Below are positions 1-64,000 of a stretch of 64,000 bases of DNA, in pieces (within the stretch, counting starts at the first letter, position 1; the number at the start of each line of letters is the position of its first letter). Position numbers and translations under genes: made by a program. The notes beneath the pieces are model-generated. The model saw only the letters and a program-made list of their open reading frames with translations. It was not told where the DNA came from and made no database searches. The stretch is from the IMG/VR virus record IMGVR_UViG_3300042197_003251, positions 1 through 64,000 of that record, one strand, 5' to 3'. The stretch is from a virus.

Positions 1-309
1 AGCAGTTTCAATATCTCCAATATATTCTCCTTTGTTAGTTAGAAAAGAATTATAGAGAGTATGTTCCCCGTTGTGAAAAGTGTGAGTTCCGATTTTTCCT
101 CCAGTATATTTGGTTATAAGTTTTGTGCATTCACTATTAATAACCCATCCTTCCAAACTTTTATATGGAATCATCCGGCTTACCAGTTTTGTAAAGCCAA
201 GATTTAGATGGATTTTATTTAATACACCACTACGACCTCCTCTGTAATGAGGATATTTTTCAAACTTAAATCTTAATCTGCCAACATATGGCGTTTTATT
301 TTTTATCAT
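1..309 (-). CDS. hypothetical protein (runs off the window start)
   Basis: ATG at 309, open frame MIKNKTPYVGRLRFKFEK... to the window edge; read manually. Confidence 0.7.
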   Translation of the reverse strand, partial: MIKNKTPYVGRLRFKFEKYPHYRGGRSGVLNKIHLNLGFTKLVSRMIPYKSLEGWVINSECTKLITKYTGGKIGTHTFHNGEHTLYNSFLTNKGEYIGDIETA

Positions 310-321
310 ATTATTTATTTT

Positions 322-717
322 TTATCTTATTAAAATTACATATCCGTTATTCTCTTTTGAAACACCTTGAGCATCCTTATAGAAGATAACCCAATTATAA
401 ACACCATCTTCAGAATAATAACCAGTTCCGTTATCGCCGTTCCAACCTCTATAAAGGTCATTTGTTTCAAAAAAAGGATTTCCCCATTTATCAAATATTA
501 ACAATCTTGGTTCATATATTCCAATCCCACTTACTCTAAAAATATCATTAACTCCATCATTATCAGGTGTAAAACTATTTGGAGCATATACTCTTGTACA
601 AGCGATTGTATCTGGTGGTGAACTAATATAATCAATAGTTACGTTTCCACTACATTGCGAATAACTTACAAATGAAGTTATAACTAGAAATAAACTTAAT
701 ATATATTTTTTAAACAT
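322..717 (-). CDS. secreted protein with gliding motility-associated C-terminal (T9SS type B sorting, CHU_C) domain
   Basis: Signal peptide MFKKYILSLFLVITSFVSYSQ; motifs PNSFTPDNDGVNDIF, IFDKWG, GWNG, DGVYNW, GYVILIR. Confidence 0.85.
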   Translation of the reverse strand: MFKKYILSLFLVITSFVSYSQCSGNVTIDYISSPPDTIACTRVYAPNSFTPDNDGVNDIFRVSGIGIYEPRLLIFDKWGNPFFETNDLYRGWNGDNGTGYYSEDGVYNWVIFYKDAQGVSKENNGYVILIR

Positions 718-1003
718 CGTAAATTGTTTTTTCGGGAACACTAGTTGGTTGAGCGTCTTCAGGTGATTCATAGTTGTTATTATAATTTAAATTAGTTACA
801 TCCATATAGTAGGGTTTATTTTTTTCAAATTTTCTTAAACTACACCCAAGTTCAAACCACAAAAATTTAATAGATAGAACAATCATATATTCATAATGTC
901 CCATCACTTTATTATAGTGATTTAATTGAATTGAGAATGGCAAAACAATTTCAGTATGAATTTTATTTTTTAACGAGTGCGAAAATAATTTAAACTTTAT
1001 CAT
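710..1003 (-). CDS. hypothetical protein
   Basis: 97-aa ORF in a tightly packed minus-strand run. Confidence 0.55.
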   Translation of the reverse strand: MIKFKLFSHSLKNKIHTEIVLPFSIQLNHYNKVMGHYEYMIVLSIKFLWFELGCSLRKFEKNKPYYMDVTNLNYNNNYESPEDAQPTSVPEKTIYDV

Positions 1004-1008
1004 AATTT

Positions 1009-1341
1009 TTATCTGTTTCCAAATGAAGTTAATACAAAATCAATTTCAATTATCGTAGGTTCTCCTCCTTCGTAGTCCCTAAACATTTTAATCTCAAACC
1101 CACCTGAACCTGTTGTATATTCTTTTTGTTTTGGGTTATTTCTCATTGAATCAAATGCATATTTGGATAATTCTCTTACCCAATCTTTCATTTCTGAAAT
1201 TTGTGGAGTGTCGTTAATAAACGCCCATTGCCAATTAAGATAGAGCATTATATCTCTAACTTTAGAAAATTCAAAATGCTCAATAATCTCTTCAAGAAGT
1301 TCTTCTCCTGTTTTTTCTTTTACCAAATTTACCACTTTCAT
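1009..1341 (-). CDS. hypothetical phage protein
   Basis: 110-aa ORF; TATATTTG 4 nt upstream of ATG. Confidence 0.75.
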   Translation of the reverse strand: MKVVNLVKEKTGEELLEEIIEHFEFSKVRDIMLYLNWQWAFINDTPQISEMKDWVRELSKYAFDSMRNNPKQKEYTTGSGGFEIKMFRDYEGGEPTIIEIDFVLTSFGNR

Positions 1342-1364
1342 ATGGCAAATATATTAAATAAAAA

Positions 1365-1742
1365 TTACTTAATCAAATTTTTCTGACACTCAAAATAACA
1401 AACTGAATCAAAATAATTTTCAATAACTTTAAATGATTTAACATTTTTTGAAATTGTGGTATCAGTTTGATTGTCGTTTAAACACCAAATTTTTGTATTT
1501 GGTTTTTGACACCTAACAAAATTTGGTTGTTCTTTAAGATTTCCGATGGTCTCGGTCGTATTATCATTATGAGTCACCAGTACTTTAAATTTGAAACTTT
1601 CTCCGTAACAAATTGAGGTTGTATCAACAACAAGTTGTTCTGCAACATTTTCTTTTGGTACGTCAGGTGTTGATTGTTTTGTTTTATTCTTACAAGAAAA
1701 AGAAAATAAAACAAAAGATAGAATTAAAAAAATTTTTTTCAT
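1365..1742 (-). CDS. putative lipoprotein
   Basis: MKKIFLILSFVLFSFSC lipoprotein-type signal; start refined from ORF track. Confidence 0.7.
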   Translation of the reverse strand: MKKIFLILSFVLFSFSCKNKTKQSTPDVPKENVAEQLVVDTTSICYGESFKFKVLVTHNDNTTETIGNLKEQPNFVRCQKPNTKIWCLNDNQTDTTISKNVKSFKVIENYFDSVCYFECQKNLIK

Positions 1743-1743
1743 A

Positions 1744-1971
1744 TTAAACATTTTGATTTGTATTATCTGACGATTTAAAGTCCCACCCAAATTCATCAAG
1801 AACTTTTATCCAAAGTATGAATGATAAAAACAAGTAAGTTATTTTTCCATACATTGGCCAAGCAAATAGATAAATTTCAGATGAAATAATCCAGCCAAGT
1901 AAAAACCAAAACCCAAACCCTAAAATAAAAGATATTAGAAATTGAAATGTCTTTATAATTGTCATCAACAT
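1744..1971 (-). CDS. small membrane protein (2 TM)
   Basis: Two hydrophobic stretches. Confidence 0.65.
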   Translation of the reverse strand: MLMTIIKTFQFLISFILGFGFWFLLGWIISSEIYLFAWPMYGKITYLFLSFILWIKVLDEFGWDFKSSDNTNQNV

Positions 1972-1986
1972 ATAAATATATCTTTT

Positions 1987-2508
1987 TTACTTTCTAACTT
2001 GTGTTTCTTCAAGCTCAACTGTAGTTGGTCTTCCGAAGATTGATATATTGACTTTCAATTTTCCTCTGTCAACATCAACCCATTCAATTGTCCCTTTAAA
2101 AGATGCGAATGGTCCTTCTGTTACCATAACTTCTTCCCCGACATTAAATGTGTCCCCAAATTGTTTTTCTTTATTTGCTTCGTGAATTCCAATCATTCTA
2201 TTAACTTCAGCCTCATTAACAACCTGAACATTGCCAGCTCTGTCGCTCAATATACCTGTTGCTCCTTTAATTTTTTTGATTGATTGTTTAAGTTCACCAA
2301 TTGCCGATGTTTCAACAAATACATAACCTGGAAACATAACTTTTTCCCTCTGTGTTTTTTTACCATCTTTTGCGGAAAAAACTTTCTCAATTGGAACAAT
2401 TACTCTTCCGACTATTCCATTAAGTTCCCCTTTTTCGGTTTCTTTAATAATTGCTTCACTTACTTTTCGCTCACGATTTGCCTGAGCTCTGACAATATAC
2501 CATTCCAT
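1987..2508 (-). CDS. nusG: transcription termination/antitermination factor NusG
   Basis: WYIVRAQANRERKV, FPGYVFVE NGN motifs; KOW domain VGEEVMVTEGPFASFKG...IFGRPTTVEL. Confidence 0.95.
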   Translation of the reverse strand: MEWYIVRAQANRERKVSEAIIKETEKGELNGIVGRVIVPIEKVFSAKDGKKTQREKVMFPGYVFVETSAIGELKQSIKKIKGATGILSDRAGNVQVVNEAEVNRMIGIHEANKEKQFGDTFNVGEEVMVTEGPFASFKGTIEWVDVDRGKLKVNISIFGRPTTVELEETQVRK

Positions 2509-2527
2509 ATTTATTTGTTTTTAAAAA

Positions 2528-3046
2528 TTAGTCCCACCAACCATCTATGTGTTTTGCAATAAACTTATATGCCTCTTTCTTATCTTTCATATAGTCCTTA
2601 CGGGCTTGCTTCATCGCTTCTCTAAACTCCTTTGAGTATTCTTCTTTATGTTCGGGAGTTTTCACATTTTCGTGTTCAATTTCCAAATACTTGGAGTCAG
2701 TTCCGTCATTAGTTGGAATCCAATTAAACTTACTTTTACCCCATTTTTTTTCTATCTCTTCTTGAGCGGGGTTCTCATAGAATTCCCAACTATCACGGGT
2801 CTTTTGTAATCTGTCGATTGCTTCTTGGATTTCACCCGCAACTTCAACAGCACTCGCAATATGAGTATCTTCGGACAAGAAAAAATCTCTTGTGTGCTCA
2901 AGTTTTTTAATTAGGATTTCATTTATGAAATGATAATCATAATCTTCATCTTTCCAAATTGTAGGAAGCCAACGATAAAGATTTTTTAATCTTTTAAAAA
3001 AACGTTTAATTGCGTATTTCATATTTTTAAAGCTTTCCCCAACCAT
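2528..3046 (-). CDS. hypothetical phage protein
   Basis: 172-aa ORF ending GWWD. Confidence 0.75.
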   Translation of the reverse strand: MVGESFKNMKYAIKRFFKRLKNLYRWLPTIWKDEDYDYHFINEILIKKLEHTRDFFLSEDTHIASAVEVAGEIQEAIDRLQKTRDSWEFYENPAQEEIEKKWGKSKFNWIPTNDGTDSKYLEIEHENVKTPEHKEEYSKEFREAMKQARKDYMKDKKEAYKFIAKHIDGWWD

Positions 3047-3145
3047 TTTTATATTGTGTTTTATCTATTCCTTCGGATACAATATTACAAAAGTTTCTTA
3101 TGCGTATCCAAATTTTTTTTAATCTATATTTGAAATTAATTTTTT

Positions 3146-3394
3146 TCATACGATTAGTTTATCAGGTATAACTCCGTGTTCTTCAAGTAAAGAATATAAC
3201 TCTTTATAAACTGCCATTACTCCTTTTTCGTAATCTTCAAAATTTGTACCTTCTTCAACACTATTAAGAATTTTTTTACGGGAGTTAAGTGTTAATTCCC
3301 AAAGAACAAGAGCCATATCAGTTGCCTTTAAACATCTTTCGTGTTCTATTCGGTCATCATAATCGGTAAGGTCAAATTTTAATTTTGCTTTCAT
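3146..3394 (-). CDS. hypothetical phage protein
   Basis: 82-aa ORF MKAKLKFDL. Confidence 0.75.
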   Translation of the reverse strand: MKAKLKFDLTDYDDRIEHERCLKATDMALVLWELTLNSRKKILNSVEEGTNFEDYEKGVMAVYKELYSLLEEHGVIPDKLIV

Positions 3395-3415
3395 AGTGTA
3401 AAATTATTTTAATAT

Positions 3416-3817
3416 TTAACTCATAAATGGCACAACCCATGTCATATTTTCTTGCGGTAAATGGTTTACATGTCTATAATTCCAAATTAATCCACAAATA
3501 TTTGCGCTTCCTATAGGATTAGCGGAATGTACCTTAACTTCCACAACAGGTTGTCCTTCAATCCATTTTTCAACTAACCATTTGGCACAATCCATTCCGG
3601 TTTTCTCAAGTATATTGCTATAGTCCAACTTATAGTTTTTGTGAACATTATTATACCACTCCCTCATTGCGGTGTCGCCTAAATCATGGTCTAAAGAAAT
3701 TAATTCAATGTTCTCAAGTCCAATTTCAGTAACTTTTTTTACGAACTCATCATAACTGCGCACAACAATCCAACTATTGTCAACTGGTGTACGAACATCG
3801 TCTAAATAAATTTTCAT
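3416..3817 (-). CDS. cyclic-phosphate processing receiver-domain protein
   Basis: IYLDDVRTP, ISLDHDLG, TGMDCAKWL, VHSANPIG motifs. Confidence 0.85.
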   Translation of the reverse strand: MKIYLDDVRTPVDNSWIVVRSYDEFVKKVTEIGLENIELISLDHDLGDTAMREWYNNVHKNYKLDYSNILEKTGMDCAKWLVEKWIEGQPVVEVKVHSANPIGSANICGLIWNYRHVNHLPQENMTWVVPFMS

Positions 3818-3844
3818 AGTGCAAATATAGTAAACATATTAAAC

Positions 3845-4216
3845 TTAATCAACTAATTTCTTTTTTGATTTAATTTCTGTAATATTTGTGACTTCAGTAC
3901 TTCTAATACCAAGAGCTTTACATATAATTAAAACCTCATTTCGCATATTATACATTAGTTCATTTTTTATTTTATAATTTCGTTCCTTACCATACGATAT
4001 TTTACTTCTCCAACGAAAACTATTCTCATTAATTTTTTTGAATTTAACTTTAAAATCGGCCTGTATTCCTCCCCAAGAATAAAAAGTAAAATCTACTTTA
4101 TTGATAAAAACTTCCACTTCACCAAACCCTCCTTTAATTTTAAATGCAGGTAAAGATTTCAATTTATCTGATGCAAATTTGCAATACTTTTCTTTATTGA
4201 TTTCATTAGTTTTCAT
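3845..4216 (-). CDS. hypothetical protein
   Basis: ORF with start refined to MKTNEI downstream of promoter at 4240-4247. Confidence 0.65.
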   Translation of the reverse strand: MKTNEINKEKYCKFASDKLKSLPAFKIKGGFGEVEVFINKVDFTFYSWGGIQADFKVKFKKINENSFRWRSKISYGKERNYKIKNELMYNMRNEVLIICKALGIRSTEVTNITEIKSKKKLVD

Positions 4217-4264
4217 AGGGGTGTTGTGTAATTGTACCACAAATATACGGCAAAATTTGTATTA

Positions 4265-4624
4265 TCAAAAATTAATTGACTTAATTTCAATTTCAAAATT
4301 GTCTTTTACAAACTTATTTAAAGGTTCTTCCCACAAATGGCCAAACATACTATTTAAATGTCTTTCAAATTCCATTTCTAATCTAATAATTGGACTTTTT
4401 TCTTTCATATTTAATCCTTCTTGAGTATCATCACTCCAATATTCCGGCATGTAAATAACAAATAACTCTTCATATTCTGAATTTGATAATTCATAAATAC
4501 CTTCATACCCTCCAATTCCACCTTCAACTAACCCATATTCATCAAGGTCAATATAGTCCTCAATATAGTTGTATATTCGTTGGAATAACATTAAATGTTG
4601 TCTATTTGTTATTTTGTACTCCAT
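4265..4624 (-). CDS. hypothetical protein, MxYxIT-type N-terminus family
   Basis: MEYKITNRQ start; resembles the two neighbouring ORFs. Confidence 0.75.
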   Translation of the reverse strand: MEYKITNRQHLMLFQRIYNYIEDYIDLDEYGLVEGGIGGYEGIYELSNSEYEELFVIYMPEYWSDDTQEGLNMKEKSPIIRLEMEFERHLNSMFGHLWEEPLNKFVKDNFEIEIKSINF

Positions 4625-4625
4625 A

Positions 4626-4970
4626 TCACCAATCTATCCCTGGTCCTGAAGTTCTATTGTCAATTACGTTTCTTTCATTTACTGAATTCATTCCAATATA
4701 TCTTCTTAAATCATAACTTAAATTATATAACACTCCTTCAAAACTATATCTATTAGTATTTTTATAAATATCTACTAATATTACCCATCCTTCTTTTTTT
4801 TCAACATCAACAACTCTAATTTCATCTATTGAATCAACCTCGAATGCCTCATCATATGATAAATCACCATCTTCAGAATATTTTTTTAATATTTCTAATT
4901 CAGAGTTAATAAATTTCTGTATTAGATTAATTGTCTTTTCTTTTTGTTTGGTGCTAATTCTATATATCAT
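4626..4970 (-). CDS. hypothetical protein, MxYxIS-type N-terminus family
   Basis: MIYRISTKQ start. Confidence 0.75.
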   Translation of the reverse strand: MIYRISTKQKEKTINLIQKFINSELEILKKYSEDGDLSYDEAFEVDSIDEIRVVDVEKKEGWVILVDIYKNTNRYSFEGVLYNLSYDLRRYIGMNSVNERNVIDNRTSGPGIDW

Positions 4971-4978
4971 AGTATCCT

Positions 4979-5359
4979 TTAATAATTTGCTGGTTTTTGT
5001 CTATAAGGATAAATTGACGCTTCATCAATATCAACATCATATGTTTCGCTAACCCAATCCGAAATAATATCAATAACTTTAGTTTCTCTTATCTTAATAG
5101 TTTTACGGAGTTCATCAACTATATCAGGGTGAATGTGTATCATTCCAACACCATAATGAGGATTATCGTCATCGTCTGTTCCTGGCCCATACCAAAAATA
5201 TGTAATCATATTTTTTCCATAATTGTCGTGCAAATTAAGTGTATAAGCATCAGGATTATAATTACATTCTTCTTTTTTAGTATTTGATTTAGAAAACATA
5301 CCATCCAAATATTTGTAAATTATTTGGTGTAATTGGTTTTTTGTAATTACATATCTCAT
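4979..5359 (-). CDS. hypothetical protein, MxYxIT-type N-terminus family
   Basis: MRYVITKNQL start; TATTTAT-N4-ATG upstream. Confidence 0.75.
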   Translation of the reverse strand: MRYVITKNQLHQIIYKYLDGMFSKSNTKKEECNYNPDAYTLNLHDNYGKNMITYFWYGPGTDDDDNPHYGVGMIHIHPDIVDELRKTIKIRETKVIDIISDWVSETYDVDIDEASIYPYRQKPANY

Positions 5360-5405
5360 AACTATAAATACAAGTAATCCATAAAAATGAGTTTAACTAA
5401 TAATA

Positions 5406-6518
5406 CTAATCTTCTTTTACCTTATCCCAAAGTCTAACCGCCTTCCTAAAAAGTTCATCGGCTCTATCGTTAAATCTTTTTTTCCAGTATATGAAAAATT
5501 GTCTTGGGTTATTTCTTATTGAAGGACTTAATCCTCTAAAGTTATTTACAGTAACACCATTTTGTCTTAAAGATTCAGATATATAATTTAAGGCTTCGTT
5601 CCAATTTTCCAAATTTTCCGATACTTCTTGAGCCCTTTTTTGTGAATAAACCAAATCAAAAAAACTTTCAATTTTTGTAATTGAGTCTATCATATCATCA
5701 ACCGAAAAACTTTTTAAAAAATTAATTTCTTTCGATAGTTCAGTTTTTTCAAACTCTCGCATAAAGTCATCATAATCTTTAATACCCTTTCCTTTAAGTG
5801 TATAATAAAGTTGGGGAGCTCTTGCTTGTTGTTCAAATCTTAATGACAAATATAATCTTCGTAAAAATCCATTCCATTCATTATTAATATTACTCCTCAT
5901 AATTTGTTGGAGTGAATTATACGTAGACTCTTTTCCATATCCGACTTTACCTGTCGATTTATTTATTTTAAATAATTGATAAGCATGGAATACTTCATGT
6001 GAAACAACCGCCGATAATTCATTCCTAATTGATTCAAAATCTTTAGTTTGTGATTGTCTCATATGGATTGTAAATTCATATGTACTAATATCATAAACTT
6101 CCCCTTTGGTTTTTAATGTTCTAATTTTAAAATCTTTCGGAACAAAAATATGTGAAGCCTCAATCATCGGGGACTTGTATTTCTTATCATCAAAAAACTC
6201 ATCAGGTAATACTTTAACAACTACAAATATTTTGTTTCTATAAGTTGGAAACTTTCTCCATTCCTCTTTATCGTATTTCGGTGAGTTTTTCAGGTATTCC
6301 CAACTTTCTTTAGGGGAAATTTCAAAACTATACTCATAGCCCTCCAATTCTTGGAATTGAGGTTCGTTAAATTCAAGAACGTCTGGTGCTTGACTTTTAA
6401 TGTTATTTTCAATTACACTAATAATTAAATCAGTATAAATGTGAACGACCATATCAATGTCGTCTGGTACACCTAAAGCTTCGGTTAAAAGAAGTTTATT
6501 TACTTTTTTTAACTTCAT
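5406..6518 (-). CDS. hypothetical protein with HExxH (zincin-like) motif
   Basis: SHEVFHAYQ plus downstream E in RFEQQA; N-terminal LLTEA. Confidence 0.6.
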   Translation of the reverse strand: MKLKKVNKLLLTEALGVPDDIDMVVHIYTDLIISVIENNIKSQAPDVLEFNEPQFQELEGYEYSFEISPKESWEYLKNSPKYDKEEWRKFPTYRNKIFVVVKVLPDEFFDDKKYKSPMIEASHIFVPKDFKIRTLKTKGEVYDISTYEFTIHMRQSQTKDFESIRNELSAVVSHEVFHAYQLFKINKSTGKVGYGKESTYNSLQQIMRSNINNEWNGFLRRLYLSLRFEQQARAPQLYYTLKGKGIKDYDDFMREFEKTELSKEINFLKSFSVDDMIDSITKIESFFDLVYSQKRAQEVSENLENWNEALNYISESLRQNGVTVNNFRGLSPSIRNNPRQFFIYWKKRFNDRADELFRKAVRLWDKVKED

Positions 6519-6621
6519 TTTTCTTTTTTACAACAGGAAATTTATCTTGTATCTCCTTGTTTCTAGCCTCATCGGTTCTAATTACCAATTTTTTTGGAAA
6601 TTTTATTTCGGAAGATTTCAT
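6496..6621 (-). CDS. small basic protein (41 aa)
   Basis: MKSSEIKFPKKLVIRTDEARNKEIQDKFPVVKKKNEVKKSK; TATTTAT-N4-ATG upstream; overlaps start of next gene. Confidence 0.55.
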   Translation of the reverse strand: MKSSEIKFPKKLVIRTDEARNKEIQDKFPVVKKKNEVKKSK

Positions 6622-6642
6622 ATTGATAAATATATAATAATT

Positions 6643-7186
6643 CAAAAAAGAGTTGGCTTCTCTGTCCGTGTGGGATTATCACGAGCCAACCCTAAGGAGT
6701 AGTTTCCCATAATAGTATTTCTTCGGATATGACTCAAGAGAGTGAGTCCGTAGTAACCATCCACCGAAGACCTATACTCTCACGCCATCGTGCTTGTGGA
6801 TTTGGACATCCTTATCGGACCTCAAGCCTTACAATTAACGATTTGGCGTTACCCTCAGGACATCTTCGCCCTACCACCATAGTTACTTGGCAGTCCCACT
6901 CGGAAGTTAGAGTGTGTATTGTAGAATTGTCCAGTTTTTCTACAACTTGTGGATTACAACACGACCATTTAAAGTCCCTAATCCCCTAAATCCATAATGG
7001 GGAACCCATAATTTAAAGATTCACATAATACCTGACGGAACTTCCCCCTATCAGTTAACTCGTTTATTAGAGTACATATATGTTTCACTTTTGTGTTACC
7101 TCCCCCATAGCCTTGGAGCCTTCTTGCCAGGTTCACACACCATAACGAACAGGTACATTCGTTAATCGTGGGGTCTTTTAGTTTAT
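6643..7186 (-). ncRNA. candidate large structured non-coding RNA (~540 nt), family unassigned
   Basis: GC-enriched, no credible ORF, promoter TATATTTG at 7192-7199, many hairpins, long-range helix 7159-7169 with 6831-6841, terminal stem plus U-tract at 6644-6691. Confidence 0.7.
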
Positions 7187-7223
7187 GAATACAAATATAC
7201 GTTAGAATTTTAAATTTGTAAAA

Positions 7224-7625
7224 TTAATTTTGAGTTGGATTTAATAAATAAACCCAAGAATAATCAGAATATTCAACAGAAAAGAATATTTCATTATACT
7301 TGTTTGAATACAAATAAACAATACATTTTATATCATCATTATCCGAAGCATACCAATAAGAACCCTTTTCACACCCGTTCATATCATGTGAAGTTGGTTC
7401 CAAATAGTAGAATTGTTGTCTAATTGAATTAATTGTGATTTTTCTATCTTCAATAATAACAAAGACTTCATTTATGTTTTCAAACGGAGCGTACTTCATT
7501 TCACCAGTAGAATAATCTTTCTTTCCGAATGACATTCTTTCAGATTTAGTAACAACAACATCCTGCGATAAACAGGATGTTATTAAACTGACCAATATAA
7601 AAAGTGTGAGGAATATTTTTTTCAT
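7224..7625 (-). CDS. secreted hypothetical protein
   Basis: Signal peptide MKKIFLTLFILVSLITSCLSQ. Confidence 0.75.
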   Translation of the reverse strand: MKKIFLTLFILVSLITSCLSQDVVVTKSERMSFGKKDYSTGEMKYAPFENINEVFVIIEDRKITINSIRQQFYYLEPTSHDMNGCEKGSYWYASDNDDIKCIVYLYSNKYNEIFFSVEYSDYSWVYLLNPTQN

Positions 7626-7650
7626 ATACCAAATATAGTTAATTTTACGA

Positions 7651-8220
7651 TTAAATCAAAAATTTAATAACCTTTTCTTTAATTCCGCATTGTTTAATAC
7701 CTTCATTTGACCTTGGAACCAATACAAAATTGTCAAGTCCCCAATCATGTTTAAATTCAACACCATAAGAAATTCCAGTTTTACCCATATCAAGGTCATC
7801 AATTGCAACCCATTTTGTAACTTCAGGGTGTTCTTTTAACCATTGTTGAATCTCCAAACTTCTTGTACCTTCTAAGTCCCAATCCCGATGCCATGTAACC
7901 CTTTCACCATCAATCATATTGCCAGTAAAATCAATTGGTCTTTTGATAATTCCCTGACTTTCATAATAGTCACCCATTTCATTAACTGAAGCCCAACTTT
8001 TCCAATCTGAAGATACAACGATTTCAGCACCAGTCTTTTCCAAGATTTCGTTTAATACTTTGACCGCCCTTTTATTAAAGTTATCAAAACGAGCGTCAAC
8101 GGGCAAACTCATAATATCTTGAGATAATTTTCGTTTGGCTTTAGTTTGCTTTTTAAACCGCGAGCCCCATTCGGTTGATAAACAAATTACAGAGTCGTGG
8201 TCCAAAAATAATACGTTCAC
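7651..8220 (-). CDS. HAD-family phosphatase (Swiss Army Knife RNA-repair-like, HAD_SAK_2)
   Basis: VLFLDHDSVI, IVVSSDW, RSLEIQQWL, WVAIDD motifs. Confidence 0.85.
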   Translation of the reverse strand: MNVLFLDHDSVICLSTEWGSRFKKQTKAKRKLSQDIMSLPVDARFDNFNKRAVKVLNEILEKTGAEIVVSSDWKSWASVNEMGDYYESQGIIKRPIDFTGNMIDGERVTWHRDWDLEGTRSLEIQQWLKEHPEVTKWVAIDDLDMGKTGISYGVEFKHDWGLDNFVLVPRSNEGIKQCGIKEKVIKFLI

Positions 8221-8354
8221 TTTCTTTTTCTTTTAACAGGTTCGGGGTTTTTATCAATAATTTCAACTGAAATTGGTCCGTTTTTAAACTTTTCCAAATC
8301 ATAAGTCCAAATCGCGGTGGACTCTTCGTTTTCGTACTTTACTATTTTTTTCAT
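8217..8354 (-). CDS. small hypothetical protein (45 aa)
   Basis: MKKIVKYENEESTAIWTYDLEKFKNGPISVEI...; TATATTTG-N4-ATG; GTGA overlap with HAD gene. Confidence 0.7.
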   Translation of the reverse strand: MKKIVKYENEESTAIWTYDLEKFKNGPISVEIIDKNPEPVKRKRK

Positions 8355-8374
8355 ACCACAAATATACAAAAAAA

Positions 8375-8400
8375 AATCCCGACAACAATGCCGGGATTAA
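8375..8400. terminator. intrinsic terminator
   Basis: aatcccg...cgggatt stem flanked by A-tracts. Confidence 0.65.
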
Positions 8401-8417
8401 AATAAAATTATTTTTTT

Positions 8418-8777
8418 TTAACCTTTAAGTTGATAAGTCCTGAGGCAATGTCCCGACCAAGCAAGGAGACCAAGAAGTATTGGCATAAATATGCCAGTTC
8501 CACCAAGCATTGCGAAATGAACCGCAACGGCTCCACTCATCATCGTTGAAACTCCAAGAGCTCCAAATAATGATGTCCTTGGTACCATAAGAAGAATAAC
8601 AGCCAATAATTCAACAACTCCAACCGCAACCATTGTTGGAAGCATGTTAAAGAATGTAAAATTTTGAACCATTTCTTCGGAAGAAGTAATCTTTGAAATT
8701 GCTCCCATACCAAGCATAAGAGCAACAATTCCTGAAAATACCCAACCTAAAGTTTTAAGTGTAAATAAATTTTTCAT
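8418..8777 (-). CDS. DoxX-family membrane protein
   Basis: 4 TM; GVVELLAVILLMVPRT, MSGAVAVH. Confidence 0.85.
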   Translation of the reverse strand: MKNLFTLKTLGWVFSGIVALMLGMGAISKITSSEEMVQNFTFFNMLPTMVAVGVVELLAVILLMVPRTSLFGALGVSTMMSGAVAVHFAMLGGTGIFMPILLGLLAWSGHCLRTYQLKG

Positions 8778-8794
8778 ATGACAATAGTAATATA

Positions 8795-9780
8795 AAGATT
8801 ACATATAGTCAATATTTATATATCCGATTGCAACTCCCAGATTAGAAAAAAATTTATTAAATATATTTTTTTATGGATATTTATTTGTATGGTTAATCAA
8901 TTAATTAAAGAAGAATTAAATAGGATTAAAACTTTGATGGGTCTAATCACAGAAGAAGAAAAAAATGGAACATTTAAAGTTGTTTTCAGAACAGATAATG
9001 GAATAGATTTGGGAGCTTGTATTGGAATTGCTCACGGTGGAACTATTGATTTACCTGAAGAAGTAATTAAAAGAATTAATAATATAGATAATCTACATTT
9101 CATTGCGGAAGGAGCTGCGGCGAAGAACCCCGAACTTGAGCCAGGAATGATGAAATTTATTGATGAGCATTTTTCTGGTTATAAAATTGAAGATAAATCT
9201 TGGGACGAAATAACAGAAGAGCAAGGTTTGGGTGTTGGTAATCCAAAATATAATATTAATTATGTTTTTATGCAACACAAATACAACAATTACATAGACG
9301 ATTATTCGTATTCAGGTGGTACAATGTTGGATGCATTAGCAAAAACCACAAGACCTGAATTTCCTCCGAATTCGCCAACCGAACCAGAAGAAAGAAAAAA
9401 ATGGTTAAAATATCATATGGAACAATCAGGATTTCTTGAAAATCTTGAACAACCTTATAATAGAGAAAAATTATATGATTTATTAACAGAAATGGAAGAA
9501 ACTGTTTATCCTGAAGGACAGCAAGTTCCGAACAAAAAAACTTATTTTGGTGTCATGCAACAAAGTATTGAAGATGAAAGAAATAAAACAATATACGATT
9601 TAATGGAAAACGGTGGAGTGTCAATTGCAGGAGAAGGACATGTAGATGAATTAAAACAACAATTTCCTGATTTGGAATTCCTACCGCAAAAAAATGAAAA
9701 GACAGACTTTGTTGGTCAGCATAAATGAAGATTACATATAGTCAACACTTATGTGTCCGATTGTAACTCCCAGATTAGAA
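8795..9780. repeat. 53-bp imperfect direct repeat (8795-8847 / 9728-9780) flanking an inserted gene
   Basis: aagattacatatagtcaa...ccgattg.aactcccagattagaa in both copies, 5 mismatches. Confidence 0.85.
8889..9728 (+). CDS. hypothetical protein, possible TraB/Tiki-like fold, with IKEE N-terminal tag
   Basis: GIAHG, AEG and C-terminal RN...IAGEGH; MVNQLIKEELNRIKTLMG. Confidence 0.55.
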   Translation: MVNQLIKEELNRIKTLMGLITEEEKNGTFKVVFRTDNGIDLGACIGIAHGGTIDLPEEVIKRINNIDNLHFIAEGAAAKNPELEPGMMKFIDEHFSGYKIEDKSWDEITEEQGLGVGNPKYNINYVFMQHKYNNYIDDYSYSGGTMLDALAKTTRPEFPPNSPTEPEERKKWLKYHMEQSGFLENLEQPYNREKLYDLLTEMEETVYPEGQQVPNKKTYFGVMQQSIEDERNKTIYDLMENGGVSIAGEGHVDELKQQFPDLEFLPQKNEKTDFVGQHK

Positions 9781-10247
9781 TAAAATGAAAAGAATTTATT
9801 AAAAATTATTTCATTAACTTCACTATTAATTTCCCAACCAAATTTATCATTTGCCAAAGCTTCTTCCAAAGATATGGTTGGTTCATTATCATCAAATATT
9901 AAGGTTACAGTTCCCCCTTTTTTTACTCTAATGTACAGATAAACTTCTTCATTTACAACAACTTCATCCAATATAATTTTAAAATTATACCCCCCATCCA
10001 CAATATCAAAAGTTTCACCTTCATCTTTTTTCAAATACTGAATAAACTTTTCATTCCCTCCGAACCATTCAATCATCAATTCCAAAAAATAAGGTTCAAT
10101 TTCATACGCCGTTTTAGAGTCAAGTCCAATTAGTTTATACATTTGTCTAGATAAACTTGGTCCATTAACATTCCAATATTTAAAAAGAATTGGTTTAAAT
10201 TTATCAACAATTTTATTAAATTGATTTTCAGTAATTATAAATTTCAT
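9732..10247 (-). CDS. hypothetical protein, MKFIITENQ family
   Basis: Start refined to MKFIITENQF behind TATTTAT-N5. Confidence 0.75.
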   Translation of the reverse strand: MKFIITENQFNKIVDKFKPILFKYWNVNGPSLSRQMYKLIGLDSKTAYEIEPYFLELMIEWFGGNEKFIQYLKKDEGETFDIVDGGYNFKIILDEVVVNEEVYLYIRVKKGGTVTLIFDDNEPTISLEEALANDKFGWEINSEVNEIIFNKFFSFYSNLGVTIGHISVDYM

Positions 10248-10280
10248 TAACAATAAATATAACAAAAGTATTTATGACAT

Positions 10281-11012
10281 ATGTCAATCAATATCATATT
10301 AAATAAATTAGTATATCCTCACATTAAGAAAATGAATTTTAATGGAATTCAGATGGAGGTGATTGGAAAAGAAAAAAAGGAATATTATACTATAGGAGAT
10401 TACGACAAATACATAATTGATGTATATAACCCAAAAAATTTACCATACACAAAATCGTCTTTATCCGAATTTATTGAGTCAAAAATTGATGAATACTCTA
10501 AATTGGCTTCATATAAAGGTAAAATTCGTGGAGCTGGAATAAATATTTGGCGTTTTTCAGAAAATGTTAAAGACGTATATATTCCGGCGAACTTAAAACA
10601 ACAAATTATTAATTGTATTTCTTCAAAAAAAGTCACTAAATTATATACATTAGATAGAGGTATTACAAATCATGAAATTCCAATAAGATTTGATTTAGAG
10701 TTTACCGGTGATGTTCATTTTTCAATACAATATGAATCAGTATTAGTTGAAGTTAACGTTATACTATCAAACATACTAATGTTTCACGACATAAAAAAAG
10801 AATATGTTCATTTCGTATATGATAACGAATTTATTGGTGATTTATACGATAGTTTATCTCAAGACAGATATGATAATAATGAATTTTTTGAGTCCGTTAT
10901 TTGGGAATGTTTTGAACCATTATTAGAATCAGACTTTCAATTTTATGACCCCAGTTGGATGGGATTTCATATTTCAGTTGAGTCAATGAAAATTGATGAT
11001 ATACGTTTTTAA
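10281..11012 (+). CDS. hypothetical protein
   Basis: 243-aa ORF, TATTTAT-N5-ATG. Confidence 0.75.
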   Translation: MSINIILNKLVYPHIKKMNFNGIQMEVIGKEKKEYYTIGDYDKYIIDVYNPKNLPYTKSSLSEFIESKIDEYSKLASYKGKIRGAGINIWRFSENVKDVYIPANLKQQIINCISSKKVTKLYTLDRGITNHEIPIRFDLEFTGDVHFSIQYESVLVEVNVILSNILMFHDIKKEYVHFVYDNEFIGDLYDSLSQDRYDNNEFFESVIWECFEPLLESDFQFYDPSWMGFHISVESMKIDDIRF

Positions 11013-11013
11013 G

Positions 11014-11708
11014 AGGTCGGAGATGGAGTAGTAAACATACGGTAATAATTACTCTCATTTAACATTTATGTTTTCAAATTATTGTCATGTAACTCAGCAT
11101 GACAATTAGAACATACTAACATACATTTTTCCAATTCCTTTAAAATTTTTTCATCTATCTTTAAAAATTTACTGATATTAAAGTCTTTCTCAGATGGGTC
11201 TTTATGGTGAAATTCTAAAGCTCTTAAAGATTTAGAATAGCCACATATTTCACATTTTCCTCCCTTATAATCTACCAAATATTTTTTTGCTTCAAATCTT
11301 TTATTTCTATAATATTCTTTAGGAACATAGTCCCTTGAAGTGCCTTTGCTTCCCTTTTTATAAAAATTATTATAAAAATATCTTTTTTCCGAATGACTTA
11401 ATAATTTTGAATATTGAAGGTCAAAAGTAACTCTATCTTTTGGTAAATTTTGTTCAATATCTTTTATTAATTTTTTTTTCTTTATTTTTCTCTCAGTAAT
11501 AAAAATTTTCAAGTGATGACTAATCGTCCCTTTACTACAACTTAATTCTTTCTGAATCATTCTATAAGAATATCCTTTGTGAAATAAGTTTAAAATTTTT
11601 TCTTTCAAACCTTTGTTCATAATTTTACTTTATATTAAATAAATATTATGAAAGTTCAAATAAACTACATATTGTAAAAGTTTTACTTTACTACTCGGAC
11701 ATCCGACC
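11014..11708 (-). pseudogene. tRNA remnant (Cys-like acceptor stem) enclosing an HNH endonuclease gene
   Basis: 5' GGTCGGA-TG-TCCGAGTAG at 11708 and 3' CCATC-TCCGACC-T at 11014; no anticodon arm or intact T loop. Confidence 0.6.
11066..11620 (-). CDS. HNH homing endonuclease with N-terminal HTH
   Basis: KGGKCEICGY...LEFHHKDPSEKDF...KCMLVCSNCHAELH; HTH GYSYRMIQKELSCSKGTISHH. Confidence 0.9.
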   Translation of the reverse strand: MNKGLKEKILNLFHKGYSYRMIQKELSCSKGTISHHLKIFITERKIKKKKLIKDIEQNLPKDRVTFDLQYSKLLSHSEKRYFYNNFYKKGSKGTSRDYVPKEYYRNKRFEAKKYLVDYKGGKCEICGYSKSLRALEFHHKDPSEKDFNISKFLKIDEKILKELEKCMLVCSNCHAELHDNNLKT

Positions 11709-11725
11709 TTATTTATGTCTATTTG

Positions 11726-11797
11726 TAGTCGGTAGGGGATTCGAACCCCTATGACAAGAATGAAAATCTTGTATCCTAACCCTTAGATGAACCGACC
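11726..11797 (-). tRNA. tRNA-Glu(TTC)
   Basis: GGTCGGT/ACCGACT acceptor, CAAGA-TTTTCAT-TCTTG anticodon arm, GGTTCGAATCC T arm. Confidence 0.95.
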
Positions 11798-11807
11798 TTA
11801 TTTTTAG

Positions 11808-11879
11808 TAGTCAGAATAGGACTCGAACCTACATCTCCCATTTACAATAATGAGGCGTTACCAATTACGCTACCTGACT
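11808..11879 (-). tRNA. tRNA-like RNA with non-canonical anticodon arm (identity undetermined)
   Basis: AGTCAGG/TCTGACT acceptor, GCGT/ACGC D stem, GTAGG-TTCGAGT-CCTAT T arm; anticodon loop is 6 or 8 nt. Confidence 0.75.
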
Positions 11880-11880
11880 A

Positions 11881-12065
11881 TGTTGAGGATGAGAAGTCCT
11901 CGGTGTTGGTAGAGCCATAATCACCTTACTACTAAAGTTTGTTCGCCTTTCATCTCATAGAAAGCAACACCACAAATTAGGATAAGTAGAAGATGGGGGA
12001 GTGGACATCTACTTTTACGATTGGCGTTTCTTGCTATTCGCTAGCCCCGAATTCCCAATCAACCT
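11881..12065 (-). ncRNA. one or two small structured RNAs at the head of the tRNA operon
   Basis: Stems GATTGG/CCAATC, AAGTAGATG/CATCTTCTACTT, GGTGTTG/CAACACC, CTTTC/GAAAG, GAGGA/TCCTC; promoter at 12089-12096. Confidence 0.55.
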
Positions 12066-12135
12066 TTTAATATTTCAAACAACTTACACAAATATACATA
12101 AAACTTTCTCTTCTTCCAAATCTTGTTCTGTCATT

Positions 12136-12318
12136 TTACTTTTCTTTTAATTGTGTTATTGAACAAGCTTTTCCAAAACTAAAACCTCCTTGACTAACGT
12201 GACCTTCGGGTATTACTTTATAATATCTTCCGTCGGTATTTGATAATTCCAACCAAACCGCTTTTGATGGGTTAAGTTTGTCACCACATCTTTCACAATA
12301 AATTGTTTTTTCTTTCAT
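12136..12318 (-). CDS. small Zn-finger-like hypothetical protein
   Basis: CERC...FGKAC. Confidence 0.7.
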   Translation of the reverse strand: MKEKTIYCERCGDKLNPSKAVWLELSNTDGRYYKVIPEGHVSQGGFSFGKACSITQLKEK

Positions 12319-12481
12319 TTGACAAATTTAAGAAGTTTTTTCCATTTTCAAAAACATTTTCGGATATTTTTTTAAACTCATATCTTTTGTGTTTCAATTC
12401 ATGCAAAAATTTAACTGATACATCATCAAGATTAAGAACTCCCAACATTTTTCCTTCTTTATATACTGATACAAATTCCAT
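12293..12481 (-). CDS. hypothetical protein
   Basis: 62-aa ORF overlapping the next gene. Confidence 0.6.
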   Translation of the reverse strand: MEFVSVYKEGKMLGVLNLDDVSVKFLHELKHKRYEFKKISENVFENGKNFLNLSNERKNNLL

Positions 12482-12538
12482 AGATTTTATTTTTAACTAT
12501 ACAAAGATAGGAAATATTATTTTATCAAATCATTAAAG

Positions 12539-13024
12539 TTATTCACAAACTTTAAATGCGTTATTAATAACTCGTTTCTTCATTTTTGCATCACCATAGT
12601 TACCAACAACATTACCATCAATAATTGAAAAGGTGTGACCACGAACAACCACAAGATACTTGCCGACAGGGTATTTCTTGATGAATGTACCAGTTGTCAT
12701 CTTGCGTTTAACAATCTGACCTTTAACTTTAACGTCATACATCATATTGCCGTTCTCATTGCCCATACTTTCAAAAGACTTACCGTTGATTTGAACTTTA
12801 TCATCAACCATACGACGCAATCCACCAACAAAGAATTTTGTTCCTTTGCGGTTTTCACGACCAAACTTAACTTTAACAAACTGATGAGCTTCATCATAAT
12901 GCATTTCAAACGCTGATGAAATTGCTCTAACAGCACAATCGTTTGATTCATTTTTGGCAATTACTGAATCACTATAACCAATAATCGCTTCTTTTGTGGG
13001 TACGTATTTTAGTTCGTTATTCAT
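12539..13024 (-). CDS. conserved phage hypothetical protein (DCAVRA motif)
   Basis: NDCAVRAIS and GHTFSIIDG motifs; start refined to MNNELK by TATATTTG-N4-ATG. Confidence 0.75.
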   Translation of the reverse strand: MNNELKYVPTKEAIIGYSDSVIAKNESNDCAVRAISSAFEMHYDEAHQFVKVKFGRENRKGTKFFVGGLRRMVDDKVQINGKSFESMGNENGNMMYDVKVKGQIVKRKMTTGTFIKKYPVGKYLVVVRGHTFSIIDGNVVGNYGDAKMKKRVINNAFKVCE

Positions 13025-13081
13025 ACCACAAATATACGGCAAGTAATCTGAACTACAAAAATTTAGTTATTAACAGGAATG

Positions 13082-13906
13082 TCAAATTCCGGATTTTTTG
13101 TTTTTTTTTCTATCACTATAGGTTTTTTCAACCTTATGTAAAGATATTTCGTGATTAAATCTATCAATTTCTTTTTCAGAAATATTAGCTATTCTATAAT
13201 TTGATTTATCAATATATTCTTGTGATATCTCAATTCCAAAATAATTATGTCCGAGTAGTTTACTTGAAACCGCACTTGTTCCACTTCCCATATACGGGTC
13301 TATTACTAAACAATTTTTTAAATCATCTAAAACTGAATATATGCACCTTGTTGGTATTTCTATTGGGAATGGTGCTGGATGATTCATAACTATTTTTTTA
13401 TCCATCTCAGGTCTTAATTCCCATACTGAAGTCATTAAAGCATGTTTTGACATTAATTCCGCTCCATTATCTTTCATATATTTTGGTTTATACAACCAGT
13501 ATATTCTTTCTTCAACCTGCCAAAATCTCCAACCTCTTATATTTGCCGCAATATTTCTATTCCAAACTATTTCCTGTTTTATAATCCAATCGGTCTTACC
13601 TAACCAAACAATCGGATGGAACATTTCACCCTTATCCCATCTTATTTTGTGATTATAAAAAAATGAACCTCCAGGCTTAATTGTTCTGTATAATTCATTT
13701 AATACCCTTATTTGTACATCTTGATATTCACTCTCATCTAAATTATCAGTAATGTTTGAGTATTTAATATCTTTAACTAAAATACCTTTTCTATTTTTCT
13801 GTTTATTATAAGGAGGTGAAGTAACCCCGATATCAAAAACATTTGATGGTATTTGGTTAAGCGTATCAAGAACATCTCCAAGAACTATGTTATCAATTAA
13901 ATTCAT
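13082..13906 (-). CDS. site-specific DNA methyltransferase (N4-C/N6-A, beta class)
   Basis: VTSPPYN, HPAPFP, VIDPYMGSGTS. Confidence 0.93.
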   Translation of the reverse strand: MNLIDNIVLGDVLDTLNQIPSNVFDIGVTSPPYNKQKNRKGILVKDIKYSNITDNLDESEYQDVQIRVLNELYRTIKPGGSFFYNHKIRWDKGEMFHPIVWLGKTDWIIKQEIVWNRNIAANIRGWRFWQVEERIYWLYKPKYMKDNGAELMSKHALMTSVWELRPEMDKKIVMNHPAPFPIEIPTRCIYSVLDDLKNCLVIDPYMGSGTSAVSSKLLGHNYFGIEISQEYIDKSNYRIANISEKEIDRFNHEISLHKVEKTYSDRKKNKKSGI

Positions 13907-14505
13907 TTTTTAAATATAAACCCATAAAATGGTTTTGTAAATTTATTTTCAATCTCTGAAATAATAGGATTTAAATATTCTATATTACAACTTTCAGAGT
14001 TTATAAAATGTTTATATGAAAATTTAATACTTCTTACATATCGGTTTTTAATATCCCCATAAGGTAAATGTTTTTTTAATTGTTTCTCAATTTCAAAAAT
14101 AAAATCAGCCGAATTATATTTGAAACTTAAAACAAAAATTAATTTACCATCTAAAAAACCAGATACAATCATTTTAACATCATCTGTTGAGTATTTTTTA
14201 TGTCTAGCCCAGGTAAAATCGCTAAAATTGCCTGAACCATCAAATTTATTTTTTGAATTAAACATAATGTTTTTTGGCTTAACCTCTAAACATTCATCTT
14301 CAGAATCATAACCTAATTTTTTTTTACTTTGTTTTTTACCTAAAATTCCTAAAGTTACACCTTCACGAAAAGATGATGAATTTTTATCAGAAGAATATTC
14401 AGACAATAACTCTAGTAATACTTTTTTTGTTTGATTTAAATTTAAATTATTTATTCCATTTAACTCATTTGTGGAAAATGCTAATTTTATTTCTTCTAAA
14501 TTCAT
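13903..14505 (-). CDS. putative type II restriction endonuclease
   Basis: GYD...LEVKPK PD-(D/E)XK-like motif; ATGA-coupled to the MTase; start probably MNLEEIK. Confidence 0.6.
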   Translation of the reverse strand: MNLEEIKLAFSTNELNGINNLNLNQTKKVLLELLSEYSSDKNSSSFREGVTLGILGKKQSKKKLGYDSEDECLEVKPKNIMFNSKNKFDGSGNFSDFTWARHKKYSTDDVKMIVSGFLDGKLIFVLSFKYNSADFIFEIEKQLKKHLPYGDIKNRYVRSIKFSYKHFINSESCNIEYLNPIISEIENKFTKPFYGFIFKK

Positions 14506-14530
14506 GATTTTAAAAATATTAACAGGAATG

Positions 14531-14971
14531 TTAAATTCCAGATTTTTTGTTTTTCTTGGCAATACTTAGGTTGGACCACTCTTTATTTCCCGTTATTTCA
14601 TCCCCACAATAGTCGGGAAGATTTATAAGGTCAATTTCATATTCTATTTCTGCGGACATTTTACCATCAGGATAAACATCAATATCTACTTTATTACCCT
14701 CAAATGTGGTCTTATACCTTGTTTTTTCAAGTTTAACGTCAGTTGATTGATATAGATGGTTTGCATCTTGGATTGGAATTTCGTATTCATACTCGGACTT
14801 TGTTGTCCTGTCAATCTTAACTTTATATGCAACCCAAGCTCTTTCGTCGTCAATAATTCTAACACGAAATTGTTTTTTCTTGTCAGACATAAGATATGCC
14901 TGTTTGATATGGACTGGAGTCAGTCCTTCAGGCATATACTTTAGTTTGAATTTTCTTTCTCTTTCAATCAT
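14531..14971 (-). CDS. CYTH-domain protein
   Basis: IERERKF, QAYL, RVRI, EYEYEIP, KTRY, AEIE, EITG. Confidence 0.9.
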   Translation of the reverse strand: MIERERKFKLKYMPEGLTPVHIKQAYLMSDKKKQFRVRIIDDERAWVAYKVKIDRTTKSEYEYEIPIQDANHLYQSTDVKLEKTRYKTTFEGNKVDIDVYPDGKMSAEIEYEIDLINLPDYCGDEITGNKEWSNLSIAKKNKKSGI

Positions 14972-15231
14972 TTGTATTTATTATAAAGAGTCTCAATAAA
15001 TTCAATCTCTTCAACTGACATTTGATAAAATTTATCAGACAAAATTGACATCTTATCACAAAAATCAATTTCGCTTGCCGTCATTTTTGTTAAATCTTTA
15101 GTTTTTTCTAAATGGCCTTCAGCCGTTAGATAATTAACCAAATCTTTTATTTCTCTCGGATTACAAGAATCAACAAATTCATCAATTTCAATGTCAACAT
15201 CAACGTCGACGTTAGTGTAAATGGTTGCCAT
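14968..15231 (-). CDS. hypothetical protein
   Basis: 87-aa ORF with ATGA overlap. Confidence 0.7.
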   Translation of the reverse strand: MATIYTNVDVDVDIEIDEFVDSCNPREIKDLVNYLTAEGHLEKTKDLTKMTASEIDFCDKMSILSDKFYQMSVEEIEFIETLYNKYK

Positions 15232-15251
15232 ATCTTTTATAATTTTTAAAT

Positions 15252-15917
15252 TTATATTTTTTTATTTATTTTGATTCTGCCTCTTTTCCATCCAATTTCT
15301 AAAAACGAATTCAAATCACTTTTTTTAACTTTCTTATTTAACCCATCTTTAGTTATCCAACAAGTTCCGTATTGAGAATTTTTATCCCCAACTCCATTAC
15401 CTTTATTTTTTTTACCAATCTTATTTTTCGTTTCGATTGTATGTTTTTTCCCTGAAAATGTATTGTGATTATAATTTATTTTTCTAAGCCCATTTATTAT
15501 TTTTTCTCTATGTTTTGTTTTCCACTCATCATCATTTAAAAATAACCACTTCACTTTCTCGTTTCCTAAATGTCTAGTTTTTTTAGAGCCTTCTATGAAT
15601 TTTTTTCTGTGCTCCCCATCAACAAACCCCCCTTCTCCACCTTCTTTTAAATTCATACATTTATTGTCTGATAATAAAGATGAATTTACTACTAATTTTT
15701 CAGATTCAATTAAGGATTTTCTATTTGGATAAAATTTTAGTATTTCTTTTTTATGGTTTTCAACTCCATACTTACGAATACTTCGTCTTAATCTTTTTCC
15801 GCTACCCATATAACCATCTTCAATATTAGAGGTACTATGGATACCAACATAGTACTTTCCTGTTACCAAACAAGTTGTTTTATACAAATAATGTATTTTT
15901 TTTTGTTTCCTAGGCAT
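15252..15917 (-). CDS. GIY-YIG homing endonuclease (Seg-like)
   Basis: YLYKTT...YYVGIHST...YMGSG...NLKEGGEGG; NUMOD3-like GKKHTIETK. Confidence 0.9.
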   Translation of the reverse strand: MPRKQKKIHYLYKTTCLVTGKYYVGIHSTSNIEDGYMGSGKRLRRSIRKYGVENHKKEILKFYPNRKSLIESEKLVVNSSLLSDNKCMNLKEGGEGGFVDGEHRKKFIEGSKKTRHLGNEKVKWLFLNDDEWKTKHREKIINGLRKINYNHNTFSGKKHTIETKNKIGKKNKGNGVGDKNSQYGTCWITKDGLNKKVKKSDLNSFLEIGWKRGRIKINKKI

Positions 15918-16019
15918 ATATCTATTAATTTAATAATAAATATATCATAGGTACAAAAAAGTTCCCGGTACTGGGTGTGGGACTCGAACCCACACGGCCG
16001 TTTCAGGCCACAGGATTTT

Positions 16020-16708
16020 CTTACCACTATAGTTTTCACTACCATTTCTGTTTGTGGTCTGGACTATACCTTCACCATATCTTACGATTTAGGTGCTCCG
16101 TGTCTAGTCTCTACACCTTCCCTTACGGGCTTGGCTCGGGGTTCCCATTATTAAAGGGTTCACCGAATTTACGGAGTTCTACTTAAAGGGTTTCCCCTCT
16201 AGCACTCATATTTTTTCCCCGATAGTTATCAGTAAATGAATGACAGTTAGGACATAGTAATTGAATGTTTTCAATCCTATTATCAAACCTATTTCCATTT
16301 ACGTGGTGGAGTTCCAAAGGAATTTTTTCTCCGAGCCATTCAAGACCTCCGCACATTTCACAAACGTGTTCCTTATAACCCAACTTCAATAATTGATTTT
16401 TCAATTTGAAGCTTGACCTAGGTAGTCCGCTTGAGTATGTCGAGTGTTCAACTAGTTTATCTGAGATGTCCTTTTGTTTGGACCATTTTTTACCTTTACT
16501 CCACAACATCCCGTGGAAGTGAGAAGTATCAATCTCAAATTTTTTAATTCTTGTCTTGATGTTTTCGTAGTTACCTCCAGCCTCTTTAAGACCTAATTTT
16601 TGTAAAACTTGTCTTATTGACCCTGACTCCTTAACTATCAGTTCTAAATTTTCTTTCGTATATTTCTGGTTCATACATATAAATATATACAGAATACGAA
16701 AAAGATTA
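16020..16708 (-). mobile_element. group I intron (IC3-like) in the tRNA-Leu anticodon, containing an HNH ORF
   Basis: Exon ends in U, intron ends in G; core motifs AAATTCGGTGAA, AACCCCGAGCC, GTGTAGAGACTAGAC, AAGGTATAGTCC. Confidence 0.9.
16183..16674 (-). CDS. intron-encoded HNH homing endonuclease
   Basis: CEMCG...LELHHVNGNRFDNRIENIQLLCPNCHS; start MNQKYTKE behind TATTTAT-N4. Confidence 0.92.
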   Translation of the reverse strand: MNQKYTKENLELIVKESGSIRQVLQKLGLKEAGGNYENIKTRIKKFEIDTSHFHGMLWSKGKKWSKQKDISDKLVEHSTYSSGLPRSSFKLKNQLLKLGYKEHVCEMCGGLEWLGEKIPLELHHVNGNRFDNRIENIQLLCPNCHSFTDNYRGKNMSARGETL

Positions 16709-16779
16709 AAGTCCTGAATATATACCAATTTCATCAACCCAGCATTTCAAATAACTTCTACAAATATAAGGTTAAAACC

Positions 16780-16896
16780 TTATCCAATCAACTTAAAAAC
16801 CAAAACAACTAAATTTAAAACGATTACGGTTACTCCGAAGAATACCGCAAATCGGTACGCAAATTCTTCAAAAGGTGTGTTATTGTTGTATCTCAT
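16780..16896 (-). CDS. small membrane peptide (38 aa)
   Basis: MRYNNNTPFEEFAYRFAVFFGVTVIVLNLVVLVFKLIG, A-rich leader. Confidence 0.5.
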   Translation of the reverse strand: MRYNNNTPFEEFAYRFAVFFGVTVIVLNLVVLVFKLIG

Positions 16897-16912
16897 ATTA
16901 TTTAAATTTTTG

Positions 16913-17049
16913 TAGTCAAGGAAGGATTCGAACCTTCACGGGCTGCCATTATAGGGACCACATCAAAACGATGTTTTTTTACCCACAGTGCTATAACCAT
17001 CTGTTGCGTCTACCGGGATAGTACTTAATCCACATTCCGCCACTTAACT
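16913..17049 (-). tRNA. enlarged tRNA-like RNA (137 nt, Leu-type scaffold)
   Basis: AGTTAAG/CTTGACT-A acceptor, TGGCGGAAT...GGTAGACGC D arm with insertion, GAAGG-TTCGAAT-CCTTC T arm; promoter 17059-17066. Confidence 0.7.
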
Positions 17050-17125
17050 ATATATCCACAAATATAATTGTTTTTGTCTAACTTTCAAAATATTTATATA
17101 AAAATAAAAACTAATTTTTTTAAAA

Positions 17126-17296
17126 ATGGTACAAAAAGAACAAGTATTAGGTTTAATTAGACACGCACTTACATTTATCGGTGGAGTCGTTGTTGCTAAA
17201 GGTTTAGCGACTGATAGTCAAATGATGGATATCGTTGGTATGACTATGACTCTTGTAGGTGCAGTATGGTCTGTTATGTCTAACAAAACTGCTTAA
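17126..17296 (+). CDS. putative holin-like small membrane protein (56 aa)
   Basis: MVQKEQVLGLIRHALTFIGGVVVAKG...VGAVWSVMSNK, two TM segments; resembles Pam3-gp28-type holins from memory. Confidence 0.7.
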   Translation: MVQKEQVLGLIRHALTFIGGVVVAKGLATDSQMMDIVGMTMTLVGAVWSVMSNKTA

Positions 17297-17319
17297 TTTA
17301 AAATTTACATTTTTTTAAA

Positions 17320-17352
17320 ATGTGGGGTGCCCGTATTGACACCCCACTTTTG
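17320..17352. terminator. bidirectional intrinsic terminator
   Basis: gtggggtg...caccccac stem between convergent genes. Confidence 0.75.
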
Positions 17353-17356
17353 TTTA

Positions 17357-18106
17357 TCAGATATATGTTTCAGCGAGTTCCCACAATTTTGTATTAATCA
17401 TTGTGTCCATAGTAAGAGATGTGATTGGTCTAACTGTACGAACGTTTGAGCCATTTCCTCTTACAAACCCACCGCGAATTAGTTTCTCCTGTATAACATT
17501 AAATGTATTCCAAAGTGTATCATCTTTATCACCATCACGAAGTGGGCTGATGATTGTTTCAAGTTGGAGTGTTGATACGTCTTCAACATTTTTCCAACGA
17601 ATTCCAATTGCTTTGTTTGCGAAGTCAATTTTCTTTTCGGTGTCCATTTTAACATCCATCATTTTAACAACCGACCTTTCAATAACTGGTGCCATTTTGA
17701 TGAAGTTTTCTGTAATTTGGTTAACCTCGTCCATCTGAATATTCATATGTCGTTGGTTTAGGTTACCAAAATCTTGCATTGGAACCACAAGTCCGTTTGA
17801 ACATACAAGTCGGAATAAACCAGCTCCGACTTGGAGTTTTGTTCTTCCATCATGTGAGTTAGTTATAATCGCTTCAACAAGTGAATCACCTACTTTTGGT
17901 AATTCGGAGTTACGGAGTCTCACCGAATGTTTCGCGTATTTGCTAATTCCAACTTGTTTTGCTCCTGATACTTCCCAACCTGCGTTCATAAATTGGTTTA
18001 CGACATCAATTGTTGGGACAACTGAATATCGGTCTGATAGTTTTGCAGCTTTTTCTGTGTTAAACACCGAAGGTGTTAGTGATTGTAGTTCTGATAGTGT
18101 AATCAT
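17357..18106 (-). CDS. DUF932/DUF945 family protein
   Basis: SDRYSVVPT, NSHDG, AGLFRLVCSNGLV, LWNTFNVIQE. Confidence 0.9.
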   Translation of the reverse strand: MITLSELQSLTPSVFNTEKAAKLSDRYSVVPTIDVVNQFMNAGWEVSGAKQVGISKYAKHSVRLRNSELPKVGDSLVEAIITNSHDGRTKLQVGAGLFRLVCSNGLVVPMQDFGNLNQRHMNIQMDEVNQITENFIKMAPVIERSVVKMMDVKMDTEKKIDFANKAIGIRWKNVEDVSTLQLETIISPLRDGDKDDTLWNTFNVIQEKLIRGGFVRGNGSNVRTVRPITSLTMDTMINTKLWELAETYI

Positions 18107-18179
18107 AATTTTATTGGTTTTAATTGTGAGTACAAATATACAACCAATAATTGATTCTCCAAACTTTTTTTAAAAAAAA

Positions 18180-18911
18180 TTACTTTTCTATTCTTGGGGG
18201 TTTAATTTTTTTTGTTTTTAAAACTTTTAATACCAAATCTCCTGTTCCCCATGTTTTCAGGTCAGAACTACATCCCGCAATTTTTTCAGCCCCAACGTCA
18301 TTTCTTAAACCATTAATAATACAAGGATATCTTTTATTTAAAAGTGTTTTAATTGTCGCCTCAATTCCAATATCTTTTGATGAATAATTTTTAACTCCAA
18401 CTTTATTGTAGTCAGATATTCTTGGGTCATCTTTCATGCCTTGTGTGGTGTTAAATGGGTTGTTTTTTGCCTTAGCTCCTTCTGCCTGTCTCCAAGCATA
18501 AAGAAATTTAAAATTTTCATCCGTGTATGGAGCATCAATTCCGTCAAGTATTTTTTTGTAAAAATCTTTGTCTGCAACTCCCTCTACATCAAATTTTGTT
18601 TCAACTTCTTTTTCTGAACTTTTTTCTCCCCTTGAAGTTTTTTCTTTTTTATAACCGACTTCTTTTTCTAATTCATCTCTTTCACTGGAAGTTAATTTTT
18701 TTAATTTATCTAACACACCTTCTTTATCATCCGAATCATCCGAACCTGTTATTTTGTTTATCATATCAATTGCCTTTCCACCTTTATCTTTTATAAAATT
18801 ATAAAGGTCAACAAACCAAAGCCCTTCATTAAGATTTTTATCTTCATTAATTTGATATAAATTTCTTATTTGTTTTTTTTCTTCTTCTGATATGATAATT
18901 CTTTTGCCCAT
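18180..18911 (-). CDS. putative virion protein with lysozyme-like domain
   Basis: IISEEEKKQI N-terminal tag; AWRQAEG...NNPFNTT...GVKNY motif. Confidence 0.6.
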   Translation of the reverse strand: MGKRIIISEEEKKQIRNLYQINEDKNLNEGLWFVDLYNFIKDKGGKAIDMINKITGSDDSDDKEGVLDKLKKLTSSERDELEKEVGYKKEKTSRGEKSSEKEVETKFDVEGVADKDFYKKILDGIDAPYTDENFKFLYAWRQAEGAKAKNNPFNTTQGMKDDPRISDYNKVGVKNYSSKDIGIEATIKTLLNKRYPCIINGLRNDVGAEKIAGCSSDLKTWGTGDLVLKVLKTKKIKPPRIEK

Positions 18912-18942
18912 AATTTTTTATTTATAAATATTATGAAAAATA

Positions 18943-18968
18943 AAAAACCCACCATTTGGTGGGTTTTA
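18943..18968 (-). terminator. intrinsic terminator after dnaK
   Basis: aaaacccacc-attt-ggtgggtttt. Confidence 0.85.
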
Positions 18969-18985
18969 ACTATTTTTAATTTATG

Positions 18986-20866
18986 TTATTTTGCCGAAAC
19001 TTCCTCAAAATCCACATCCTGGACTTCAGAGTTTGCATCACCTGTCATATTTGAAGCCATATCTTGAGCTTGTTGATACATCTTCATTGAAATATCTTGG
19101 AAGGTCTTATTTGTTTTTTCAACACATTCTTTGATTTTTTCAATGTTCTTGTCGGCGTTTGCCTTTTTAAGTTCATCAAGACTTTCATTAATTTGGGTTT
19201 TTTCTTCTTCTGAAATTTTATCTTCCAAATCTTTTAATGATTTTTCAACTTGGAATACAGTTGCGTCCCCAGTGTTAATTGTTTCAGCTTCTTCTTTTGC
19301 CAATTTATCTGATTCAGCATTTGCTTCAGCCTCTTGTTTCATCTTTTCAATCTCTTCTTTTGATAGTCCTGAAGATGATTCAATTCGGATATTTTGTTTT
19401 TTGTTTGTTCCCTTATCAAGAGCTGATACATTTATAATACCATTTGCATCAATATCAAACGATACTTCAATTTGCGGAACACCTCTCATTGATGGTGGAA
19501 TTCCATCAAGGTGGAACCTTCCGATTGTTCTATTGTCTTTCGCCATTGACCTTTCTCCCTGAAGAACGTGAATTTCAACTGATGGTTGATTATCAACTGC
19601 GGTTGAAAATACTTGGGAAGCTTTGGTTGGAATTGTTGTGTTTGCATTTATAAGTTTTGTAAACACTCCGCCCATCGTTTCAATTCCAAGTGATAATGGT
19701 GTTACGTCAAGAAGAAGAACATCTGTTACATCACCAGCAAGAACCCCTCCTTGAATTGCCGCTCCAAGAGCAACAACTTCATCAGGATTAACTCCTTTTG
19801 ATGGTTCTTTTCCGAAGAATTTCTTAACCGCATCTTGAATTGCCGGAATACGAGTTGAACCTCCAACCAAAATAATCTCATCAATATCGCTGATTTTTAG
19901 ATTTGCATTTGCCAATGCTTTTTTACAAGGTTCAATAGTTCTTTGAACTAATGGGTCAACAAGTTGCTCAAATTTAGCCTTTGTTAATGTTCTAACCAAG
20001 TGTTTTGGAACACCATCAACTGGCATAATGTAAGGAAGATTAATTTCTGTTGATTGTGAAGATGATAATTCAATCTTTGCTTTTTCTGCCCCTTCACGAA
20101 GACGCTGAAGAGCCATTGAATCTTGTGTTAAATCAATACCATTTTCATCTTTAAATTCTGAAACAAGCCAATCAATAATTGACTGGTCAAAGTCATCACC
20201 ACCAAGATGTGTATCACCATCGGTTGATAATACCTCAAACACACCATCACCTAAATCCAAAATGGATACATCGTGAGTTCCACCACCACAGTCAAATACA
20301 ACAATTTTTGAATCTTTTCCTTTCTTGTCAAGTCCATACGCAAGTGCTGCTGCTGTTGGTTCATTAATGATACGTTTTACTGTAAGTCCCGCAATTTCAC
20401 CAGCTTCTTTTGTTGCCTGTCTTTGGGCATCGTTAAAGTAGGCCGGTACTGTAATAACCGCCTCTGTAACTTCTTGTCCCAAATAATCTTCTGCGGTTTG
20501 TTTCATCTTTTGAAGAACAATTGCCGAAATTTCTTGGGGGCTATACTTTTTGTCATCAATTTGAACTCTTGGTGTATTACCCTCACCTTTAACTACTTTA
20601 TAAGGAACTCGTTTTGCTTCCTTTTTTGTTTCATCATAAGATGACCCCATAAAACGTTTAATTGAATTAACAGTTTTATCAGGATTTGTGACCGCTTGTC
20701 TTTTTGCTGGGTCACCAATCTTTCTTTCACCACCTTTTGTAAATCCTACGATTGAAGGGGTGGTTCTTTTTCCTTCACTGTTCGCAATAACTTTAGGTTC
20801 TCCGTTTTCCATAACGGCTACACATGAATTTGTAGTTCCTAAATCTACACCAATAATTTTTCCCAT
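18986..20866 (-). CDS. dnaK: molecular chaperone DnaK (Hsp70)
   Basis: [49 protein letters not shown]. Confidence 0.98.
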
Positions 20867-21041
20867 AATTTTTTTTATTTAATAATAAAGTTTATTTTAA
20901 TGGAATCAAGTTCCAAAAAAATATTTCTTAAAAAATATGCCAAACTTACTAACCTGACAGATTGTCAGTGTTTTTTTTATTTTTATGACAATAATTAAAC
21001 TTAACGCTTTAATAATCGCCTACTGAAGATTAATGTCAGGA

Positions 21042-21335
21042 TTAATTTAAAATAATCATAAAATTAGTAACGGTTAGTACCATAAATATTAAAGGGTACC
21101 AATCACTTCTTTCAATTTGTTTTTTAGGTTTTAGACTTATTTCACCTTTTTTATTTGTAATAGTTTTATAATTAGTCATAGGAAAAACATTGTAATTCAC
21201 ATTAACTTCATCAAAACTAACAACCGCGGCTTTTAACTTTTTTACTCTATTTGACATTTCTAAGTTAGATGCATGTATAACTGAATCTTTTGTAATTTTT
21301 ACAGTAGTACTATCAATCCAATTACTTTGATTCAA
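21042..21335 (-). CDS. hypothetical protein with C-terminal TM
   Basis: 97-aa ORF; may be 5'-truncated. Confidence 0.5.
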   Translation of the reverse strand: MNQSNWIDSTTVKITKDSVIHASNLEMSNRVKKLKAAVVSFDEVNVNYNVFPMTNYKTITNKKGEISLKPKKQIERSDWYPLIFMVLTVTNFMIILN

Positions 21336-21782
21336 TTCATTATTTCAGGTTCTTATGAACAAGATTGGTCTTCACTTATTAATATTTGTAAAAAACTGAA
21401 AATAAATTACAAAATAGATAGATTCATTACAAATAAAAACCACAAGTATTCTAGATTCTTAATACATAGGAATGAAGATGTTCTGAATTTTGGAAACTTC
21501 ATATACTCAGGAAAAAATTTAGGTCTATCAAGAAAGTTTGGAAAATTTTTTGAGATTAAGCAATATATAATGGAGAAAAAAACAAACCTTTTTCAATGCT
21601 TTGACAAAAATAATATATTAATAAAGAATTTTGATTCTTTGAAATCCGCGTCTGACTGGATTAATAGAGGTAAGTATGTTGGCAGCTCAATTAATGACTG
21701 TATAATTGACCGCCAACCTACCGCATATGGTTATATGTGGAAAAAAATTAAAACTGAATTACCTCCCATTCACCAGTTTTGA
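21327..21782 (+). pseudogene. N-terminally truncated homing endonuclease (LAGLIDADG-like half plus NUMOD1)
   Basis: FIYSGKNLGLSRK and IKNFDSLKSASDWI...TAYGYMWK; TTG start only, no catalytic helix. Confidence 0.55.
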
Positions 21783-22443
21783 AGTCAAAATCAATAGTTA
21801 TTGGTTTCTGCATGTATTGATATTGTTCATCAAGCACTGAGGCGTTTATAAATAATGTTCCATTATCAAAAACAATATTACGCCCACTATGGATATGACC
21901 ACAAACGTGAATTTTAGGTTTGATTGTTTTAATACGATTGGTTAAAAGTTGACAACCAAGATTTTCATATGAACCAACAACTCTATCGTTATAACCAAAT
22001 GCCGGTCCGTGTGTTACCAAAATATCAACATCATCAGGTACCATATTCCATTTTTCACTTAACTCATTTCCGTTTCTTGGAAGATTAAATGCCCAACTAT
22101 GAAATTCTGGTTGCCAAGGACTACCATAAACTTTTATAAGTTCATCCAAATTTGGTGCAAAAGATAGATAATCGTCCTGAAGATAATTAATCCACTTATA
22201 AGAGTTTAAAATTTCTTCTGTTTCTAAAACTCTATCTTGAAATCCAAAATCGTGATTTCCAGCAATGAAAACTACTGTAGTATAGTTGTTCAAACCATTA
22301 AGCCACTTACAAAAGTTTTTAATTTCGTGTCTATGACCCATTGAAGATATATCACCGGCGTGAATGAGCAAATCTCCACCAGGTAAATCTTTAGTAATCT
22401 GATTGTGCTTATTGTGTGTATCTGATATGAATGTTATTCTCAT
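21748..22443 (-). CDS. metallophosphoesterase
   Basis: ISDTH, HAGD, AGNHD, THGP, CGHIH. Confidence 0.93.
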   Translation of the reverse strand: MRITFISDTHNKHNQITKDLPGGDLLIHAGDISSMGHRHEIKNFCKWLNGLNNYTTVVFIAGNHDFGFQDRVLETEEILNSYKWINYLQDDYLSFAPNLDELIKVYGSPWQPEFHSWAFNLPRNGNELSEKWNMVPDDVDILVTHGPAFGYNDRVVGSYENLGCQLLTNRIKTIKPKIHVCGHIHSGRNIVFDNGTLFINASVLDEQYQYMQKPITIDFDFKTGEWEVIQF

Positions 22444-22460
22444 ACCACAAATATAAGAAA

Positions 22461-23324
22461 TTAAATTAAATTAACCAAATCTTTAAATTGTTGTTTGTTG
22501 TCTTTAATCCATTTTAACATATCTGGACGAATTTTGTTTGAGTATGGTCCAAATATTTTTGAAATTTCATTTTCTTCTTGATTAATTGTTAAAAATTGGT
22601 CATATTCTTTTTGTGAAATTCTTGGAACCACAATATCAAATGTGTTTCCCTGTGTTCTAACCGCCGAACTTTTAATTCTAATTTGATGGCCTCCCTTTTG
22701 TTTTGGTGCCGAGCAATTTGAAGCTCTTGAAAAAACTTCAACAAATTGTTCTTTTGTAAAATAATGACTTCTTATTCTGTCAGGAAGTTTTGTTGAAACA
22801 CAAACAACATCGGCAATTATATTTTGTAGTATTAGTTTTTTAATGTCAACAATTTCTGGGTCTTCAATTAAAAATAAATTTGTTTCATTGTAGTCTGACA
22901 TTACCTTATTTACAATTTGATTTACGTTTTCTCCCATCTTTGATAAAACTGTTTTGTATCCACCAATAACTGGACTTTCTCCATCATCTTCAATATACTT
23001 TTGTTCAACCGTACCAATATCAACTCTGTAGTCCCAACTTCCTGATTTATCCTTGTTCAATTCTCCATTATAAATTCCACACATAAGTCCTTCAAAAGAA
23101 TGCCCTCTAATTTCTTTATATTTAACAATCCTGTTAATATAATCTTTCATTCTCATCTTATTAACCGTATCCAACTGGTTTAGGTCAGCAGTTTTTCCAA
23201 ATTCAAATGACATTCCATGTACCATCATAATTCTTTTAATAACTTCAGTTGCCTCTTGTTTAACAATAGGAATTGGGTTATATAAATAAAATTTGTTCTT
23301 ATCTTCTTTAATTACTTTTTTCAT
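22461..23324 (-). CDS. hypothetical protein, possible PD-(D/E)XK nuclease fold
   Basis: GHSFE...WD...VEQK; N-terminal VIKE. Confidence 0.5.
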   Translation of the reverse strand: MKKVIKEDKNKFYLYNPIPIVKQEATEVIKRIMMVHGMSFEFGKTADLNQLDTVNKMRMKDYINRIVKYKEIRGHSFEGLMCGIYNGELNKDKSGSWDYRVDIGTVEQKYIEDDGESPVIGGYKTVLSKMGENVNQIVNKVMSDYNETNLFLIEDPEIVDIKKLILQNIIADVVCVSTKLPDRIRSHYFTKEQFVEVFSRASNCSAPKQKGGHQIRIKSSAVRTQGNTFDIVVPRISQKEYDQFLTINQEENEISKIFGPYSNKIRPDMLKWIKDNKQQFKDLVNLI

Positions 23325-23632
23325 TTTCCAATAACTAATTCATTATAATTAAGCGTGTCCATTCCTTTCATGTCATCTGTTATTTCGTCATACATATAAG
23401 CTTTAACAACACTTGTAATTGATTGTTCGGCTTGAGCAATTTTGCTTTCCATCCAATCATCAAGTTCCTCATCTTCGGGCATTTCTTCCCACATTTTATA
23501 TGCAAGAGTTGCAATAATGAATAATTGTTGTTTTGCCATATAATTTCCATCCTTCCCCTCCTTAACTTCACCTTTGGTGATTGTTTCTTGGAGTTTCTTT
23601 AATTGGGATTCACTTAATATAAATTTTGCCAT
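23321..23632 (-). CDS. hypothetical protein, ILSESQL family
   Basis: MAKFILSESQLKKL; ELDDWMESKI. Confidence 0.75.
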   Translation of the reverse strand: MAKFILSESQLKKLQETITKGEVKEGKDGNYMAKQQLFIIATLAYKMWEEMPEDEELDDWMESKIAQAEQSITSVVKAYMYDEITDDMKGMDTLNYNELVIGK

Positions 23633-23664
23633 TTTTCTTTTTTTATATAAATAGATTGTTATAA

Positions 23665-23696
23665 CAAAAAAACAGGACCCGAAGGTCCTATTTTTA
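23665..23696. terminator. intrinsic terminator
   Basis: aggacc-cgaa-ggtcct stem (UUCG loop on minus strand) with U-tracts. Confidence 0.8.
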
Positions 23697-23749
23697 AGCC
23701 CATCCTCCGAAATTTGGAGGAGTCCACCACTTTGTTAAACAAAGATTAT

Positions 23750-24007
23750 TTAAGCCTTTAATTTTGCCAATACTTGTTCAGTATGAGTTACTTTGGTTGG
23801 GGTTGTGAATATTAAACACTCTTTAAGTATTTTGGAAGGAATTTGAATAAGAGTATCAGTCACATTAAAGTGATGAAACCCTTTATCTGAATCAATTGAC
23901 GCTTGAACCATTCCCAAAAATAATTTGGTCTGTGTAGCATCAGAAAAAGTTTCAGTCATTATCGTTCCAAATTCTGGATGTATTATGTTCAGAGTTGTAA
24001 TTTTCAT
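23750..24007 (-). CDS. hypothetical protein
   Basis: 85 aa; TATATTTG-N4-ATG. Confidence 0.75.
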   Translation of the reverse strand: MKITTLNIIHPEFGTIMTETFSDATQTKLFLGMVQASIDSDKGFHHFNVTDTLIQIPSKILKECLIFTTPTKVTHTEQVLAKLKA

Positions 24008-24043
24008 ACCACAAATATACGGCTAAATTATTGTTGAACCAAA

Positions 24044-24307
24044 TTATTTTTCAACTTTGACTATAAAATCAGTCTTGCTTTTTGAAAAATCTTCTTCTTT
24101 GATTTCATTCCAGGTTAATTCATTCAAAAAACTTTGAAAATCCTTATCCTTTATTTTTTTTAGGTATTTGAGTAAGTCCTCTTCCGTCGCATTAGGATTT
24201 ACCTCAAGAAATTGTTTGATTAAAGGGAACTTTTCCAAATCTACTATTTGGAGTTCTCTTACCCCTTTGTAGTAGTGCGATTCTACTACGCCAATTTTAA
24301 TTTCCAT
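24044..24307 (-). CDS. hypothetical protein
   Basis: 87-aa ORF. Confidence 0.7.
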   Translation of the reverse strand: MEIKIGVVESHYYKGVRELQIVDLEKFPLIKQFLEVNPNATEEDLLKYLKKIKDKDFQSFLNELTWNEIKEEDFSKSKTDFIVKVEK

Positions 24308-24351
24308 ATCAATAGATTGTTATCTATAAATATTTTTAAAATCGTTAATGT

Positions 24352-24645
24352 CTAATCTTGGTAAGTAAAATCTATATTAACTGATAGGGGTAAATTCGCA
24401 ATATCCTCATTACAAGTAAATCTGCCAGTATCACCGACTATAAAAATAATTTTCATAAGGTCATTATCTTGTAAGTCTGAATCCGTTTTAATGAAAACAT
24501 TTGTCTTAAATATTCGTCTATCTTCATCGTCAGACCATAGATAAACACCTTTATCATATTCAATATCAAGAACTTCAGTTTTTTCAAACTGCTTCTTAAC
24601 TTGTGAATTAATTATTTTGATATAATTTTTACTTATTTTATTCAT
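24352..24645 (-). CDS. hypothetical protein
   Basis: Start refined to MNKISK by TATATTTG-N4-ATG. Confidence 0.7.
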   Translation of the reverse strand: MNKISKNYIKIINSQVKKQFEKTEVLDIEYDKGVYLWSDDEDRRIFKTNVFIKTDSDLQDNDLMKIIFIVGDTGRFTCNEDIANLPLSVNIDFTYQD

Positions 24646-24661
24646 AGAGCAAATATACGGC

Positions 24662-24692
24662 AAAAAAAATGGTGAGCCAAAAGCTCACCTTA
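24662..24692 (-). terminator. intrinsic terminator of the tRNA-fMet transcript
   Basis: GGTGAGC-TTTTG-GCTCACC followed by U-tract. Confidence 0.85.
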
Positions 24693-24696
24693 TTTT

Positions 24697-24799
24697 TATA
24701 GTCCATAGTGTTCACATTTACCACTACGGAAGATTACGACCAGTCAAGTTGTGATTCTTACTTTATGTTGCCCGCAACAGGTGCAATCTACTTCTATAG
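24697..24799 (-). ncRNA. candidate ~100-nt structured RNA co-transcribed after tRNA-fMet
   Basis: TATAG/CTATA closing stem, AGATTGC/GTAATCT, TGTTGC/GCAACA, CCGTAGTG/CACTATGG. Confidence 0.45.
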
Positions 24800-24872
24800 T
24801 TGCAACTGAAGGATTCGAACCTCCGACCTTCAGGTTATGAGCCTGACGAGCTGGCCTCTGCTCTAAGTTGCG
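24800..24872 (-). tRNA. initiator tRNA-fMet(CAT)
   Basis: C1:A72 mismatch, TCAGG-CTCATAA-CCTGA anticodon arm, GGTTCGAATCC. Confidence 0.93.
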
Positions 24873-24984
24873 ATGTAATAGTTAAACATTAAATATCTAA
24901 CAATACAAATATACTAATAATTTTCACATTTGTCAATTTTTTTTAAAAATCGGTATTTTACTTTTTTTACGGATATTTATTAAT

Positions 24985-25140
24985 ATGAGACCAAGATTAG
25001 ACGAAACAAAAAAAAGAGTTAAAGTATCAATAACTCTTAGTCAAAAAATTAATAATAAATTAGAAGGAGACATAATTAACAAATCAAAATTAATTGAAAA
25101 ATTATTATCGGATTACTATGGTAAAAAAGATTTGCAGTAA
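24985..25140 (+). CDS. small ribbon-helix-helix-like DNA-binding protein (51 aa)
   Basis: MRPRLDETKKRVKVSITLSQKINNKLEGDIINKSKLIEKLLSDYY; TATTTAT-N4-ATG; overlaps HNH start. Confidence 0.75.
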   Translation: MRPRLDETKKRVKVSITLSQKINNKLEGDIINKSKLIEKLLSDYYGKKDLQ

Positions 25141-25801
25141 ATGTAGTATCGAAAAAAATACTAATGAGTTTCAAAAAAACAAATACTCCAAAGATGGATT
25201 CAGAAGTGAGTGCTCTGAGTGCTCCAAAAAAATAAAGAAACTAAAATCTAAAGAACTTATTAGAGAAGAATCAAAAAGATACAGAGAAAAAAATAGAGAA
25301 AAATTAAAGGAAAATTTCAAAATTTATTATATAAATAATAAGAAAAAAGAAAACGAACGAAGTAAAAAATATAGAGAAAAATTAAAAAACAACAAAGAAA
25401 ATGCGTTACCAGTAAAAAAAGAACCGTCAGTTCCTTGGAGGGTGAAAAACAAAAATTTGTTCAATAATAAAAAAAAAGAAAAATATCAAAAAGATATCAT
25501 CTTTAGGTTATCAACAAATCTTAGAAATAGGTTGAATAATTTTCTTAAAACAAAAGGTTATAATAAAAATAGTAAAACTTTTGAAATTATAGGTTGTTCC
25601 CCTCAACAACTATTAGAACATTTAGAAAACCAGTTTGTACCAGGTATGAGTTGGTCAAATAGAAATGAATGGCATATTGACCATATTATCCCCTTATCTT
25701 CAGCTAAAGATGAATCTGAAATATATAAATTATCTCATTACACAAATTTACAACCGCTATGGAAGGTGGATAATCTAAAAAAGGGTTGTAAGTTAATTTA
25801 A
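25118..25801 (+). CDS. HNH homing endonuclease with N-terminal Zn finger
   Basis: KICSKC...ECSEC; GMSWSN...WHIDHIIPLS...HYTNLQPLW..DNLKK. Confidence 0.9.
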   Translation: MVKKICSKCSIEKNTNEFQKNKYSKDGFRSECSECSKKIKKLKSKELIREESKRYREKNREKLKENFKIYYINNKKKENERSKKYREKLKNNKENALPVKKEPSVPWRVKNKNLFNNKKKEKYQKDIIFRLSTNLRNRLNNFLKTKGYNKNSKTFEIIGCSPQQLLEHLENQFVPGMSWSNRNEWHIDHIIPLSSAKDESEIYKLSHYTNLQPLWKVDNLKKGCKLI

Positions 25802-25802
25802 C

Positions 25803-26659
25803 GAAGCCTGAGATTACAGCTTTTATTGAGTACCTTTAGAGTCATTATTTTTTCTACTCTTATCCACAAGATTTTGTCTTGTATTACTCATCGCCAATTG
25901 GTTAGGCCAATCAATCCTTGACGATACAACTACTCTCTTACTACTCAGCTCTCTTTGAGAATGCCTTCCCAATTAATCCTTGCGAGATTAGAGGTTTTTC
26001 GTAAAAATACAGTTCAACTTGGGGTCTCACTATGCTCAGAACATCTCTAAGCTATGTGGGCGACTTCCGTTGTACCGTGATGGACACTTTTCCTTTAATT
26101 ATTTGTAATAATTTAAGTTTTGTGTCGTGGATGTGTCAGAGTAGTGGTCCACCGTAAGCTCCGTCTCCTTTTGGGCGACAGAATACTAAACTACTCCGTG
26201 AAATATCCCTATTTCCATACTCTCAGATTACTTCATAAAGTGACCTTGGTAGGTCATCCTTAGGGGTAGTAGCGACACCACTCGTTCTCTACCTTACCTT
26301 TCGGTTTTAAGTACCCTTTGGTATTGGGACCCGCAATTGTGTAGTTGGAGCTACATTTCTTGCTTGGTTCCTATGGGTTATTCTTGTTGGTGTTCCCACC
26401 TCAACCTGACAATCCACTTTGCCAAGTCACCTGACCACTTTCCCTACAGTGTTACCCTCGGTACTAAAGGTCTTGCGATATCCCACTTGTGTACTTGAGT
26501 TCAAATCCCCTTTCGGGTTTTTAAACCGCAACCTCCTCAACACGGGGGAAGTCACTTTATCCTACTTTCGTAGTTTATTTAAAGACCATACACGGCCCAT
26601 TATCGTTTATCAGTTATCATTATCCCGAAGGACTACTTTCACTGAATGGATAATCTAAC
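25803..26659 (-). ncRNA. GOLLD-like giant structured RNA (~860 nt)
   Basis: GC-enriched non-coding block next to a tRNA; GAAA, GCAA and UUCG-capped stems, repeated AGUA motifs; size and phage/tRNA context fit GOLLD; family assigned from memory. Confidence 0.7.
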
Positions 26660-26930
26660 TTTCAAAGAACTTTTCGGACATTTCCGATTTCGTTTTACAA
26701 ATTTAAGTCAAATTTTTCGTTCTGTCAAATTTTTCTTAAACTTTTTTTGAGATTTTGGATTTTTCATCGTTTATGAACCTTCATCTCAAATGTTTTACAA
26801 ATTTACTATCTTTTCTTTCGTATGTCAAGTACTTTTGTAATTTTTTTTTAGATTTAACTTCCGAGTATCTTTCATTACCTTTAGGTGTCAAATCTTTTAC
26901 AAATGTAAGTATAAATATTGTCAGAACAAG
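26660..26930 (-). promoter_or_regulatory. three tandem Bacteroidota-type promoters plus boxA-like element
   Basis: TAAATTTG 26698-705 and 26798-805, TACATTTG 26900-907; TTGACA 26723-28 and 26823-28; GTTCTTTGAAA 26660-70. Confidence 0.75.
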
Positions 26931-26935
26931 CAAAA

Positions 26936-27328
26936 TCAAAAAATTATTTTCAAAATAAATTTTTTTAAACTTTCAATCATATTAAGGTCTTCTATTTCTT
27001 TTCTTGTATAATAATTACATTCTGTATGTTCATAACCATCCATTGCTTTATTTAAGTCAGGTTGGATTTTTGAATCTGTTTCAAATAAAAATATATGCAT
27101 TATTTTTTTAACTCTACCCTTTTTTAAATTTTTAATTCTTCCCAAATATTTTATCTTGTCCGTTATTTCCAAGTTTGTTTCTTCATAAAACTCTCTATAT
27201 GCACATTCAAGTGGAGTTTCACCTTCTTCCATATGACCCATAGGAATTGCCCAAGAACCATCATCCGACCTTTGACAAATTAACAATTTGTTACCACTTT
27301 TTACGGCAATTCCCGCAGTTTCTTTCAT
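26936..27328 (-). CDS. NUDIX hydrolase
   Basis: GHMEEGETPLECAYREFYEETNL Nudix box; start refined to MKETAG. Confidence 0.92.
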   Translation of the reverse strand: MKETAGIAVKSGNKLLICQRSDDGSWAIPMGHMEEGETPLECAYREFYEETNLEITDKIKYLGRIKNLKKGRVKKIMHIFLFETDSKIQPDLNKAMDGYEHTECNYYTRKEIEDLNMIESLKKFILKIIF

Positions 27329-27350
27329 TTTTTTTCGTATATTTATAAAT

Positions 27351-27701
27351 ATGTTTGTAAAAATAAATAACGACATTAATTTAAAAGTAAAAACTTGCAT
27401 CTCCAAAAATGAAATATCAAAAGGGATGATGAATAAAAGATTTAGGGATTTTGATGGAATGTTATTCTTTATGGGTCCTGATAGTCATTGTTTCTATATG
27501 AAAAATTGTATTATACCCCTTGATATTATTTTTATTGATTCAGATTTAACAATATTAAAAATTTTTGATAATTGTCCTCCATGTATGGAAGATGAATGTG
27601 AACATTATTGCGCCGACGGCAAATATGTTTTGGAAGTCCCTGGTGGTTTTTGTGAAAAAAACAATATAACCGAAGGTGATATGTGTTCCATAGAATTTTA
27701 A
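27351..27701 (+). CDS. DUF192 family protein
   Basis: GMM...GMLF...FYMKNCIIPLDIIFID...YVLEVPGG. Confidence 0.9.
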   Translation: MFVKINNDINLKVKTCISKNEISKGMMNKRFRDFDGMLFFMGPDSHCFYMKNCIIPLDIIFIDSDLTILKIFDNCPPCMEDECEHYCADGKYVLEVPGGFCEKNNITEGDMCSIEF

Positions 27702-27725
27702 AATAAACTTTAAAAATTAAATATT

Positions 27726-28298
27726 ATGAAAAAAACTTATTTTTTCTTATCTCTATTACTATTACCTGTCGCTTGGTTAATTTTGAATAGTTTTTCAAAT
27801 AAAACAAAAACAATTAATGAAGAACTTTATGAAATTGGGTCTAATGAAAATGCTCTGCCTTGTGAAAGAATGTATTATCTAATTGAAACTTATTCAGATA
27901 GTTTTTGTGTTCCAAGATATATCGCATATAATGTGGCATATACTGAAACAAAATATAGAGGTCCCCTTGATACATTATATAACCCTTATCTTAAATCAAA
28001 AGCTGGAGCGATTGGGGCAATGCAAATTATGCCACAATATGCATCATACTTTGCCGGAAGAAATATCACCAAAAATGAATTGATGCATAACCTTGAAACA
28101 AATGTTTGGTTGTCCATGAAAATACTTGCAATGCATTATGAAAAATATAATAGCTGGTCTCTTGCTTGCGGAACATATAATACAGGTAAACCTAAATTAA
28201 ACAAGTATGCAAAGTTTTGTGGAAGTAATATTGAATTTGTTAATAAGTGGGTTAACCTTGATTCTTTGATGACTCAATCTTTTCTTGCAGAATTTTAA
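27726..28298 (+). CDS. SLT-domain lytic transglycosylase with N-terminal signal/anchor
   Basis: ETKY, SKAGAIGAMQIMP, YNTG. Confidence 0.88.
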   Translation: MKKTYFFLSLLLLPVAWLILNSFSNKTKTINEELYEIGSNENALPCERMYYLIETYSDSFCVPRYIAYNVAYTETKYRGPLDTLYNPYLKSKAGAIGAMQIMPQYASYFAGRNITKNELMHNLETNVWLSMKILAMHYEKYNSWSLACGTYNTGKPKLNKYAKFCGSNIEFVNKWVNLDSLMTQSFLAEF

Positions 28299-29664
28299 CA
28301 AATTCATTTTGCAACATCTTTAAAAACTTGATGTATGCGGCATCTTCTTTTTCGGGGTCATATTTGTATTTTCCTTGTGGTGGTCTTTTTGCTCTTCCAA
28401 AGAAATTAAGACCAGATATATTGGTTATACACTTATGACCTCCACTATTTGCTTGAATAATGTCCCAAGCCGGTACTGAAATTTTATCAAGAGCTTCCCA
28501 TTCATTTTCATCCAATTTTTCAGATGGTTTTTCCATTAAGTTTTTAATCTCAAGAAGATATTTTGTCCCATTTTCCATATCCAAAAATTTTTCTCCATAA
28601 ATGGCGGCAAAATCTTTAAATGTGAACCCGACTGAATCTTCACCTATGCTTCCTTCTGAAACCCATTTTATTGTTGATAATGGAACTTTTCTATCTTTTA
28701 ATTGACCTTCCCATTTTGATAATACTTCTTGAGCAATATCACCAAGATTAACTCCCTTTAATTCCCTTTCTTTTTTAAATGGATTACACGATGCTTGTAG
28801 AAGCCCTAATGGCCATGCAATAACAAGAAAATCTGCTTCAGGGTTGTTTCTAAATGGTGTATATCTATCATAAGAACCTGGTTTTATCATACTACCTCCA
28901 CCATATTGAACTATAATATTGTCCTGAACGCTGGGGTATGATTTCATTCTTTCAACATAATCTTCTTTGTTTTTTTCAAGTGATTGTAAATTAGCATAAC
29001 CTTTTTCTTCCATTATTTCCTTAATCTTTAAAAATAAATTAAGGAGTGAAGGTTTTGACTCCATAACAAGTCTCTCAAGAAACTGAGGTTTGTTTTTAAA
29101 TGCCAGTAATAATTTATTGGTAACTAAACCAAGCATCATTCTATTTTTTCTTGCCGATATGTCTTTGTCAAACTTATAAACATAATTCATCACAATCTCA
29201 GGTGTAATTTCATTTTTGGCAAAATCGGCGCTGTCAACCATTGAAATTGTTGCAACGTCTTCTGGCGTAAAAATTTCACTAGGTGAAACTATTTGGGATA
29301 TGGTTTCAACGTTTGACCTAGCTTGTCTGAAACTAGTAGTTTGGGTTTCTTCAGCGCCTGCCTGTCTATCGTGGTGGTCCAAGTGAATTTGAAACATTGG
29401 TTTTCCGTGAGCAAAATCACATAAACAATAAAGAATTTTTTCGTTGGGGTCTGATTTTTTAAGTGACCATTCTTTATCCCCGTATTGTATAACTTGAGCT
29501 CCTATTACTTTAAATCCATATTTTTCAAAGTAACTTTTCATTCCCAACCCACTGACCACTCCATCCAAATCTTGGTGAAACACAATCATTACCTTATCAA
29601 ACTCTTCTCGTAGTTTATTAATATTTTTAAGTCCTGATTCTTTAATTAGCATTTTCAATTTCAT
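28252..29664 (-). CDS. DHH-family phosphoesterase-like protein
   Basis: HQDLDG, CDF, DHHD and C-terminal SGGH. Confidence 0.7.
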   Translation of the reverse strand: MKLKMLIKESGLKNINKLREEFDKVMIVFHQDLDGVVSGLGMKSYFEKYGFKVIGAQVIQYGDKEWSLKKSDPNEKILYCLCDFAHGKPMFQIHLDHHDRQAGAEETQTTSFRQARSNVETISQIVSPSEIFTPEDVATISMVDSADFAKNEITPEIVMNYVYKFDKDISARKNRMMLGLVTNKLLLAFKNKPQFLERLVMESKPSLLNLFLKIKEIMEEKGYANLQSLEKNKEDYVERMKSYPSVQDNIIVQYGGGSMIKPGSYDRYTPFRNNPEADFLVIAWPLGLLQASCNPFKKERELKGVNLGDIAQEVLSKWEGQLKDRKVPLSTIKWVSEGSIGEDSVGFTFKDFAAIYGEKFLDMENGTKYLLEIKNLMEKPSEKLDENEWEALDKISVPAWDIIQANSGGHKCITNISGLNFFGRAKRPPQGKYKYDPEKEDAAYIKFLKMLQNEFVKILQEKIESSKNQG

Positions 29665-30406
29665 TAATTTTTAAAGAGCATTTTATTCCTTTCTTTAGAT
29701 TTTCTTTTGCCGGAATTACTTCCAAATTTTTAACCCCACCAATTAATTCAGGAGATATGTTATTTTTAAACCCTTCATAAATTGAGAATTTGTGGTCCAA
29801 ATGGAAATTTTTACCTCTTCTATATCTATTTGGATTTATCTCATTTCTGTTTTTTATATAGTTTTTTTCGGAATAATACCAAACAAGAAAATAATACCGT
29901 TCCCACCCTTCCTTATTCTTAATAGAATTTTCTAATTTATTATTCTCGTAACATACTCTACATCTTTTACCTTTATTCCAATTGTTCCAAGTTGTGGTCA
30001 AATTGTGGTTTTTATTGCAAATAATATTCATTTTAAACTGCGATTTATTATTTGCAGAATTATATTCATCTTCCGTTGTTAGTAATTTATATCCAGAATC
30101 AACTATAGACTTTTCAAAAAAATTAAAAGGAATAAAATTATTTTTTACTTTATATTCAGAATATCGGCTCCTACAAGACCTACACATTTGTTTATCTAAT
30201 GTATTAAGATATGTGTTATGATTAAAAAAAACTTTTGATTTTGTAGTTTCTAGTTTACAAGAATTACATTCATCACAGTAATATCTGACCGTCCATCCTG
30301 TTTTTTTTTCTGAAACCATTTTTTCAATAGAAACTAGTTCATAGTTTGAGGTCGTTTTAACCCCATTAATCATAGTAAATTTAGGTTTCCAAATAGAGTG
30401 AATCAT
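29642..30406 (-). CDS. HNH-like homing endonuclease with Zn fingers
   Basis: CDEC, CRSC, CRVC; FHLDHKFSI...NLEVIPAKENLKK. Confidence 0.8.
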   Translation of the reverse strand: MIHSIWKPKFTMINGVKTTSNYELVSIEKMVSEKKTGWTVRYYCDECNSCKLETTKSKVFFNHNTYLNTLDKQMCRSCRSRYSEYKVKNNFIPFNFFEKSIVDSGYKLLTTEDEYNSANNKSQFKMNIICNKNHNLTTTWNNWNKGKRCRVCYENNKLENSIKNKEGWERYYFLVWYYSEKNYIKNRNEINPNRYRRGKNFHLDHKFSIYEGFKNNISPELIGGVKNLEVIPAKENLKKGIKCSLKINEIENAN

Positions 30407-30407
30407 T

Positions 30408-30779
30408 CTATTCTAGTGTCAAAAGATATTTCAATTTATTAAATCCATGCAACATCTCATCTCTTAAATTTAATAAATCTGAATCTTCCTGTTGGTCAAA
30501 AATTTCTGTAAACGAAATTAAAAATAGACAAACACCATCCACAAAATTTTGAACTGATATTTCAGATATGTCTTGTCCCTGTATTGTATATCCCCCTTGA
30601 TAAGATGGTCTACCGTGTTTACCCATACAAGCTTCTACAAAATCATCAATAAGTTCATCTAAGTCTCCATATAGATTTCCATAAGCTTGGTGTTTAGCGT
30701 ATGATTTGGTTTGCCAGTGTAAGAATTTTAATTGTATTTGCAATTCTACGAGTCTTTTAATAATTTCTGAGTGATTCAT
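30408..30779 (-). CDS. Dps/ferritin-like protein (DUF5856-like)
   Basis: LHWQTKSYAKHQA...DDFVE...NLRDEML...KLKYLLTL. Confidence 0.85.
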   Translation of the reverse strand: MNHSEIIKRLVELQIQLKFLHWQTKSYAKHQAYGNLYGDLDELIDDFVEACMGKHGRPSYQGGYTIQGQDISEISVQNFVDGVCLFLISFTEIFDQQEDSDLLNLRDEMLHGFNKLKYLLTLE

Positions 30780-30855
30780 ACTTTTTTTTAATAAATATTA
30801 AATATTTTTGTTTGAGTGATTTTTTTTTGTATATTTGTACTCTAAATTAAAAAAA

Positions 30856-31401
30856 ATGAAAAAACTCACTTTCTTCTTTGTTTTTTTGTCCACACTTTGT
30901 TTTTCTCAAACAACTAAACCTGTAAAAACTTTTCCAGTTGTTGAGAAGGCGGTTTTTGAATCAATTAATAAATATAGAGAAGAGAAAGGTCTTAAAAAAG
31001 TTATTTGGTGTGAAAAAGCCTATCAAGCTGCCTACCATCACTCTTATTATCTTTCAGATATGAAGAAGATTCCCAAAATTATACATGAGGAAACAGTTGA
31101 TGTAGAAAATTTTGAGGAATTAGTTTATTTAGGTGATAGATTGAGAAAATATATTTCACATGGTGGTTCTCCATATGGAGTAGAAAATATCATTACAAAT
31201 AATTTTAACGATTGGTGGTTTCAAAGAAAGGATATAGACCCTATTGAGACTTATATTAGATGTATCTTCGGTAATTGGAAAAATTCTCCTGGCCATAATG
31301 AAAGTATGCTAGACAAAAGAGTAACCCACGGGGCAATTGCCATTGTTCGGGAATTAGATGGTTCTTATTGTAGGGTTGTTATGGTTTTTTATAAATATTA
31401 A
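30856..31401 (+). CDS. secreted CAP (SCP-like) domain protein
   Basis: Signal peptide; INKYR, HSYYL, ENI, WKNSPGHNESML. Confidence 0.88.
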   Translation: MKKLTFFFVFLSTLCFSQTTKPVKTFPVVEKAVFESINKYREEKGLKKVIWCEKAYQAAYHHSYYLSDMKKIPKIIHEETVDVENFEELVYLGDRLRKYISHGGSPYGVENIITNNFNDWWFQRKDIDPIETYIRCIFGNWKNSPGHNESMLDKRVTHGAIAIVRELDGSYCRVVMVFYKY

Positions 31402-31425
31402 AAGGGGATAAACCCCCTTTTTTTT
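31400..31425. terminator. bidirectional terminator
   Basis: aaagggg-ataaac-ccccttt between convergent genes. Confidence 0.7.
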
Positions 31426-32552
31426 TATTGTTGTGCGTAGGTAGTTCCCCAATTTGTAATAATTTGTTGGTACATATCTTCACCAACCTCTTTTCCAGGT
31501 ATGCTCCAATCAGTTCCTTCTCTACCTTCTCTATATCTGTAAGAATAATTTGGCCATTTATCATAAAAAGCCTGACAATTTTCTTTATCTTTTCCTGAAG
31601 TTTCATACTGAAAACATTTCATTGCGCCACCTGCAAATTCTCCAGTTCCAAGTTCAGCTTGACTTCCAGTCCAAACAATTCCTCTTTTGGTATCCGATGG
31701 AGGTATAGGAATCCATCTTGTGGTTCCTTTAACAACATTATCACCATTATTAGAATAATACAAAGCCTTCCAACCATTATTTGGGCACATATATACACCG
31801 TTCGTTTGAGTGTAAAATCCACTAACACAAAACTCAACAAATCCTATATTAGGGAGATTACCTATCGGTAATACTCTATATGGTTGGAATGATATATCTC
31901 TTCTTGTCTCAATATTTACATCACCTTTTGCACTTATTCTTATTTTTACAAATTGATAAGGTTGATATTGGGGTTCGGTGCTTTTATTTGTACCAGGAAT
32001 ATATTCAGGTCCTTGATGAGCCCCTGTTATATCTTCAGAGTATTTTACTTGAGATTGTAATTCAGGGTCCAAAATGGTATCTAAATATGTTTTTATCACA
32101 TTATTTCCTGTGTTTGCTCTTTTTTTAGCCAATTCAGTATTAAAAGTTTTTCTTTCTTCATCTGTTTTTCCAGGACCTGATTTAGAACTCCCTGCAATTA
32201 CTGTTACTGAAATCTCAGCACCCAAAAAATCCGTACCATCAAACCAATTTTTAATTTTAGTTTCATCTTCTTCTGAAAGTTTGACGTATTTATCTTCGAA
32301 TTTACCAGGGTCAAACTCAACATTAAGATTTACTAATAAATCTGGTTTTTTTACTTTTTTTACTGATAATATTTTACCATCCTCAGTCATTGATTCTCCA
32401 GGTTGGAGTTTTGGTGGCTCGTGTTTTTCCAATAAAACTTTTCGGATTTTATTTTCTAAAGTCTCAAAATAATTATTTTCATTTCTAACACTTTCATGAA
32501 GTGTTAATATTTGACTTTTTTCTGATTCTGAAATATATGTTCTGTTATTCAT
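31425..32552 (-). CDS. putative virion protein, ISESEK tag, OmpA-like middle domain
   Basis: YISESEKSQILTLH; NTELAKKRA motif. Confidence 0.6.
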   Translation of the reverse strand: MNNRTYISESEKSQILTLHESVRNENNYFETLENKIRKVLLEKHEPPKLQPGESMTEDGKILSVKKVKKPDLLVNLNVEFDPGKFEDKYVKLSEEDETKIKNWFDGTDFLGAEISVTVIAGSSKSGPGKTDEERKTFNTELAKKRANTGNNVIKTYLDTILDPELQSQVKYSEDITGAHQGPEYIPGTNKSTEPQYQPYQFVKIRISAKGDVNIETRRDISFQPYRVLPIGNLPNIGFVEFCVSGFYTQTNGVYMCPNNGWKALYYSNNGDNVVKGTTRWIPIPPSDTKRGIVWTGSQAELGTGEFAGGAMKCFQYETSGKDKENCQAFYDKWPNYSYRYREGREGTDWSIPGKEVGEDMYQQIITNWGTTYAQQ

Positions 32553-32561
32553 AACTTTTTA

Positions 32562-33107
32562 TTATTTTGGTAATTGAAAATTAACTTTAACCCACTGGTC
32601 CTGTAAATACTTTGGGTCATCTGGATTTCCTTCGTATGGTATTTTTCCCTCCTCATATCTACCAGAAAATCCAGTAAAATTACTATCATCAATTAAATTA
32701 TTTCTTTCGAGTTCCGATTTTATATAATCTCTAATGTTACTCAATCTTTTTTTTGCATAACCCCATCTATCAACACCTTTAGCCGCAGGAATTAATGATT
32801 CAGAAGCAACAGTACCGAAACCCATAATTTTTTTATTTTTACTTTTTAAGTAATTTATAATACCCTTTACAAATTCATCAAACTCATTTTTGTTAGTTAT
32901 TGAATTCACATCGGTTTTACCCTTTTCAAAAAAAAATTGGTTTTTCAAATTAGGTAAAACTTCGTGGTGCGTTTTTGTGAATTGTTGACTCATACTCACT
33001 TCAGCTTCTGGTTCAGTTCCCTCAACCTCGAAAAGATAATTTCTTTTAGTTGCATTTATATGCATTTTAAGTATTCTTTCTCTTTCCTCATTCAAGATTT
33101 TGAGCAT
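32562..33107 (-). CDS. putative virion protein, paralogous OmpA-like domain
   Basis: ILNEERERILKMH; ASES...YAKKR...QWVKV resembles the neighbour. Confidence 0.6.
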   Translation of the reverse strand: MLKILNEERERILKMHINATKRNYLFEVEGTEPEAEVSMSQQFTKTHHEVLPNLKNQFFFEKGKTDVNSITNKNEFDEFVKGIINYLKSKNKKIMGFGTVASESLIPAAKGVDRWGYAKKRLSNIRDYIKSELERNNLIDDSNFTGFSGRYEEGKIPYEGNPDDPKYLQDQWVKVNFQLPK

Positions 33108-33152
33108 AATCTAATTTTATAATATAAATACTTTATATAATAAAAAAGGAGG

Positions 33153-34022
33153 TCATTGACCCCCATTTTCAAATACTATTTCTTGTTGTTTCTTTTTATC
33201 CACAAAGGCTTGTATTCTTTCCCTAGCAATTTCTGTGTAGTTTGGACTGAGTTCAATTCCAATCCATCTTCTTTCTAATATCTCGGCAGCAACACAACTT
33301 GTTCCACTTCCATTGAATGGGTCAAGAATAACGTCATTTTTATAACTCAATATCTTAATCGCCTTTGTTGGAATATCCATACTAAAAGTTGCCTTGGTTA
33401 GTGGTCTACTATCATTAAGATATTTCCACTGCCCAAATACCAGTTCCATAAATTCTTTCTTGTCTTCTTCCTGATAAACTACTTTGGTTTTAAATGTTCC
33501 ATCCTCCTGTTCTACTTGTGTTGGAACTCCTTTCCATTGCGGTTCACCTTTAACTTTTTTGATGTGGTGTTTTTTGTATGCAAGAATTACACATTCCTTT
33601 GGGTTATAAATATAAGGGCTAGACGGACTCATCCACGAACCCCAAGCCGTTGTCTTACTTCTATGGGGACTATCTTCTTCCAAATCCACAATACCAAAGA
33701 ATTTGAAACCAATTTGTTTCATTACCTGATAAACTTCGGAAACCAAAAATATTCTTCCACCTTTTTCTTGTCTATTAATCTCGTAAGGAATGTTTAATGC
33801 GATACGACCATCATCTTTTAAAACTCTAAAGGCTTGAGTCATCCAATTACGAGTGAAGTCCAAGTATTGGTCTATCTCCATATCATCATCATGAACATCG
33901 TATTTAATATTAACTCCATAAGGTGGTGATGTGACAATCAAATCAATAAATGAATTGGGCATTTCCTTCATTACCTCAATGCAGTTACCATTGAGTATTT
34001 TACCTACGTAATTTTCAATCAT
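33153..34022 (-). CDS. orphan DNA methyltransferase (N4-C/N6-A, beta class)
   Basis: VTSPPYG, ILDPFNGSGTS, GIEL. Confidence 0.93.
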   Translation of the reverse strand: MIENYVGKILNGNCIEVMKEMPNSFIDLIVTSPPYGVNIKYDVHDDDMEIDQYLDFTRNWMTQAFRVLKDDGRIALNIPYEINRQEKGGRIFLVSEVYQVMKQIGFKFFGIVDLEEDSPHRSKTTAWGSWMSPSSPYIYNPKECVILAYKKHHIKKVKGEPQWKGVPTQVEQEDGTFKTKVVYQEEDKKEFMELVFGQWKYLNDSRPLTKATFSMDIPTKAIKILSYKNDVILDPFNGSGTSCVAAEILERRWIGIELSPNYTEIARERIQAFVDKKKQQEIVFENGGQ

Positions 34023-34249
34023 TTTTTTTCTAAATTTTGTATTTTTCTATCAAGGTACCATGCCGCTTTTTTTAAATCCTGTAATTCTTTATCGGCATCT
34101 TTCTTACCCGCTCTTGCAACATACTTAACCACATTGAATAAGTATGCGTCTTTATCTAATGACCAAGCCTCGCATACCTTAACGACCTCGTAAACATTCT
34201 CCTCTCCGCCATAATGGTCAGGATGATTTACCATTTCTTTATTTTGCAT
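34019..34249 (-). CDS. DUF3310 family protein
   Basis: VNHPDHY...NVVKYVARAGKK...DLKKAAWYL. Confidence 0.9.
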   Translation of the reverse strand: MQNKEMVNHPDHYGGEENVYEVVKVCEAWSLDKDAYLFNVVKYVARAGKKDADKELQDLKKAAWYLDRKIQNLEKK

Positions 34250-34316
34250 AATTTTAAAATTTTAAAAGTAAGTGATGTGCTTTTGGACTCATTTACACCA
34301 TAATTAACTTTGGCTT

Positions 34317-34496
34317 TCACTTACTTTTTTGTACGTAATACCCACTTTCTTTTTCAACAATTAGTTCATCTTCAATCATTTCATTTAAGATTTCTTTGGT
34401 TTGAAACAGAGTTAATTTTGTTATGTTCTCTGAAATAAAAGAAATGTGAAGAGGACTTCTTAATTTAGCTAATAGGGTTTGTTTTAAGGAATTCAT
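34317..34496 (-). CDS. small hypothetical protein (59 aa, winged-helix-like)
   Basis: MNSLKQTLLAKLRSPLHISFISENI...EMIEDELIVEKESGYY; below ORF-track cutoff. Confidence 0.65.
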   Translation of the reverse strand: MNSLKQTLLAKLRSPLHISFISENITKLTLFQTKEILNEMIEDELIVEKESGYYVQKSK

Positions 34497-34632
34497 CTTT
34501 TAAAGTTTCAAATTCTTTTTCTACTTCTTCGTCTGAAAAATTTATTGATTCAGCTCTCAAATATAATTCAATTATCGCGGGATGTGATTTTAATTCCTCA
34601 ATAACTGCTTTATTTACCAATTTTTTATTCAT
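34465..34632 (-). CDS. small hypothetical protein (55 aa)
   Basis: MNKKLVNKAVIEELKSHPAIIELYLRAESINF...; overlaps both neighbours. Confidence 0.6.
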   Translation of the reverse strand: MNKKLVNKAVIEELKSHPAIIELYLRAESINFSDEEVEKEFETLKDEFLKTNPIS

Positions 34633-35395
34633 TATTTTGTTTTTTTAAATTTTCAATTGTTTTTCTTTGTATTAAATAACTCAATACTTTTCTTTTTGAT
34701 GCGGGTATTAACGAAGCTTCAAAAGGAAAATCATAAGTTGCCGTTATAAGAAAAACTGGTAATTTTTTTCTTCCATCGTGAAGTTCTATCAATGTATTAA
34801 TATCGTCCAAATTTTCGGGAATGTCAAGTTTTGTCAAATTCATTTTTGTGTCAATTGTCAACCTGTCCCTTTTTTCAATATCATATATCCATAAATGATT
34901 TTCTTTTCCTTTTTTCATATGGATAAAACCTGAATTAAGATTGAAATTCTTTTCGTTCTTGGTAATTTGAACTGATATTGAATCGTAAATAATTGTATAG
35001 ACTGATTTTACGATGTTGAAATAATTTAATATTTTTTGTCCAGCAAATTTAACTATCTCATTAAATTCATCAAACTCTTTTTCTGATTTTATCTCTAAAG
35101 GTTTATATTTTAATTCTGATATCAAAATTTCATCATCAATATTTTGAAATACTTTGGTAAAGTATAAAGATTTAAATTCATTTGATATTGATTGAAGATT
35201 TGCCAAATGAAGTGAAATTTCTGTGTATATTGGGTAAATTTCAAACTTCTCTATCTTTTTGTCGGCGTATTGAAGAAAATCATAAAGAAGGTATTGTTTA
35301 TGCTCAAAATCAATTGGTTCGGATAAAATCCAATTTGTTTCAAGTTTAAACATTGGTTTTTCTTTCTTTTTTCTATTTTTTTCAGTTGTCACCAT
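34625..35395 (-). CDS. conserved hypothetical protein
   Basis: 256 aa; PIDFEHKQYLL motif. Confidence 0.8.
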   Translation of the reverse strand: MVTTEKNRKKKEKPMFKLETNWILSEPIDFEHKQYLLYDFLQYADKKIEKFEIYPIYTEISLHLANLQSISNEFKSLYFTKVFQNIDDEILISELKYKPLEIKSEKEFDEFNEIVKFAGQKILNYFNIVKSVYTIIYDSISVQITKNEKNFNLNSGFIHMKKGKENHLWIYDIEKRDRLTIDTKMNLTKLDIPENLDDINTLIELHDGRKKLPVFLITATYDFPFEASLIPASKRKVLSYLIQRKTIENLKKQNNE

Positions 35396-36726
35396 TAATT
35401 GTGTCTAAATATATAATAATCTTCTCCATTAAATTCAATAGTGTCATAATCACTATTGTAACTTGACATTTGACCATAATCTTCGTTTCTCATAAGATAA
35501 TTGGTTAGTTCATCTTTGTCAACATATTTTTTTATATCATACCCCATATTACTTAAAAATTCATCGTAATTGTCAACATAGTAATCTACAGTTTCTTCAA
35601 CTTTTTCATCAATCGCATCTTCACTATAATCTCCATCAGGTGAGTCTTTAATTTCATCAATTTCAACTTCTATTTCTGAAATTCTATCTGTTGTTTCATC
35701 ATATTCTTCATCTTCTGGATTCATTCCTTCCAATTTTTCTTCAAGTTGTGATTTTTCTGTTTCAAGATTATTTATTTCTTCTTCTTGGGCTCCACTTAAT
35801 TCTTTATCTTCATCACTTAAATAAGCTTCAGGATTGTCCCTAACATCATTTTCATAAACGTCTTCAATATCACTTCTTAATTCATCCATATCTATACAAT
35901 CTTCAATAACGTGTCTATTAAATGCTTCTAAACCAACATCGTCAATATATTGTCTCCAATAGTCCTTAAAAGCGACATCAACTTCATTTGAATTGGCAAT
36001 AAAATATTCTTCACCTTCTGAATCTGTAATCATTGATTTAAAAGCGGCAAGACCATACATTTCACCATCAGGAATTAAATCATAAACATCCCCATAATCT
36101 TTATCGTTTAATTCATCTATTTGACTTTCAATTTGATTTATTTGTCTTTCTATTTCATCGTATTCATCTCCAACACTATCAAGTTGTTCTTGTCTAATTT
36201 CAAGTTCAGATTTTCTATTTTCAAGTTCATCAATTCTTTCTTGTAAATCTTTGGGTCTTAATTCAACTCCGTCTCTATTTTTTAAGTATTCAAAAAGAGC
36301 ATGAGCCTTTGCATTATAACCATCAGATAAATCATCCCAATCACCATCCTCTCTTCTTGATTGTGCAAGTGCTTTTATTTGCGCCTCTTCTTTAGCTTTC
36401 TTAATTCTCCATCTTTTTGAGTTATAATCAGAAACATATCCAGTTGTTTCAATTCCTTCCAAAGAAGCAATTTCTGTCCCTGAAATATCAAGCCTTCCAG
36501 TAACTTTAACTATTGGTCCTAAATTTTGAATTTTTGGGTATAATGATAAGTCAAGAGGTCCGTTAACAACTAATTTTTTTCCCCTGAATTTTGGTATTCT
36601 TGAAAGTCCATTTAAATTACCTGACATTAATTTTAAGAATTCTAACACTTCATCTTGAGTAATGAATGCATAATCTTCTTCGGATTGTTCTTTTAATATT
36701 TTTGATACCAAATTAATTAAGTTCAT
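35395..36726 (-). CDS. acidic coiled-coil protein, putative virion-internal
   Basis: ILKEQ tag; two coiled-coil segments; very D/E-rich. Confidence 0.75.
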   Translation of the reverse strand: MNLINLVSKILKEQSEEDYAFITQDEVLEFLKLMSGNLNGLSRIPKFRGKKLVVNGPLDLSLYPKIQNLGPIVKVTGRLDISGTEIASLEGIETTGYVSDYNSKRWRIKKAKEEAQIKALAQSRREDGDWDDLSDGYNAKAHALFEYLKNRDGVELRPKDLQERIDELENRKSELEIRQEQLDSVGDEYDEIERQINQIESQIDELNDKDYGDVYDLIPDGEMYGLAAFKSMITDSEGEEYFIANSNEVDVAFKDYWRQYIDDVGLEAFNRHVIEDCIDMDELRSDIEDVYENDVRDNPEAYLSDEDKELSGAQEEEINNLETEKSQLEEKLEGMNPEDEEYDETTDRISEIEVEIDEIKDSPDGDYSEDAIDEKVEETVDYYVDNYDEFLSNMGYDIKKYVDKDELTNYLMRNEDYGQMSSYNSDYDTIEFNGEDYYIFRHN

Positions 36727-36831
36727 GAAACACTTTTACTTATAAATATGCAAAAATAAGATATACTATTTCCTTTTGAAACTTTAATTAAAATATTTAT
36801 CAGTAATAAACTAAACTAAAAATTAAACAAA

Positions 36832-36981
36832 ATGGCAGGATGTGGGTGCAAGAACAACCAAAAAACTGAGCCTGTTAACGTTCAGACAAGTGAGGCTCAA
36901 AAATCACAGCAAAATGAATCAGTTCAAAAAGCTGTTCAGCAGACTATTGAGAAATATTATAAACAAAAAACAAAAGGTTAA
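36832..36981 (+). CDS. small protein with N-terminal GCGCK motif (49 aa)
   Basis: MAGCGCKNNQKTEPVNVQ...IEKYYKQKTKG; own ATATTTAT motif, A-rich leader and terminator. Confidence 0.75.
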   Translation: MAGCGCKNNQKTEPVNVQTSEAQKSQQNESVQKAVQQTIEKYYKQKTKG

Positions 36982-37011
36982 AACTTTTGTTATATTTCCG
37001 ACTAGTCAATT

Positions 37012-37040
37012 AAAAGGGGGATTATTTCCCCTTTTTTTAT
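37012..37040 (+). terminator. intrinsic terminator
   Basis: aaaggggg-attatt-tcccccttt plus T-tract. Confidence 0.8.
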
Positions 37041-37075
37041 ATTTATAGGTAATAAACCATTTAAAAAATAGTACT

Positions 37076-37123
37076 ATGAAAAACGGTGGTGGTAATGGCG
37101 GTGGTTGTGGATGCGGTAAGTAA
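37076..37123 (+). CDS. 15-aa Gly/Cys peptide MKNGGGNGGGCGCGK
   Basis: GC-rich codons in AT-rich spacer; own ATATTTAT motif, A-rich leader and terminator. Confidence 0.6.
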   Translation: MKNGGGNGGGCGCGK

Positions 37124-37154
37124 TCCTAACTACAAAAAAATTAATCTAGATTGT

Positions 37155-37182
37155 AAAGGGGGGAATATTTCCCCCTTTTTTA
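37155..37182 (+). terminator. intrinsic terminator
   Basis: aaagggggga-atatt-tcccccttt plus T-tract. Confidence 0.8.
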
Positions 37183-37194
37183 GTATTTATATAT

Positions 37195-38616
37195 ATGGAT
37201 TTGCAGACAGGTGACTACATAATTGTAAGAGATTGGGACAAAAACAATTTTTTTCGTAATAAGTATTATAAAGATTTAGAAAATAAACCAACAAGAGTTT
37301 GGGATTGGGGTGACGGAAGAATTTTTATTGCTCATCCTCATTTAGATTTAGTAGAATTACACGATGATGTAGTTTATGATAAAATTATAAACACCGATGA
37401 TTTACCCGACCACAAGGGATATAAAAATAAAGTAAAGGAATTTAGCAAACTCACAACGGGTCAAGATATTAAAAGTGAAAAACCTTTATTGAAATTTTTG
37501 AAAAAAAAATCTTTAAAAGAAGAACAAGAAAAAACTTTATCTAAAAATGATGAAAAAATTATTAACTTAATTGGTTCAATAGAAAATGGTGAATTTGAAG
37601 TTGGGTATTTAGATAAAATGTTTGGAAGTTTAGATAATTTTATTAATCTATTGAAAAAAAGAAATCTTTTAGAATATATTAATCCATATGATTCAGCATA
37701 TGAAGAAATTCAAAATAAATTATTTTACGAAATTTACTTTAATGATAATAATTTTGTATGGGAATTAGTTGATAAATTTATGTCTGACGCGATTAAAATT
37801 GGAAATGACTATTACCTACAATTAGATGAAGATGATTTATCTGATTTTTTTGAAACTTCTTGGAGGAACGATGTAAGTAAAGAATCAATAAAACAAATTT
37901 TAAGTGGTGAATACAATTTTGATTTTTGGGATTTAGATGCAAATGAATACGAAGATGTATATGACGATTTGGTCCCTGAAAATAAAAAAATTGTGGATAA
38001 TGTAATAGTTTCTGAATTGAAAAACATAAAAAAACTTGATGTTACTTCAAAAACTCCAAGTTTAATTGATAAAATTGCTTTAGAGCAGGGAAATGAAGGT
38101 GAAATTCAGTTAAATGATGATGTAATTTCCAGATTAATGGATGATGATGAATGTATTGAATACTTAATAATGGAAGAATTTCCTGATGATATAAAGTCAA
38201 ATTTATATAGTCTATATAGTAGTTGTTATAGTGGCACATTATATGATGAGTGGTATGATGATTTGATGAACGAGCTTGAAGGTTACATTATTGACTCTAG
38301 AAATGCTGAAGATTTTTCTTATGAAAAAGAAACTTGGGATAAAGAAGGTAAAAGAATTAAAAAAACTTTTTATGCTAGAAGGTATAAAGCAACAAATTGT
38401 ATTTATGACATAATATCTGGTTGGCTTTATGATAATAAAGATAAAAATGGATATTCCCAAAATTCTTTAGACTACTTTGGTAGTATTGCTCAAGTATTAA
38501 AAGATTCCACAGAATATGGCTCAAAGGATAAATTAAGAGTCCCGAATTTGAGCGATTATCCGGACCATACAAAAGTAGATAATTGTATGAATGAAAATGT
38601 TGGTGATTATTTTTGA
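37195..38616 (+). CDS. acidic hypothetical protein
   Basis: 473-aa ORF; TATTTAT-N4-ATG; internal SLKEEQ. Confidence 0.8.
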   Translation: MDLQTGDYIIVRDWDKNNFFRNKYYKDLENKPTRVWDWGDGRIFIAHPHLDLVELHDDVVYDKIINTDDLPDHKGYKNKVKEFSKLTTGQDIKSEKPLLKFLKKKSLKEEQEKTLSKNDEKIINLIGSIENGEFEVGYLDKMFGSLDNFINLLKKRNLLEYINPYDSAYEEIQNKLFYEIYFNDNNFVWELVDKFMSDAIKIGNDYYLQLDEDDLSDFFETSWRNDVSKESIKQILSGEYNFDFWDLDANEYEDVYDDLVPENKKIVDNVIVSELKNIKKLDVTSKTPSLIDKIALEQGNEGEIQLNDDVISRLMDDDECIEYLIMEEFPDDIKSNLYSLYSSCYSGTLYDEWYDDLMNELEGYIIDSRNAEDFSYEKETWDKEGKRIKKTFYARRYKATNCIYDIISGWLYDNKDKNGYSQNSLDYFGSIAQVLKDSTEYGSKDKLRVPNLSDYPDHTKVDNCMNENVGDYF

Positions 38617-38657
38617 AATTAGTTTATAAATAAAAATTTAATTACTAAATTTGTTAT

Positions 38658-39365
38658 ATGAAAAGATATAAACTCAATACAAGGCAAGGTATGTGTAACT
38701 TTTTTGCCGAATATGTTTCTAATGAAATTAGTGAAAATGGAAAATATGATACTGTAATTTCAGTTTCAGATTGTGAATCATTACTTTTGATAAAAGGATA
38801 TACAAGTAAAGAAGAAGCAAGAGATGTTAAAGAAATAGTAAATAAATTTATATCAAATTATTCGGTTGAATTTGATTTTGTTGACTTAACAAAAATTAGT
38901 ACCATTGACATGGTTACCTTTAATGAATCAAAAAAGTTTAAAAATAAAAAGTTAGATTTTAGATTTGATAGAGATGTTAGTCATCCCAAGTATAATCTTA
39001 ATATGGTTAATTTACCGATTATAACATCCGAGTTTCCTTATGGATTTTCTAAAAACTATTTAAAAAACTTATACTTTTATTTGGAGCATATTCTTTATAA
39101 CGCTCAATCGCATTTTATATACAATTTTATTGAGTTGTCGGTTGAAGAAGATGGTGATGGAAATGTTGAAATAACAAATATTATAACTGACTCTGTGTAT
39201 AACCCTCAGAAATTAAAGTCAATTATTTATGACAATTTCCAAATGAACGTTAAAGAAATTTCACGAACACTTGAAAATCATAACATAGTTCATGACTTGC
39301 TATATTCACTCAATAACTCGCCTTGGTTGTTTAAAAAAGAAAATTCGGAATTTTTGGTTGTTTAA
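38658..39365 (+). CDS. hypothetical protein, weak similarity to SAM synthetase N-terminal domain
   Basis: 235 aa; TAAATTTG-N4-ATG; pattern similarity by eye only. Confidence 0.55.
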   Translation: MKRYKLNTRQGMCNFFAEYVSNEISENGKYDTVISVSDCESLLLIKGYTSKEEARDVKEIVNKFISNYSVEFDFVDLTKISTIDMVTFNESKKFKNKKLDFRFDRDVSHPKYNLNMVNLPIITSEFPYGFSKNYLKNLYFYLEHILYNAQSHFIYNFIELSVEEDGDGNVEITNIITDSVYNPQKLKSIIYDNFQMNVKEISRTLENHNIVHDLLYSLNNSPWLFKKENSEFLVV

Positions 39366-39889
39366 ACTCTTTTTGAGTGTCCAACCACCTGGTAGAAATC
39401 TTTTTTCCCGTCGCAATAGTCTTCCATAAACTTTAGAAGATTTTTAAACATAAACGCTCCAGACGTTCTTTTTTCGCAACGAATAAAAAGTTCAATAAAT
39501 GCGGATAATGTTTCAACAGAATAACCTCCATCGTTATTCATTTCTTCATATTCCGTAAGATGTTTTTTGTTGTAAATAAGTTTATAAGAATTTCTTTCCT
39601 CCTGTGTTTCAAAAGGAAATATTGTGTCGTAAATTTCAATCCATTCTTTAATGTATTTGCCGACAAGTATTGGTTGTTTTTGTGATTTTAAAAGTAAATC
39701 AACAATCCAATGAGTATGTGATGGAGCCCTTAATCTTTTATTTTTTTCCTTATACTTTAAAATGAAATCCAAATCCGGTCTTTCACCTCGTCCACCCTGA
39801 TAAATGGCAACAACGACCCCATCTTCCATTAACCAATGATTGACGGGTTCGTGTCTTGTGCCTTTCTTATTGAAGATTAATTCCTTCAA
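39362..39889 (-). CDS. hypothetical protein
   Basis: 175 aa; RLRAPSHTHWIVD. Confidence 0.75.
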   Translation of the reverse strand: MKELIFNKKGTRHEPVNHWLMEDGVVVAIYQGGRGERPDLDFILKYKEKNKRLRAPSHTHWIVDLLLKSQKQPILVGKYIKEWIEIYDTIFPFETQEERNSYKLIYNKKHLTEYEEMNNDGGYSVETLSAFIELFIRCEKRTSGAFMFKNLLKFMEDYCDGKKDFYQVVGHSKRV

Positions 39890-40155
39890 ATTTTTTGTTT
39901 GATGATGTTCAACGCTTCGTCTAGTGTTTTGTAATCCATTTCAGCTGCAAATAATTCTGAGTTTTCTGTATTCTCATCATCAATTATCATAAAACTTGGA
40001 ACAAAATCATTTTTTGCATTTTTAAACATTTCATATTCTTCAGGATGTTGGTGAATATCCCTATCATGAAATTCTATTTTGTTTTCATTCAACATTCCTT
40101 TAAAGTGTTGGCAATGTCCGCAACCTTGCATTGTAAAAAGAACAATCTGTTTCAT
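39886..40155 (-). CDS. glutaredoxin-like protein
   Basis: CGHC active site, FVP cis-Pro motif. Confidence 0.88.
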   Translation of the reverse strand: MKQIVLFTMQGCGHCQHFKGMLNENKIEFHDRDIHQHPEEYEMFKNAKNDFVPSFMIIDDENTENSELFAAEMDYKTLDEALNIIKQKI

Positions 40156-40454
40156 TATACATTCTCCATTATAAGTTTATTAATATCTTGAGCCATTTTA
40201 ACTCCTACAGTTGTACTAACAACTGAACCCTCTTTAAACATTTTCATAGTAGGGACAGACCTAACATTATGTTCTTTTGAAAAATAAATGTCTTCTTCAG
40301 CGTTCACCCTATATATAGGGGTAGTTGTTGTGACTTTTTTTAGTTCTTCTTTTAACATCTTACATGGACCGCACCAGTCCGTGCTAAAACTAACCAACAT
40401 TGTTTCTTTGTTTGCAATTTTTTCTCTTAATTCTTTAATTGATATTTCTTTCAT
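40155..40454 (-). CDS. trxA: thioredoxin
   Basis: WCGPCK, VRSVPT. Confidence 0.93.
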   Translation of the reverse strand: MKEISIKELREKIANKETMLVSFSTDWCGPCKMLKEELKKVTTTTPIYRVNAEEDIYFSKEHNVRSVPTMKMFKEGSVVSTTVGVKMAQDINKLIMENV

Positions 40455-40457
40455 TTT

Positions 40458-41117
40458 TTATATTTTTTTCCATCTAATATTTGTCCTAATTTCTTGGAAA
40501 AGTCCTTTTCTTATTTCAGGATAAATTTCAGATAATTGTTTATTTGTTAAACCTTCAGATATCTTATCTTTTATATCTTTTATTATTTCTATTTTTATTT
40601 TTGATTTTGCCTGTGTTTTTTTTCTTATATTTTCTTCTCTTTGAACCCTTTCTTCCGCAGTAAGATTTTCCCAACCTTTTTTTACTGACAACTTTCTTTT
40701 ATTTTTTTCTTCTTCAGCTCTATCCCCATATAAAACCTCATATGTTTTATTTTTATGAGAATTACCGTTTTTTGTATTTTCAGAAATTTTTTTTCTTGTC
40801 GTTTCAGAATGTTTATAACCTAAACATCCTTCACCACCAGTTGTCGTATTTAAACCATTTTCAAAAGTACCTAAATTTTTAATATAAAATTGCTCCATTT
40901 GATAAATTTTATCTATATCACACTCCTCAATTAATTCTATCCTAAAATTTTCTAATCCATACTTTCTAATAGAGTTACAAAATTTTGTATTTGAGTCAGT
41001 ATTTAAACATCTATAAAAGTGCTCATTCAGTCTTTTAGTTAACGAATAAATTGTACATCCCACATATTGCTTACCATTAACCTCATTTATTACTTTATAT
41101 ATTTTTCCCGAGTCCAT
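40458..41117 (-). CDS. GIY-YIG homing endonuclease with NUMOD3
   Basis: KIYKVINEVNGKQYVG...R...E...NTTTGG; GYKHSETTRKKIS. Confidence 0.9.
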   Translation of the reverse strand: MDSGKIYKVINEVNGKQYVGCTIYSLTKRLNEHFYRCLNTDSNTKFCNSIRKYGLENFRIELIEECDIDKIYQMEQFYIKNLGTFENGLNTTTGGEGCLGYKHSETTRKKISENTKNGNSHKNKTYEVLYGDRAEEEKNKRKLSVKKGWENLTAEERVQREENIRKKTQAKSKIKIEIIKDIKDKISEGLTNKQLSEIYPEIRKGLFQEIRTNIRWKKI

Positions 41118-41157
41118 GCTAATTGGTGTTATTTACTTATAAATATCACCAAGTTGC

Positions 41158-41490
41158 CTATTTTTTAAAACTTGTTAATAATAAATTTATTTGTTGTCTA
41201 TCTTTATAATCATAATAAATCCTCATTTTATAAGCATCCTGTCCATCAAGATTAACAATTGTACTTAAAGTTAAGTAAATATAATATAATCCCTGCACTT
41301 TACAAATATATTCAAAAATAGTTTCTTTTCTATCGTTTATGATAGAATTTTGAAGTATAACAACTACATTCTTTTTTTCTGTAAGAATTTCAGGTGTAAA
41401 TCCGTGAGTATCATTGTATTCAATAATACTCATATTTGGATTGTTATTTAATATTATATTTTCTTTATCAAATGACATCATAATAGTCAA
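41158..41490 (-). CDS. hypothetical protein
   Basis: 110-aa ORF. Confidence 0.65.
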   Translation of the reverse strand: MTIMMSFDKENIILNNNPNMSIIEYNDTHGFTPEILTEKKNVVVILQNSIINDRKETIFEYICKVQGLYYIYLTLSTIVNLDGQDAYKMRIYYDYKDRQQINLLLTSFKK

Positions 41491-43126
41491 ATTCTTCTTT
41501 TAATGCTACCATAGCTGTTATGCTTCCGCTTAAATCCCAAGTTAAATTAATTGGTCTTTTTGATTTGAAATTAATATAATAAAGATTTGGTAATTGGAAA
41601 TCCGTAACATATGATAATTTATTTTCAACAACTGAAATGGCCTCATTCCATTTTTCAGATGGTTTATAATTGAACCTTGCTCTTGTTTGGGCGTTTTTCC
41701 AAGTTACTTTTCCGTTTTCAAACTTTTTAGGGATAAATTGCATTGTAAGTCTTTCGTTATTTTCATCTCTTAATGAAATAATTATTGACCCTATGTTTCC
41801 ATTATAAGTTTTAACACAATTTGATTGATGAGCACTTTCCTCAATATATTGCGCGTTTGTTTGAAGTAAAACTGGTGAATACCTTAGTCCATCAACAATA
41901 AATGGTTGTTGAATGTAATTCAAAAAACTTTCATTATACTCTCTTTCATAATATCCTTTAGTGTAAAAACTATACTTATCGGCAAAGATGGAATGTTCGG
42001 TGCCAAAGGTTTCTGAATCAACAGAGTTCCATCTAACATTTTCATATTTACTTATTTCTTTATAAAATTTTATATGGTCGTTAAATGCATGGAGGCCAAA
42101 GTCATGTTTATAAAATGATAATAGTGTTTGGTATATATTCATTTTTTCTTTTTTGGTGACCTTGTTTATGAATTCGGTAACTTCACTTACTCCTTCATAA
42201 AAATGAAGAAAATTTGGACTTTCTATTAAAAATGTAAGTTCAGTTTCAGGTCTCTGTGTTAGAAAATCAATACCAAATAAATTAATAAGATTTTTAATTT
42301 CATTAAAATCAAGTTTGTTAACCTTATGTAATACCTTTCTAAACTTATCTCCTTTAATATCATAATATTGCATATAAGTTTCAACAAGTTTGTTTCCATT
42401 TTTCTTAAACAATCTTGCCGGAGGTTTTTTTCCTGCGTGTTTATATGTCATAAAATTGTTTGGTGCTTTTATCTGTTTGTCTTTAAGATATTTTGAATAC
42501 AAATCAGAAGTTATATCATAATAATTGTCTCTTTTGTCTATTCCCAATTTTAAATAAAACTTTGAATAAAGTTCATTTATTTGGTCAATCAGAGGATTTG
42601 GTTCCTTACTATTAAATTCTTCGTTTGGTTGTCGTAATAATACAATCATTGAACTATAGGCGGCATTCATATGATTATAAAAATGGTTACAATTAATTTT
42701 TTTTGACTTTTTTCTTTTGTCGTAATTTGAAATTCGTCCAGAATAAAAGTTTTTAGTTTTCTTGTTATAGGTAACAAAACTTATATCACTTTTTCTTTTA
42801 AACCATGTACATCCAACTCGTCTACTTTTTGAAGTTTGAAAAAATTTTAATGAAATTTTATTTTCATCTTCTTCTAAACAAAGTGTACCTCTTGAAATGT
42901 CTACACTACATAAGGGATTACCAAAATCTTTTAGTGTTTTATCCTCATCTAAATATCTAAGTTTGAATACCCATTCATTATTTTTTGAAAGTTTAATACC
43001 TGTATAGTTAATTCCAAGTATTTCGTCTTCAAAAGAAAGGTTTTCGGGTTTTTCTGGTAGAGGACAATGGTCAAGATATTCTGTAACCCATATTTTTTCA
43101 ATTACAATTTTATCAATCGTTTCCAT
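41468..43126 (-). CDS. PcfJ-like domain protein
   Basis: EESAHQSNCVKTY...IISLR...QTRARFN. Confidence 0.75.
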   Translation of the reverse strand: METIDKIVIEKIWVTEYLDHCPLPEKPENLSFEDEILGINYTGIKLSKNNEWVFKLRYLDEDKTLKDFGNPLCSVDISRGTLCLEEDENKISLKFFQTSKSRRVGCTWFKRKSDISFVTYNKKTKNFYSGRISNYDKRKKSKKINCNHFYNHMNAAYSSMIVLLRQPNEEFNSKEPNPLIDQINELYSKFYLKLGIDKRDNYYDITSDLYSKYLKDKQIKAPNNFMTYKHAGKKPPARLFKKNGNKLVETYMQYYDIKGDKFRKVLHKVNKLDFNEIKNLINLFGIDFLTQRPETELTFLIESPNFLHFYEGVSEVTEFINKVTKKEKMNIYQTLLSFYKHDFGLHAFNDHIKFYKEISKYENVRWNSVDSETFGTEHSIFADKYSFYTKGYYEREYNESFLNYIQQPFIVDGLRYSPVLLQTNAQYIEESAHQSNCVKTYNGNIGSIIISLRDENNERLTMQFIPKKFENGKVTWKNAQTRARFNYKPSEKWNEAISVVENKLSYVTDFQLPNLYYINFKSKRPINLTWDLSGSITAMVALKEEFDYYDVI

Positions 43127-43152
43127 ATTTGAATAATAATAAAAAAATTTGA

Positions 43153-43449
43153 TTAGTTCAAATTTAAATCACCCCATTTTGTTTTGTGTATTGGAACCAA
43201 TACTTCTTTTAGAGTTTGTCTTTTTGACTCTCCATGAAATTTAACAAGAATATCTAAAATTTGTTGTTGAGTAAGGACAATATCTTCTCCATTGTCAAAA
43301 TTCTTATAGACTGCAATTCTCAACTGCATATAAAATTTTTCTTTATCTAATTCGCCTATAAGGTTTTTTAAGTCCTTTGGATTTTTGTCAAAGAACCCAA
43401 TCAAACCTGAAATATAAATTTCACAATCCACATTGTTTTTCATTTTCAA
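43153..43449 (-). CDS. hypothetical protein
   Basis: 98-aa ORF. Confidence 0.7.
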   Translation of the reverse strand: MKMKNNVDCEIYISGLIGFFDKNPKDLKNLIGELDKEKFYMQLRIAVYKNFDNGEDIVLTQQQILDILVKFHGESKRQTLKEVLVPIHKTKWGDLNLN

Positions 43450-43479
43450 ATATTTTTTGGACTGCTAATATAGTGAATA

Positions 43480-44838
43480 TTACTCTTCTTTCCTAAAATA
43501 AAGTCCATTTCCAATATCGTCAAACTTCTCAACAATCCCATTTGGTAATTTAAGATTTGAGTCACAGTTTTGTATATTAATAAATGTAAGTTCTCTCATT
43601 TGACTAATTGAATCAGGTAAATTCTTTAATTCTTTATTATTAGGTAATGACAAGAAATTAAGTGAAGAACATTTTGAAACTTCGTCTGATAATGACTTAA
43701 CAATATTGTCAAGCATCAATGTTTCCAAACTTTGGAATCTTGCGATTGACGGTGGAATGTCAATAGCCGCAGATGATTTTTTATTTTCAATAATTAAACT
43801 AGTAATATCATCAGGTAGATTATCAAATATTTCAGTTGCACCATAAAGAGCAATGAACTTACCTGCCGCGCTATCAGGAATTTGAATTGTAACTTTTCTT
43901 TCTCCACTTGAAACAAGTCCTTTCGCAAACTCAGGCTTAAAGTAATCTTTCAATTCTTTAAGTTTACCATTCAACATATCTACAAGATTTACTTGGTGGT
44001 CATGTCTATCCATAAATTGTGAATCAGGGAAGTGGAATTGGTATCTTTCAACTGGAAGACCTGATACTTTACCCAAGTCAGAAGATTCATTTGGAAGGAT
44101 TACATAAAGTGGTCCTTTACCCAAATATCTTTTCCACCAATCAGCTCCAGGTGCAGATGTACACCATCTTGATTCACCTTTTTCTGATTCGTGTGAACCA
44201 CCATAGAAACAAGCCGCATCTTTTTGAAGTTGCGATGTTCCTTCAATTTTAACTACGGTCCAGTTTTGTCCACGAAAAACTACATCAGCACCAGGGTGTT
44301 CATAACTTTTTTTAGCCTCTTCTTTTTCAGCCTTAGATGCTTTTTGTTTTTCCAAACTTAAATCTTTAACAAGTTCAAAAACATCATCTTTTGATAATTT
44401 TGCAATATCCCTTTTTTCTTGTGGGAATGTTCCTTTAAATCTTTCAAATTTTTTGAGGTCATCTGTTACTTTATACAAATCTTCCAAAAACAAATTCTGA
44501 TACGCCTTTACAGCCTGACTATAAGCCCTTTGGTCTTCAGGATTTGCCTGAATATTTGATGGCTTCATAAAGTTTTTAATAAGCCAGTTAGTGTATTTAC
44601 CAACTTTAACATTTTCCATGTCTTCAACTGAAGCCGTATCAATGTTAACTTCTGTACCTCTTGGAACTACAGTTGTAGGGTCAGCAAAGATTAATGCCTT
44701 TAATACCTCAAAAGGAATTTTCTTTGGGTCGGGTTTTGATTTCCCTTCAGGTGATGACTTTTGTACCAAAGTATCATATAATACTTTAAACCTTGAATTC
44801 TCAATAATTAACGATTTTAAAATATTTGTAAATTTCAT
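43480..44838 (-). CDS. putative virion protein with C-terminal leucine-rich repeats
   Basis: LIIEN tag; SRWCTS motif; LRR-like IPPSIARFQSLETLML, LPDSISQMRELTFINI. Confidence 0.7.
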   Translation of the reverse strand: MKFTNILKSLIIENSRFKVLYDTLVQKSSPEGKSKPDPKKIPFEVLKALIFADPTTVVPRGTEVNIDTASVEDMENVKVGKYTNWLIKNFMKPSNIQANPEDQRAYSQAVKAYQNLFLEDLYKVTDDLKKFERFKGTFPQEKRDIAKLSKDDVFELVKDLSLEKQKASKAEKEEAKKSYEHPGADVVFRGQNWTVVKIEGTSQLQKDAACFYGGSHESEKGESRWCTSAPGADWWKRYLGKGPLYVILPNESSDLGKVSGLPVERYQFHFPDSQFMDRHDHQVNLVDMLNGKLKELKDYFKPEFAKGLVSSGERKVTIQIPDSAAGKFIALYGATEIFDNLPDDITSLIIENKKSSAAIDIPPSIARFQSLETLMLDNIVKSLSDEVSKCSSLNFLSLPNNKELKNLPDSISQMRELTFINIQNCDSNLKLPNGIVEKFDDIGNGLYFRKEE

Positions 44839-44863
44839 AGATAATTTTTTATATATAAATATA

Positions 44864-45715
44864 TCAATAATTCATAATTAACAATTCCTCTCCCATATTT
44901 TGAGCCTTTCCTTTTTTTGCCGCCGCAGCTTTAGCAAATTCTTTCTTTTCCCATCTATATTGGTCTTGGGGAAACCACTCGTGCAAAAGTAAAAAATCAT
45001 AGTAAGATAATGAAAATTTTCCTTGAATAGTTTTCAACACATTTGCTAAACGTTCATGGTCATTTCTGTCAAAATCATGATTTGAATAATAATCACCTTC
45101 TCCGACTACGAAATATGGTGGGTCATTGTAAAAATACGTAGTTGGTGAATCGTATTTTTTTATTACGTCCTCAAAATCCATATTTTCAACAAAAGTGATT
45201 TTTTCAAACATTTTGTGCCATTCAGGATTTTTGAGTTTATTTTTGAATGAAGTAAATTTAGAATGATATTTTCCTTTTAAATCAATGAATTTGGATTTTG
45301 CCGGATTAGCTCCTGAAAAAACTTGGGTTAATACGTACACATATTTTGCAGCAACTTCATAATTTGGCTCATCTCCAATATTTAAATCTTCAGAATAAAG
45401 TTCTTTTTGAAAATTATTAAAATTTTCTTTACATATTGGGTTAGTTGGTTGGGTATCTTTTTGTTGAACAATTATTTTTTCACATTCTTCAAGTAGTCTT
45501 TGGTGATTACTGATACATCTATATAGATTATAATTTAAAGGATTAAAATCGTTGTAAACTACTGTTTTTAAATTTGGGAAATCTGCCAAATTCATACCAA
45601 AAAAAATCCAAAATTGCCCACTAAAGCTCTCAACATAAGTTTCAATATCTTTTGGTATTAATGGGATAATCCACGACTGCATTCTTTTTTTACCACCAAT
45701 ATAACTAATACACAT
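44864..45715 (-). CDS. DNA adenine methyltransferase (Dam/D12 class)
   Basis: YIGGK, YVESFSG, YNDFN, NDPPY, ELLIMNY. Confidence 0.92.
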   Translation of the reverse strand: MCISYIGGKKRMQSWIIPLIPKDIETYVESFSGQFWIFFGMNLADFPNLKTVVYNDFNPLNYNLYRCISNHQRLLEECEKIIVQQKDTQPTNPICKENFNNFQKELYSEDLNIGDEPNYEVAAKYVYVLTQVFSGANPAKSKFIDLKGKYHSKFTSFKNKLKNPEWHKMFEKITFVENMDFEDVIKKYDSPTTYFYNDPPYFVVGEGDYYSNHDFDRNDHERLANVLKTIQGKFSLSYYDFLLLHEWFPQDQYRWEKKEFAKAAAAKKGKAQNMGEELLIMNY

Positions 45716-45716
45716 A

Positions 45717-46496
45717 TTATTTAAATTTTTCTTTTTTTCTTATTAAGAAGTTATCTTCAGATGAATTATACAAAATATTTTTAATTATCTCAATGTCTGA
45801 GGCGGAATTAATCTGAATTACGTAAATATTATTTTTTTTACTGATTTTTGGTTTTTTAATAACCCCATTATCATTAAAATACCCCAAAATCCAAGTTAAA
45901 ACTTCTTTAGTACCTAATAAAGTAAATTTTAATCTTCCGTTGTATTTTCCGATACTTCCATCACCATCAAAATAACCTCTAATAAAATGGCTAATGAACT
46001 CATTTTCTAACTTTGGTGGCAATAATATTAAACTTTTATTTGTCACACACCCTAAATTAATTAAATCGTCCGCCATTTTTGAACTATTAATTTCTAATTT
46101 ATAACTTAAAAAATTGTCTTTAATACTTTTTCTAAGTTTATAATTTGAATTAAGGTCTTTGATAAATTTTTCTATTAGATATTCGTCTCCATTTTTTAAA
46201 GATATTCCAACAACACCACCTTGTTTATGTTTACCATTACATTGTTTTCTTTTTCTGACATATCCATCCGCATATAATAAACCTAACCAATACGCCTTTT
46301 CATTACTATCAATCTTTTCAAAATAATCTTCATTACAATCATATTTACGTATTCTAGATTTGATATTTTGTTTAATTAAAATATTTCCAATACTCCAAGG
46401 GCTAACACTATACTTTTCAGATAAAAATTTGTAACTGTTACCTAACAAATATTCATTGCAAATGTTAATACAATCAATTTCACTTAATCTTTTCAT
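45717..46496 (-). CDS. LAGLIDADG homing endonuclease
   Basis: YWLGLLYADG and FIRGYFDGDG. Confidence 0.92.
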   Translation of the reverse strand: MKRLSEIDCINICNEYLLGNSYKFLSEKYSVSPWSIGNILIKQNIKSRIRKYDCNEDYFEKIDSNEKAYWLGLLYADGYVRKRKQCNGKHKQGGVVGISLKNGDEYLIEKFIKDLNSNYKLRKSIKDNFLSYKLEINSSKMADDLINLGCVTNKSLILLPPKLENEFISHFIRGYFDGDGSIGKYNGRLKFTLLGTKEVLTWILGYFNDNGVIKKPKISKKNNIYVIQINSASDIEIIKNILYNSSEDNFLIRKKEKFK

Positions 46497-46632
46497 AATA
46501 CTCCTTTACCAAATTCTGTATGAATTTGGATACGCTAATTTTTTCTAATCTCATTTTATCAAAAAGATACTTGTCAATACTAATCCCATATTTGACTTTT
46601 TTATCTTTTTCTTCTTTTTTTGGTCTTCCCAT
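46480..46632 (-). CDS. small ribbon-helix-helix-like DNA-binding protein (50 aa)
   Basis: MGRPKKEEKDKKVKYGISIDKYLFDKMRLEKISVSKFIQNLVKEYY; TATTTAT-N5-ATG; overlaps LAGLIDADG start. Confidence 0.75.
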   Translation of the reverse strand: MGRPKKEEKDKKVKYGISIDKYLFDKMRLEKISVSKFIQNLVKEYYEKIK

Positions 46633-46728
46633 ATTATATAAATATCATGAAAATTAGTAAAAGTGCGTTATTAAATAAAAAAATAATTTTCTGTTGAAAA
46701 GTTAATTACGTTTTATTATTAATTACAT

Positions 46729-46971
46729 ATGGAAAATAACGATTTAAAAAACAATATTAGTAAAGTTTTAAATGCTAATGTTATTGAAGATAGTAAAACT
46801 TGCAAAAGTTGCGGTAAAGGTAATTCAACTGAAGAAAAAAAATGTAGAAGTTGTAATCAAGTTAAAAAGAAATTGACGCCATATATTTTAATTTCAGTTG
46901 GTGTTTTTATGTTTATGGTTTACGGAATTTATAAAGCTGCGGTTGAAATAATTTCATCATTTACCCAATAA
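46729..46971 (+). CDS. small membrane protein with two CxxC motifs
   Basis: CKSC, CRSC, C-terminal TM. Confidence 0.7.
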   Translation: MENNDLKNNISKVLNANVIEDSKTCKSCGKGNSTEEKKCRSCNQVKKKLTPYILISVGVFMFMVYGIYKAAVEIISSFTQ

Positions 46972-47424
46972 CCTTTTAAGTAGCTCTTGTTTTGTAATTA
47001 CGTTTGAATTTTTTACGGAATTAACTTTTTTGTTTTCAGTAACAACTTTGGTTGGTTTTGATTCTTCTTTTTGTTCTACGACCTGAACTCTCATTTTAGG
47101 TTTTTCTTCCTCTTGTTCAGCAATTTGTACACTTACCTTCTTATTTGTAACTACTGAAAAGTCTGAAGACCACGGCTCAAAATATACATCATCAGCGATT
47201 ACTTCAAGTCTCATGTTTCCAATTTTTCCTTCTTGTAGGAAATTTTTTGTTTTGGGTATGGTTACTTCACATTCACCATTGCTCTGAATTGAACCTTTAA
47301 ACATAAAGGACATTTCATCCGATTCAATTACTAATCTTACTTGTGATTTTGCTAAAGAAGTTCCTTCTACTTCAATATTGCAATTAAACTTGTTTGGTTT
47401 GTCAGTATATAATTTATAAGCCAT
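46957..47424 (-). CDS. hypothetical protein
   Basis: 155 aa, beta-rich N-terminal domain. Confidence 0.8.
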   Translation of the reverse strand: MAYKLYTDKPNKFNCNIEVEGTSLAKSQVRLVIESDEMSFMFKGSIQSNGECEVTIPKTKNFLQEGKIGNMRLEVIADDVYFEPWSSDFSVVTNKKVSVQIAEQEEEKPKMRVQVVEQKEESKPTKVVTENKKVNSVKNSNVITKQELLKRLLGK

Positions 47425-47425
47425 A

Positions 47426-47752
47426 TCACTTTATAAATATATTGACTTTTACATTTTTCTGTTCTTTAAGTGACAATTCTATATCTTTTAATTTAATTTT
47501 TACTTTGGTGTTTTTGTTCTTGTTAACTCTTTTTTCAAATTCAATTTCATCAACATTAAGTCTAAGAAAAAGTTTTATTAAAATCTCTTTTTCATCGTCA
47601 GGAAGAGCATCTAATCTTTCCCTTATTTTATAAGAAGAAATGGCGCCACCACCTTTTAATAATTTTTCAATTATACACCCCTCAGCCCAAGTAAATGGTG
47701 CATCTAACCAAGCGTATGGAGCATCATCCCACGCATAACATATTGTTGCCAT
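47426..47752 (-). CDS. hypothetical protein
   Basis: WDDAPYAWLDAPFTW repeat; TATTTAT-N5-ATG. Confidence 0.75.
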   Translation of the reverse strand: MATICYAWDDAPYAWLDAPFTWAEGCIIEKLLKGGGAISSYKIRERLDALPDDEKEILIKLFLRLNVDEIEFEKRVNKNKNTKVKIKLKDIELSLKEQKNVKVNIFIK

Positions 47753-47771
47753 TAGTTATAAATATGAAAAA

Positions 47772-48698
47772 CTACAATCTGGTGTGTTTAACATATAATC
47801 TGACATACAAGTCCCCATTCTCATTTGGGTAACCTTTTCCTTTAACTTTAAGTGGAACGCTTGTGTCCACAGTTTGTGGCATCTTAATTTTTAGTTCTCC
47901 GTGTGGATGCGGAATTTTAATCTCATCCAAATTCAAATCATTTATTGATAAGAAATTATTAAAAACCAAATCACCGGCGACTTTTTCAAAACCATCTTGT
48001 TGATTAACATTAATTTTGAAAATCATATCTCCAAACATTCCATTTGCAAAATCTCCCATAGATTGCGCTCTAACCAATTGTCCATCAGAAACTCCAACTG
48101 GTAAATTCATGCTTATTGTTTGATGTTCATCAATTCTTCCATCACCTCCGCAATGATTGCAAGTTGATTTAAAATGAAACCCTCTTCCACCACATGCCCC
48201 ACAAGCTGTTTGAATTATGTTTTGCATAAAATGATTTCCAACTCTTTGCATAATCCGGCCAGAACCTCCACAGTTTGAGCAGGTTTGTCTTTCCCCTCCT
48301 TGCCCACCACAAGGGTCACAATTTATTTTTCTTGTAAAATTAACATCAATTTTCTTTCCCAAAAATGAATCAACCGCTCCAACCTGAATGTCCATAACTC
48401 TGTCTGGTGCTCTTCTTTGTTGTTGTCCCCCAAAGATATTTGAAAATATGTCAAACGGATTTCCGCCCCCACCCATATCAAAACCAAACTGACTAAAAGG
48501 ATTGTTGTTTCTATTATCATATTCATTTTTTTTCTGTTCGTCTGACAGAGTTGAATAAGCTTCATTAATTTTTTTAAATACGTTTTCGTCCCCACCTTTA
48601 TCAGGATGAAATTCTTTTGATTTATTTCTAAACGCTTTTTTTATTTCATCTTGTGTTGCGGTTTCCTGAACCCCAAGAATATCATAATATGTTTCCAA
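47772..48698 (-). CDS. dnaJ: molecular chaperone DnaJ
   Basis: J domain with HPD, G/F region, four CxxCxGxG repeats, C-terminal GDLYV. Confidence 0.95.
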   Translation of the reverse strand: METYYDILGVQETATQDEIKKAFRNKSKEFHPDKGGDENVFKKINEAYSTLSDEQKKNEYDNRNNNPFSQFGFDMGGGGNPFDIFSNIFGGQQQRRAPDRVMDIQVGAVDSFLGKKIDVNFTRKINCDPCGGQGGERQTCSNCGGSGRIMQRVGNHFMQNIIQTACGACGGRGFHFKSTCNHCGGDGRIDEHQTISMNLPVGVSDGQLVRAQSMGDFANGMFGDMIFKINVNQQDGFEKVAGDLVFNNFLSINDLNLDEIKIPHPHGELKIKMPQTVDTSVPLKVKGKGYPNENGDLYVRLYVKHTRL

Positions 48699-48736
48699 AA
48701 CTATATTTTTTTAAATTTTATTATATTATATATACG

Positions 48737-49378
48737 ATGAATAACTTTAACTTTCAAGTCATCCTTTTTAAAAATAATAAAAAAAAGAAAATTCTCAAAT
48801 CTTTTATTACAGAAAAAAGGGCAAATGAATTTTATAACAAAAAAATTGATGAGTCATCTAAAGTGATTTTTCCAGTTGAAATGGAAAATGGTAAAAAATG
48901 TAAATTTAAAATCGCTTTAGTTTCAAGTGAACCCAATTTTGACAACATTTATTATTTGGATGAACTCGGAAGAAATGTGTCAATTAATCCAAAAATATCT
49001 GATTCACTATACATTAAAAAAATTAATACATATAATAAAGAAGAAAAAATTTTTGATGTCCTAAAAAAAGAAAAACTAACAACAAACCAATTCTTTAAAA
49101 ACTATATTAAGAAGGGTGAAAATTATTTGTTATCAAAACTTAATAACAAACTTATTCTACAGAACGATGAAAATTTTGTTTTGTTTTCATTAAAAACGGA
49201 TGATGATTGTGGCAGATTTTTAAATTGTATTGAATATTCTTCTATACCAAAAACTTTTATGATAGTAAGGGATGTTTCATCACCTCAACGAAAATACATT
49301 TACGAATTACTTAAAAACGCCGGATTTGATATTGGGTTTTTATACAGGAGTTCTACGACTCATCCAAAAGAAAAATAA
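48737..49378 (+). CDS. hypothetical protein
   Basis: Start refined to MNNFNFQ. Confidence 0.75.
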   Translation: MNNFNFQVILFKNNKKKKILKSFITEKRANEFYNKKIDESSKVIFPVEMENGKKCKFKIALVSSEPNFDNIYYLDELGRNVSINPKISDSLYIKKINTYNKEEKIFDVLKKEKLTTNQFFKNYIKKGENYLLSKLNNKLILQNDENFVLFSLKTDDDCGRFLNCIEYSSIPKTFMIVRDVSSPQRKYIYELLKNAGFDIGFLYRSSTTHPKEK

Positions 49379-49577
49379 AGTCCATACCTGAAATATCAAC
49401 TTTAAACTCTTTTACATCAGCGTCTGGAACATCTTCAAATTCCAAAAGCACTCTTCTAAAATCATTATATTTTAATTCAAGTACGAGCGTAGCTTTTGCG
49501 GTTAATTGAGTTTGTATCTCGTCCGTTAGGGTTGCAAGTTTCTTTAGAAATTGAGGGCTCTTTTTATTCTCTGCCAT
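49353..49577 (-). CDS. hypothetical protein
   Basis: 74-aa ORF. Confidence 0.7.
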   Translation of the reverse strand: MAENKKSPQFLKKLATLTDEIQTQLTAKATLVLELKYNDFRRVLLEFEDVPDADVKEFKVDISGMDFIFLLDES

Positions 49578-49723
49578 AAACTTAATTTTTTTTCTTTTGG
49601 GATTATGTCGTCCTTTGTTTTTCCGACCAAATTAGAAATTAACTCTTTTTTATATTTTTCAATCTCTGCTTGGTCACTATTCTTGGACTTCTCCAAGTAT
49701 TTCAACATTCTCTGATGTTCCAT
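49544..49723 (-). CDS. small hypothetical protein (59 aa)
   Basis: MEHQRMLKYLEKSKNSDQAEIEKYKKELI...LSLWQRIKRALNF; fills the gap in the operon. Confidence 0.65.
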   Translation of the reverse strand: MEHQRMLKYLEKSKNSDQAEIEKYKKELISNLVGKTKDDIIPKEKKLSLWQRIKRALNF

Positions 49724-50120
49724 TTGGTTTTAAAATGCTTTTCTTTGTTTGTTTTAAGTCAAAAGATAAATTTTTTAACTGGTCTAATGATTGATTGTTA
49801 AATATATTTTTAAGTTCATCAATTTTTGATTGGAGCAGGTTTTCTTTCATTTCTCTTTCCAAATTATAATTGATAATCCCAATAATGTTATCATGTGTTT
49901 TTTTAAGTGCTTCTGAATTCATTTCACTAACGAAAGAAAAAACATTTTTGGTTCCATCTTCGTTAATTCCCTGAGTTACAAATTTGTCTTCTATTACAAA
50001 TTTTTTGAGGATTTTCCAAGAATTTGGAAACTCAATATCAAATATCAAATAATCTTCCAACTTTCTTATTTGCTGAAGATATTCAAGTATATTACCTATT
50101 TCAAGATTTAAACTTTTCAT
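49677..50120 (-). CDS. hypothetical protein
   Basis: 147-aa ORF. Confidence 0.75.
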   Translation of the reverse strand: MKSLNLEIGNILEYLQQIRKLEDYLIFDIEFPNSWKILKKFVIEDKFVTQGINEDGTKNVFSFVSEMNSEALKKTHDNIIGIINYNLEREMKENLLQSKIDELKNIFNNQSLDQLKNLSFDLKQTKKSILKPNGTSENVEILGEVQE

Positions 50121-50299
50121 GATTGGATTAAATATGTGATTATATAAGATAAACTTAAACCTAAAAATAAAAGCCCTGTTTTACCTAAATCAAAAAGTTC
50201 CGGCTTAACGAGGGCTTTTATAAATTTAAAAATTACATTGACAACATATAAAATGCTGAATATAAAGAAAAAGACAAATATTGTTTCTAAATTAAACAT
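50117..50299 (-). CDS. small membrane protein (2 TM)
   Basis: Hydrophobic 60-aa ORF. Confidence 0.7.
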   Translation of the reverse strand: MFNLETIFVFFFIFSILYVVNVIFKFIKALVKPELFDLGKTGLLFLGLSLSYIITYLIQS

Positions 50300-50468
50300 T
50301 ATCTTTTCTTTCTTTCAGAACTTCACCTCTAAAAGACTGCAATAGAGCTTTCAATTCCTGAGCGGTTTTGCGAGCTCTTGTACCAGCACTCTTATTTCCG
50401 TTATAAAATTTACCAGCATCAAGGGCTAGAGTTTCTGTCAATGATTTGATTTTTTCAACTGTTTCCAT
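50292..50468 (-). CDS. histone H1-like (Hc1-type) protein (58 aa)
   Basis: KFYNGNKSAGTRARKTAQELK matches the GNKxAGTRARK motif; below ORF-track cutoff. Confidence 0.85.
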   Translation of the reverse strand: METVEKIKSLTETLALDAGKFYNGNKSAGTRARKTAQELKALLQSFRGEVLKERKDNV

Positions 50469-50518
50469 TTATCAAATATTAAAAAATGTTTATTACAATA
50501 TCAATATTAATACTTTTT

Positions 50519-50998
50519 TTAACTATGTAAATTATTATTCTCCAAATTTTTATCTAACGTATAATAAATGTTTTGTAATAAATCAAGGTCTGACATTGTA
50601 TGCGTTGCATCCAAATTAAATATTTCTTGAAAAAACTTATTTAAGGAATATTTTACTTCAGTAATTTTTTGGTTGTAAAAAGTTTCAGCGATAAAGTTTT
50701 TTAGGAAATCGTAATGTATTCCACTTTTTTTAAAAAATATTTTTTCTTTTCCAAAATTATCAATGACTTTATCCCAACACCAATTGAAGTGATTTTGATT
50801 ATCACTTTCGTCTAATCTAATATTTGTTGTCTTATCTATATCATTACCCAAATAAGTTTCATACATTATTAAAATAAGTGAATTAACAAAATCTGAAAAA
50901 AGTTCAAATTTTTGATAACAAATATTGTTCTTATCAATCCAAAGTTGAAAATCTTCTTTATCTACTGGTTTAGATATATACGCAAAAAAATCCTCCAT
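50519..50998 (-). CDS. hypothetical protein
   Basis: 159-aa ORF. Confidence 0.8.
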   Translation of the reverse strand: MEDFFAYISKPVDKEDFQLWIDKNNICYQKFELFSDFVNSLILIMYETYLGNDIDKTTNIRLDESDNQNHFNWCWDKVIDNFGKEKIFFKKSGIHYDFLKNFIAETFYNQKITEVKYSLNKFFQEIFNLDATHTMSDLDLLQNIYYTLDKNLENNNLHS

Positions 50999-51041
50999 AC
51001 ATTATATATGGAGAATATAGTTCATTTATTTTTTTTGTAAA

Positions 51042-52427
51042 TTATTGAGTCTTTTTGTTATAACCCATCATATTTTTCATTTTCATCATTTCTTCAGATA
51101 AAATTTGTTTTTCTTCTGTAGATTCACCAAGTTTTTTGAACATGTTATCAAGTTTACCTGATTTAGTATTTTCACCAGCAATATCAACTGGTTGTTTTAC
51201 TCTGTTGTAACTTTTTCTTTTTTCTTGATTATATAAACCTAATTTTCTTCTTTTGTTAAGTTTTTTCCCTAACCCTGTATCTTCAGCGTTTGCATACTTT
51301 GGTGAATTTCCTGTCATTTCAGAACCCTCAATTGTTTTTTCTAACCAATCTTCATTGTATCCAACTTCATCTGGGTCCAAATCTAACATTCCACCACCAT
51401 AAGCAAAAGTATCAATATACTCCTCAACAGCGTCTGATGGGATATAACTCTTTTTATCCATTTTAGCAAGTTGTCCATTACCTTTTGGAAAATGTTTTGG
51501 GTTTTCTTCAAAACTTCCTTTTGAACCTGCCTTAACGTAATCCCTCATTTTCTTAAAAGACTCTTGGTTTGCTTTTTTATTAATATCGTCATCTTTTTTA
51601 TGAACTCTATCATATTCAACCATACCTTTTGACCTACCACCTGATGACTTTAAATTTGTTTTCTTTTCCTCAATAATGATTTCTTCAATCATACTAACAA
51701 GTTCGTTTTCGGATAAGGTAAGTTCTTCTCCACCAAAATTAATTGTATATTTATATGATTCATTTTTCACATCAAATTCTTTATTACCAACTTTAAATGT
51801 GCCTTTACCTTCCTCTTTCGCCCTTGCAAGTGCTCCAGTAAAAGCGTTTCCTTCTTCCATTTCATCGCCCTCAATTGATTCTTTAGTTTCTTTTTTATTA
51901 CTCCTTAACACCTCAAAGTCTTTTGCATCTATTTTATTTGTAGGCTTTGCCTGTTTTGCAATATATTTTTGTCCTTTAGAGTATTCTTCATCTTCATCAT
52001 CGTCTTCATCGTCCTCTTCGCCCTCATAGTCATATTTTTTCTTTAAACTTGCAGGAAATTTTTCACCAGGATGTTTTTTAGTGTAAGCCCTTTTTAATGC
52101 CTTTCTAAATTTTTCACCTTCTTTCATTTCACCACAATCCCCTTCCATACATTCTTTTTCTTGTACATAATCAAACTCACCTGACATAACATCAGTTTCT
52201 TCTTCAAGTTCAATATCTGATAATGAATCATCAGTATCCATATTTAACTTTTTATCTAATAATTTTTTAAATCTTCTATAGTCTGGCATATCTTCCTGTT
52301 CATAATCATAATCTTCAGGACCAAAATCCTCATCCATTTCACCATTTATTTTTTTTGTAAGTTCTTCCGCCTTCTCATTTAAAGACTCCATTAGAACTTT
52401 TTTTACGATGTTATCTATTTCTCTCAT
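51042..52427 (-). CDS. charged low-complexity protein, putative head-internal/scaffold
   Basis: Many L/I/M-x-E motifs (VLMES, LNEK, MEEG, LSEE). Confidence 0.7.
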   Translation of the reverse strand: MREIDNIVKKVLMESLNEKAEELTKKINGEMDEDFGPEDYDYEQEDMPDYRRFKKLLDKKLNMDTDDSLSDIELEEETDVMSGEFDYVQEKECMEGDCGEMKEGEKFRKALKRAYTKKHPGEKFPASLKKKYDYEGEEDDEDDDEDEEYSKGQKYIAKQAKPTNKIDAKDFEVLRSNKKETKESIEGDEMEEGNAFTGALARAKEEGKGTFKVGNKEFDVKNESYKYTINFGGEELTLSENELVSMIEEIIIEEKKTNLKSSGGRSKGMVEYDRVHKKDDDINKKANQESFKKMRDYVKAGSKGSFEENPKHFPKGNGQLAKMDKKSYIPSDAVEEYIDTFAYGGGMLDLDPDEVGYNEDWLEKTIEGSEMTGNSPKYANAEDTGLGKKLNKRRKLGLYNQEKRKSYNRVKQPVDIAGENTKSGKLDNMFKKLGESTEEKQILSEEMMKMKNMMGYNKKTQ

Positions 52428-52451
52428 TTGAATATTTTTTTATATAAATAC

Positions 52452-53300
52452 TTATTTTTTTGTGTTTTTTCTTACATCCTCAATAATAATTTTCATAATC
52501 AACTTTTCACTAATTCCGTATTGTTCTGCCAATTTTTTTGCTTTTTTCTTAACAATTGGACTTCTACTCAATTTAAGAGCGTTAATGTCCCCCTGATTGC
52601 AATAAGGGAATGTTTTACACTTCTTTTTAACCTGAACAAATGCTCCACCAGGTATTTGTGTTTTTGACCTACCTCTCCAATCTTTTGGACTCATAGATTT
52701 TGCTCCAAATGCCGGTCCTGAATATTGTCCAGAAGAAGATGAACTTGTCGCTTCCTTTGTTTCTTTTTTTTCAACTTTTTCTAATTTATCATAATAAAAT
52801 GGATTTTCTTTTAAATGGTCTAAAGCGATTTGTTTTGCTTTTGATATTCCCATATCGTGTTCCATTTCAACTTTTGTTCCTTTTTTAAATTGCGTTTGAA
52901 TTATTTCAAGCATTTTTTCAATCTTTTCCTTTTGACTTTTACCTTCAGCGTCTTTGGAGTGTAATCTTGCAAGGTCTTTTAATTTTGCAATTTCTGTTCT
53001 TTCTGCTTCAGTTAAATTTTCTTTTAATTTCTTTTTTCTTCCTTGACAATGGGCTCTCTGACTAAAACCTTTTGGGTTTTTACAATCAATACTTCTTTTG
53101 TATTTTTCAGACCATTTTTCTTTCATTTCTCCTGAAATTGGCGGTTCAAATGCGCCTGCTCCTCCACTACCAGTCGCTTCTTTATTTTCACTTTTTTTAA
53201 TCATATTTTTAATATCTCGTAAATCTTCTTGACTTTTTGAGTCAGTATTACTTGAAAATGCTTTATCAAGTGCTTTCATAGTATTTTTTTTTATATCCAT
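52452..53300 (-). CDS. modular phage protein with DUF5661-like segment
   Basis: KWSEKYKRSIDCKNPKGFSQRAHC; GTKVEMEH...IALDHLKENPFYYDKL. Confidence 0.7.
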   Translation of the reverse strand: MDIKKNTMKALDKAFSSNTDSKSQEDLRDIKNMIKKSENKEATGSGGAGAFEPPISGEMKEKWSEKYKRSIDCKNPKGFSQRAHCQGRKKKLKENLTEAERTEIAKLKDLARLHSKDAEGKSQKEKIEKMLEIIQTQFKKGTKVEMEHDMGISKAKQIALDHLKENPFYYDKLEKVEKKETKEATSSSSSGQYSGPAFGAKSMSPKDWRGRSKTQIPGGAFVQVKKKCKTFPYCNQGDINALKLSRSPIVKKKAKKLAEQYGISEKLIMKIIIEDVRKNTKK

Positions 53301-53301
53301 T

Positions 53302-53550
53302 TTATCTTACGTTTTTAATTCTTGGTTCCCAATAACCTCTTTGAGTCCACATAAATTGATAAAATTCAGAAAACATTTTTGCAACCAAATCTTTTACTTC
53401 AGTTCCAACTTTTCCTCTTTTGATTTCCTTATTAATTAAATCAACCATATGTTCTTCAAATTGTTTTAAAGTATTAGAAGCAAGAAAATCTTTTATTTCT
53501 TTTCTAGCAATTGTTTCTATTTCTTTTTTTTCAGAAGCTGTAAGTGCCAT
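53302..53550 (-). CDS. hypothetical protein
   Basis: 82-aa ORF. Confidence 0.75.
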   Translation of the reverse strand: MALTASEKKEIETIARKEIKDFLASNTLKQFEEHMVDLINKEIKRGKVGTEVKDLVAKMFSEFYQFMWTQRGYWEPRIKNVR

Positions 53551-54149
53551 TACTTATTAACTTTTTGTGATGTCTTTTTTCTACCAGCAATTACTTTAGC
53601 CCATTTTGATTTGAACTTTTCGTAATATGTCTGTAGTTTATTAATCATATCAAGGTAATTTTCGTCAACTTTCATCATTTGACCCGATATATAAAGTCCA
53701 TTACTCTCACCAATTGTGAAGTAAAACTCAACATCAAAATCAACTACAAGACCTGACCAGTCTGCGTTATTACTATATAAATTAAGCTGTCCAAAATTTG
53801 CCATATCTGACACTTCATTAACGAACTCGTCCATAGTTTCTTGAAACGCAATTTTATCATCAGTTGTTAGTTCAGTTTCTTTTTTTGAGTCTCCGTGAAT
53901 AACAAGAATTCCACCTGAAATTCTATAACCTTCACTAAAATCATTTGGTTTTCCTTCACTATCCTCAATATCTTGTTCTGTTGATTTAGGGACATTATAT
54001 CTTTGAATGTCTCTTGGACTATCTTCGTCTTCTGTAATCAAATATCCTTTTTTAATTTGACTAATATGTTCGGATATAATAGGATTACTACCATCTTTTA
54101 AATCGTTGATGGCTTTAAGTTGTTTTTTAATTAACTCAATTTGGTTCAT
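53550..54149 (-). CDS. hypothetical protein
   Basis: 199-aa ORF; LITED motif. Confidence 0.8.
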   Translation of the reverse strand: MNQIELIKKQLKAINDLKDGSNPIISEHISQIKKGYLITEDEDSPRDIQRYNVPKSTEQDIEDSEGKPNDFSEGYRISGGILVIHGDSKKETELTTDDKIAFQETMDEFVNEVSDMANFGQLNLYSNNADWSGLVVDFDVEFYFTIGESNGLYISGQMMKVDENYLDMINKLQTYYEKFKSKWAKVIAGRKKTSQKVNK

Positions 54150-54738
54150 CTTCTATCAGTTTTTTAAACTCGTCAAAATTAAATGACGGGTTTGGGTCAG
54201 TATATTTATTATCATAGTTGCTACGGCACACTATACCATTAAATATCTTGATACCATCAACTTTTGTGTTGTGACCGATAAAAGTTTTGTTAATTGAGAA
54301 TTTTTTTAATAATTTTTTTGAAATTTCAACGAGTGAATTAAATTGATTGTCTGTATAGTTGTCCCAATATAGTTTATCTCTCCATTTTTTTTCGTATGGT
54401 TTACCTTCAAAAAAAGAACCAATCCAATTTACAAAATGAGTTTCAATAGGAATTTTTTTTAACCATCCTAAATTTTCAACAACTATTATTATTGAATTTT
54501 TATTTACCTCAACATCGTGAAAAAAATTTGAATATGAATCATCAGGAAGAATACTAATTACGTCACCTTCTTTTGTTATAAGGTAATTTGGGATTTTTCT
54601 GTAATTACCATTAAATCTATATTTTAAACTTGCAAGATATTCGTTTTTTGGTCTTGAAGTGTTACAAAGGATTATCTGTTTTTTATTTTTGTTTTTTTCA
54701 AAGTTTTTAAACTCACCAAACTTTATAACATCAATCAC
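54136..54738 (-). CDS. N-acetylmuramoyl-L-alanine amidase-like (Amidase_2) protein, possibly inactive
   Basis: QIILCNT, YLITKEG, NSIIIVVEN, YTDNQ, TDPNPSF. Confidence 0.7.
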   Translation of the reverse strand: MIDVIKFGEFKNFEKNKNKKQIILCNTSRPKNEYLASLKYRFNGNYRKIPNYLITKEGDVISILPDDSYSNFFHDVEVNKNSIIIVVENLGWLKKIPIETHFVNWIGSFFEGKPYEKKWRDKLYWDNYTDNQFNSLVEISKKLLKKFSINKTFIGHNTKVDGIKIFNGIVCRSNYDNKYTDPNPSFNFDEFKKLIEDEPN

Positions 54739-55663
54739 TTTTTTTAAAATAGTTTAAAACTTTATATTTTTGGTCAGCGTCAACTGGTTCAGGTTTAATA
54801 TCTTGAACCTCTGTTTCATTTTCTGATATTTCTTCAGGGACTTCCTTTTCTTGCTCTGAAATTGTTTCCACAATATTTTCTTCAAGATTATTTTCAACTG
54901 GTGTTGTAGGTTCAGTTTTATTATGAATATTAAATTTTGGCTTACTCAATATTTCTTCAAACTTTTTAATATCTTCTTCAGTTGGTTCGTATCTTAAATT
55001 ATCGTAATCAATATTTTCTTTTATTGGTCCCTGATATCCTATTTTACTTAAAAAATCATCAAACTTTTTAATATCTTCTTCAGTTGGTTTATACCTTATC
55101 TCGTCCTCTTCCTTTATTTTATTTTTAATAAATTCTTCTTTTTGTAATTCATAATCTTCAACATTAACTTCATCTTCAGTAGTTTGTTTTAATTCAGCGT
55201 TTTGTTCAGAATATTTAACAAGCATATGAGCAAAAGTTAATGATATGATTGGAAGTAGTCCACCAGTTAAAAAAGATAAAATTAATTTGTGTGATGCAAT
55301 GTCGTCAACTTCAACTCCCATATTTTCAAAAAGACCTCCGACCATTGAAACCCAATCTTTAAAAATTTCAGAAGTTTCGTCAATATATGAAAAAGAAAAG
55401 AATACATTACCAATCATTTGTATTAATGTGACAATTAAAAATGGTATATAGATAAATCTACCCATTCTGACTGATACTGCGGCAAGAGCGGACAAAGCCG
55501 CAATTTCAATACCGACTGATAAATAAAGAGCCCAACTCCAAGGGTTACTTATACCATAAAAACTTGTTACGTGTGATATAGAAACAAACGCAACAAGTAG
55601 TATGGGGATAACGAATGCAAAAACAATTATGTTTTTAAGATTTCTCTTAATCCAATTCCTCAT
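54731..55663 (-). CDS. 4-TM membrane protein with repeated acidic tail
   Basis: Four TM segments; RY(K/E)PTEEDIKKF repeated at 102-bp spacing. Confidence 0.75.
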   Translation of the reverse strand: MRNWIKRNLKNIIVFAFVIPILLVAFVSISHVTSFYGISNPWSWALYLSVGIEIAALSALAAVSVRMGRFIYIPFLIVTLIQMIGNVFFSFSYIDETSEIFKDWVSMVGGLFENMGVEVDDIASHKLILSFLTGGLLPIISLTFAHMLVKYSEQNAELKQTTEDEVNVEDYELQKEEFIKNKIKEEDEIRYKPTEEDIKKFDDFLSKIGYQGPIKENIDYDNLRYEPTEEDIKKFEEILSKPKFNIHNKTEPTTPVENNLEENIVETISEQEKEVPEEISENETEVQDIKPEPVDADQKYKVLNYFKKSD

Positions 55664-55938
55664 CGTTTTACCTCATTCTTGTAATGATTTATTGGCATAT
55701 TATTTTTGTCTGACAATTCTTCAACTTCAAGTGTTTTCCATAAAGTTGTATTTTCAAGTAAATTAATCATTTCCTGTTCTGTAATGATTAAATTTGTAAG
55801 TGAATCCACTTTTTGATTTAATGATTTATTTTCTTTCATTAAAGTTTTAACTTGTGTAGCGGTTCCGCAACTCTTTAGGAATACCAAGAAAACCATTACA
55901 AGTCCAGTAATCATTAGAATTTTTTGTATTTTTTCCAT
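55660..55938 (-). CDS. membrane-anchored coiled-coil protein
   Basis: N-terminal TM ending LKSC, then coiled coil. Confidence 0.7.
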   Translation of the reverse strand: MEKIQKILMITGLVMVFLVFLKSCGTATQVKTLMKENKSLNQKVDSLTNLIITEQEMINLLENTTLWKTLEVEELSDKNNMPINHYKNEVKR

Positions 55939-55981
55939 AATCTTTTTTATTAAATATTAGATATATAAATTTATTTGTAAA

Positions 55982-56800
55982 TTAAAGATAGTCAAAAAGG
56001 GTTGATGACTCATTTCTTAACTTGCGAAGTCCTCTTTCTTTAATTTGCCTAACCCTTTCTTTTGTTAAGTTAAAATCCATCCCTATGTCTTCAAGTGTTC
56101 TCGGTGTTCCCGATAGTCCATAGTAATCCATAATAATGTTTTTTTCTCTATCATCTAAAACATTAAGTATTTCCATAAGACCTTCTTTAACTTGTTTATC
56201 ACTATTAAAAACATGGTCGGGTCGGAGTGAGTCTTTATTCTCAATTAGGTCAATCAAGGTGTCCCCATCTTCATTAATATTTGTTTCAAGATTAATTACC
56301 GAAGGTAAGTTTAGGAACCTGTCATCCATGTCTCCACCTGATTTTTCAACCCTTTTCTTTTCCTTATGTAGGTCTTGTACTACATTGACGGGAATTCTAA
56401 TTGTTCTGGAATTTTCATTCAAGGATTGAAGGATTGATTGTTTAATCCACCAAACTGCGTATGATATAAATCTCAAGTTTTTGGACCAATCAAAACTATT
56501 AATTGCCCTCATAAGTCCAATATTACCTTCGGCAATTAAATCAGACAAATCAACTCCCTGATTTTGATATTGTTTTGCGATTGTAATAACGAACCTTAAA
56601 TTACCTTCAAGCAATTCTTTTTCAATCTCTTTCTTTTCATTAAGCGAAATGTTTCCTGATTGAATTAGTTTTGATAATTCTTTTTCCCTTTCAGGTGTCA
56701 TTACCTTAATTCTCCTCAATTCTTTAAGGTAATATTGAATTTCGTCTTGGTTAATTGCGGACACCATTTTGTCCTGTGTTTCATCCTTTTGAGTACTCAT
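55982..56800 (-). CDS. RNA polymerase sigma-70 family factor (RpoD/RpoS-like)
   Basis: NLRFVITIAKQY, DLIAEGNIGL, RFISYAVWWIKQ, TLEDIG..LTKERVRQI. Confidence 0.95.
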   Translation of the reverse strand: MSTQKDETQDKMVSAINQDEIQYYLKELRRIKVMTPEREKELSKLIQSGNISLNEKKEIEKELLEGNLRFVITIAKQYQNQGVDLSDLIAEGNIGLMRAINSFDWSKNLRFISYAVWWIKQSILQSLNENSRTIRIPVNVVQDLHKEKKRVEKSGGDMDDRFLNLPSVINLETNINEDGDTLIDLIENKDSLRPDHVFNSDKQVKEGLMEILNVLDDREKNIIMDYYGLSGTPRTLEDIGMDFNLTKERVRQIKERGLRKLRNESSTLFDYL

Positions 56801-57320
56801 TTAATAATTGTGTTTCTATTTCTGTTAAGTTGTTAATTCCGACTTCATTTATTTTGTCAAGAATTTGGTCTAATGTTGGGGGTGTTAGTTTTTCCAACAC
56901 TTCTTCAATATCCGCAATTCTTTTTACAAAGTTTCTAATTTCTTCTTCGGTCATAGTACGATTTTCATTTTGTGGCTCCGATTCCAAATTATGTTCCATA
57001 CCTTGTGTCTCTGACAAAATGTCATGCTCTTCATCGGGTCCCATAAGTTGGTTACAAATTTCTTCGTCTTGTATTCCGAAAATAACATCTTCTGTAAGCG
57101 GCGTTATAAAATACATCGCCGAAAATAGTGACAAATAACTATATAGATGTTCATCAATTTTGTCTGAACTATCCAACGATTCAAAATTGAATATTCCTCC
57201 CGTTGCTCCTAACCTATATCTAACTTCACTAGTTGATATTCTAGACACAATTTCACCAATCTTTTCAAGAACAAAATCATTTTCATCATAAGTCCCGAAT
57301 ACAAATAATAGATATTTCAT
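56781..57320 (-). CDS. hypothetical protein
   Basis: C-terminal LDQILDKINEVGINNLT motif. Confidence 0.75.
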   Translation of the reverse strand: MKYLLFVFGTYDENDFVLEKIGEIVSRISTSEVRYRLGATGGIFNFESLDSSDKIDEHLYSYLSLFSAMYFITPLTEDVIFGIQDEEICNQLMGPDEEHDILSETQGMEHNLESEPQNENRTMTEEEIRNFVKRIADIEEVLEKLTPPTLDQILDKINEVGINNLTEIETQLLNEYSKG

Positions 57321-57369
57321 ATTTAATTTTTTACAAAAGTATTACTGAAGTTTCAATTTACCAAAAAAA

Positions 57370-59742
57370 CTAATTAACAATTTTACTGATGTTGTCAATT
57401 TTCTTTACTTTAATTGTGTTGTCAGCCCACTGCGAAATTAGTGGATTGTGGGTAATAACCAAAATATTTTCAAAATATTCTTTAATCTTAATGAAGAACT
57501 CATAAACCATTTCAAGATTGTCATTTGATATTTTTCCAAATACTTCATCAAATACGACTATATTAGGTTTGGGTAAAGAACAAACTTTTGATAAAACAGC
57601 CCTTAATGCTAATGATGCGATTGTTTTTTCATAACCTGAACCACTGGCCATTAATTTTTCAACTTGTGTATTATTATCAATCATCCAAAACTCAACTTCA
57701 TTTTTTTCAGATATTCTGACTTCCAATCTGAAATAACAAGAGTCTTGTAAAAGTCTTTGTAATTCTGAATTGATAAGTGGCATCATATTTTTCATTATTC
57801 TTTTTGAAATACCATTCTTACCATATAGTTCCAAATAGATTTTATATTTTGACTCTTTAGCTTGCTCGTCTTTTATTTTATCAATAAGTTCAAGATTTTT
57901 AATTACCTTTTCATTATTTTTAGATATTTCAAAATTCGCATTTGTTATTGTCCTTTCAGCATTTGATAATTCAGTTTTAAGTTCATTAATTCTGATGTCC
58001 GCCTTAACAATTAAACTATCGGTGTTATTATTCTTTTGAACAATGTCTTGAACCTCATAATACCTTTTAAGTTTATCTTCAAGTAATATTTTTTTGCTTT
58101 CCAAACTTTCAATTGTTGCCTGATACTTTTCAAATACAAGTTTATTTTTTTCATATTCATCAAACTCTTTTTTAAGTTGAATAAATCCTTGCTCTTTGCC
58201 TGATAATTCTTGTATTAACCCGTCAACCTTACCTTTCTGAGTAACAAAACCATCAAGTTCCGCAATTTTGGATTGGGTAATAGCTGCGTTCATAAGTTCA
58301 ATTCCACAATATTCACACTTTATTCCTCCGCTAACAGAACTTTTAAGTTTTTCAATTTCTTTAATTTTGCTCTCAACTTCAATCTTTGTTCTGAATTCTT
58401 TATTATATTCATCTTTGATTTTGTCGTGTTGGTCTTCGTGATAATATTCTTTTGGTTCAACGATTTTAACATTGTCTCGGTCATTTGTGTTCTTATCAAT
58501 TTCAAATTCATATTTTTTAATTTCATTTTTGGTGTTTTCTGGATTCAAAAGAGCAATTTCTTTGTCAACTGATACTTTAGATTTAAGAAGATTGTCTCTA
58601 TATTCCTGTCCTTTTTTTAATCTTTCATTTGCTTCTTCAACTTTTTTTTCACCTTCCGATATTACATTTTTCAGATTTTCGTTGTTTTCTTTAACTTGTT
58701 CAATTTCTTGTTTCAAACTTTCAGTATTATAAATGTTTGAAATCATAGATTTTGAAAATTCAGAATAAAGTTGTTTTCCCGTTTCTTCTTTTCTTTTAAG
58801 AAAATCTAACCCCAAAAATCTAGAAATAACTTGTCCTCTTGCCGTTGGTTTTGATTCAAGTAAATCCTCAAGATTACTTCCAGTTGTCAGGATTGTCATT
58901 AAAAAGTCATCATACTCACCAATTGATAGTTTGATAAAATTTTCAGTTTCTTTTCTTTGTTCTCCTGTAAATTTAACAAGTGAACCGTCAGGATATTTTT
59001 TAAAGAAGTCCAATTCAGTTTTGACATTCCATTCACCTGATTTTGCCTTTTTTCTTTCAAGTTCCCTTACAATTATGTAATCCTCACCATCAATAACAAT
59101 TTGTCCTTCAACATATACTTTATTGCTGTCAGAATACCTATTGAAAATTTCTTCAACCTTATTTGTCTTGGTTGTTGTATTAAAAAATAAAAACAATAAA
59201 AGGTCAACGGATAAAATTGTCTTTCCTCCAAAATTTGGTGGGTCCGATTCAATTACGGTAATTCCTCCAAGTTTTGAAAACTCAATTTTTTGTTTTTCAC
59301 CATATGATAAGAAATTTGAAAACTCAATTGTTTTAATATACCACTTTTTAAATGCTGGTATTTCTTCTTGTTCAGACAACATTTTATTTTCAACAGCATT
59401 GTCAATCTTAATAACTTCATCAAATAAGTCCGATTGTCCTTTTGATTCAAGAATACTTTTTAAAAGTTCATGTTGATAGTTTTTATCCATAATATTAATG
59501 GATACGTCAACATTGTCTTCTTTGTCTTCTTCAGATTTTTTAAGTTTGGTTACAACATTAACAGAGGTTGTGTTATATTTTTTCTGAAAATAATGTTTTA
59601 CACTTTTAAGTTTTTCTTGTGTAAAATTTTCAGGATAGTCTTCCCACACAACTTGAATTGGCGGATTATCCAATGTTGTTAAATCCAAATCTTTAATCAT
59701 TTTAATTTTTCTTAAATCTAATGGTTTACTGAATAGGTCCAC
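57370..59742 (-). CDS. SbcC/Rad50/gp46-like recombination ATPase
   Basis: NFLSYG, NFGGKT Walker A, CEYC hook, SGSGYE signature, VVFDE Walker B, VITH. Confidence 0.92.
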   Translation of the reverse strand: MDLFSKPLDLRKIKMIKDLDLTTLDNPPIQVVWEDYPENFTQEKLKSVKHYFQKKYNTTSVNVVTKLKKSEEDKEDNVDVSINIMDKNYQHELLKSILESKGQSDLFDEVIKIDNAVENKMLSEQEEIPAFKKWYIKTIEFSNFLSYGEKQKIEFSKLGGITVIESDPPNFGGKTILSVDLLLFLFFNTTTKTNKVEEIFNRYSDSNKVYVEGQIVIDGEDYIIVRELERKKAKSGEWNVKTELDFFKKYPDGSLVKFTGEQRKETENFIKLSIGEYDDFLMTILTTGSNLEDLLESKPTARGQVISRFLGLDFLKRKEETGKQLYSEFSKSMISNIYNTESLKQEIEQVKENNENLKNVISEGEKKVEEANERLKKGQEYRDNLLKSKVSVDKEIALLNPENTKNEIKKYEFEIDKNTNDRDNVKIVEPKEYYHEDQHDKIKDEYNKEFRTKIEVESKIKEIEKLKSSVSGGIKCEYCGIELMNAAITQSKIAELDGFVTQKGKVDGLIQELSGKEQGFIQLKKEFDEYEKNKLVFEKYQATIESLESKKILLEDKLKRYYEVQDIVQKNNNTDSLIVKADIRINELKTELSNAERTITNANFEISKNNEKVIKNLELIDKIKDEQAKESKYKIYLELYGKNGISKRIMKNMMPLINSELQRLLQDSCYFRLEVRISEKNEVEFWMIDNNTQVEKLMASGSGYEKTIASLALRAVLSKVCSLPKPNIVVFDEVFGKISNDNLEMVYEFFIKIKEYFENILVITHNPLISQWADNTIKVKKIDNISKIVN

Positions 59743-59908
59743 TTGTTTTTTCTGTCATCTTGTTCTCTGTCGAGGCACTCATTTCATCAAGATATTTCAT
59801 CATCTCACTTTCAAATTTTTTCGCGTAAGATTTTCTTGCTGCTTCAATTTTTTGATTTCTCGCTTTCACTTTTTGTTTGTGATTTTTTCTGTTTCGTGAT
59901 ACTGGCAT
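59726..59908 (-). CDS. small basic protein
   Basis: MPVSRNRKNHKQKV. Confidence 0.7.
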   Translation of the reverse strand: MPVSRNRKNHKQKVKARNQKIEAARKSYAKKFESEMMKYLDEMSASTENKMTEKTSGPIQ

Positions 59909-59920
59909 AATATATAAATT

Positions 59921-60280
59921 TTAATTGTTACTAGAAGAAGGTCGGTTCTGTTCAAACCATTCAATTATTGCGTTGATTGCCCATACAGCTCCTGATGATA
60001 ATATACCATCAAAAAACCAACTAATCCATAGGGGTAATGTGAAAATTTCTAAAGTTGGCGAATAAATGAACGCTCCAAGAAAAAATCCTCCCCAAGTAGA
60101 AAAACACATAGGGCAGGTTAAAATTCCTGAAATAAATCCTCCGACTGATTGAAATGGAGCATAATCATTATTTCCCCAATCAATAAAAAATTGTCTGAAT
60201 TTTTTAAATATGGAACCATACACCATAATGTTCATAAGCCCATAGCTTAAAATGAACCACGCTAAAATTTTTGTAATCAT
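59921..60280 (-). CDS. membrane protein (DUF1360-like)
   Basis: IF..FR, LTCPMCFSTW motif. Confidence 0.7.
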   Translation of the reverse strand: MITKILAWFILSYGLMNIMVYGSIFKKFRQFFIDWGNNDYAPFQSVGGFISGILTCPMCFSTWGGFFLGAFIYSPTLEIFTLPLWISWFFDGILSSGAVWAINAIIEWFEQNRPSSSNN

Positions 60281-60729
60281 AATCTTTCTTTTAAATTTGA
60301 GTTTTTAAGGTAAAAAGCATAAGAAGTTTTTGTTAAATTCTCAAGCTCTAACGTTTTTGCTGTTAATTCTTTTATTCTTGTATTCTTATCTCCAAGTTGT
60401 CTATTTAATTCCATTACAGTTTCTTGTAGTTTACCACATTCAATTTCTTTTTGATTTTCCAATTTTCCTTTGAGGACATAGATTTCATTTTGAAGTTCTT
60501 CAATCTTTGATGTGTCCTCAACTTTAACTTCCTTTTCAAATTCTCTGTCTATCACTTCTGGAAGTTCACCCTGATTTAACATCCCGTATTTCTCTATGAA
60601 AAATCCTTTACGAAAACATAACATCATAAACCCATTTATGTCGGTGATTTCATTTGCATCGCAGAATGATTGAATGTCAAACGAATCACTTTTATTAATT
60701 TCAATAATTAACGAATTTTTCTGCTCCAT
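60277..60729 (-). CDS. coiled-coil hypothetical protein
   Basis: 150-aa ORF. Confidence 0.75.
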   Translation of the reverse strand: MEQKNSLIIEINKSDSFDIQSFCDANEITDINGFMMLCFRKGFFIEKYGMLNQGELPEVIDREFEKEVKVEDTSKIEELQNEIYVLKGKLENQKEIECGKLQETVMELNRQLGDKNTRIKELTAKTLELENLTKTSYAFYLKNSNLKERL

Positions 60730-61480
60730 TTTCTATGTCCTCGTATGAATTAATTCTAAATGATAAGAATGGTTTTGGATTGTGTAAATCTATTGTTTGG
60801 TATTCATTTTTTTCAACATCATAAATTCCATATCCGTGTTTTGTTACGGTTTCCCCATAGTTTTGACAAATTGTGGAACCAATCATATACGCTTTCTTTC
60901 CCCCAGGAATATCAAATATTTGTCTTTTGTGAATATCTCCACAAAATACTAAATCACAACCTTCAAATTTTGAACTTTCAAACCCATCTTCAAATTTAAA
61001 TCCAAGATTTGTTGTGAGTCCCTGAACCGGTCCATGAAAAAGCCCAATCTTAACTCTATCTGATTTTTCAATATCAGGTGGGATGTTGTGGTCCATAAGT
61101 GAGTAAACACACCAATCAATATTTTCATCCTCATAAACCCCCCTGTTTTTATAATAAACCAAGTTGTTATTTTTAAGTGAGTCAACAACTGGTGTTAATG
61201 CGTCAAGTCTTTCCAAATTACTTTCAAGGAAGTCATGATTACCTGGTATAAGAATTGTTTTTGCAATTTTGGAACATTCACTTAACACCCAAGCAATAAA
61301 CTCAACAAGTTCAGGTGTCATTTGATTTTTTGAATGAACCAAATCTCCCGTAAATACTATTCGGTCAGGGGCAATTTTTTTCCATTGTTCAAAAGCATCT
61401 GTTAAAATACTTTTATAAAGTGTATGGTCTTTATACAACCTTATATGAAGGTCACTAAAATGAATAATTTTTTTTATCAT
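60701..61480 (-). CDS. SbcD/Mre11/gp47-like nuclease
   Basis: SDLH, TGD, GNHD, FHG, GDIH, GS..QNYGE. Confidence 0.9.
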   Translation of the reverse strand: MIKKIIHFSDLHIRLYKDHTLYKSILTDAFEQWKKIAPDRIVFTGDLVHSKNQMTPELVEFIAWVLSECSKIAKTILIPGNHDFLESNLERLDALTPVVDSLKNNNLVYYKNRGVYEDENIDWCVYSLMDHNIPPDIEKSDRVKIGLFHGPVQGLTTNLGFKFEDGFESSKFEGCDLVFCGDIHKRQIFDIPGGKKAYMIGSTICQNYGETVTKHGYGIYDVEKNEYQTIDLHNPKPFLSFRINSYEDIENGAEKFVNY

Positions 61481-61716
61481 TATAGTTCTATTTTTGGAGC
61501 GTCTTCAAAAAATGGATTTAAATCATCGTTTACATGTCCGCAATCTTTACATGCATAAGTTGGAAAAGGAACAATTGTATCTTGTTCTGAACCAGTTAAA
61601 AGTGCTGAAACTTTTTTTAACATTGTTACTTCGGTAAAAAGTTTACATCCACATTTTTCACAAGTAACAGGTGGAATTTTACTTAATTCAATTTTTGGTC
61701 TTATAATTTCGTTCAT
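61480..61716 (-). CDS. Zn-ribbon protein
   Basis: CEKC...CKDCGH. Confidence 0.8.
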   Translation of the reverse strand: MNEIIRPKIELSKIPPVTCEKCGCKLFTEVTMLKKVSALLTGSEQDTIVPFPTYACKDCGHVNDDLNPFFEDAPKIEL

Positions 61717-61753
61717 AATTTTTTATAAAATATAGTTTATTTTTCTTTAATAA

Positions 61754-62608
61754 TCAAATCAAATATTTTTTCATATCCATATCAAGAATGGTGTCAATGA
61801 CTTTTTGAGGAACTCTAAATTCTTCAAATTCTGAATCTTCTTTTAATAGAGTTATAATACATCCATATAGTTTTAAATTCTCATACTTTGTCCCTTCAAG
61901 CATTTTAAGTAATAACTTTCCGTAAAAAGGAAGTTGGAGGTAATAGTGTCCGAGCGCCGTATCATCAATATCACCGAATGGTTGTTTCATTTTTTTGGTG
62001 AATTTGGTTGGCATAAAGTTTTTTGGTTTATTTGTTTTATAGTCAGTTATCAAAAGCCCAAATTCATTACCTTTTTTATTTATTACTAGCCAAATTTTAT
62101 CAGGAGTACCGACATAACCAAATAATTGACTACCCAATATCATTTCAGTATCTAAAAGAACTACATTTCTGTCTTTCATTAATTTAAGAAATTTTTTACC
62201 AGCATTAATCATGCTGTCCCCTTTTAATATTTGAGTAAAATCACAATTAAATTCAGGTTTTCTAACAATTTTATCAATTTTAAAAATTTTATGGGACTCT
62301 TTTTCTAAAATATAGTGAACTCTACTACCCATATTTGTTGAGTAATCTCCAGCGGCAGCCCATTCCTCAATAAGTTGTTTTTTAAGTACAGGGTCTCCCT
62401 TAGATTTTTTTTCCGCAGCTTCATCAGTTGGGAATTCAAGATAAAACTTTTTTAAAACTTTAGATACTGAAGGCCAGTCACTCCTTAAATTACCATGTAT
62501 GTCTACCATAGTGTACTTATGTGTTTCTTCTTCAAAAGTTAATTGTAATTCTTTTTGTTTTTGGGAAATTATTTCCAATAATTCTTTTCTTACTTTATAT
62601 AAATCCAT
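61754..62608 (-). CDS. PD-(D/E)XK exonuclease
   Basis: PSVS, GSRVH, E, GTPD, DYKT, QL..Y. Confidence 0.88.
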   Translation of the reverse strand: MDLYKVRKELLEIISQKQKELQLTFEEETHKYTMVDIHGNLRSDWPSVSKVLKKFYLEFPTDEAAEKKSKGDPVLKKQLIEEWAAAGDYSTNMGSRVHYILEKESHKIFKIDKIVRKPEFNCDFTQILKGDSMINAGKKFLKLMKDRNVVLLDTEMILGSQLFGYVGTPDKIWLVINKKGNEFGLLITDYKTNKPKNFMPTKFTKKMKQPFGDIDDTALGHYYLQLPFYGKLLLKMLEGTKYENLKLYGCIITLLKEDSEFEEFRVPQKVIDTILDMDMKKYLI

Positions 62609-62609
62609 T

Positions 62610-63230
62610 TTAAACTATTTTATCACTTTTTTTATAATTTTCTTCGGCCCATAAAGGTTGTAAATTAGTATAGTGACACAAATTGTAAATCTCCTCCTCT
62701 GACTTTGCGGTTGATAGCGGTATTATGTGGTCAATGTGCCATCCATAAAATCCGTAATTATCCCAAGACATTCCATCTTTGAATTGTTTTTCAATATGTT
62801 CTTTAACAATTTCAGGTGTCGCTCCGACTATATCAAAAGTTTCATTATTTTTATTTATTTTTTTAGTTTTTAAAAATAATTTTAACCTATTTCTAATATT
62901 TGTTTTTAATTTGAAAATTAAATCATTATTATATCGGTTTTTTTCTCTTTTTGAAATTTTACTTCTATTATTTTTTCGGTATTCTTTTTCTTTTTCAGAA
63001 TATTTTTTGTGTTTTGCCTTGATACGTAATAGTTCTTTATCATGGTTTTTATAGTAATACTTTTTATAACCTTCTCTTTTTTTTTCTATATTTTTTAAAT
63101 AATATTCTTTGTGATATTTTCGTCTACACATTTTGCATTTAGACATAATACCAATTTTATTTCTACTATCTTTGTCAAACTCACATATATTTTTTTCTTC
63201 CCCACATTTTTTACAAATTTTTGTTTCCAT
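62610..63230 (-). CDS. HNH homing endonuclease with N-terminal Zn finger
   Basis: KICKKC...CKMC; GMSWDNYG..WHIDHIIPLS...HYTNLQPLW; paralog of 25118-25801. Confidence 0.9.
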   Translation of the reverse strand: METKICKKCGEEKNICEFDKDSRNKIGIMSKCKMCRRKYHKEYYLKNIEKKREGYKKYYYKNHDKELLRIKAKHKKYSEKEKEYRKNNRSKISKREKNRYNNDLIFKLKTNIRNRLKLFLKTKKINKNNETFDIVGATPEIVKEHIEKQFKDGMSWDNYGFYGWHIDHIIPLSTAKSEEEIYNLCHYTNLQPLWAEENYKKSDKIV

Positions 63231-63372
63231 ATTGTTTGTAATTTTCTAATAATTCATTTACTAAAGAGGAAAGATTAATATGGTAATTCCTATAATACCT
63301 TAATAGTTCGGGTTTAATTGCGATAGAAATACTTTGTTTTTTTTCTTCATTATTTTTTTTTACTTTTCCCAT
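63211..63372 (-). CDS. small ribbon-helix-helix-like protein (53 aa)
   Basis: MGKVKKNNEEKKQSISIAIKPELLRYYRNYHINLSSLVNELLENY; TATTTAT-N5-ATG; overlaps HNH start. Confidence 0.75.
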   Translation of the reverse strand: MGKVKKNNEEKKQSISIAIKPELLRYYRNYHINLSSLVNELLENYKQYGNKNL

Positions 63373-63427
63373 ATTATATAAATATATTAATTTTCATAAA
63401 AATTGTTAAAATTAACAATTTTTAAAT

Positions 63428-63769
63428 TCATAAATTAGAAAAAAAATTTTTTAAATAAAAAAATAGAAAAATAATAAAAATTATTGAGCAGTATATTCCA
63501 ACTAAAAAAGTGAATATATATAATTTCTTACCGGTGTTAACTCTCTTTACTTTAATCCTGTAGTTCGGACCTTTTAACTTCATCAGAGCACAATATCTAT
63601 GGTTCCCATCAATAATTTCATTGTCTTTTGACACAAAAATATAATCTCCATCATATTTAAATCCCTCCCTTAAAATTACATTTGTCATTACATTTTTTCG
63701 TTTTGGGTATATGTATTGGGTGCAACATAAATCACCAACATTTACTTCATCAATAGTTTTTTTAAACAT
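63428..63769 (-). CDS. ParB/Srx-like domain protein with C-terminal TM
   Basis: IIDGNHR motif; hydrophobic tail. Confidence 0.65.
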   Translation of the reverse strand: MFKKTIDEVNVGDLCCTQYIYPKRKNVMTNVILREGFKYDGDYIFVSKDNEIIDGNHRYCALMKLKGPNYRIKVKRVNTGKKLYIFTFLVGIYCSIIFIIFLFFYLKNFFSNL

Positions 63770-63770
63770 G

Positions 63771-64000
63771 TTAATAATTCATTTTATAATAAAAATTGTT
63801 TATATCACCTTTTAAATCACAAACATCTTTGTCTGTTGGTAATTTTAATATTTTGATTTTCCCTCCGAGTTTTCCCCCGTTAAGTTGATTATATATTCTT
63901 TTTGCATTATCCCACGCATCCCCATCAAGACAAATAATAATGTCATTTTTTGATTTTTCATATAGTTCTGTAAATAATAATTCAGGAAGAACTTTTCCCA
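63771..64000 (-). CDS. DNA primase, C-terminal TOPRIM part (partial)
   Basis: GK..., IIICLDGDA, LPTDKD read manually. Confidence 0.75.
   Translation of the reverse strand, partial: GKVLPELLFTELYEKSKNDIIICLDGDAWDNAKRIYNQLNGGKLGGKIKILKLPTDKDVCDLKGDINNFYYKMNY

Follow-up and report, generated by a model that had tools for sequence, protein, structure and literature searches.

An apparently uncatalogued, heavily knotted non-coding RNA gene of about 530 bases in freshwater jumbo phages

Within its tRNA cluster, bacteriophage T4 encodes species 1 and species 2 (rnaC and rnaD), two stable RNAs of about 120-140 nt whose function is not known and which are released together with the tRNAs. Phages and prophages also carry GOLLD and ROOL, RNAs of unknown function that are often found near tRNA islands, contain multiple pseudoknots and form RNA-only cages (PMC12286853). 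In ROOL, at least one contact that covariation had first suggested to be tertiary proved to be a kissing loop between copies (PMC12286853). GOLLD, ROOL and OLE have recently been shown to form RNA-only assemblies without precedent, and their jobs are described as open (PMC12286853).

The window analysed here is the whole stretch of 64,000 nt, positions 1 to 64,000 of IMG/VR record IMGVR_UViG_3300042197_003251. The flagged block of this window is a gene for a heavily knotted non-coding RNA of about 530 bases. As delimited by family conservation (alignments and profile matches), the RNA occupies 6645-7177 on the minus strand and is 533 nt long, starting at its 5' end with AAGACCCCAC and ending at its 3' end with the U-run past the 3' hairpin. 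RNA position i corresponds to window position 7178 - i. The 533-nt RNA is present as a single copy in the whole record. The first-pass annotation described a GC-enriched block without a credible open reading frame, and the block is found where it was placed, with a GC content of 0.395-0.465 over 6600-6999 compared with 0.25-0.30 in the flanks (quoted overall for the RNA block as 0.39-0.47 versus 0.25-0.30). The open reading frames inside the block are short and unconserved (86, 81 and 52 aa) and gave no Pfam match, and the longest stop-free stretch has a median of 72 aa in 50 family members. It is almost certain that 6645-7177 (-) is a real structured RNA gene. Thermodynamic stability was dropped as evidence, since the folding energy is no better than chance: the z score against shuffled sequences is -1.08 for the minus strand, where 13 of 100 shuffles fold as stably, and -1.31 for the plus strand. 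The case for the RNA therefore rests on conservation and covariation, not on stability.

The catalogue search that had been proposed as a check was carried out on 6400-7400 with the 4227 families of Rfam 15 at E values up to 10, and none fits; the lone match in this stretch is a chance one to RUF1 (14.3 bits, E = 6.5). Nothing in Rfam 15 overlaps the RNA in nine other members at E values up to 1. Membership of ROOL (RF03087), OLE, raiA, HEARO or any other Rfam 15 family is not met. The absence of tmRNA, RNase P and intron hallmarks, inferred earlier by eye, is upheld, as no model of tmRNA, RNase P or group I or group II introns matches. The GOLLD model (RF02032) also has no match at 6400-7400 at E values up to 10. 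A GOLLD-like RNA had been suspected elsewhere in the same genome and is a true GOLLD, scoring 300.2 bits at 25805-26198 as the sole GOLLD match; membership was defined as at least 150 bits to the covariance model (conserved 3' half). In the part of the literature that was covered, including 10.64898/2026.10.21.760802, the family is undescribed; subscription journals and supplementary motif lists lay outside this coverage, and a prior description is not excluded. The family is very probably not yet catalogued. The earlier proposal of a large structured RNA that stands alone and belongs to a class not yet catalogued is supported by the tests, with four corrections.

Relatives of the RNA were obtained from IMG/VR phage loci. 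A fixed 16-mer from the RNA fetched 83 viral stretches and a second pattern from another part of the RNA fetched 81. Homology to the RNA was found in 35 of 143 loci, with 72-86% identity, and a profile search identified 70 further RNA loci among 191 fetched loci. All members were fetched via two exact motifs; part of the invariance in or near these motifs follows from that choice, and the set lacks more distant members. About 100 positions of the RNA are invariant, many of them in loops and junctions. The conserved blocks AAGACCCCAC, GGCUAUGGGGGA (part of one fetching pattern), CUGAGG, GUAACU and GGAUGGUUACUA are invariant or nearly so in 50 members including the window copy. The length of the RNA ranges from about 400 to 540 nt in the family, and short forms have about 400 nt (a 406-nt form). 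One copy was found in each of the five jumbo-phage records tested, three of which also contain GOLLD, whereas two carry the new RNA without it; G000 carries both.

Outside this set, blastn of the RNA against 50,697 GenBank phage records gave no match at E values up to 0.01, and BLAST of three jumbo genomes returned only promoter-like AT-rich scraps. A model of the 3' domain likewise found nothing in these three genomes. They are complete, and the HAD gene that neighbours the RNA is present in them; the RNA is therefore dispensable for that kind of phage. A search of bacterial genomes with the 16-base pattern yielded no member by profile among the at least 120 matches listed, the best of which scored 14 bits, over the seed itself; absence from bacteria is not shown by this result.

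Covariation was evaluated in 50 distinct full-length members, and controls were made by sliding the pairing partners by 1-3 columns. In a set of 75 pairs, 93.0% of the cells are paired (37.8-45.6% when slid), 43 of the 75 pairs change on both sides (10-20 when slid), and the covariation score is 0.236 (0.039-0.067 when slid), a value reached by none of 500 shuffles. A set of 41 pairs, evaluated in 48 distinct rows, has 91.3% of its cells paired versus 36.3-48.5%, 36 pairs with changes on both sides versus 14-23, and a score of 0.657 versus 0.099-0.179. The members fall into few lineages, and counts of changed cells therefore overstate the number of independent events and many pairwise correlations are spurious. 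All-against-all pair screens were swamped by such lineage effects and were used only to nominate stacked helices, and RNAalifold on the whole alignment served as the starting point for helices. Approximately 16 helices covary, four of which are pseudoknots (Table 1).

Table 1. Positions and support of the elements of the RNA and of the promoter-like site (percentages are paired cells; fractions are pairs with changes on both sides unless stated otherwise)
Element	Window position	Strand	Pairing or content	Support
Promoter-like site	7192..7222	-	TTTACA (7222-7217), 17-nt spacer, TATATT	
Candidate closing helix P1	7103..7173	-	CCCCA (7173-7169) with UGGGG (7107-7103)	250/250 cells complementary, invariant
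H1, 5' hairpin	7143..7164	-	RNA 14-20 with 29-35	87.7%; 5/7
Candidate pairing	7138-7135 with 7096-7093	-	GUGU with ACAC	200/200 cells complementary, invariant
H2 hairpin	7111..7131	-	RNA 47-51 with 62-67, one bulge	98.0%; 2/5
VR1, optional Y-shaped insert	7005..7089	-	conserved GGGGAAGUUC apical loop	in 20/50 members
Ha hairpin	6982..7003	-	RNA 175-179 with 192-196	96.0%; 3/5
PKa	6950..6994	-	Ha loop UGGAU (6994-6990) with AUCCA (6954-6950)	99.2%; 4/5
Hb hairpin	6963..6976	-	RNA 202-205 with 212-215; nearly invariant UUAA in loop	98.5%; 3/4
Hc, 9-bp hairpin	6918..6946	-	RNA 232-240 with 252-260	99.6%; 7/9
PKb	6858..6932	-	Hc loop GGAC (6932-6929) with GUCC (6861-6858)	100%; 4/4
Hd hairpin	6897..6914	-	RNA 264-268 with 277-281	96.4%; 2/5
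He hairpin	6873..6894	-	RNA 284-290 with 299-305; invariant GUAACU in loop	95.3%; 4/7
Candidate tertiary pairing	6753..6886	-	GUAACU (6886-6881) with GGUUAC (6758-6753)	300/300 cells complementary, no variation
Hg	6782..6849	-	6849-6845 with 6786-6782; encloses VR2 (6844-6787)	95.3%; 4/5
Hh	6720..6770	-	RNA 408-414 with 452-458; encloses invariant GGAUGGUUACUA and hairpin Hj	99.1%; 6/7
Hj hairpin	6748-6731	-		98.6%; 6/6
PKc	6659..6741	-	Hj loop UCUCU (6741-6737) with AGAGA (6663-6659)	90.0%; 5/5
PKd	6671..6709	-	linker UGGGA (6709-6705) with UCCCA (6675-6671)	87.9%; 5/5
3' terminal hairpin, outer stem	6693-6685 with 6657-6649	-		91.9%; 9/9
3' terminal hairpin, inner stem	6683-6680 with 6670-6667	-		90.9%; 4/4

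The fold is dominated by the four covarying pseudoknots, none of which had been recognized in the first-pass annotation, and these tie the 5', central and 3' domains into one compact fold. All four are perfectly complementary in the window copy. PKa has six haplotypes, four of which are fully paired, including AAUGU/ACAUU, whereas all five haplotypes of PKb are fully paired (GGAC/GUCC, GAAC/GUUC, AGAC/GUCU, GAUU/AAUC and GGAC/GUUC). A mini-hairpin UGUCC/GGGUA proposed by RNAalifold was dropped in favour of PKb because PKb changes on both sides. The AGAGA strand of PKc is located in the internal loop of the 3' hairpin and the UCCCA strand of PKd in its apical loop. Without the use of an alignment, PKc has a run of at least five pairs in 46 of the 50 members and PKd in 42, compared with 22.5% and 25.1%, respectively, when the partner is shuffled. 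PKd is represented by nine fully paired haplotypes.

Seven helices that had been read from the sequence alone are borne out by covariation, namely TAACGAA/TTCGTTA, TTGTAGAA/TTCTACAA, CACTC/GAGTG, TCCCC/GGGGA, TCTTCGG/CCGAAGA, GACTC/GAGTC and GTTGGCT/AGCCAAC. The pairing GGCG/CGCC stands as helix Hg, but not as RNA 308-311 with 330-333 (83.1% of cells paired, one pair in only 26 of 49). The pairings ACGATTAACGA/TCGTTAATTGT and GCTTG/CAAGC are located in an insert that only 3 of the 50 members have. The 11-bp long-range helix belongs to this lineage-specific insert and not to the family core, with 50.9% of its cells paired across the alignment.

Helix P1 and the GUGU/ACAC pairing are compatible candidates; both are invariant and hence beyond covariation testing. 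The loop-loop pairing of GUAACU with GGUUAC is an inference only, drawn from invariant loops. A kissing contact between the Hd loop (AACUUCC) and the VR1 loop (GGAAGUU, 7045-7039) is tentative, since 82.6% of the cells are paired and none of the seven pairs changes on both sides. Several other candidates were rejected. A helix between positions 3-7 and 64-68 of the 3' domain is weak (75.8% paired). A closure of the molecule by CCCCACG/CGTGGGG is not family-wide; its 5' strand is invariant, and the sequence proposed to pair with it belongs to the 3' hairpin, in its covarying inner stem and loop. The palindromic Hb loop was considered as a dimerisation site, but no more than UUAA is constant there, and this is missing from the two members that diverge most, so that no claim is made.

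The core of the RNA is decorated by two optional inserts, VR1 and VR2. At VR1, relatives skip 7004/5-7089/90 and have about 10 other letters instead. The stems S0 and S1 first drawn for this insert were not upheld, with only 33.8% and 51.3% of cells paired in the full alignment, and were replaced after the 16 major-form members had been realigned; three stems covary in these members, and the stem RNA 124-127/143-146 is 88.2% paired in the 75-pair alignment. At least four forms of VR2 exist in the family; the one in the window is present in 3 of 50 members, and relatives skip 6783-6848 in this region. The window copy is a long form with both inserts and lies away from tRNAs.

The first-pass annotation proposed that the RNA has its own promoter and terminator, and the elements named for both are present. 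The sequence TATATTTG is located on the minus strand at 7192-7199 and ends 14 nt ahead of the conserved 5' end of the RNA. The site TTTACA-17-TATATT (7222-7194) has 10 of 12 matches in a scan for consensus promoters, although sites of this type are not enriched in the region (7 found versus 5.7 expected). Of 46 distinct upstream contexts, three (the window, L108 and L183) have a TAnnTTTG box, which we take to be the Bacteroidota -7 consensus, 10-14 nt ahead of the conserved start. At the other end, the GTTGGCT/AGCCAAC stem and the U-run are found; the 3' terminal hairpin spans 6643..6693 (-), with a 9-bp stem followed by a run of six U. This hairpin was not called by the terminator scan because its loop of 27 nt exceeds the limit of 8 in that scan. 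In many relatives the hairpin is followed by a tRNA and not by a U-run. Since the hairpin is an integral and doubly knotted part of the fold and is followed in this way by tRNAs, termination is at most a second role.

Relatives of the RNA were found in contigs of two metatranscriptome studies, with depths up to 42.6 (X17) and up to 22.8 (X19). These contigs are a hint of transcription; they stem from relatives and may include DNA, and, being assembled, they reveal neither the strand nor the ends of a transcript. One contig of 404 nt is nearly the whole short-form RNA. Relatives' contigs from four public runs cover little beyond the RNA, the exceptions being the DNA run X7 and the p189 gene, and they skip exactly the two inserts VR1 and VR2. 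Uncovered stretches in these contigs are no evidence, since the flanks of the relatives differ, and runs with small word shares were left out of the habitat inference.

The genomic setting of the family is dominated by tRNA genes. A same-strand tRNA is present within 1 kb in 52 of 71 RNA loci, and a tRNA follows the RNA within 120 nt in 28 of 62. In six loci an upstream tRNA called by aragorn ends 0-3 nt before the start of the RNA, and in over 20 loci the end of the RNA is followed after 3-13 nt by the start of a tRNA. The window copy is not in or beside a tRNA array, its nearest same-strand tRNA being 4547 nt away, and its stand-alone arrangement is the exception in the family. The position in a tRNA array is a feature of the setting, not of the RNA itself. 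A gene for a protein with a HAD domain of the RNA-repair type known as "Swiss Army Knife" (PF18143, E = 3.4e-21) is found 474 nt upstream of the RNA on the same strand, and of the 42 family loci whose flank is long enough, 11 have a homologue on the same strand within 3 kb upstream. Synteny was fruitless as a route to homologues. The 370-aa protein encoded downstream has no relatives in the viral contigs searched for this purpose, and among the family loci a relative occurs in only one (L178), upstream of the RNA there. The 52 loci fetched via the HAD gene contain neither the RNA (blastn and single-sequence nhmmer) nor the neighbouring genes.

The new RNA resembles GOLLD in being a large phage RNA that is often located by tRNAs and has many pseudoknots and both conserved and variable parts (PMC12286853). 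It shares with ROOL the size class (about 500-650 nt), the phage or prophage setting near tRNA islands and the multiple pseudoknots (PMC12286853). Both GOLLD and the new RNA are found in lake phages and in the same window; however, the new RNA is a separate gene of about 400-540 nt instead of 800 nt and has no similarity in sequence or structure to the GOLLD model. It differs from ROOL in that it does not match the model, has different helices and belongs to another habitat and other hosts, i.e., freshwater jumbo phages with a promoter type that is presumably that of Bacteroidota. Compared with the T4 species 1 and 2 RNAs, it is 3-4 times larger and multiply knotted.

Several other explanations of the locus have been considered. 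The RNA could be a protein-binding decoy or sponge, like 6S RNA or Y RNA; proteins of the host or the phage that it might sequester or redirect include RNA-repair enzymes, defence nucleases that target tRNAs and components of the ribosome. The many invariant loop and junction positions would fit recognition by a partner that does not vary, and the HAD gene upstream would be in keeping with it. The linkage is loose, however, as the RNA is absent within 4 kb from all 52 HAD-gene loci. Proximity to tRNA blocks may be all that the two have in common, and no protein is consistently adjacent to the RNA. We rate a decoy as an unlikely explanation. The close abutment of tRNAs on both sides, together with an invariant core that is compact and knotted as in known ribozymes, is consistent with a ribozyme or RNA-processing cofactor that acts on the tRNA array transcript or on itself, release of the RNA and the tRNAs depending on the fold. 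We give this little weight: no self-cleaving ribozyme, RNase P or intron matches at E values up to 10 (up to 1 in nine relatives), the window copy keeps the whole core without a same-strand tRNA within 4.5 kb, and RNase P and 3' processing enzymes of the host suffice for release.

Control in cis is very improbable. A leader or riboswitch-like element governing the downstream genes (6496-6645 and 5406-6518) through a switch between the 5' hairpin and VR2 is suggested by the 11-bp pairing 7169-7159/6841-6831, which competes with the local 5' hairpin in the window copy and is kept with changed letters in L121. This pairing depends on an insert form of few members and is poorly paired family-wide, the downstream neighbours vary between loci and are mostly tRNAs, and the 370-aa protein has a relative in L178 only, on the other side of the RNA. 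The presence of a true GOLLD in the window raises the question of a divergent GOLLD or ROOL, or of a decayed mobile element such as a group I or group II intron remnant or a homing-endonuclease-associated RNA. Neither can be given more than slight credence, as no intron, HEARO, GOLLD or ROOL model matches, no flanking exon halves are present, the complete fold is under strong purifying selection in 70 loci, and GOLLD coexists with the RNA in three of five genomes and is absent from two.

The explanation that we favour, with moderate confidence and without experiments at this locus, is that of a gene that stands alone and encodes a stable non-coding RNA of about 533 nt, which belongs to a family absent from Rfam 15 and present once per genome in uncultured freshwater jumbo phages and which would act in trans like GOLLD and ROOL. 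In most phages, the RNA would be transcribed together with tRNAs and would be cut free from the shared transcript by tRNA-processing enzymes, whereas the window copy would have left the tRNA block and acquired its own promoter and an end formed by the hairpin and U-run. During infection, the RNA is inferred to work as a folded particle that acts in trans, with a rigid architecture that may assemble with itself via loop-loop contacts. This particle would work in the sphere of tRNA and translation, and the RNA is presumed to serve neither as a message or guide nor as a cis-regulator. The part of this proposal that concerns a GOLLD- or ROOL-like mode of action is tentative and falls somewhat short of an even chance; it rests by analogy on setting, size and knottedness alone, and self-assembly and partners are inferred without data.

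By analogy with ROOL, one knot of the new RNA could likewise be a contact between copies. If the assembly reading is true, PKc and PKd, which join loop or linker to the 3' hairpin, are the obvious candidates for such a contact. A bolder and unlikely possibility is that the family joins GOLLD and ROOL as a third and unrelated kind of large phage RNA that forms an RNA-only quaternary assembly, with at least one "pseudoknot" being an inter-copy contact, and that acts on phage tRNAs or ribosomes during infection. If this were true, phages with large tRNA sets would have invented cage- or lattice-forming RNAs repeatedly.

Few natural RNAs of comparable size and complexity are known. The family described here would be a further, unrelated and richly knotted class that is found in the same niche, namely where large phages have their tRNA blocks, and frequently in genomes that also contain GOLLD, and it would offer a second handle on what large RNAs do for phages. 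The form of about 400 nt would be a compact target for cryo-EM and RNA structure prediction. Cataloguing of the family would stop such regions being read as gene-free gaps or spurious open reading frames.

The minus strand of 7199-6643 opens with TATATTTG, followed by an RNA block of 533 nt (6645-7177). The first-pass annotation had described a GC-enriched block without a credible open reading frame, and this description stands: GC content is 0.39-0.47 versus 0.25-0.30 in the coding flanks, and the open reading frames inside the block are only short and scattered, with no Pfam match for any of the three. The stretch is single-copy in its source record of 81,017 bases (IMG/VR; 28% complete by CheckV). 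A consensus scan found a promoter-like TTTACA-17-TATATT at 7222-7194 (minus strand; 10 of 12 matches), but such sites are not enriched across the region (7 found versus 5.7 expected). The block ends in a long hairpin (GUUGGC...GCCAAC) and six U, which the scan did not call as a terminator because the loop exceeds the length allowed by its rule. Compared with shuffled controls, neither strand has an exceptional predicted folding energy (z = -1.08 and -1.31), and a structured RNA is therefore unproven from the single sequence.

At gathering thresholds, Rfam 15 identified three tRNAs and a GOLLD RNA (RF02032; 25805-26198, minus strand, 300.2 bits) in the window, so the GOLLD-like RNA suspected earlier in this genome is a true GOLLD, and returned no match to the flagged stretch. 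A permissive search of 6400-7400 with E up to 10 gave only RUF1, a chance match (14.3 bits, E 6.5).

Relatives were not reached through neighbouring genes or GenBank. Viral contigs yielded no relatives for the 370-aa protein downstream, the 52 loci reached via the upstream 189-aa gene contain neither the RNA nor the other window neighbours, and GenBank phages contain no DNA similar to the RNA stretch. Contigs from two metatranscriptome runs, one ambiguous run and one DNA run are 80-95% identical to window span 6657-7179 and to little beyond it. These contigs skip 7004/5-7089/90 and 6783-6848, with about 10-13 different letters in place of each, and the jumps therefore mark three conserved blocks and two inserts, VR1 (7005-7089) and VR2 (6787-6844). 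A 16-mer from the middle conserved block retrieved 83 viral stretches, and 35 of the loci were homologous to the RNA at 72-86% identity; a pattern from the 5' block retrieved 81 stretches. Homologues of the flagged RNA in phage genomes were thereby collected: a profile of the first alignment recognized 70 member loci among the 191 fetched, 56 of them full length (44 distinct sequences). Six RNAs more divergent at the 3' end or throughout complete a final set of 50 distinct RNAs of 406-538 nt. Both retrieval patterns were exact motifs, and the family may therefore be broader than this set.

A common fold is supported by covariation in a MAFFT alignment of these 50 sequences, in which RNA position 1 corresponds to window 7177; as a control, each 3' partner was shifted by 1-3 columns. 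In the 5' and central domains (75 pairs, 14 helices), 93.0% of 3085 cells form standard pairs versus 37.8-45.6% after sliding, both-sided changes occur in 43 pairs versus 10-20, and the covariation score is 0.236 versus 0.039-0.067. None of 500 shuffles matches these values, with the exception of the count of further pair types (93 of 500). The corresponding values for the 3' domain (41 pairs, 7 helices) are 91.3% versus 36.3-48.5%, 36 pairs versus 14-23, and 0.657 versus 0.099-0.179; one short helix proposed there is weak (75.8% of cells paired). Cell counts overstate the independent events because the members fall into a few lineages.

Helices, pseudoknots and conserved upstream stretches of the RNA family (RNA position i = window 7178 - i, minus strand; Lnnn, fetched IMG/VR phage loci)
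Feature	Position	Support
H1	14-20 with 29-35	well-supported nested helix
H2	47-51 with 62-67	well-supported nested helix
Ha	175-179 with 192-196	well-supported nested helix
Hb	202-205 with 212-215	well-supported nested helix
Hc	232-240 with 252-260	well-supported nested helix
Hd	264-268 with 277-281	well-supported nested helix
He	284-290 with 299-305	well-supported nested helix
Hg	329-333 with 392-396	well-supported nested helix
Hh	408-414 with 452-458	well-supported nested helix
Hj	430-435 with 442-447	well-supported nested helix
3' hairpin	outer stem 485-493 with 521-529; inner stem 495-498 with 508-511	well-supported
PKa pseudoknot	Ha loop with 224-228	99.2% paired; both-sided changes in 4/5 pairs
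PKb pseudoknot	Hc loop with 317-320	100% paired; both-sided changes in 4/4 pairs
PKc pseudoknot	six-base Hj loop with internal loop of 3' hairpin	both-sided changes in 5/5 pairs
PKd pseudoknot	linker 469-473 with apical loop of 3' hairpin	both-sided changes in 5/5 pairs
Upstream stretch, ~66 nt	just upstream of the RNA in L080, L104, L128, L146	
Upstream stretch, ~100 nt	just upstream of the RNA in L075, L112, L156, L173	

PKb occurs as five haplotypes, each complementary, and PKd as nine fully complementary haplotypes. Since MAFFT misregisters three small lineages near the 3' end, PKc and PKd were retested without alignment, and five or more consecutive complementary bases were found in 46 and 42 of the 50 members, respectively, versus 22.5% and 25.1% with a shuffled partner. 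The segments CCCCA/UGGGG, GUGU/ACAC and GUAACU/GGUUAC are perfectly complementary in all 50 members; their pairing remains an inference because the letters never vary. RNA 218-222 (window 6956-6960, minus strand) alternates between two main states (GUUGU and AAUAC) among the members, and its positions covary strongly with one another (mutual information 0.65-0.9) but with no distant column; no pairing accounts for this covariation.

Seven helices drawn in the first-pass annotation are borne out by covariation in the family alignment, and its GGCG/CGCC pair holds when read as Hg and in no other reading. In its 11-bp long-range helix, the 5' end pairs with a stretch within VR2, and this form of VR2 is present in only 3 of 50 members (the window, L089 and L121). 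The helix is kept with changed letters in L121, but L089 retains, as judged by eye, only short complementary runs, and family-wide 50.9% of cells in these columns are paired. It lies outside the family core, though it could be a genuine, lineage-specific alternative. The 10-mer AAUCCACAAG occurs twice on the minus strand, at 6945-6954, where it contains the 3' strand of PKa, and at 6793-6802 in the lineage-specific VR2, which also carries a near-copy of the 3' strand of the 5' hairpin. This insert could therefore compete for two core pairings; the duplication was seen in the window and L089 only. VR1, realigned in 16 major-form members, is a Y fold of three covarying stems with a constant GGGGAAGUUC loop. 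Two stems first drawn in VR1 were rejected (33.8% and 51.3% of cells paired). A candidate seven-base kiss between the VR1 and Hd loops is paired in 82.6% of cells, with no both-sided changes.

A same-strand tRNA called by aragorn lies within 1 kb of the RNA in 52 of 71 loci. It begins within 120 nt downstream in 28 of 62 loci with enough flank, usually 3-9 nt past the hairpin. On the upstream side, 9 of 67 loci have a tRNA ending no more than 60 nt away, six of them with a gap of just 0-3 nt to the conserved start. Many relatives lack the U-run after the 3' hairpin. From these two features, it is probable that most phages free the RNA from a tRNA precursor, and the hairpin belongs primarily to the fold. 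The window's copy is unlike most, with its nearest same-strand tRNA 4547 nt away. A TAnnTTTG box, which we take to be the Bacteroidota -7 element, lies 14 nt ahead of its conserved start. Two further contexts without a tRNA have the box at a distance of 10-11 nt, making 3 of 46 distinct contexts in all.

Loci of up to 15 kb contain as many as 28 aragorn-called tRNA genes (L075, L108, L120, L171, L173 and others), some called as 'tRNA-???' or 'tRNA-Pyl'; the tRNA arrays of the carrier phages are thus very large and partly unusual. In several lineages, the interval separating the upstream tRNA from the RNA holds shared non-coding sequence that is conserved over about 65-100 nt and may represent further small RNAs of these arrays. 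Among the tRNAs of L156, about 470 nt downstream of the new RNA, 996-1056 (plus strand) matches freshwater-1 RNA (RF02979) at 61.9 bits, under the gathering score of 72.

The 3'-domain model R1 detected the RNA in all five jumbo records searched (209-321 kb), always as a single copy. GOLLD is present in three of these and in the window's record; because it accompanies only part of the RNA-bearing records, GOLLD and the RNA are separate genes that often coexist. One complete record of 293,850 bases (G007, the source of L178 and L109) is the only one found in which the 370-aa and 133-aa neighbours from the window have relatives (42% and 38% identity), ordered differently relative to the RNA, and it may serve best as a complete proxy for the phage of the window.

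The RNA is not a message, and it is not the leader of a fixed gene because its neighbours differ between loci. A processing ribozyme is ranked third among the possible functions. The first-pass annotation had seen no RNase P or intron hallmarks, and no ribozyme or intron is recognizable, a judgement based on Rfam 15 models, which match neither the window's copy nor nine other members tested. A protein-binding decoy, ranked second, is favoured by a recurrent though loose linkage to the 189-aa gene just upstream (7651-8220, minus strand), whose product contains a HAD domain of 'Swiss Army Knife' RNA-repair type (PF18143, E 3.4e-21). Of the 42 family loci with sufficient flanking sequence, 11 have a same-strand homologue no more than 3 kb upstream. 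The RNA is absent within 4 kb in all 52 loci fetched via the HAD gene and, by model R1, from three complete jumbo phages sharing it.

Some 100 RNA positions do not vary at all, even though the HAD protein common to the phages compared is only 60-80% identical; this points to a precise three-dimensional job. The leading reading, held tentatively and at somewhat less than even confidence, is that of a folded RNA particle that would act in trans in the manner of GOLLD and ROOL; it rests on analogy, these two being the closest analogues, and no function has been measured. Kretsch et al. (PMC12286853) describe GOLLD and ROOL as pseudoknot-rich RNAs of phages and prophages that are frequently located close to tRNA islands, have no known function and form RNA-only cages; in ROOL, a contact initially taken for a tertiary one on the basis of covariation is a kissing loop that links separate copies. 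No published description of the present family was found in the full-text literature as far as it was accessible, including one 2026 preprint, and a supplementary listing is not excluded. The RNA is filed as a new family within a known kind, the large ornate phage RNAs of tRNA regions.
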